From Candidatus Thorarchaeota archaeon (GTDB lineage: Archaea; Asgardarchaeota; Thorarchaeia; Thorarchaeales; Thorarchaeaceae): 13,992 bases of DNA. The notes under the pieces are model-generated. The model worked only from the letters and a program-made list of their open reading frames with translations, was not told the origin of the DNA and made no database searches. Made by a program: the position numbers and the translations under genes. This document shows, in pieces, positions 1-13,992 of the stretch; positions within the stretch are counted from its first letter, which is position 1; every line of letters begins with the position of its first letter. The stretch is taken from positions 1-13,992 of the forward strand of contig JBHLRQ010000082.1 in the NCBI GenBank assembly GCA_048882385.1. Direction: 5' to 3'.

Positions 1-1
1 T

Positions 2-754
2 CCAGAGTTCTTAGGTCCACGCTTGGAGTATGTTTATGCTAAAGGATCTGCATTGAAGAAATGGGATTCTCATATTGATTATGTTCCGATAATTAGTGAT
101 GTGGACATCCATATAGGTATTCATGACGATATGCCTTTATTTGTTGGTTCTTCTGATGATTTTGATGTTGCATTAGACCTGTCTGCAAAATGTGAGGGAG
201 AGTTCATTGAACGAAGACCAGACAATTTACATATACCAAGAATGCAAGTCATTGAAACACGATTTCTTAAACAATCCGATAAATACACACCTCCCCGATT
301 AAAAGACATCAGGATTCTATATGGCAAACCAGTTCTTGCTGAACCGCCACCTCCTGAAATGATTCGAACGGGTGATTTAGCTAGGATATTAGAAGACGAA
401 GAGTATATTGTAGACTTACCTCGTCGTATTCTCGATCGGACTGGGCTCGATTTTTGGGCGGTCATTCGTCAAATGTGCTGGCGAGTAGCACCTTCACCTG
501 TAAGAATTCTCACACAAACTCATAATGACCCAATTGAATTGTGGTCATGGAATCGAACTAAAATTCACCGAGAACTGGTAGAATCAGGTTTTGAAACACT
601 TGCTGAGAATTATTATGGATTCTATAATTCAGGATGGAAACTCTATCTATCGAATTTTCAAGGTTTGGAAGAGTATCGTGAAACAGTGAAAAATGGATAT
701 TATGTTCTTCATGAGTGTTTCAAAATAGCTAGCAAGTTACCAAAAAATGGATGA
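2..754 (+). CDS. Putative nucleotidyltransferase (Pol-beta NTase superfamily-like) protein, probably 5'-truncated by the window edge
   Basis: The frame is open from position 2 (PEFLGPRLEYVYAKGS...); the first in-window start is TTG at 23. It has an hhhxGS motif (VYAKGS) followed by SDVDI (DxD), and a helical-looking C-terminal half. Confidence 0.55.
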   Translation, partial: PEFLGPRLEYVYAKGSALKKWDSHIDYVPIISDVDIHIGIHDDMPLFVGSSDDFDVALDLSAKCEGEFIERRPDNLHIPRMQVIETRFLKQSDKYTPPRLKDIRILYGKPVLAEPPPPEMIRTGDLARILEDEEYIVDLPRRILDRTGLDFWAVIRQMCWRVAPSPVRILTQTHNDPIELWSWNRTKIHRELVESGFETLAENYYGFYNSGWKLYLSNFQGLEEYRETVKNGYYVLHECFKIASKLPKNG

Positions 755-806
755 ATCTAGGTTGATGAAATCGAGTTATGAAAATTCAATTCTGAATTCT
801 TCTAGC

Positions 807-1787
807 TCATCCATATAGATGACAGGCAACTAGTCTATCATTACCCATGTCTATGAGTTCTGGTTCCTCAATTGGACATCTATCAAATGCTTTTGGACAT
901 CTAGGATTGAAGCGGCATCCTGGTGGTGGATTGATTGGACTTGGAATTTCCCCTCTAGGCACAGCCTCATTCTTTTCGATTCTTGGATTTGGCACAGGAA
1001 TTGCACTCATCAATCCTTTCGAGTATGGATGTAACGGGTCTTCGTACAAGCTATCCTTGTCACCCACCTCAACGATTCTTCCAAGATACATTATAGCTAT
1101 TCTGTCACACACATGTCGAGCCGTAGCTAAATCGTGACTGATGAATAGGTAAGTTAGATTGAGTTCCTTCTTCAAGTCTGTCATAAGATCGAGGATTTGG
1201 GCCTTTATTGAAACATCAACCATTGCAACAGGTTCATCAGTTACTACAAACTCTGGTTCAAGTACTATCGCTCTGCCAAAGACAACACGTTGTCGTTGCC
1301 CACCACTTAACTGGTGTGGTAGTCTATTATAGAATGAGCTTGCTGGAGAAAGACCAACACGTTCCAAAGTTTCAATTGCACGTTCTTTCCTTTCATCCTT
1401 TGTGCCCATTCTCTGGAATCTCAAAGCATCAGCAATTGCGTCTCCAACCGTGAGTCTGGGATTCAGTGATGATGTGGGATCTTGAAATGTGAATTGTATC
1501 TTTCTTCGTAAGAAACGCAGATTGCTTCCCTTTGCTTTTGCAATATCTTTTCCGTCGTAGATGATTTTTCCTTCAGTAGGCTTTAACAATCGAACACAGA
1601 GCCTACCGGTTGTGGTTTTTCCTGAACCGCTCTCTCCAGCAAGTCCTAATACTTCTCCTTTTCTTATTTCAAATGAAACATCATCGACAGCTCTGACGAA
1701 GGTTTGCTCTTTCGATATTAGCGATTCCACAAATCCCTTTTGAACTGGGAAGTATTTTTTGACATTCTTGAATTCCATCAACGCCAT
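807..1787 (-). CDS. oppF: Oligopeptide/dipeptide ABC transporter ATP-binding subunit (OppF/DppF)
   Basis: Walker A GESGSGKTT, Q-loop FQDP, signature LSGGQRQR, Walker B VVTDEP, H-loop SHD, HPY motif and C-terminal Cys cluster (GCRFNPRC...C...VACH). Last gene of the operon. Confidence 0.93.
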   Translation of the reverse strand: MALMEFKNVKKYFPVQKGFVESLISKEQTFVRAVDDVSFEIRKGEVLGLAGESGSGKTTTGRLCVRLLKPTEGKIIYDGKDIAKAKGSNLRFLRRKIQFTFQDPTSSLNPRLTVGDAIADALRFQRMGTKDERKERAIETLERVGLSPASSFYNRLPHQLSGGQRQRVVFGRAIVLEPEFVVTDEPVAMVDVSIKAQILDLMTDLKKELNLTYLFISHDLATARHVCDRIAIMYLGRIVEVGDKDSLYEDPLHPYSKGLMSAIPVPNPRIEKNEAVPRGEIPSPINPPPGCRFNPRCPKAFDRCPIEEPELIDMGNDRLVACHLYG

Positions 1788-1790
1788 GAC

Positions 1791-2816
1791 TCATTCCTCC
1801 GGATAAAGGTGACATGCAACCAGTCTATTTTTCTTAACCTCAATTAGTGGAGGTACTTTTGATTTGCAGACATCCATTGCATGTGGGCATCTTGGATTAT
1901 ACATGCAACCCGGAATTGGATCAACAAGGTCTGGGGGAGCTCCGGGAATCCACGACAGTTTCTTTTCTGGTTTTGAAGCATCAGGAACTGACTGAAGAAG
2001 TGCTTGAGCATATGGATGCAATGAATCCTCAAACAAATCAATTGTAGGCGATAATTCCATTATTCTTCCTGTGTACATGATTGCGATAGTGTCAGCAGTT
2101 TGAGCAAGAACCCCGAGATTGTGAGTGATTAGAATCATGGTAAGGTCAAAGACATCTTTTAACTCTGCAATCTCTTCTAATATCTGAGCTTCAACTATGA
2201 CGTCGAGGGAAGTTGTAGGTTCGTCTGCTATCAAAAGTTTAGGTCTGAGAGCTAGACCAAGACCAATCATGACTCGTTGTCTCATTCCTCCACTAAATTG
2301 ATGCGGGTAGTCTTTGATTCTTTCTGGCAATATTCCCAGACCGTCGAGAATCTCCTCTGCTCTCTCCAAAGCCGCTTCATCTTCGATCTCAGGGTTGTGA
2401 GCCTTCATTATCTCAATGAAATGAGTGCCAATTGTAATCATAGGATTGAGTGAGGTCATTGGATCTTGGAAAATGTAAGCTATCTCTTCTCCTCTGATAG
2501 CTCGCATCTCATCTTCTGAAAGGTCCATAATGTTTACTAATCCCTTTTCAACAACTCCTTTCTTGTATGGGATGTCCTCTTTAAGATCGAAGATCATCTC
2601 ACCATTCGTAATCTTTCCTGGATATGGTACAAGTTTCATTATTGCTCTACCTAGAGTGGTCTTACCGCATCCACTCTCTCCAGCTAGACCAAGAGTTTTG
2701 TTTTCAACAAGTTTCAATGAGACATTATCAACAGCCCGGGCTAAACCTCGACGTGTTTTGTATTCAACAGTAAGCTGATTGATGTCTAGTAATGTGGGAT
2801 TATCAAACTCAACCAA
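1791..2816 (-). CDS. oppD: Oligopeptide/dipeptide ABC transporter ATP-binding subunit (OppD/DppD)
   Basis: GESGCGKTT, FQDPMTSLNP, FSGGMRQR, LIADEPTT, THN, HPY and Cys cluster. Start reassigned to TTG at 2816, which follows GGAGTGA just after the oppC stop; the ORF-track start at 2930 lies inside oppC. Confidence 0.92.
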   Translation of the reverse strand: MVEFDNPTLLDINQLTVEYKTRRGLARAVDNVSLKLVENKTLGLAGESGCGKTTLGRAIMKLVPYPGKITNGEMIFDLKEDIPYKKGVVEKGLVNIMDLSEDEMRAIRGEEIAYIFQDPMTSLNPMITIGTHFIEIMKAHNPEIEDEAALERAEEILDGLGILPERIKDYPHQFSGGMRQRVMIGLGLALRPKLLIADEPTTSLDVIVEAQILEEIAELKDVFDLTMILITHNLGVLAQTADTIAIMYTGRIMELSPTIDLFEDSLHPYAQALLQSVPDASKPEKKLSWIPGAPPDLVDPIPGCMYNPRCPHAMDVCKSKVPPLIEVKKNRLVACHLYPEE

Positions 2817-2821
2817 TTGTA

Positions 2822-4093
2822 TCACTCCTTCAATTTTGGTGTTAATATCTCGTTGAGTCCTTCTCCAGCTAAAGTAAAGCCCAAAGCAAGGATTACAATC
2901 ATTAAACCTGGAAAAGTGATGCTCCACCATTTTCCAGCCACATATTCATGGGAACCCCATGTCAAATCCCATCCCCAGTCAGGAACATCTACAGGCAATC
3001 CGAGTCCGACAAATGTCAGTCCTGCTGCGGTTAGTATAGCATCAGCGAAGTTGATAGACATCACTACAATTGAGGACGCAAGGATATTGGGCAAAATGTA
3101 CCTTAGAAGTATCTCTCTATTTCGTGCTCCCATAACTACTGCTGCTTCAACGTAGGGTAGCTCCTTTACAGTCAAGACCTGGCTTCGGACCACCCTAAAA
3201 TAGGATGGAATATATACAACTCCAATTGCCAACGCCATGTTTATGACACCAGGTCCAAGCATTGCTGCAATTGCTATTGCTAGAACAAGTCCTGGAAATG
3301 CGAAAATACTGTCCATTACAAGAGAAACAATTCTATCTACAGCTCCACCTTTATAGGATGCGGCCAGACCTAAAGGCACTCCAATTGAGAAGCAAATCAA
3401 TACTGATAGCATCGCAACTTGAAGCATTATACCTCCGCCAGCTATCACCCTACTGAGAAGATCTTGTCCTATTGAAGTAGTTCCCAAAGGAAACTCAGAG
3501 GACGGTGGTGCACCATAGGGACCCACATCAAGTCTTGATGGGTCATAAGGCACAATCCACCATGATAATGCAGTCATATAGACTACTGAGAAGACTATCA
3601 ATAAGCCTCCCATGGAAATGAATCCTGGTGAGCCTCTGTCGCTTAATCTCGGATAGCCCTCGTATAGTAGGAGTATAATTAGAGAGAGAGATATGCTCCC
3701 TATTGGAAGTGTTGAAGCAAGACTGGAATCGGTTATTTCTGATGGTTGATATATAGACCCTAGTAAGAATGTAAGAGCCACCATCGCCCCAGCAACAATG
3801 ATGAAAACTATGTTCGCTCGTTTTTGGGTCATAGTCATTTGCTCGATAAGTGTACGACGAAATACCGCTGTTAGGAATAAGACGAACCCAAAGAGGAAGG
3901 TGTAACCTATCACAGGTAGACCAATCCCAGAGAATGCTCCTATTCCAAAGAGTATGAGTCCCATCAACATCAAAATAGTACATCCAAGTATTATAATGAA
4001 GGCGCCCCACCACTTTCGCGATTTTTCACTGAACGTATCTCTTGGTGGTTTCAAACGCATGAATACACCGCTCACCAGACTTTTCTGAGTCAT
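2822..4093 (-). CDS. oppC: Peptide ABC transporter permease (OppC/DppC) with N-terminal multi-TM extension
   Basis: PPS..FPLGT..GQDLLSRV motif, EAA loop (YVEAAVVMGA...ILPN), PDWG, WW..FPG; SD AGGAGG upstream of the ATG. Confidence 0.92.
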   Translation of the reverse strand: MTQKSLVSGVFMRLKPPRDTFSEKSRKWWGAFIIILGCTILMLMGLILFGIGAFSGIGLPVIGYTFLFGFVLFLTAVFRRTLIEQMTMTQKRANIVFIIVAGAMVALTFLLGSIYQPSEITDSSLASTLPIGSISLSLIILLLYEGYPRLSDRGSPGFISMGGLLIVFSVVYMTALSWWIVPYDPSRLDVGPYGAPPSSEFPLGTTSIGQDLLSRVIAGGGIMLQVAMLSVLICFSIGVPLGLAASYKGGAVDRIVSLVMDSIFAFPGLVLAIAIAAMLGPGVINMALAIGVVYIPSYFRVVRSQVLTVKELPYVEAAVVMGARNREILLRYILPNILASSIVVMSINFADAILTAAGLTFVGLGLPVDVPDWGWDLTWGSHEYVAGKWWSITFPGLMIVILALGFTLAGEGLNEILTPKLKE

Positions 4094-4104
4094 TTCAATT
4101 CCTC

Positions 4105-5115
4105 CTACAGACGAATTCGGGGGTCTAAATATGCGTAGAGAATGTCCACGATCAACGTTACAAAACTAACAAGGACACCGAAGAAAACTACGACTCCTTG
4201 TATCGCTGTATAGTCCCGATGGTTGATTCTTTGAACAAGGTATGTCCCAAGACCTGGCCAGCTAAACGTTGTTTCAGTGAGAACAGCTCCAGCAAGGAGA
4301 GCTGCAAACTGCAGACCAATCATTGTTAGAATAGGAAGGAATGCATTTTTGAGAGCATATGTGTAGGTGATCTTACTTTCAGAGAGTCCTCTGGCTTCTG
4401 CAGCTACAACAAAATCCATTCTAAGAGTTTCCAACATGTTGGTTCTTGTCAGTCGTATGAATATGCCACATAGGACGGTACCTAAGGTAATTGAAGGTAA
4501 GAGCAGGTACCGGAAAGCTACCACGAACGCTGTTATGTTTCCAGTTAAGAGACTGTCTATCGTATACAGCCCTGTGATTGTTGGTGGCGAATCAATTCGA
4601 GGATCAAATCGTGTGCCAGTGGGAAGGACCCCCAACCAAATTGAGAAAATGAACTGGAGTATCATTCCCAAGAAAAATACTGGAATTGCATATGTAACAA
4701 TCCCAAAAAATCTGATTCCATGATCCTGAGCACTGTCATAACGCTTTGAGGATTTTACTCCAAGTGCAACACCAAGTAGAACTGCAAATAGCATCGAGTA
4801 TAGTGTTAGCTCAAGTGTTGCAGGAAACCTTACCCAGATGTGGCCGCTGATTGAGGAATAATCCTGCATCGATAAACCTAGATCGAGTGTTAAGAGACCA
4901 AATAGATAATTGAAATACTGAACATGGGGTGGTAAATCTAATCCAAGTATATGTCGAAATTCTGCTAGCACTTCAGGATCAACATTCTTTTCAAAATGAA
5001 GTAATGCTGGATCCCCTGGTATTACTCTTATAATTAGAAAAACAAGTGTGAGAAGAAGCATTATCATGGGGATTGTTAGAAGGACCCGGCTAACGATATA
5101 CGTCCTTAATGTCAT
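4105..5115 (-). CDS. oppB: Peptide ABC transporter permease (OppB/DppB)
   Basis: PGDPA, LGLD.P..VQY, FPATLEL, ARGL EAA-like loop, ET.FSWPGLG, RDY..IQG. The ATG at 5115 is preceded by AGGTG. Confidence 0.93.
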   Translation of the reverse strand: MTLRTYIVSRVLLTIPMIMLLLTLVFLIIRVIPGDPALLHFEKNVDPEVLAEFRHILGLDLPPHVQYFNYLFGLLTLDLGLSMQDYSSISGHIWVRFPATLELTLYSMLFAVLLGVALGVKSSKRYDSAQDHGIRFFGIVTYAIPVFFLGMILQFIFSIWLGVLPTGTRFDPRIDSPPTITGLYTIDSLLTGNITAFVVAFRYLLLPSITLGTVLCGIFIRLTRTNMLETLRMDFVVAAEARGLSESKITYTYALKNAFLPILTMIGLQFAALLAGAVLTETTFSWPGLGTYLVQRINHRDYTAIQGVVVFFGVLVSFVTLIVDILYAYLDPRIRL

Positions 5116-5246
5116 TAGTAACACCTACAATTGAATTCAGTGGAATATCAAAATTCTACCATTTCATTGTATCTTAAAGCCTTCGACCCAAGTAAATATA
5201 AAATCTGAAAAACCAGTTAGTTGTTTCCGAATAAAAAATGAGAGAT

Positions 5247-5268
5247 AGGCAGGTTGGATAACCTGCCT
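5247..5268 (-). terminator. Stem-loop followed by T-tract downstream of oppA (partial terminator or mRNA stabiliser)
   Basis: Perfect 9-bp inverted repeat AGGCAGGTT-GGAT-AACCTGCCT, 13 nt after the oppA stop, followed on the minus strand by ATCTCTCATTTTTTATT. Confidence 0.6.
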
Positions 5269-5281
5269 GTTATCAGATAAA

Positions 5282-6925
5282 CTAAGTTGTGGGCGCCTCG
5301 ATATACACTAACCAGTGACGCCAATTGACTGTAATATCTAGCACGACACCCTTGACATCAAGTTTTGTAACAGCTACGGTATTACTCTGCCATATCGGGA
5401 CAACTGAACATTCTTGTGCCTGCAATTCTTGCAGGTCCGTGTATGCCCATCCTCTGGCAGTGTCATTCTCAGCACTTCGCCCTTCATTCCACAGAGCGTA
5501 CTGATCAATTCCACCTTGTGGATAGGAGCTATTGTAGCCAAGGTTCAGCCATGATGCGAATGGTAGAAACTCATAGTTGTCGGGATCGATGAAGTCAGGA
5601 TACCATCCATAGATGAATACATCCATCGTTCCTTCGTTTCGTCGTGTTCTATATGTTGGCCAATCAATACCCGTGAGAGTGACTTCAATCACATTACTGT
5701 CTTCCCAGTCTTGCTGGTAAACAAGTGCTTGTTGTTGACTCGATGGATAGTGACCAGAACTCTCATAGTATAGATGCAACTGAAGCGGGTGCGTCTCATT
5801 AAAGCCAAATGGCGCTAATAGCTCCCTTGTCTTCGTATAATTAGCATCGCCCCAGATATCGAATGTATCTGTATGATATGCCATTCCGATGGGTATCATG
5901 CTATAGAGTTCATCAAAGTAACCTTTGAACACCGAATCCACAACATGTGTTCTGTTGATACCAGCTGTGATTCCCTGTCGTACTGCTGTTTCATTGTATG
6001 GGTAAATATCCTGCTGGAAACAGAGATATTGAATCTGGGCTCCAATACCCTCCCATACCTCGACATTCGTATTCTCCTTGAACGCGTCAATTTGGTCTGC
6101 AGTCAACTGTCTGTAAGCAACATCAATCTCACCAGCTGTCATGGCTGCAGCTAGTGTCTGGTCGCTCGAATACATCTTGATGATGATTCGTTCTGTCTTT
6201 GGATAACCAGCAGCAGCATTCCAGTAGTCTGGATTCTTAATCAGTGTGATGTGATCATCACTTCCACCAATTCTGACCCATTCTTGAAGTATGTATGGGC
6301 CAAGTGCAGCTGGAGTCTGTGGTGTTGATGTAAAGTTGACAAGCTCGTTCATTGGCGCAATTGCCCTGTCCACCATATATGATGCTGCACATGACATTAG
6401 CTGCAAGAATGGTGCAAATGCTATCTTCAGATAGAATCTTACCACAAATTCACTAATGATAGTGACATTTTCGATGATTGCATCATATTCCATGTTCAAC
6501 TGCGGTCCGTCGAGTTCGAAAAGACCTTCTCCGGTGAGGTTGCAGTTTCTGTCAAATGTATACTTGACATCTGTTGCATTAAACTCTCTGCCATCAGGGA
6601 ACAATACATTTTGTCTCAGAGTGAAGTCCCATATGGTACCTCCTCCGCTCACGTCCCAACTAGTCGCCAACGCAGGTAGTATATCATCAGCCCCTGCTTC
6701 GGAACCAGGATCAATCTCAACTAAGCCTGAGCTCAGTGCTATAATTGTATTCCATCCGAAGTAGTCGTATGACTGAGCCATGTCCAAGCTCGATTCCACA
6801 GAATCTGTAGTACCCACAACAATTGTAGGAACACCAGGTCCCGGTGGAAAGAGCACAATATAGGCTCCAACAGAACCGACGATAACTAGGATGACGACTA
6901 TTGCAATAGTCTGATTTCGTTCCAT
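5282..6925 (-). CDS. oppA: ABC transporter substrate-binding protein, family 5 (OppA/DppA-like), N-terminally membrane anchored
   Basis: N-terminal hydrophobic anchor; family 5 motifs P.LATSW..S...WDFTLR..V.F.DG..FNA.DVKYTF, GPY, NPDYW, VRQ.I..GINR, W.PD..DPD; SD GGAGG. Confidence 0.92.
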   Translation of the reverse strand: MERNQTIAIVVILVIVGSVGAYIVLFPPGPGVPTIVVGTTDSVESSLDMAQSYDYFGWNTIIALSSGLVEIDPGSEAGADDILPALATSWDVSGGGTIWDFTLRQNVLFPDGREFNATDVKYTFDRNCNLTGEGLFELDGPQLNMEYDAIIENVTIISEFVVRFYLKIAFAPFLQLMSCAASYMVDRAIAPMNELVNFTSTPQTPAALGPYILQEWVRIGGSDDHITLIKNPDYWNAAAGYPKTERIIIKMYSSDQTLAAAMTAGEIDVAYRQLTADQIDAFKENTNVEVWEGIGAQIQYLCFQQDIYPYNETAVRQGITAGINRTHVVDSVFKGYFDELYSMIPIGMAYHTDTFDIWGDANYTKTRELLAPFGFNETHPLQLHLYYESSGHYPSSQQQALVYQQDWEDSNVIEVTLTGIDWPTYRTRRNEGTMDVFIYGWYPDFIDPDNYEFLPFASWLNLGYNSSYPQGGIDQYALWNEGRSAENDTARGWAYTDLQELQAQECSVVPIWQSNTVAVTKLDVKGVVLDITVNWRHWLVYIEAPTT

Positions 6926-6985
6926 AATTCTATTCCTCCATCACGCAAAAGTAACGGGAAGAAGTGCCTCTGATTATGTTTTTTT

Positions 6986-6997
6986 TCTTTATAAAGA
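6986..6997 (-). promoter_or_regulatory. Putative archaeal TATA box of the opp operon
   Basis: TCTTTATAAAGA (core TTTATAAA at 6988-6995), about 65 nt upstream of the oppA ATG. Confidence 0.55.
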
Positions 6998-7087
6998 CCA
7001 ACCTTTACGCGGCGAAAGTGTTTCCACACACACCTGCATGAATACACTGGGTCAACATGAATAGTAATGTCCAATTCACTGTCTTGT

Positions 7088-7966
7088 TTAGAACTGTGAA
7101 AGAGCTCCTTTTCCCCTTACATACCTCTCAGTTCTTCTGAAGAGAACGACTCCCAATATGAGAAAGACCACATCGAGGATGATCAGTGCGATGATTGCAT
7201 TAATCACTCCTGAAAATGCCAATCCTTCCATTAGAAATCCTCTGAATGCTTCAACGCTCCATGTCAATGGTGATGCAACTGAAATATATTGAAGATATAT
7301 CGGAAGAACAGCAATTGGGTAGGACATCGGAGCTACAAGGAATAGTATGCTCGAGAGCATTTCCAGAATCATCCAGCCTTGTTTTGCCAAGATGACAATA
7401 CAGACGACGATTAATACGATACCCTGCATCCCGATGATTGAGAGTGCAACCACCCCGAGAGCTGGTAACACTCCCCAGAGATTGAGACCCACACCAAATA
7501 AGACCACAGAAGCCCCCAGCTGAAGGACAACTCCTAATCCTCCATGTTGGATGTTATGAAGAGTTGATCCCCAGATGAATGTGTTCTTACTCATTGGGGT
7601 GGTCATGATGGTTTCAAGGGTTCCAGCATTCTGTTCTCTGCGAAGAGTAAAACCACTACCCCAGATGAGGCTTATTGCTAGACCTGCATATGCACTACCA
7701 ATAGCGATATAGCTGATCCAGTCTCCAGAACCTACCATCCCCTCAAGAGCAGAAGATTCCGCGTTTCCAGTAACTGCTGTACCTGTCAATAACATGGGTA
7801 TGAACCACAGGAACGGCATGACAACGAACCACAGAATGCTCAGAGGATAACTGAGCTCAACCTGCCACTGTTTTATTGCCAATGCGTTTGCAGCTCTAAG
7901 TTCAGCTCGCCATCCTTTTCTCTCCCACATTCTCTTGAAAATGGGTGATACTGATTCTTCTGGCAT
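7088..7966 (-). CDS. ABC-2 type exporter permease
   Basis: About six hydrophobic segments, RREQNAGTLETIMTTP, YPIAVLP, SPLTW.VEAFR; abuts the upstream permease stop. Confidence 0.9.
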   Translation of the reverse strand: MPEESVSPIFKRMWERKGWRAELRAANALAIKQWQVELSYPLSILWFVVMPFLWFIPMLLTGTAVTGNAESSALEGMVGSGDWISYIAIGSAYAGLAISLIWGSGFTLRREQNAGTLETIMTTPMSKNTFIWGSTLHNIQHGGLGVVLQLGASVVLFGVGLNLWGVLPALGVVALSIIGMQGIVLIVVCIVILAKQGWMILEMLSSILFLVAPMSYPIAVLPIYLQYISVASPLTWSVEAFRGFLMEGLAFSGVINAIIALIILDVVFLILGVVLFRRTERYVRGKGALSQF

Positions 7967-8863
7967 TTAGAAGTCCCCCATGTGACCGCGGCTCTTGGTC
8001 CATTTCTCTGCGTATTTGAAAGATCCAAGTCCAAGTGTCCAGAAGAACACCCCAAGAACTGAAAGTCCAAAGAGGACTTGAGCAAAGGACAAGAGATCGA
8101 ACACTCCAGTGATTGCTAGCTCTCTTACTGTGATGATGCCTATTGTTGTTGGAATCAGATAGGCGAAGAACCTAATGCTTGAAGGTAGGGTCTGTATTGG
8201 ATACTGCACTGGAGATACAACATAGGTGGCATTGGATACTAGTTCAGTTAGAACTGATGGGTCCTTGAATACCAGAATCAGTCCAGCAACCATGAAGCTG
8301 AATCCATACAAAGCAATGACCATTACAATCATGATGATGATTGTTGGTAGAATTGCAATGAGCGAGTACGACACCCCAAACATGACCATCGATATGGCCA
8401 GAAGGACCAATGACTGGATTATGCATAGTGCAGTATCTGAGAATGCAGCACCCAAGAGGATACTGATACGTGGAACTGGAGTTGAGAACAAAGGCTCGAG
8501 AGTACCACTGAACTGCTCCCATCGGAAATTGTTACCAATGGCCCATATGCTATTGTCTAGGAACATGTACACAAACCAACCAATCACTGAGAATTGGATA
8601 TAATCTGAGAACCCAGATAGCTCTGTAAAGTATACATTTTCAGGTCCTGCAATTGCATTTACCATCAGTATAAACGGAGCAAACCAAAGGATTGGCATAA
8701 ACGCCCAAATAACCCAGTTAGAGGGATATCGCATAGCAATCCTAAGATTCTTCATAGCAAAGATTCTTGCAGCAGACCAGTCCATCATACGAGGCTTAAA
8801 GTCTGCCATGTAAATGCTCTCGATACGAGGCTTCTCATCCTTTTCCTGAACGGAGACTGTCAA
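7967..8863 (-). CDS. ABC-2 type exporter permease
   Basis: About six hydrophobic segments, RWEQFSGTLEPLFSTP, YPIQTLP, IPTT...VR; the TTG start overlaps the ATPase stop (TTGA). Confidence 0.9.
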   Translation of the reverse strand: MTVSVQEKDEKPRIESIYMADFKPRMMDWSAARIFAMKNLRIAMRYPSNWVIWAFMPILWFAPFILMVNAIAGPENVYFTELSGFSDYIQFSVIGWFVYMFLDNSIWAIGNNFRWEQFSGTLEPLFSTPVPRISILLGAAFSDTALCIIQSLVLLAISMVMFGVSYSLIAILPTIIIMIVMVIALYGFSFMVAGLILVFKDPSVLTELVSNATYVVSPVQYPIQTLPSSIRFFAYLIPTTIGIITVRELAITGVFDLLSFAQVLFGLSVLGVFFWTLGLGSFKYAEKWTKSRGHMGDF

Positions 8864-9852
8864 TCCTCAATCCTCCTTCCAGTCAACTGCAAGAATACGT
8901 CATCGAGAGTTGGTTCTTTCACTTCGAAGTGTTCGACCTTTACTCCACTGGTCGAACGCATGTAGTCGAGGAGAGTGTGTGCCATCTCATAGCCATTCTG
9001 TGCTGTCACAACTAGGTCGGAATGACCATTCCTTGTGTTCATGGTTGCAGACATGACATGCTCCATTTTCTTGATGAAATCGATGTCTGGAACACCAAGA
9101 ATCTTCATGTGAAGACTGTCATAGTCCCTGACTCCTTCCTTCAAATCATGTGGAGTCCCGAAACTCTTAATCTCTCCCTCGTTGATGAGTGCAATCTTAT
9201 CACAGAGCATGTCGGCTTCGTGCATGTAGTGTGTTGTCAGCAGAATGGTCTTGTCACGGAGCTTCTCCCGGATGTACTTTCTTAGATCTGATGCAAATGT
9301 TGGATCCAATCCTTGCGTTGGCTCATCGAAAAGTAATACCGGAGGGTCGTGAATGAGTGAACGTGCGAACACGATCTTCATCCGCATACCATGCGAAAGG
9401 TTCTCGGCCTTCTCGTCAGCCTTCTCAGTGAGTCCCATCCGCCCAAGTAGCTCATCTGCTCTTTCCTTTGCTTCGCTAGTGGGCATCCTGTATAGCTTCG
9501 CAAAGAAGATGATGTTCTCCCTGGCACTCAGCTTCCAGTAGATGCTTCTCTCATTTCCCTGACATACGCCCATCGATGCTCTTGCGTATGTGGATTCCTT
9601 TAGTACATCATATCCATTTACTCTGGCTGATCCAGAGGTCGGAAGAACAAGGGTTGCGAGGCATTTGATCAGAGTCGTTTTCCCGGCACCGTTGGGTCCA
9701 AGTAAGCCATAGATCTGACCCTTCGGTATGTCCAGTGAAACCGACTTGAGAGCCTCAACCTTCTTCTTCTCAGTAGGAATGATGATAGCCTTCCTCTTTA
9801 CACTGATGAAGGTCTTTGATAGGTTCTCTATTTCTACAGCGTTACTTGTCAA
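8860..9852 (-). CDS. ABC-2 type exporter ATP-binding protein (DrrA/CcmA-like multidrug family)
   Basis: GLLGPNGAGKTT, LSHGMR signature, LLFDEPTQGLDP, LLTTHYMHEAD, C-terminal EPTLDDVFL.LTG. TTG start with GGGAGGT SD. Confidence 0.92.
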   Translation of the reverse strand: MTSNAVEIENLSKTFISVKRKAIIIPTEKKKVEALKSVSLDIPKGQIYGLLGPNGAGKTTLIKCLATLVLPTSGSARVNGYDVLKESTYARASMGVCQGNERSIYWKLSARENIIFFAKLYRMPTSEAKERADELLGRMGLTEKADEKAENLSHGMRMKIVFARSLIHDPPVLLFDEPTQGLDPTFASDLRKYIREKLRDKTILLTTHYMHEADMLCDKIALINEGEIKSFGTPHDLKEGVRDYDSLHMKILGVPDIDFIKKMEHVMSATMNTRNGHSDLVVTAQNGYEMAHTLLDYMRSTSGVKVEHFEVKEPTLDDVFLQLTGRRIED

Positions 9853-9995
9853 CGTTTAGTACCTCCCCAAACCGGGTTAGTATGTCGGTGTTCATTTAGC
9901 CCATAATGTCACTCAGGTCTTACAGAACCCGAGTGAGAAAGAATCGCACGGGGGTTCATTCCCGTTGTTTTGCTGTGAGCATTCGAAACACCTAT
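9853..9995 (-). promoter_or_regulatory. Structured 5' leader (candidate attenuator/RNA switch) of the ABC-2 operon
   Basis: 10-bp stem TCACTCGGGT/ACCTGAGTGA (9909-9936), a CGGG/CCCG hairpin over the uORF stop, and the SD in the loop of GTTTGG/CTAAAC; all conserved in the second copy. Confidence 0.55.
9956..9982 (-). CDS. Putative 8-aa leader peptide MLTAKQRE
   Basis: ATG CTC ACA GCA AAA CAA CGG GAA TGA, with GGTG 6 nt upstream; same length, SD, start and stop in copy 2. Confidence 0.5.
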   Translation of the reverse strand: MLTAKQRE

Positions 9996-10012
9996 CTTGG
10001 GGCGGTATACTC

Positions 10013-10031
10013 TTTGTATATGAATTTTTCC
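10013..10031 (-). promoter_or_regulatory. Putative BRE-TATA promoter of leader/ABC-2 operon
   Basis: GGAAAAATTCATATACAAA; the box TTCATATA starts 42 nt upstream of the uORF ATG, the same spacing as in copy 2. Confidence 0.5.
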
Positions 10032-10085
10032 AGTCATGTAGAAATTAGGAGAGGGAATATCTATCTCAACTAATTCATCTAGCAT

Positions 10086-12311
10086 CTACTTCTTCTTGAT
10101 CACAATAACAACAAGCACAATAACTGCTGCCGTAATCAATCCAATAGTACCTACCATTATGAGTGGCCCATAATCGTCTGGAGTTGTTGGCGTTGTTGTT
10201 TCTGTGGGTCCTGTTGTTGGTGTAGTCGCTGTGTCCCACGTAATGGTTATTGACTGGGAGTTCTGATTTACCTCTGTGATTCCAATTGAATTATTGCTGA
10301 CCACGACTGAGTCATATATTACTGTTTGAGCTGTTGTACAAATTTCTGAAAAAATCCAAACTCCATCACTTCCAGTGTATATTGCATTGATTCCATTGAC
10401 AGTCACAGTCCCATCAGTTACGTATGAACCGGTGGCCTCATAGCAAAGCGTTACATAGCATTCTGATGCTTCATTGATATTACATTGAGTGTCATCGGCT
10501 GTGTATCTCTGTACTTGAACACAATCTGAAACATATATGCTGCTTTCAATGAAATGAAGCTGAGAATTTCCCTCAGACCCAGTTCCATTCAAAACCACGC
10601 TTGATGTATAGATGTCAATTCCTGGAATATCATCTGCATCAACAGTCATTGAGAAATATCCTGAATCCAGAGAATCGTCTAACCAAGGACCTGCACCTGA
10701 GTTCAATGAAGCGCTAACCCAAACATCAACTAATCCCGTATTTGGATTGATGCTAGAACCAAGGTATGTTAATGTCCCTGATACTGTTAATGACCCGCCA
10801 ATATTGCCCCAGTTACATGCTCCTATACCATCATCTATAGAGAAACCATGTATGTCTAGTCGTGTTTCATAATCATAGTTGACATAATAGATGTCTTCAT
10901 CGAAATCTCCCAAACTGTCCTGGACATACTGAACTAGAATATCATCCATCGTATCTGGATGTTCCCATTCAATGTAGAGATTAAAAGTAACATTCAGCTG
11001 AGTAGAACTCCTAGAATAATACCCACCAGTGAGGTTGATGAATGATATCCCTGCCTCCTCAGTGAATGTATTAGTGTCTTCATTGAATCTTATGGACCAT
11101 CTCAGCTCTGTCATGGAAGAGTCGTAGGATTCGAGATTAACATATTCAATGTGTGAGCATCCATCATCATCAATTACACTGATGTTGAACTCATACAGTT
11201 TGTGTCTTGCGTAGAGATTATCCACATCATCCAAATTTGTGCAAGCTGGCGCCTGAACATTTTCAGGGGCTGCGTTTGTGAGTCGGATGTACATTCGTCT
11301 GATTTTCCAATAATCCGTGTCATCGTCCCCAATTTGATACTCATCTCTAATGTTCACATAACAGTCTGACCCGACCAAGTATTCATGAATGTCCACATTG
11401 AATGTGCTATTCTGATCATCTCCAATAAGAAAGTCTGGCGTTGTGTCTCCTGATTCAAATCTGAAGTCCAAATACTCGGAACTTGAGTTTGAATCAAATT
11501 CAACGTATAATTTTTCAGATGTGAAATTGTTAAAGTCAACATCTGCAAATTTATAGGTGATATCCAAACCTCTAGCTTCATAATCATCTCCTGCATCGAT
11601 TCTCCAATTCTTACCCCCGACACTTTCCATCAGTCCCTGCACGTATCTAAAACGGACTCTGAAGTTTGAGTGCATGTATTGACTATCTGTTGAACTAAAG
11701 ACATAATCTTGTTCCACCATGTCTCCAGGAATAGTTCCAATCTCGTCCCAATTGGATGTTGAGTCATAGAAATCAATATACACTCCCCCCTGGATGATTG
11801 CAGATATGCACAACACTGTGAATCTCACAATGTCGTATCCACTTGTTGATACATCTGAACAAGTCAAATATCCAGAAGTAGCAGCGAGAGGTTCTGAGCC
11901 GAAGTAACCACCATAACCACCATAAACAATGTTACTATCTTCCCATCCTGATGGCAAGCCTTCAAATGTAGCCTGCGTCATCAGATTTGTCCAAGTTGTT
12001 CCAGCGTAGTAACTCTCTGTCAATTCAGTGGCTGATGCAGAGTCTTCTCCCATACCTAATGGTGGAGCTGATATATTTGTCCCGACGACAAATCCTTGAT
12101 ATGAGTCAACATAGTCGTCACCAGCAGCTGATGTATGGAAAATCCGTTCTCCCTCAATGATTGCTTCTGGTTGATATTTCGAATCTTCTTCTATTTTTAT
12201 GGTGCCACCTTGTCTGCTCATTGTTAATTGAGTTTCTGTTGGAATCATTAAGAGATACAGCATTAACAAGAATAAACTAATCACTACTGTTTTCTTTCTC
12301 CTAGCTTGCAT
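10086..12311 (-). CDS. Secreted, C-terminally membrane-anchored surface glycoprotein of unknown function
   Basis: Basic plus hydrophobic N-terminus (RRKKTVVISLFLLMLYLLMIP), acidic Asp/Ser/Thr/Tyr-rich body, many N-x-S/T sequons, Thr/Pro linker, C-terminal TM and KKK. The ATG at 12311 follows GGGGAG; an alternative GTG is at 12332. Confidence 0.8.
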   Translation of the reverse strand: MQARRKKTVVISLFLLMLYLLMIPTETQLTMSRQGGTIKIEEDSKYQPEAIIEGERIFHTSAAGDDYVDSYQGFVVGTNISAPPLGMGEDSASATELTESYYAGTTWTNLMTQATFEGLPSGWEDSNIVYGGYGGYFGSEPLAATSGYLTCSDVSTSGYDIVRFTVLCISAIIQGGVYIDFYDSTSNWDEIGTIPGDMVEQDYVFSSTDSQYMHSNFRVRFRYVQGLMESVGGKNWRIDAGDDYEARGLDITYKFADVDFNNFTSEKLYVEFDSNSSSEYLDFRFESGDTTPDFLIGDDQNSTFNVDIHEYLVGSDCYVNIRDEYQIGDDDTDYWKIRRMYIRLTNAAPENVQAPACTNLDDVDNLYARHKLYEFNISVIDDDGCSHIEYVNLESYDSSMTELRWSIRFNEDTNTFTEEAGISFINLTGGYYSRSSTQLNVTFNLYIEWEHPDTMDDILVQYVQDSLGDFDEDIYYVNYDYETRLDIHGFSIDDGIGACNWGNIGGSLTVSGTLTYLGSSINPNTGLVDVWVSASLNSGAGPWLDDSLDSGYFSMTVDADDIPGIDIYTSSVVLNGTGSEGNSQLHFIESSIYVSDCVQVQRYTADDTQCNINEASECYVTLCYEATGSYVTDGTVTVNGINAIYTGSDGVWIFSEICTTAQTVIYDSVVVSNNSIGITEVNQNSQSITITWDTATTPTTGPTETTTPTTPDDYGPLIMVGTIGLITAAVIVLVVIVIKKK

Positions 12312-12433
12312 CCTTCTATCTCCCCTGGCCACGCCAGTTATATCCCAATGTAAAAAGATCCTATTAATATTATCTAATTATTTTATCAACTAATGAAATA
12401 GGAATAAAAATGATGCATTGCGTTCCAAAAGCG

Positions 12434-12583
12434 CTATTTGTCTTGAAAAACAAAGCGAGGAGATTTTGAAGAGTAATGAAACAACGCTATGTCGTTCTTT
12501 CTTGTTGGGTTGATGATAGCCTCCCTTATTACACTGATGAAGGTCTTTGATAGGTTCTCAATTTCTGCAGCGTTACTTGTCAA
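12434..12583 (-). pseudogene. Truncated 5' fragment of ABC-2 ATPase (49-aa ORF)
   Basis: MTSNAAEIENLSKTFISVIREAIINPT matches MTSNAVEIENLSKTFISVKRKAIIIPT of 8860-9852, then runs into unrelated sequence and a TAG at 12434-12436. Confidence 0.8.
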
Positions 12584-12682
12584 CGTTTAGTACCTCCCCA
12601 AACCGGGTTAGTATGTCGGTGTTCATATAGCCCATAATGTCACTCAGGTCTTCCTGAACCCGAGTGAGAAAGAATCGCCGGG

Positions 12683-12709
12683 TCACTCCCGTGTAAGTAT
12701 CTTGAGCAT
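12683..12709 (-). CDS. Putative 8-aa leader peptide MLKILTRE
   Basis: ATG CTC AAG ATA CTT ACA CGG GAG TGA, with GGTG 6 nt upstream. Confidence 0.45.
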   Translation of the reverse strand: MLKILTRE

Positions 12710-12739
12710 GCGAAACACCCGCCGCCGAGGGGACAGGTT

Positions 12740-12758
12740 TTAGTAAATGAATATTTCC
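12740..12758 (-). promoter_or_regulatory. Putative BRE-TATA promoter, copy 2
   Basis: GGAAATATTCATTTACTAA, homologous to the copy 1 box and at identical distance from the uORF ATG. Confidence 0.4.
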
Positions 12759-12853
12759 ACTTATTGAGAACTGAGATTCTTGACCAAAAAATGGTGGCAA
12801 ACATTGAATGCTTGTTCCACTGGATTTTTCTTAGTTTGTTATGAACTAGTCAT

Positions 12854-13960
12854 ATGTCGCTGGTTGGAGGTGCTTTGCTCCAGATTGAGAATCTACGGGC
12901 TTATCATAGCTCTAAGGAAGGTCTAGTCAAAGCTGTCAATAATGTGTCCTTTGATATTCGAAGAGGCGAGAGCGTTGGGCTCCTGGGTGAGTCAGGAGCT
13001 GGGAAGAGCTCTATAGCCCTCGCAATTCTTGGTCTGTTCGAACGTCAGTCAAGATACTATGCCACTTCTGCAAAAAATAAGGAGAACCGGTATCTATGGA
13101 GTCTCAGAGATAAGGCAAGAGCAGAAGGTAAGACTTCAGAAGAGATGGGAGTTGAGCTTCCTGGTGTTGAGGGACATATCTGGTTTGATGGAATAGAACT
13201 TGTCAACTTAGACAAGAAGAAGCATCCCTCGATAATTGGGAACAGGATTACTTACATTCCACAGGGAACCTCAAAAGCTCTCAATCCACTTCTCACCATA
13301 GAAGCCCAGGTCTTGGAAAGTCTTTGGATGCAGTTCAGAGAGAAAGTGATAGACGACAAGAAGGCCGCCATGCAGGTTCTAGAAGCATTGGACCTAGTTG
13401 AACTCGGAGATATGGCTACTCGAAGAGAAATGTTTCCAACTGATTTCAGTACAGGTGAGGACCAGCGTGTACTACTTGCCATAGCTCTCATATCTCGACC
13501 TGATTTGATCATCGCAGATGAACCAACGACTGCAATGGATGCTGCATTGCAACATAGAATATTGACTGCTATCAGGCGTGCATGCGAAGACTTGGAACGA
13601 TCCATGCTTATGATTTCTAATGATCCCGGGGTTATCACTGCCACCTGTATCAAGGTTGGAGTCATGTCTTCCGGAATGATGATGGAGTTTGGCAGTGTAA
13701 AACATGTAATGAATGAGCCAGTGCATCCCTTTACACAGGCATTTCTCATGAGCAATCCAACGTTCGAGATGATGAAACAGATACGTCAGAGGGGTGAGAG
13801 GTTACGACCTATCCCTGGGAGACCACCAAGCCTGATTGACCTACCTAGAGGCTGTCCCTTCAACAGTCGTTGCTCAAAAGCTGAAGATATCTGCAAGGAG
13901 AAACGCCCTGAGTACAGAGAGATTGAATCTGGCCATTGGATCTACTGTCATCTGGCTTGA
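12854..13960 (+). CDS. OppD/DppD-like ABC ATP-binding protein with degenerate signature and H-loop
   Basis: GESGAGKSS, IPQGTSKALNP, FSTGEDQR, IIADEPTT, MISND, HPF, C-terminal GCPFNSRC...C...IYCH. Confidence 0.85.
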   Translation: MSLVGGALLQIENLRAYHSSKEGLVKAVNNVSFDIRRGESVGLLGESGAGKSSIALAILGLFERQSRYYATSAKNKENRYLWSLRDKARAEGKTSEEMGVELPGVEGHIWFDGIELVNLDKKKHPSIIGNRITYIPQGTSKALNPLLTIEAQVLESLWMQFREKVIDDKKAAMQVLEALDLVELGDMATRREMFPTDFSTGEDQRVLLAIALISRPDLIIADEPTTAMDAALQHRILTAIRRACEDLERSMLMISNDPGVITATCIKVGVMSSGMMMEFGSVKHVMNEPVHPFTQAFLMSNPTFEMMKQIRQRGERLRPIPGRPPSLIDLPRGCPFNSRCSKAEDICKEKRPEYREIESGHWIYCHLA

Positions 13961-13992
13961 AGTCTACGAATGGTACCAATTAGAGGTTATGT

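What the first reader, a model, noticed from the sequence alone, without database searches (positions are those of the whole stretch)
9956..9992. Conserved 8-codon leader peptide (ML-x4-RE-stop) upstream of an archaeal ABC-2 exporter, revealed by two diverged copies
Seen: both repeat copies have GGTG-TTTCG(A/C)-ATG CTC, four freely varying codons, then CGG GAR TGA (9956-9982 MLTAKQRE*; 12683-12709 MLKILTRE*). Codons 3-6 are heavily diverged, yet there is no indel or stop, the Glu codon changes synonymously (GAA/GAG), and the net 4-nt indel between copies falls just after the stop. The ORF sits right behind the predicted transcription start and 103 nt before the ATPase start. Established: bacterial resistance and efflux genes (ermC, cat, msr, ABC-F genes) are induced through ribosome stalling on short leader ORFs. 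Inference: this may be a ribosome-sensing attenuator for a DrrAB-like exporter. I do not know of a characterised archaeal example of this kind.
Basis: partly seen in the sequence, partly recalled or inferred. Interest (0 to 1): 0.85.

Follow-up and report, generated by a model that had tools for sequence, protein, structure and literature searches.

The report
Conserved mini-uORF leader of Thorarchaeota exporter
The messenger RNA of an ABC export pump in Thorarchaeota (Asgard archaea) begins with a tiny ribosome-binding site and a 5-9 codon reading frame that evolution keeps in place while letting the encoded peptide drift, which points to a translation-dependent control element of a kind not yet studied in archaea.

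Summary
On the minus strand, both copies carry GGTG, 6 nt, ATG and an 8-codon ORF. Copy A (9982..9956) heads a DrrA-like ABC-2 operon. Copy B (12709..12683) is a partial duplicate.

Of 42 orthologous Thorarchaeota leaders, 37-38 have GGTG-N5-9-ATG plus a 5-9 codon ORF (0.5 expected from shuffles), as do 8 of 11 further metagenome leaders and 0 of 20 non-orthologous controls. The stop switches among TGA, TAA and TAG at least 13 times on the ATPase tree.

The peptide itself is not conserved. "ML-x4-RE" holds only in one sub-clade, and the second codon position varies most. CGG-GAR-TGA is the 5' arm and loop of a hairpin.

A TATA box lies 22-26 nt upstream in most lineages, which puts the SD at the predicted 5' end. 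The SD..AUG segment pairs with a site about 50 nt before the TTG start, using different sequences in different lineages.

Folding shows no relay from the uORF to the main RBS, and nothing indicates drug sensing.

Best reading: a translated, peptide-independent mini-uORF in a structured cis-regulatory leader, mechanism unresolved. It is a new variant of a known kind.

The parts
10017..10031 (-). Archaeal-type promoter of copy A: BRE-like GGAAAAA followed by TATA box TTCATATA (10024..10017)
   Evidence: Read. In the 36 rows one search printed, a BRE/TATA-like motif stands in the same columns by eye. The script's own gap to GGTG is 20-30 nt in 33 rows and most often 24; in 3 rows it picked another A/T-rich 8-mer (gap 39-40). 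L029 has the same arrangement.
9992..9994 (-). Predicted transcription start (T9994/A9993/G9992), immediately before or at the SD
   Evidence: Inferred only, from the TATA-to-GGTG spacing and the usual archaeal TATA-to-start distance (recalled). RNA contig X1 covers 9730-9972, so it does not contradict a start upstream of 9972.
9989..9992 (-). Shine-Dalgarno-like GGTG of the uORF (SD1), 6 nt before the ATG
   Evidence: The GGTG-ATG spacer is 5-9 nt in the 38 leaders that carry the motif, and 5-7 in all but two. In this genome's SD-led starts, as I called them crudely, the GGTG spacer peaks at 6.
9956..9982 (-). Mini-uORF copy A: ATG + 7 codons + TGA (MLTAKQRE*)
   Evidence: Start, length and stop are kept in all 22 genus-level copies: ATG 21, GTG 1; TGA 11, TAA 9, TAG 2.
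9986..9992 (-). P1 5' strand (GGUGUUU), which overlaps SD1
   Evidence: Found by MFE and alifold. Paired in 98.1% of cells in A1.
9887..9893 (-). P1 3' strand (GAACACC), 35-41 nt before the TTG start
   Evidence: In my lineage grouping, the best duplex partner of the SD..AUG segment begins at -47..-55 in 8 of about 16 lineages, and the helix sequences differ between them.
9948..9965 (-). Hairpin P2. The 5' arm ACGGG is uORF codons 6-8, the stop codon lies in the loop, and the 3' arm is CCCGU
   Evidence: 97.7% of cells paired, no covariation. Together with the T-rich tail it scores as terminator-like.
9936..9943 (-). U-rich tract UUCUUUCU between P2 and P3
   Evidence: Several of its T positions are invariant in A1. 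By my reading of the A1 rows, about half of the 22 copies have a run of four or more U here. Any link to U-tract/aCPSF1 termination is inference (abstract of PMC8716108).
9909..9936 (-). Hairpin P3 (UCUCACUCGGGUU / GACCUGAGUGA)
   Evidence: 94.9% of cells paired, G-U/G-C exchanges at 3 pairs, and 1 pair changed on both sides.
9861..9882 (-). Anti-SD (9882..9874) paired with the main SD GGGGAGGU (9868..9861)
   Evidence: The unpaired probability of the main SD is 0.25 on average, and 0.22 with a ribosome placed on the uORF.
8860..9852 (-). ABC ATPase, TTG start, DrrA-like
   Evidence: Pfam ABC_tran 3.1e-31 and DrrA1-3_C 1.8e-8. NCBIfam TIGR01188 drrA scores 284 bits, below the curated cut-off of 312.
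7088..8863 (-). Two ABC-2 permease genes (8863..7967 and 7966..7088)
   Evidence: Pfam ABC2_membrane 7.6e-11 and 9.7e-10; weak drrB matches.
12434..12760 (-). Copy B, a partial duplicate: promoter, SD1 12719..12716, uORF 12709..12683 (MLKILTRE*), leader, TTG 12583, then about 25 ATPase-like codons. After that the frame diverges and stops at 12434

Best explanation
The 27-nt frame is a real, selectively maintained mini-uORF at the extreme 5' end of the leader of a Thorarchaeota DrrA-like ABC-2 exporter operon. What is selected is the act of translation (SD, AUG, short length, stop), not the peptide.

The uORF sits inside a structured leader. The helix P1 pairs the uORF's SD/AUG region with a segment about 50 nt before the ATPase start. 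Hairpin P2 holds the uORF stop codon in its loop. After P2 come a U-rich tract, hairpin P3, and an anti-SD:SD hairpin in front of the TTG start.

A ribosome on the uORF and helix P1 cannot coexist, so the leader has two states. I think the uORF is most likely translated co-transcriptionally, before the 3' strand of P1 is made. How long a ribosome then occupies it would set the fate of the transcript. P2 plus the U-tract might form and favour pausing or termination, or P1 might close.

Shown: conservation of SD/AUG/stop, non-conservation of the peptide, constant promoter spacing, and recurrence of P1 with different sequences.

Inferred: that the uORF is translated, where the transcript starts, that occupancy is regulatory, and in which direction it acts.
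For: - Motif frequency: 38 of 42 orthologous leaders have exactly one GGTG-N(5-9)-ATG with a 5-9 codon ORF. With stricter windows the count is 37 of 42, against 0.51 expected. It is 8 of 11 in new metagenome leaders and 0 of 20 in controls.
- The exceptions still carry a short ORF near the predicted 5' end. L030 starts with GTG, L106 has 11 codons, and L094 has a point change in the SD. L109 has a different SD-like word. L042, L051 and L072 have an ATG at about the predicted start (by eye).
- On the ATPase tree (38 rows) the uORF is present in 36, with at least 13 switches among the three stop codons.
- The 22 aligned copies have no indel inside the frame, while the flanks have several.
- The GGTG-ATG spacer matches the genome's own SD spacing.
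- The TATA box lies 22-26 nt before GGTG in most of the 36 rows printed, across lineages.
- The P1 partner lies at -47..-55 in 8 of about 16 lineages, with unrelated helix sequences, for example GGUGUUU/GAACACC, GGUGGCUC/GAGCCGCC, GGAUUUCAU/AUGAAAUCU and UCUCAUG/CAUGAGA.
- The element is specific. A genome-wide scan of 493 kb of intergenic DNA shows no general excess of such mini-ORFs.
- An RNA-library contig covers the leader up to 9972.
Against: - There is no direct evidence of translation or of a transcription start. The RNA evidence is contigs only.
- Within the genus, the helices are compatible with the sequences but not supported by covariation: 1 pair changed on both sides, and 225 of 500 shuffles do as well.
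- Predicted occlusion of the uORF RBS is no stronger than in shuffled leaders (0.31 versus 0.35).
- Blocking the uORF region in silico does not change accessibility of the main SD (0.25 versus 0.22). The only new consensus helix that appears is 3 bp long.
- The U-tract is weak in many copies, and in this window it is only U3.
- The lineage counts for P1 rest on my own grouping.
- All sequences come from MAGs and metagenome contigs.
Confidence: 0.5

Rival explanations
1. One reading: a drug-sensing or metabolite-sensing arrest peptide. A ribosome stalls on a specific nascent peptide in the uORF and, as in ermC or cat, refolds the leader to expose the ATPase RBS.
For: A short SD-led leader ORF lies in front of a DrrA-like exporter. 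P2-3' (CCCGAG) can pair with P3-5' (CUCGGG) in 14 of the 22 genus copies, by my reading, which gives a 1:2/3:4 versus 2:3 topology. Many of the peptides have R or K two residues before the stop. Bacterial leader peptides of resistance genes are also poorly conserved (recalled).
Against: The peptide and its length vary freely (5-9 codons). The second codon position is the most variable. Codon 7 is always CGG, never a synonymous Arg codon, as expected of a stem rather than of an amino acid. Constraint folding shows no release of the main SD. There is no evidence for any inducer.
Confidence: 0.15
2. A constitutive 5' element. The ribosome binding site and mini-ORF at the very 5' end, together with helix P1, protect the long leader from 5'-to-3' decay or keep the first ribosome coupled to RNA polymerase, without sensing anything. 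This would resemble the STAB-SD/5' stabilisers of Bacillus (recalled).
For: SD1 lies at the predicted 5' end in all lineages. P1 leaves only about 2 unpaired nt at the 5' end. The peptide is irrelevant. No in-silico link to the main RBS was found.
Against: A stabiliser needs neither a start codon nor a conserved stop and short length. It does not explain why the stop sits in P2, or why P1's partner keeps its position next to the main RBS hairpin.
Confidence: 0.15
3. An RNA-only element, such as a riboswitch, a protein-binding leader or an RNA thermometer: a three-way junction closed by P1 with an anti-SD:SD expression platform. The ORF would be incidental.
For: The layout P1 + P2 + P3 + expression platform is classic riboswitch architecture. 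The window's leader folds better than shuffles (z = -2.95). P3's 5' arm and the preceding U-rich tract are invariant in the genus.
Against: Rfam has no match. The junction and internal stems differ completely between lineages whose ATPases are 70-80% identical. Meanwhile ATG, SD spacing and stop persist. Stop-to-stop switches with no loss of the stop are not expected of a mere loop.
Confidence: 0.12
4. No function: a short ORF inherited by descent in a conserved leader.
For: The sequences are related, so counts across them overstate independence.
Against: The uORF bodies of the lineages cannot be aligned, yet SD, ATG, short length and stop persist. The expected frequency is 1.2% per sequence and 0 of 20 controls have the motif. 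There are at least 13 stop-codon switches.
Confidence: 0.03

Closest known systems
Translation-attenuation leaders of inducible resistance genes (ermC, cat/cmlA; recalled, and the general class as in the abstract of PMC5499644 listed)
   Same: A short SD-led leader ORF lies upstream of a resistance-type gene whose own RBS sits in a hairpin. There is a possible 1:2/3:4 versus 2:3 arrangement of segments.
   Different: The host is an archaeon. No arrest motif is conserved. The uORF ends about 100 nt before the main start. No predicted relay to the main RBS. The uORF's own RBS is the strand locked by a long-range helix.
Ribosome-mediated transcription attenuators in which the leader ORF runs into a terminator hairpin (pyrBI type; bmrB-bmrCD for an ABC exporter; both recalled)
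   Same: The uORF's last codons form the 5' arm of a hairpin (P2) that is followed by a U-rich tract and scores as terminator-like. The operon is an ABC exporter.
   Different: P2 has only 4-5 bp. The U-tract begins 3-10 nt after the stem and is weak in many copies. Archaeal termination works through U-tracts and aCPSF1/FttA rather than hairpins (abstracts of PMC8716108 and PMC11616081). There are no regulatory codons.
Short-ORF-dependent ribosome shunt of plant pararetroviruses (abstract of PMC2241666)
   Same: A 5'-proximal short ORF ends at or near stable structure. A long-range helix brings the region just before the main start close to the sORF. The sequence independence of the shunt sORF's peptide, which would match this leader, is recalled and not in that abstract.
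   Different: The shunt is a eukaryotic, cap-dependent and scanning-dependent process. Here both ORFs have SD sequences, and the uORF lies inside the helix rather than before it. No evidence of reinitiation.
uORFs detected by ribosome profiling in archaea (Haloferax volcanii, PMC7261190; Methanosarcina mazei, PMC11456600; passages read)
   Same: Small ORFs in the 5' UTRs of archaeal mRNAs.
   Different: Those are catalogue entries with no mechanism or comparative anatomy in the passages I read. This one is defined by conservation across a class of uncultured Asgard archaea together with a leader structure.

Membership tests
Drug-inducible arrest-peptide leaders (ermC/cat type) | Short leader ORF with its own RBS upstream of the regulated gene | tested here: met
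Drug-inducible arrest-peptide leaders (ermC/cat type) | Peptide (arrest motif) under selection | tested here: not met
   The peptides differ between lineages. Entropy by codon position is 0.63/1.19/0.89.
Drug-inducible arrest-peptide leaders (ermC/cat type) | A ribosome on the leader ORF frees the main RBS through alternative pairing | tested here: not met
   Main SD unpaired probability is 0.25 free and 0.22 with the uORF occupied, over 37 leaders. The MFE structures and the blocked alifold agree. This is in-silico only.
Drug-inducible arrest-peptide leaders (ermC/cat type) | Induction by a translation inhibitor | not testable with these tools
   Needs toeprinting or reporter assays.
Ribosome-mediated transcription attenuator | A terminator whose formation depends on the ribosome's position on the leader ORF | tested here: inconclusive
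   P2 plus its T-rich tail is terminator-like and the stop lies in the P2 loop. However, the stem is only 4-5 bp, and by my reading a run of four or more U is present in only about half of the 22 copies.
Ribosome-mediated transcription attenuator | Regulatory codons for a sensed amino acid | tested here: not met
   No amino acid is common to the uORFs.
Riboswitch | Aptamer core conserved across lineages, or a match to a known family | tested here: not met
   No Rfam hit at E <= 10 in the leader. Junctions and stems differ between lineages.
Riboswitch | P1-closed junction followed by an expression platform | tested here: met
sORF-dependent ribosome shunt | 5'-proximal short ORF that ends near a stable stem; landing site after the stem and before the main ORF | tested here: inconclusive
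   The geometry is compatible, but the uORF lies inside P1 and the mechanism is eukaryotic. Reinitiation cannot be tested here.
DrrAB-type ABC-2 exporter | ATPase that meets the drrA model; ABC-2 permease(s) adjacent | tested here: inconclusive
   TIGR01188 scores 284 bits, below the cut-off of 312. The permeases match drrB only weakly, at 49 and 42 bits against a cut-off of 223. The Pfam domains are present. The operon is DrrA-like; its substrate is unknown.

The most novel reading that the evidence does not exclude
The leader is a prokaryotic counterpart of the short-ORF-dependent ribosome shunt or reinitiation. A ribosome loads at the 5'-terminal SD and translates the 5-9 codon uORF. While it terminates in the P2 loop, P1 re-forms behind it, which brings the ATPase RBS (35-50 nt beyond P1) next to the terminating small subunit. 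That subunit is then handed over to the weak TTG start. This would be a eukaryote-like use of a short uORF in an Asgard archaeon.
Probability: 0.05. Interest if true: 0.95.

Novelty: new variant of a known kind. Interest (0 to 1): 0.62.

Why it matters
Cis-regulation by leader ORFs is textbook in bacteria, and uORFs are pervasive in eukaryotes. For archaea, my searches found only ribosome-profiling catalogues of uORFs and no dissected example.

Comparative data here define such an element in Thorarchaeota, close relatives of eukaryotes. It has a clear anatomy: a promoter, a 5'-terminal SD, a mini-ORF, a long-range helix and a sequestered main RBS.

The element is compact, about 145 nt, and could be moved into a tractable archaeon or an in-vitro system. 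That makes several questions testable. One is whether archaeal ribosomes act as sensors on leader ORFs. Another is how coupling between transcription and translation, or aCPSF1/FttA termination, is exploited. A third is whether short-uORF logic predates eukaryotes.

The function of the exporter and the signal it responds to remain unknown.

Tried and rejected
- Rfam scan of 9500-13000 at E <= 10: only 5 chance-level hits, none in the leader. tRNA scan: none.
- Covariation inside the genus: not significant.
- Test of whether the uORF RBS is more occluded than in shuffles: it is not (0.31 versus 0.35).
- Relay from uORF occupancy to the main SD: none. A blocked alifold gave only a 3-bp helix, the ACC of P1-3' with the GGU of the main SD.
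- Genome-wide search for the same mini-ORF design: GGTG gave 11 hits against 17-19 for permuted 4-mers, so it is not a general feature. Only this leader and one site on C46 passed the TATA and distance filters.
- Search for the 3' end of 16S rRNA in the MAG: one non-rRNA hit only.
- Covariance model: not built. BLAST had already found every copy in the genus, and the distant lineages do not share the inner domain.
- RNA runs: only assembled contigs could be laid. They show no starts, ends or strand, and parts without cover mean nothing.
- Supplementary files of papers were not consulted. Supplementary tables of the Ribo-seq papers may list archaeal uORFs that bear on the novelty claim.
Full report
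**What is at the coordinates.** The feature lies on the minus strand. Reading 10031 to 9850 in order:

- a BRE/TATA-type promoter, GGAAAAATTCATATA, 10031..10017
- 24 nt of spacer
- GGTG, 9992..9989
- TTTCGA
- ATG, 9982..9980
- seven codons, then TGA, 9958..9956 (MLTAKQRE*)
- 103 nt of leader
- GGGGAGGT, 9868..9861
- the TTG start at 9852 of a 330-aa ABC ATPase

That ATPase has Pfam ABC_tran and DrrA1-3_C domains. Its best NCBIfam model is drrA at 284 bits, below the cut-off of 312. Two ABC-2 permease genes follow it.

The window is a whole contig (C82) of a 3.7-Mb MAG. Record titles of orthologous loci name Candidatus Thorarchaeota, with a few labelled Promethearchaeota or Hermodarchaeota.

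Copy B (12760..12434) repeats the promoter, SD, uORF (MLKILTRE*), leader, TTG and about 25 ATPase codons, and then diverges.

**Is the small frame conserved?** The leader DNA is found in 22 of 27 other genomes of the genus. All 22 aligned copies from that search keep an 8-codon frame at the same columns.

In the curated alignment A1 (22 leaders):

- The start is ATG in 21 and GTG in 1.
- The stop is TGA in 11, TAA in 9 and TAG in 2.
- There is no indel within the 27 nt, although the flanks have several.

I then took the upstream regions of ATPase orthologues of at least 70% identity from the species-representative genomes. That gave 40 loci plus the two window copies, 42 in all, none identical over their last 230 nt. 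I left out L041, L062 and L063 because they lack the N-terminus or the upstream DNA. I also left out the loci with weak matches (at most 38% identity in the best segment): 20 of them served as controls, and L064 and L069 are among those 20.

- Of the 42, 38 have exactly one GGTG-N(5-9)-ATG followed by an ORF of 5-9 codons.
- With a stricter definition and the window -200..-40, the count is 37 of 42. Dinucleotide shuffles give 0.51 expected.
- Of the 20 control loci, 0 have it.
- Metagenome contigs gave 23 loci with an N-terminus. Twelve duplicated earlier leaders. Of the 11 new ones, 8 have the motif.

The exceptions are instructive (by eye):

- L030 starts with GTG.
- L106 has 11 codons.
- L094 has a G-to-T change in the SD with the uORF intact.
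- L109 has a 5-codon ORF behind AGGGA.
- L042, L051 and L072 have an ATG at about the position where the transcript is predicted to start, so they may be leaderless uORFs of 18, 27 and 6 codons.

L029 has the same promoter, SD and a 7-codon uORF, but with a 217-nt spacer.

On an ATPase tree of 38 rows the uORF is present in 36. The stop codon changes identity at least 13 times and the length at least 8 times. Not all of those stops are at alignable positions. By my reading of that tree, at least 5 switches lie within the alignable genus-type leaders.

**What is and is not selected.** The peptide is not conserved. Examples are ML..R[EDVA], MD/MR..NRE, MKTEYLK[GRE], MDTLKRKE, MK.R[ED], MF.R., MSD..Y..L, MSVIYP, MITGEL, MKQIIGIFQ, MRIDIL and MREGQ.

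In A1 the mean entropy of codon positions 1/2/3 over codons 2-8 is 0.63/1.19/0.89 bits. The second position varies most, which is the opposite of a protein under purifying selection.

Codon 7 is CGG in 21 of 22 copies and is never a synonymous Arg codon. It is the 5' arm of hairpin P2 (CGGG/CCCG), and the stop codon lies in the P2 loop.

The start, the short length and the stop behave as selected.

**Promoter and 5' end.** When the leaders are aligned at GGTG, a BRE/TATA motif stands at a fixed distance upstream in essentially all lineages. Examples are TTCATATA, TTTTATAA, GCTTATAT and AATTAATA. The gap is most often 24 nt and 22-26 in most rows (36 rows printed; L029).

With the usual archaeal distance from TATA to the start (recalled), the transcript should begin at or 1-2 nt before GGTG. 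The SD would then be at the extreme 5' end.

The GGTG-ATG spacer of 5-7 nt agrees with the genome's own usage. In my crude SD-led gene calls the mode is 6. Those calls are biased by construction.

The only expression data are contigs of RNA libraries. One 243-nt contig with 3 differences covers 9730-9972, which is the leader and the 3' 17 nt of the uORF. This is weak. It is compatible with a start upstream of 9972.

**Structure.** The window's leader folds to -46.2 kcal/mol (z = -2.95). The consensus of A1 has four helices:

- P1: GGUGUUU at 9992..9986 with GAACACC at 9893..9887
- P2: 9965..9948
- P3: 9936..9909
- an anti-SD:SD hairpin: 9882..9860

Within the genus 96.7% of cells are paired, but the pairs hardly vary. 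Covariation is therefore not significant.

Across lineages P1 has better support. I asked which 14-nt window between the uORF stop and the main SD region is the best duplex partner of the SD..AUG segment. That partner begins at -47..-55 relative to the main start in 10 of 17 representatives. The same holds in L097, L101, L105, L109 and L110, but not in L106 or L029.

By my grouping that is 8 of about 16 lineages. The helix sequences are unrelated:

- GGUGUUU/GAACACC
- GGUGUUCG/CGAACAUC
- GGUGGCUC/GAGCCGCC
- GGAUUUCAU/AUGAAAUCU
- GGUGU.UCUCAUG/CAUGAGA.ACGCC
- UUAUGUUC/GAACAUAA, a little further downstream in L031 and L033

A 9-nt target zone in a search range of 80-120 nt would be hit by chance about one time in ten. 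The lineage grouping is mine, and this is not a formal test.

**Negative results on mechanism.**

- Predicted occlusion of the uORF RBS is not stronger than in leaders whose downstream part was shuffled (0.31 versus 0.35).
- I forced the uORF region unpaired to mimic an initiating or a terminating ribosome. The main SD stayed as paired as before: 0.25 free, 0.22 in either occupied state, over 37 leaders.
- The MFE structures show no consistent new partner for the freed P1 3' strand.
- The blocked consensus fold adds only a 3-bp helix between the ACC of P1-3' and the GGU of the main SD.

An ermC-like relay to the ATPase RBS is therefore not supported in silico.

P2 with its T-rich tail meets a simple terminator-like definition (2 sites found against 0.2 in shuffles; the second site is the plus-strand mirror). 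Archaeal termination uses U4 tracts together with aCPSF1/FttA, including a Lokiarchaeota orthologue (abstract of PMC8716108; listing of PMC11616081). However, P2 is short, the tract starts 3-10 nt after it, and by my reading only about half of the genus copies have a run of four or more U. I therefore rate the attenuation-by-termination version as possible and unproven.

**Specificity.** I scanned about 493 kb of intergenic sequence of the same genome in both orientations. The GGTG mini-ORF design occurs 11 times, against 17-19 for permuted 4-mers. Only this leader and one site on C46 also have a TATA at the right distance and a long ORF 40-250 nt downstream. The element belongs to this operon family and is not a general habit of the genome.

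**Conclusion on mechanism.** The best-supported statement is that the leader carries a translated mini-ORF whose peptide does not matter, placed at the very 5' end. Its ribosome binding site is also one strand of a long-range helix that closes the leader next to the main RBS hairpin. Ribosome occupancy and P1 exclude each other, so the leader has two states.

Which output follows is not shown. The candidates are termination or pausing at the U-tract, mRNA stability, or access to the TTG start.

My confidences are:

| Reading | Confidence |
|---|---|
| Translation-dependent cis-regulatory leader | 0.5 |
| Arrest-peptide, drug-sensing version | 0.15 |
| Constitutive 5' stabiliser or coupling role | 0.15 |
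| RNA-only element | 0.12 |
| Short-ORF shunt-like hand-over (abstract of PMC2241666) | about 0.05 |
| No function | 0.03 |

**Comparison with the literature.** Full-text searches covered four topics:

- archaeal leader peptides, attenuation and uORFs
- archaeal uORFs and ribosome profiling
- Asgard archaea, SD and leaderless mRNAs
- archaeal ribosome stalling, leader ORFs and ABC transporters

They returned Ribo-seq catalogues that mention uORFs in Haloferax and Methanosarcina (passages read) and a tool paper that lists archaea among the domains with uORFs. None returned a dissected archaeal leader-ORF regulator. Supplements were not seen.

The bacterial and viral comparators other than those cited by id are recalled: ermC, cat, pyrBI, bmrB-bmrCD, STAB-SD and MS2 long-range pairing.

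**Verdict.** This is a new variant of a known kind, a uORF-containing regulatory leader, in an Asgard lineage. Interest is 0.62.

Noticed in passing
window 10086-12760 (minus strand); direct repeats 9764-9947 and 12495-12678: The promoter, leader and first ~25 ATPase codons are duplicated around a 2.7-kb insert that carries a 748-aa ORF. The upstream copy B is a relic whose ATPase-like frame stops after 49 codons. Within the repeat the uORF interior and promoter are far more diverged than the 92%-identical remainder. Copy B's uORF resembles the allele of other species (MLTILTRE type). This looks like recombination with foreign DNA, for example a single-crossover insertion, rather than a simple tandem duplication.
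   Followed up: partly
window 10086-12332 (minus strand), protein P0001: The 748-aa protein has no Pfam or NCBIfam hit. It has an N-terminal hydrophobic segment, a Thr/Pro-rich linker and a C-terminal membrane anchor ending in KKK. Its C-terminal ~100-aa module (residues ~600-700) recurs many times in giant ORFs of 3000-6600 aa in 21 of 27 genus genomes. It appears to belong to a variable surface-protein family. No orthologue lies next to the ABC leader elsewhere.
   Followed up: partly
L026 1-1563 (same contig as L010; genome G024): This is a second, independent case of leader duplication. A decaying copy of the promoter, uORF (MFILLILE*), P2 and P3 lies ~1.1 kb upstream of the intact leader. 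Two paralogous small membrane-protein ORFs (90 and 141 aa) lie between them on the opposite strand. The leader may be a recurrent site of insertion.
   Followed up: partly
A1 alignment, uORF codons 3-6 (window 9961-9976 and orthologues): Two sharply different alleles of the uORF interior occur within the genus...CAGCAAAACAA... (TAKQ type) and ...CAATACTTAGA... (TILR type). Their distribution does not follow the ATPase tree. That suggests recombination within the leader.
   Followed up: no
window 9948-9965, plus strand: The reverse complement of P2, followed by TGTTTTGCTG, also scores as a terminator-like site on the plus strand. It depends on the TAKQ-type allele, and there is no plus-strand gene upstream of it.
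   Followed up: no
G000 contig C46, + strand, about position 4274: This is the only other site in the genome with TATA + GGTG + ATG + a short ORF (MLGEHVPKYQ*), 60 nt before a long ORF. It may be chance.
   Followed up: no
window 807-6925 (minus strand) and 12854-13960 (plus strand): A complete Opp/Dpp-type peptide ABC importer lies downstream: an SBP_bac_5 binding protein, two BPD_transp_1 permeases and two oligo_HPY ATPases. A further oligo_HPY ATPase is transcribed divergently from copy B.
   Followed up: no
Main start codons of the ATPase orthologues: Most orthologues start with TTG behind a strong GGAGGT. A few use ATG or GTG. In the L039 group the aligned first codon is CTG, and the real start is probably the ATG two codons upstream. 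TTG made up about 30% of my crude SD-led start calls in this genome.
   Followed up: no

Follow-up and report, generated by a model that had tools for sequence, protein, structure and literature searches.

The window, i.e., the whole stretch of DNA analysed here, comprises 13,992 nucleotides of a Thorarchaeota-type (Asgard) archaeon. The host lineage represents the closest prokaryotic relatives of eukaryotes. The window carries an ABC-2 exporter operon whose first gene is preceded by a leader with a very short upstream open reading frame (uORF) and several predicted helices. Two Shine-Dalgarno (SD) sites lie in the leader, SD1 in front of the uORF and SD2 in front of the main gene. The features of the operon and of its leader (copy 1) are listed in the order of transcription.

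10017-10031, minus strand: BRE/TATA-like promoter of copy 1, GGAAAAATTCATATA, with the TATA-like box at 10024-10017
9986-9993, minus strand: SD1 (AGGTG) of the uORF, identity 0.95, which is also the 5' strand of helix P0 (GGTGTTT, 9992-9986)
9956-9982, minus strand: uORF of copy 1, 8 codons plus stop, MLTAKQRE*
9948-9965, minus strand: hairpin P1 (segments 1:2); its 5' strand contains the Arg codon CGG of the uORF, and its loop the stop codon
9937-9947, minus strand: pyrimidine-rich linker GCGATTCTTTC between segments 2 and 3
9909-9936, minus strand: hairpin P2 (segments 3:4), with 11 bp in the MFE structure; segment 2 is an alternative partner of its segment 3
9887-9903, minus strand: 3' strands of helices P0b (TGGGC, 9903-9899) and P0 (GAACACC, 9893-9887)
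9861-9876, minus strand: hairpin P3 (CCC 9876-9874 with GGG 9868-9866), which extends into the 5' end of SD2
9866-9861, minus strand: main SD (SD2), GGAGGT, serving a weak TTG start
8860-9852, minus strand: ABC ATPase gene, TTG start at 9852-9850, first gene of the ABC-2 exporter operon
7967-8863 and 7088-7966: permease genes of the same operon, ABC2_membrane in both

The ATPase matches Pfam ABC_tran and has a DrrA1-3 C-terminal domain. Its best NCBIfam match is the drrA subfamily (284 bits, below the cut-off of 312). By these assignments the leader belongs to the mRNA of a DrrAB-like ABC-2 exporter operon. The genome encodes TBP and thus is archaeal. ARAGORN predicted no tRNA, and this genome's assembly contains no 16S rRNA gene from which the anti-SD sequence could be read.

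A second copy of the leader lies upstream in the same window.

12581-12758, minus strand: copy 2, promoter plus leader, covariance-model score 147 bits, all elements intact
12758-12744, 12720-12716, 12597-12592 and 12583-12581, minus strand: TATA-like block, SD1, SD2 and TTG of copy 2, respectively
12709-12683, minus strand: uORF of copy 2, 8 codons, MLKILTRE*
12691-12679, 12667-12640 and 12624-12618, minus strand: P1, P2 and the 3' strand of P0 of copy 2, respectively
12434-12583, minus strand: truncated 5' end of an ATPase gene, about 24 shared codons followed by unrelated sequence to the stop (end counted by hand)
12332-10086: ORF of a 748-aa surface protein, after the truncated ATPase copy

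Copies 1 and 2 share 97% identity in the 95 nt that precede the start codon, and the similarity continues 73 nt into the coding sequence. A reading made earlier from the sequence alone had counted three differences in the 95 non-coding positions against five in the 73 coding ones, and these counts are right. The near-identity is best explained by recent duplication or gene conversion; the evidence for function is taken from other genomes instead. Second copies in those genomes resemble remnants beside inserted genes: in genome G024 the genes next after the second copy are two small ones in the opposite orientation, and in genome G011 only the 5' part of the copy is left. We considered whether second copies drive other genes as a general rule and rejected this, as a downstream gene on the same strand (the 748-aa one) is found only in this window. 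Here, co-regulation of that gene by copy 2 is possible.

BLAST found the leader in 21 of the 27 genomes of the same genus. A covariance model recovered it in 21 of these 27 genomes, in 6 of 17 genomes of a second genus (g3), and in none of the 41 genomes of the family's other 14 genera. With the same architecture and a diverged sequence, it also stands before the orthologous ATPase gene and ABC-2 operon in further Thorarchaeota records. Over 120 pairs formed by 16 genus sequences, leader identity is 74.4%; in the ATPase gene of the same pairs, identity is 48.5% at third codon positions and 87.8% at first plus second ones. By this comparison the leader is under purifying selection. SD1, the start codon, segments 1-3, both strands of P0 and P3/SD2 have identities of 0.83-0.98, and loops, linkers, junctions and the uORF interior 0.32-0.55. 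In genus g3 the central hairpins are replaced by unrelated ones, and the uORF, P0 and P3 remain. As far as the alignments tell, this is a conserved leader made of a uORF and a structure, in which the SD sites, start and stop are kept while the peptide drifts. On this point the earlier proposal is supported: the leader is non-coding, conserved and structured, has a short uORF, and can form hairpins that exclude one another.

The promoter block is nearly invariant among 22 genus sequences and is retained in genus g3. The conserved block GG(A/T)AAAATTCATATA stands at the promoter position, the genome has TBP genes, and the RNA contigs show no ends. Archaeal BRE/TATA elements typically lie about 25-30 nt 5' of the start site, and from this usual spacing we infer that transcription starts about 2 nt 5' of AGGTG. 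Between the TATA box and SD1 there is a CC.C.CG block of moderate conservation. A promoter-word match on contig C94 was rejected as a further copy, for it sits at the start of an unrelated gene. Public RNA runs were used in the form of Logan contigs, which are silent on starts, ends, strand and level, and whose uncovered parts carry no meaning. Contig X1 (243 nt) of an RNA library spans 9730-9972, with one end within the uORF and the other in the coding sequence; it counts as weak evidence because DNA carry-over is possible. Contigs X2 and X6 of relatives cover 9713-9918, and X3 covers 12529-12672.

The uORF has 8 codons in all 22 genus sequences, and its start lies 6-7 nt from the GGTG of SD1. 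It starts with ATG in 21 of them and with GTG in one; the stop is TGA in 11, TAA in nine and TAG in two, with the T invariant. Pairwise identity of the interior is only 0.55. In genus g3 the uORF again has 8 codons and encodes a different peptide, and its length is 5-11 codons in those orthologous Thorarchaeota leaders that have one. GGTG followed by a start and an ORF of 2-11 codons occurs in 45 of 51 orthologous upstream regions, compared with a mean of 2.2 of 51 in shuffled sequences and 3 of 51 in reverse complements. The peptides vary (MLTILRRE, MDKLSNRE, MKTEYLKE, MKLRE and others), and thus no arrest motif or run of regulatory codons is recognisable among those compared. Codon 7 is CGG in 21 of the 22 sequences, yet the same bases form the P1 stem, which confounds the two roles. 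CGG is rare, with 10 of the 186 Arg codons (5%) in the ORFs of the window. Longer ORFs across the leader (58 aa sense, 55 aa antisense) were rejected because indels of 1-4 nt in the genus alignment break their frames and the start of the sense ORF lies ahead of the TATA box. The uORF is presumably translated.

The RNAalifold consensus holds P0, P1, P2 and P3. For the 147-nt leader the MFE is -46.2 kcal/mol (z = -2.81), and one of 200 dinucleotide shuffles folds as low; the MFE z is clearly low only in lineages g1 and g3, the other 11 lineages having values of -0.15 to -1.74. P0 is a long-range helix (9992-9986 with 9893-9887) found in both the consensus and the MFE fold. It pairs the ribosome-binding site of the uORF with a segment 5' of the main SD, some 35 nt ahead of the main start codon. 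The identity of its 3' strand is 0.94. Next to it, TGGGC at 9903-9899 (P0b) pairs with uORF codons 1-2 at 9980-9976. This sequestration of the uORF's own SD was absent from the sequence-only reading.

A closure of the P0 type was predicted in 10 of 13 diverged lineages (8-16 expected pairs versus 2.4-3.0 in shuffles) and was not predicted in the other three. The Fisher p across the 13 lineages is 3e-5, a value that overstates the evidence because the lineages are related. When the duplex energy between the uORF start region and the pre-SD2 region was compared with shuffled partners, p ranged from 0.001 to 0.72 per lineage, and the combined Fisher p over 14 representatives was 3e-5. A matrix of cognate versus non-cognate duplexes was noisy, with the cognate partner ranking 1-4 of 17 in 9 of 17 rows, and is given no weight here.

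The CGGG/CCCG hairpin that had been described over the uORF Arg codon and stop exists in both copies, with the stop in its loop. In copy 1, ACGGG (9965-9961) pairs with CCCGT (9952-9948), and in copy 2, CGGG (12691-12688) pairs with CCCG (12682-12679). P1 is paired in 92% of cells of the genus alignment. Counterparts of other sequence were seen by eye in other genera (GGA/UCC, CGGAA/UUCCG, GGGA/UCCC). P2 corresponds to the 10-bp stem reported earlier at 9936-9909 and 12667-12640, and the only two differences between its copies do lie in the loop. It is paired in 93.9% of cells, with identities of 0.94 for segment 3 and 0.76 for segment 4. No U run follows P2. The linker between segments 2 and 3 has a mean identity of 0.50 with three invariant T positions, and this U/C-rich stretch is not retained in genus g3. 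A termination factor may use this linker as its U-rich site.

P3 is paired in 97% of cells, and hairpins of other sequence, e.g., CUCCAU/AUGGAG, occupy its place in other lineages. The small hairpin at the main SD appears local and constant in the folding models. A different enclosure of SD2, in the loop of GTTTGG/CTAAAC, had been suggested earlier; that pairing is present in this genome but is not conserved in relatives, where the share of pairing cells is 68.5% (25-56% in slid controls) and the RNAalifold consensus lacks it.

Hairpins 1:2, 2:3 and 3:4 are mutually exclusive, and no covariation stands behind them. The sequence-only reading had noticed that the 5' arm of the P2 stem could pair elsewhere. 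This complementarity exists: the 2:3 helix forms standard pairs in 87% of cells among 22 genus sequences, compared with 11-55% when the partner is slid by 1-3 columns. In transcripts truncated after segment 3, the 2:3 helix is the MFE structure in 10 of 11 usable sequences. The 2:3 hairpin is trailed by only 2-4 U in some species. At the corresponding position genus g3 shows, as judged by eye, two other hairpins that overlap.

The covariation that had been named as a check was not significant within the genus, where only 1 of 23 pairs changed on both sides. In the genus alignment 95.2% of cells pair; the figure for shuffles is 94.5%, and 8 out of 500 were at least as high as the alignment. Conservation in more distant homologues turned out positively, and the stems recur there. 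The stems are conserved rather than compensated, and the cross-genus support is at the level of whole helices and partly by eye.

The reading that we favour, tentatively and at slightly less than an even chance, is a uORF-dependent, ribosome-sensing cis-regulatory leader of the exporter operon. From the BRE/TATA promoter a leader of about 150 nt would be made, beginning with an SD (GGUG) and the very short uORF. In the ground state the ribosome-binding site of the uORF would be locked in P0 and its stop would lie in the 1:2 loop, with the strong 3:4 hairpin next and a small hairpin over the 5' half of the main SD, which serves the weak TTG. The uORF could then be translated only before the nascent RNA closes P0, and the position of its ribosome would pick the hairpin. 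A ribosome slowed within the uORF, e.g., at the rare CGG codon 7, would mask segment 1 and favour 2:3; a ribosome at the stop codon, or none, would favour 1:2 plus 3:4. The chosen fold would set the amount of full-length, translatable operon mRNA, probably through premature termination or decay in the leader, or through access to the start region. The signal sensed may be the state of translation, e.g., a ribosome-directed toxin removed by the exporter. The switching, the output step and the signal are our interpretation of the predicted folds.

The uORF was masked at each ribosome position by equilibrium folding in sets of 24 and 11 leaders. P2 and P3 stayed in place, and the unpaired fraction of SD2 and the start barely shifted, with no consistent direction; the models thus show no coupling of the uORF to the main gene. 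The idea that a ribosome on the uORF simply unmasks the main SD was dropped on this account. Of the conformational switch proposed earlier, the alternative fold stands in that truncated RNA adopts 2:3, but the control of SD access does not. These results also bear on a leader that works constitutively, with no switch at all. Here P0 would hide the 5' end and stabilise the mRNA, P3 and the TTG would tune translation down, and the uORF would be a harmless or mildly repressive decoy. One dominant fold (P0, P1, P2, P3) in most sequences, hardly altered downstream by uORF masking, agrees with such a leader, as does P0 beginning within a few nucleotides of the inferred 5' end. However, it gives no reason for a conserved 2:3 helix that would be the first fold of the nascent RNA, for analogous overlapping hairpins in genus g3, or for keeping an SD-led uORF of fixed length in 45 of 51 orthologous regions. 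We regard a constitutive leader as unlikely.

Operation by a protein, either a repressor on inverted DNA repeats or an RNA-binding protein on the folded leader, with the uORF being secondary, seems improbable to a similar degree. Words resembling CTCGG/CCGAG recur by eye in segments 2, 3 and 4 and in the leaders of several other lineages, the CC.C.CG block is present 5' of SD1, segment 3 is invariant, and uORF masking is without effect on SD2 in the models. The variants of segment 4 speak against DNA repeats. Segment 4 is CCTGAG in 16 sequences, TCCGAG in five and CTTGAG in two, and is never the perfect complement of the invariant segment 3; the pairing always includes at least one G-U and thus bears an RNA-level signature. 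In addition, the inferred start is some 45-90 nt 5' of the repeats, an uncommon arrangement for archaeal repressors. Moreover, a protein would leave unexplained the invariant SD1, start codon and stop T, the fixed 8-codon length, and the persistence of P0 and P3 at their places with different sequences in other lineages. No regulator gene was seen in the window.

A ligand-binding riboswitch, in which a metabolite or ion at the P0/P1/P2 junction stabilises the closed fold and the uORF is incidental or belongs to the expression platform, would suit a closed multi-helix junction that precedes a transporter gene and is accompanied by an SD hairpin. It is distinctly improbable. Coupling to a ligand had been part of the sequence-only reading, but the junctions and loops are the least conserved parts (0.32-0.55, near the level of third codon positions). 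Furthermore, the central hairpins are replaced by unrelated ones in the neighbouring genus while the uORF, P0 and P3 stay, and the detectable sequence family is confined to two genera. No conserved unpaired core across distant hosts was found. The suggested search of Rfam (release 15, cmscan of the whole window, both strands) gave no matches at E <= 1, so a riboswitch here would be a new class. Finally, the view that the leader has no function and that its similarity reflects only recent duplication or gene conversion in this genome accounts for the 97% identity of the copies and the remnant-like second copies elsewhere, but is hardly credible given the excess of leader identity across the genus over synonymous-type sites (74% versus 48.5%), a conservation patterned on stems, SD sites, start and stop, and an architecture that recurs in other genera.

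A ribosome-sensing leader can be compared with several known systems. In Bacillus subtilis, bmrB-bmrCD is a leader-peptide, ribosome-mediated transcription attenuator of an ABC exporter (PMC4191407). The present leader resembles the trpL and bmrB attenuators in having an SD-led short leader ORF (here presumably translated) and overlapping pairings 1:2, 2:3 and 3:4 from the ORF end onwards, among which the ribosome position would choose. As with bmrCD, the candidate regulated gene is an ABC exporter. In contrast to those attenuators, the host here is an archaeon, the uORF has only 8 codons with no run of regulatory codons, and an extra long-range helix sequesters the SD of the leader ORF itself. 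A G+C-rich hairpin followed by a U run was also not found here, in contrast to that type of attenuator; with no U run, the 3:4 hairpin is not a bacterial intrinsic terminator. Archaeal termination is not known to depend on hairpins.

In translation attenuation of the cat/cmlA/erm kind, a drug-stalled ribosome on a short leader peptide opens a hairpin over the main ribosome-binding site. The present leader shares with it a very short leader ORF (about 8-9 codons), a main SD partly in a hairpin and a regulated gene that is plausibly one for resistance or efflux. In contrast to cat and erm, the uORF stop is followed by P3 only after about 90 nt, outside the ribosome footprint; a stalled ribosome did not open the SD2 hairpin in the equilibrium models, and no conserved arrest peptide is seen. 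Control of the tnaC/Rho type is a third comparison, and archaeal FttA/aCPSF1 is regarded as an analogue of Rho. A ribosome terminating on the short uORF would adjoin the U/C-rich tract, and a uORF that can be translated on nascent RNA only would be in keeping with read-through that depends on coupling. Unlike in tnaC/Rho-type control, the tract is short and not kept in genus g3, and any role of FttA is putative. The genome has a 640-aa beta-CASP ORF as an FttA candidate.

Eukaryotic uORFs (GCN4, the arginine attenuator peptide, the short ORF plus stem of the caulimovirus shunt) are similar in that the uORF is very short, its length outweighs the peptide and a stable structure follows. Unlike those, the uORF here lies inside the closing helix and not before it, and both reading frames have SD sites, hence initiation is of the bacterial/archaeal kind.

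Leader-peptide attenuation is textbook bacterial biology, and regulatory uORFs are textbook eukaryotic biology. A full-text literature search, which covers subscription journals thinly and does not prove absence, found no archaeal leader-peptide attenuator or regulatory uORF. The present leader may be the first ribosome-mediated attenuator in Archaea, with a uORF used on nascent RNA only and a sequential 1:2, 2:3, 3:4 pathway plus P0 gating termination or decay of the FttA type, although we consider this more specific claim doubtful. If it is true, the operon of a drug exporter carries in its leader a minimal uORF that reports on blocked elongation or on the coupling of transcription and translation.

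The DrrAB-like exporter is probably inducible. Inducibility would hint that Thorarchaeota face translation stress or chemical warfare in their sediment communities. The leader offers a concrete and mutable test object for the crosstalk between the archaeal ribosome, RNA folding and a termination factor, and it bears on whether the lineage closest to eukaryotes had control of this kind.

The leader precedes a three-gene ABC-2 operon (copy 1) and is repeated 5' of a 748-aa ORF (copy 2).

Features of the leader region and the operon
12434-12760, minus: promoter, leader and ATPase fragment of copy 2, on the far side of the 748-aa ORF
about 12758-12510, minus: copy 2, leader and first 73 nt of the ATPase gene
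12332-10086, minus: 748-aa ORF, 5' of a non-coding stretch and then of the three-gene ABC-2 operon
TTG start at 9852, minus: ATPase, operon gene 1, with Pfam ABC_tran and the DrrA1-3 C-terminal domain
8863-7967 and 7966-7088, minus: two permeases (Pfam ABC2_membrane)

The ATPase is nearest to the drrA subfamily of NCBIfam (284 bits, under the cut-off of 312), and the permeases have weak DrrB matches. From these domain and family matches the operon is read as a DrrAB-like exporter of unspecified substrate. The ATPase has its closest orthologues, with 70-96% amino-acid identity, in records of Candidatus Thorarchaeota or Promethearchaeota. The genome encodes TBP, a family confined among the control genomes to the four archaeal ones; no 16S rRNA gene is assembled in it. 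TBP and the orthologues place the host among the Asgard archaea, as a member of Thorarchaeota type. Located 3' of the exporter operon is a complete oligopeptide-type ABC importer cluster (807-6925, minus), made up of a family-5 solute-binding protein, two permeases and two ATPases that carry the oligo_HPY domain. An extra oligo_HPY-type ATPase is encoded at the other end of the window (12854-13960, plus). The ORFs listed at 1791-2930 and 2822-4093 overlap by 109 nt, thus one start is probably mis-set.

By BLAST, 21 of the genus's 27 other genomes have the leader, 70-85% identical; the list matched 24 of 61 genomes, two of them by chance-like matches of 21-22 nt in other families. A covariance model built on 22 genus sequences found it in the same 21/27 genomes, in 6/17 genomes of a second genus and in none (0/41) of the genomes from the family's 14 other genera, which are 52-99% complete. 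The genome studied has just two copies. In 120 pairwise comparisons of 16 genus sequences, the 150-nt stretch 5' of the start shows 74.4% identity, versus 48.5% at third codon positions of the adjacent ATPase gene (87.8% at first plus second positions), which indicates that the leader is under purifying selection.

Mean pairwise identity of leader elements (segments 1-4 are strands of the hairpins; SD, Shine-Dalgarno; uORF, upstream ORF)
GGTGTTT, uORF SD site: 0.95
uORF start codon: 0.97
CGGG, segment 1: 0.98
Segment 2: 0.83
Segment 3: 0.94
Segment 4: 0.76
GAACACC (3' strand of helix P0): 0.94
Small hairpin plus main SD: 0.94-0.95
Main start: 0.97
Loops, linkers, junctions, uORF codons 2-6: 0.32-0.55

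The values in the last line are near the third-position level. Judged by sequence conservation, kept stems and free loops mark a structured RNA, and a fixed start and stop with a drifting interior point to a uORF whose translation outweighs its product.

The uORF (9956-9982 in copy 1, 12709-12683 in copy 2) has eight codons in 22/22 genus sequences. It starts with ATG in 21 and GTG in one, and stops with TGA in 11, TAA in nine and TAG in two. Indels are absent from start to stop and frequent in the rest of the leader. The uORF of the second genus also has eight codons, with unrelated peptides (e.g., MKTEYLKE), and uORFs of further lineages have 5-11. GGTG followed 3-10 nt on by a start and an ORF of 2-11 codons occurs in 45 of 51 orthologue upstream regions, near-duplicates included (the misses are loci L067, L080, L089, L110, L128 and L143), versus a mean of 2.2/51 (maximum 7) in mononucleotide shuffles and 3/51 in reverse complements. 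Codon 7 is CGG in 21/22 genus sequences and its bases are also a hairpin strand (9962-9964; 12689-12691), so that selection may act on either the codon or the strand. Of the 186 Arg codons counted over the ten large ORFs of the window, 10 are CGG. In a lineage with five-codon uORFs (MKLRE, MKHRD, MKSRE; loci L077, L081, L091 and L098), the ATPase orthologue has CTG where TTG is the start in the window. Two codons further 5', just 1 nt past the SD, it also has an in-frame ATG, and either codon may be the true start.

A moderately conserved C-rich block (CC.C.CG, often CCCTCGG or CCCCGAG; 10001-10016 and homologues) is located 5' of the uORF SD, between the TATA box and the transcription start, which was placed by promoter spacing. 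It shares the CTCGG/CCGAG word with the hairpin strands and could be a repressor site, or part of the RNA if the start site is further 5'. The promoter word AAATTCATATA has one other exact copy in the genome (locus L164; contig C94 of G000, 3271-3281), a few nt 5' of an ATG-initiated, possibly leaderless ORF; no leader-like sequence follows it on that contig.

The 147-nt leader folds at -46.2 kcal/mol (z = -2.81), equalled by 1/200 dinucleotide shuffles. Four helices, P0 to P3, are common to RNAalifold and single-sequence folds. P0, missed by the sequence-only reading, pairs GGUGUUU of the uORF SD (9992-9986) with GAACACC (9893-9887). It is extended by P0b (uORF codons 1-2 with UGGGC) and closes a domain comprising the whole uORF and two hairpins. 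P1 (segments 1:2, 9948-9965), with the uORF stop codon in its loop, is the CGGG/CCCG hairpin that had been noticed over the Arg codon and stop of the eight-codon uORF, and both copies have it. P2 (segments 3:4), a strong hairpin of 9-11 bp, corresponds to the 10-bp stem recognized earlier at 9936-9909 and 12667-12640, where the two differences between the copies are indeed both in the loop. P3 is a hairpin of 3-5 bp; the G run with which the main SD begins forms its 3' strand. All features listed in the sequence-only reading were located in the sequence, but the GTTTGG/CTAAAC helix proposed around this SD fared worse on comparison: it pairs in just 68.5% of cells and is missing from the RNAalifold prediction. 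Rfam, suggested as a check, gave no match to the leader.

Within the genus, standard pairs fill 95.2% of 505 cells versus 26-52% after the partner is shifted by 1-3 columns and 94.5% in column-wise shuffles. A two-sided change is seen in 1/23 pairs; the stems are conserved in this alignment, and covariation, one of the suggested checks, does not prove them. Stems do occur in more distant homologues, as helices of different sequence at the same places, which speaks for RNA pairing in the models. P0-type closure, in which the region of the uORF start pairs with the segment 5' of the main SD, has 8-16 expected pairs in 10 of 13 diverged lineages versus 2.4-3.0 in shuffles (200 dinucleotide shuffles per lineage; p 0.01-0.13 for these ten, 0.24-0.35 for L085, L093 and L094); the Fisher p of 3e-5 is overstated because the lineages are related. 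P1-like and P3-like hairpins of these lineages were read by eye.

Segment 4 (9909-9919 and homologues) has the variants CCUGAG (16), UCCGAG (5) and CUUGAG (2) among 23 distinct sequences, and in none of them (0/23) is it a perfect complement of the invariant segment 3. Each of the 23 has at least one G-U wobble in P2, at either of two positions. Pairing held solely via G-U would be intolerable for a DNA palindrome and thus speaks for RNA pairing. Perfect P2 pairing seems to be avoided; the wobbles perhaps keep the hairpin openable.

Segment 2 (CCCGAG or GAACCC) can pair with either segment 1 or segment 3, and the alternative partners suggested for CGGGTT are found in the sequence. The 2:3 helix is formed in 87% of cells, and when transcripts end just past segment 3 it is the minimum-energy fold in 10 of the 11 genus sequences that could be used (a twelfth, cut too short, was dropped; the exception is L066). 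As RNA grows, the hairpins are therefore predicted to form in the order 1:2, 2:3, 3:4 and, last, P0 closure. In the second genus two other hairpins, read by eye, replace these and overlap each other at the same place. The mutually exclusive hairpins of the sequence-only reading are real and conserved as a property. Its proposed control of SD access, coupled to the uORF, was not supported in silico: when nucleotides under a ribosome were forced unpaired at the uORF start, each codon and the stop, in one set of 24 leaders and another of 11, the main SD and start changed little in their unpaired fraction and in no consistent direction. P3 is local and constant under masking, P2 is kept under most masks at equilibrium, and there is no U run 3' of P2. 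So the link between uORF and exporter is invisible in silico, and may be kinetic, factor-dependent or nonexistent. The evidence is comparative and thermodynamic, apart from one low-depth RNA-library contig that joins the leader, from within the uORF, to the coding sequence.

Tentatively, and at the level of class, we regard the leader as an element read by ribosomes; any detail is held with less confidence. Transcription of the P0 3' strand, some 100 nt downstream, would end the time in which the uORF SD is free, and the uORF would therefore sample ribosome loading and movement on nascent RNA. A ribosome with codon 7 (CGG) in the A site would cover segment 1 and leave segment 2 free, favouring 2:3; a ribosome at the uORF stop would sit on segment 2, so that 3:4 and P0 closure are favoured. 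Depending on the fold, RNA polymerase, a termination or decay factor, or the next ribosome would proceed more or less well. One version follows tnaC/Rho logic: archaeal FttA/aCPSF1 would load at the U/C-rich linker just 3' of the uORF, and a 640-aa beta-CASP ORF of the genome is a candidate for this factor. The signal might be translation stress from a compound removed by the pump.

This last idea is drawn by analogy with bmrB-bmrCD of B. subtilis, which we consider the nearest functional precedent. In that system antibiotics targeting protein synthesis induce an ABC exporter by way of a translated leader ORF and its three alternative stem-loops (PMC4191407). On this reading the leader would have the logic of bacterial leader-peptide attenuators in an archaeal host, with no bacterial terminator and with an added helix, P0, that closes off the ribosome-binding site of the uORF itself. 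A full-text literature search, outside most subscription journals, for systems with uORFs, leader peptides or attenuation in archaea, Asgard archaea included, gave bacterial and eukaryotic work alone.

A constitutive leader that stabilises and tunes expression would fit the single dominant fold, but neither the conserved 2:3 option nor the uORF, and it is rather unlikely. An element operated by a protein would explain why CTCGG/CCGAG words recur; we find this unlikely, since the G-U pattern, the conserved SD, start and stop, and a position far downstream of the inferred transcription start favour RNA and ribosomes. A riboswitch is improbable, since conservation is lowest in the junctions and the second genus has another core in its place. 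Recent duplication alone, the fallback of the sequence-only reading, is the best explanation of the 97% identity of the two copies (its counts of 3/95 non-coding and 5/73 coding differences were right), but as an explanation of the element it is refuted, being contradicted by the distribution over two genera, the leader versus third-position identity and the segment-wise pattern.

No element of copy 2 is damaged; the three positions at which it departs from copy 1 in the 3' part all fall in loops or junctions. Its 5' part (promoter and uORF) is closer to other species' variants than to copy 1: the peptide MLKILTRE is nearer to the variant of other species than to MLTAKQRE of copy 1. This suggests a mosaic origin, with the 3' part converted later. 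After copy 2 come 24 ATPase codons, unrelated sequence to a stop, and then the gene for the 748-aa membrane-anchored surface protein (hydrophobic N-terminal segment, C-terminal membrane anchor), which has no Pfam or NCBIfam matches. The layout looks as though this gene had entered the promoter-leader region and the target had been duplicated in the process. Extra copies in two other genomes of the genus, G024 and G011, are partial and adjoin inserted or opposite-strand genes. The second copy in G024 lies 1.1 kb 5' of the full one (L059, 894-1041 and 2184-2334), and the opposite strand of the interval encodes two small membrane proteins, paralogous to each other, of 90 and 141 aa; the second copy in G011 (L052, 1501-1626) has the promoter, uORF and segment 2 left. 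By their arrangement, these copies also look like duplications from gene insertion into the promoter-leader region. In this window only, the second copy might put a second gene, that of the surface protein, under the same control as the exporter.
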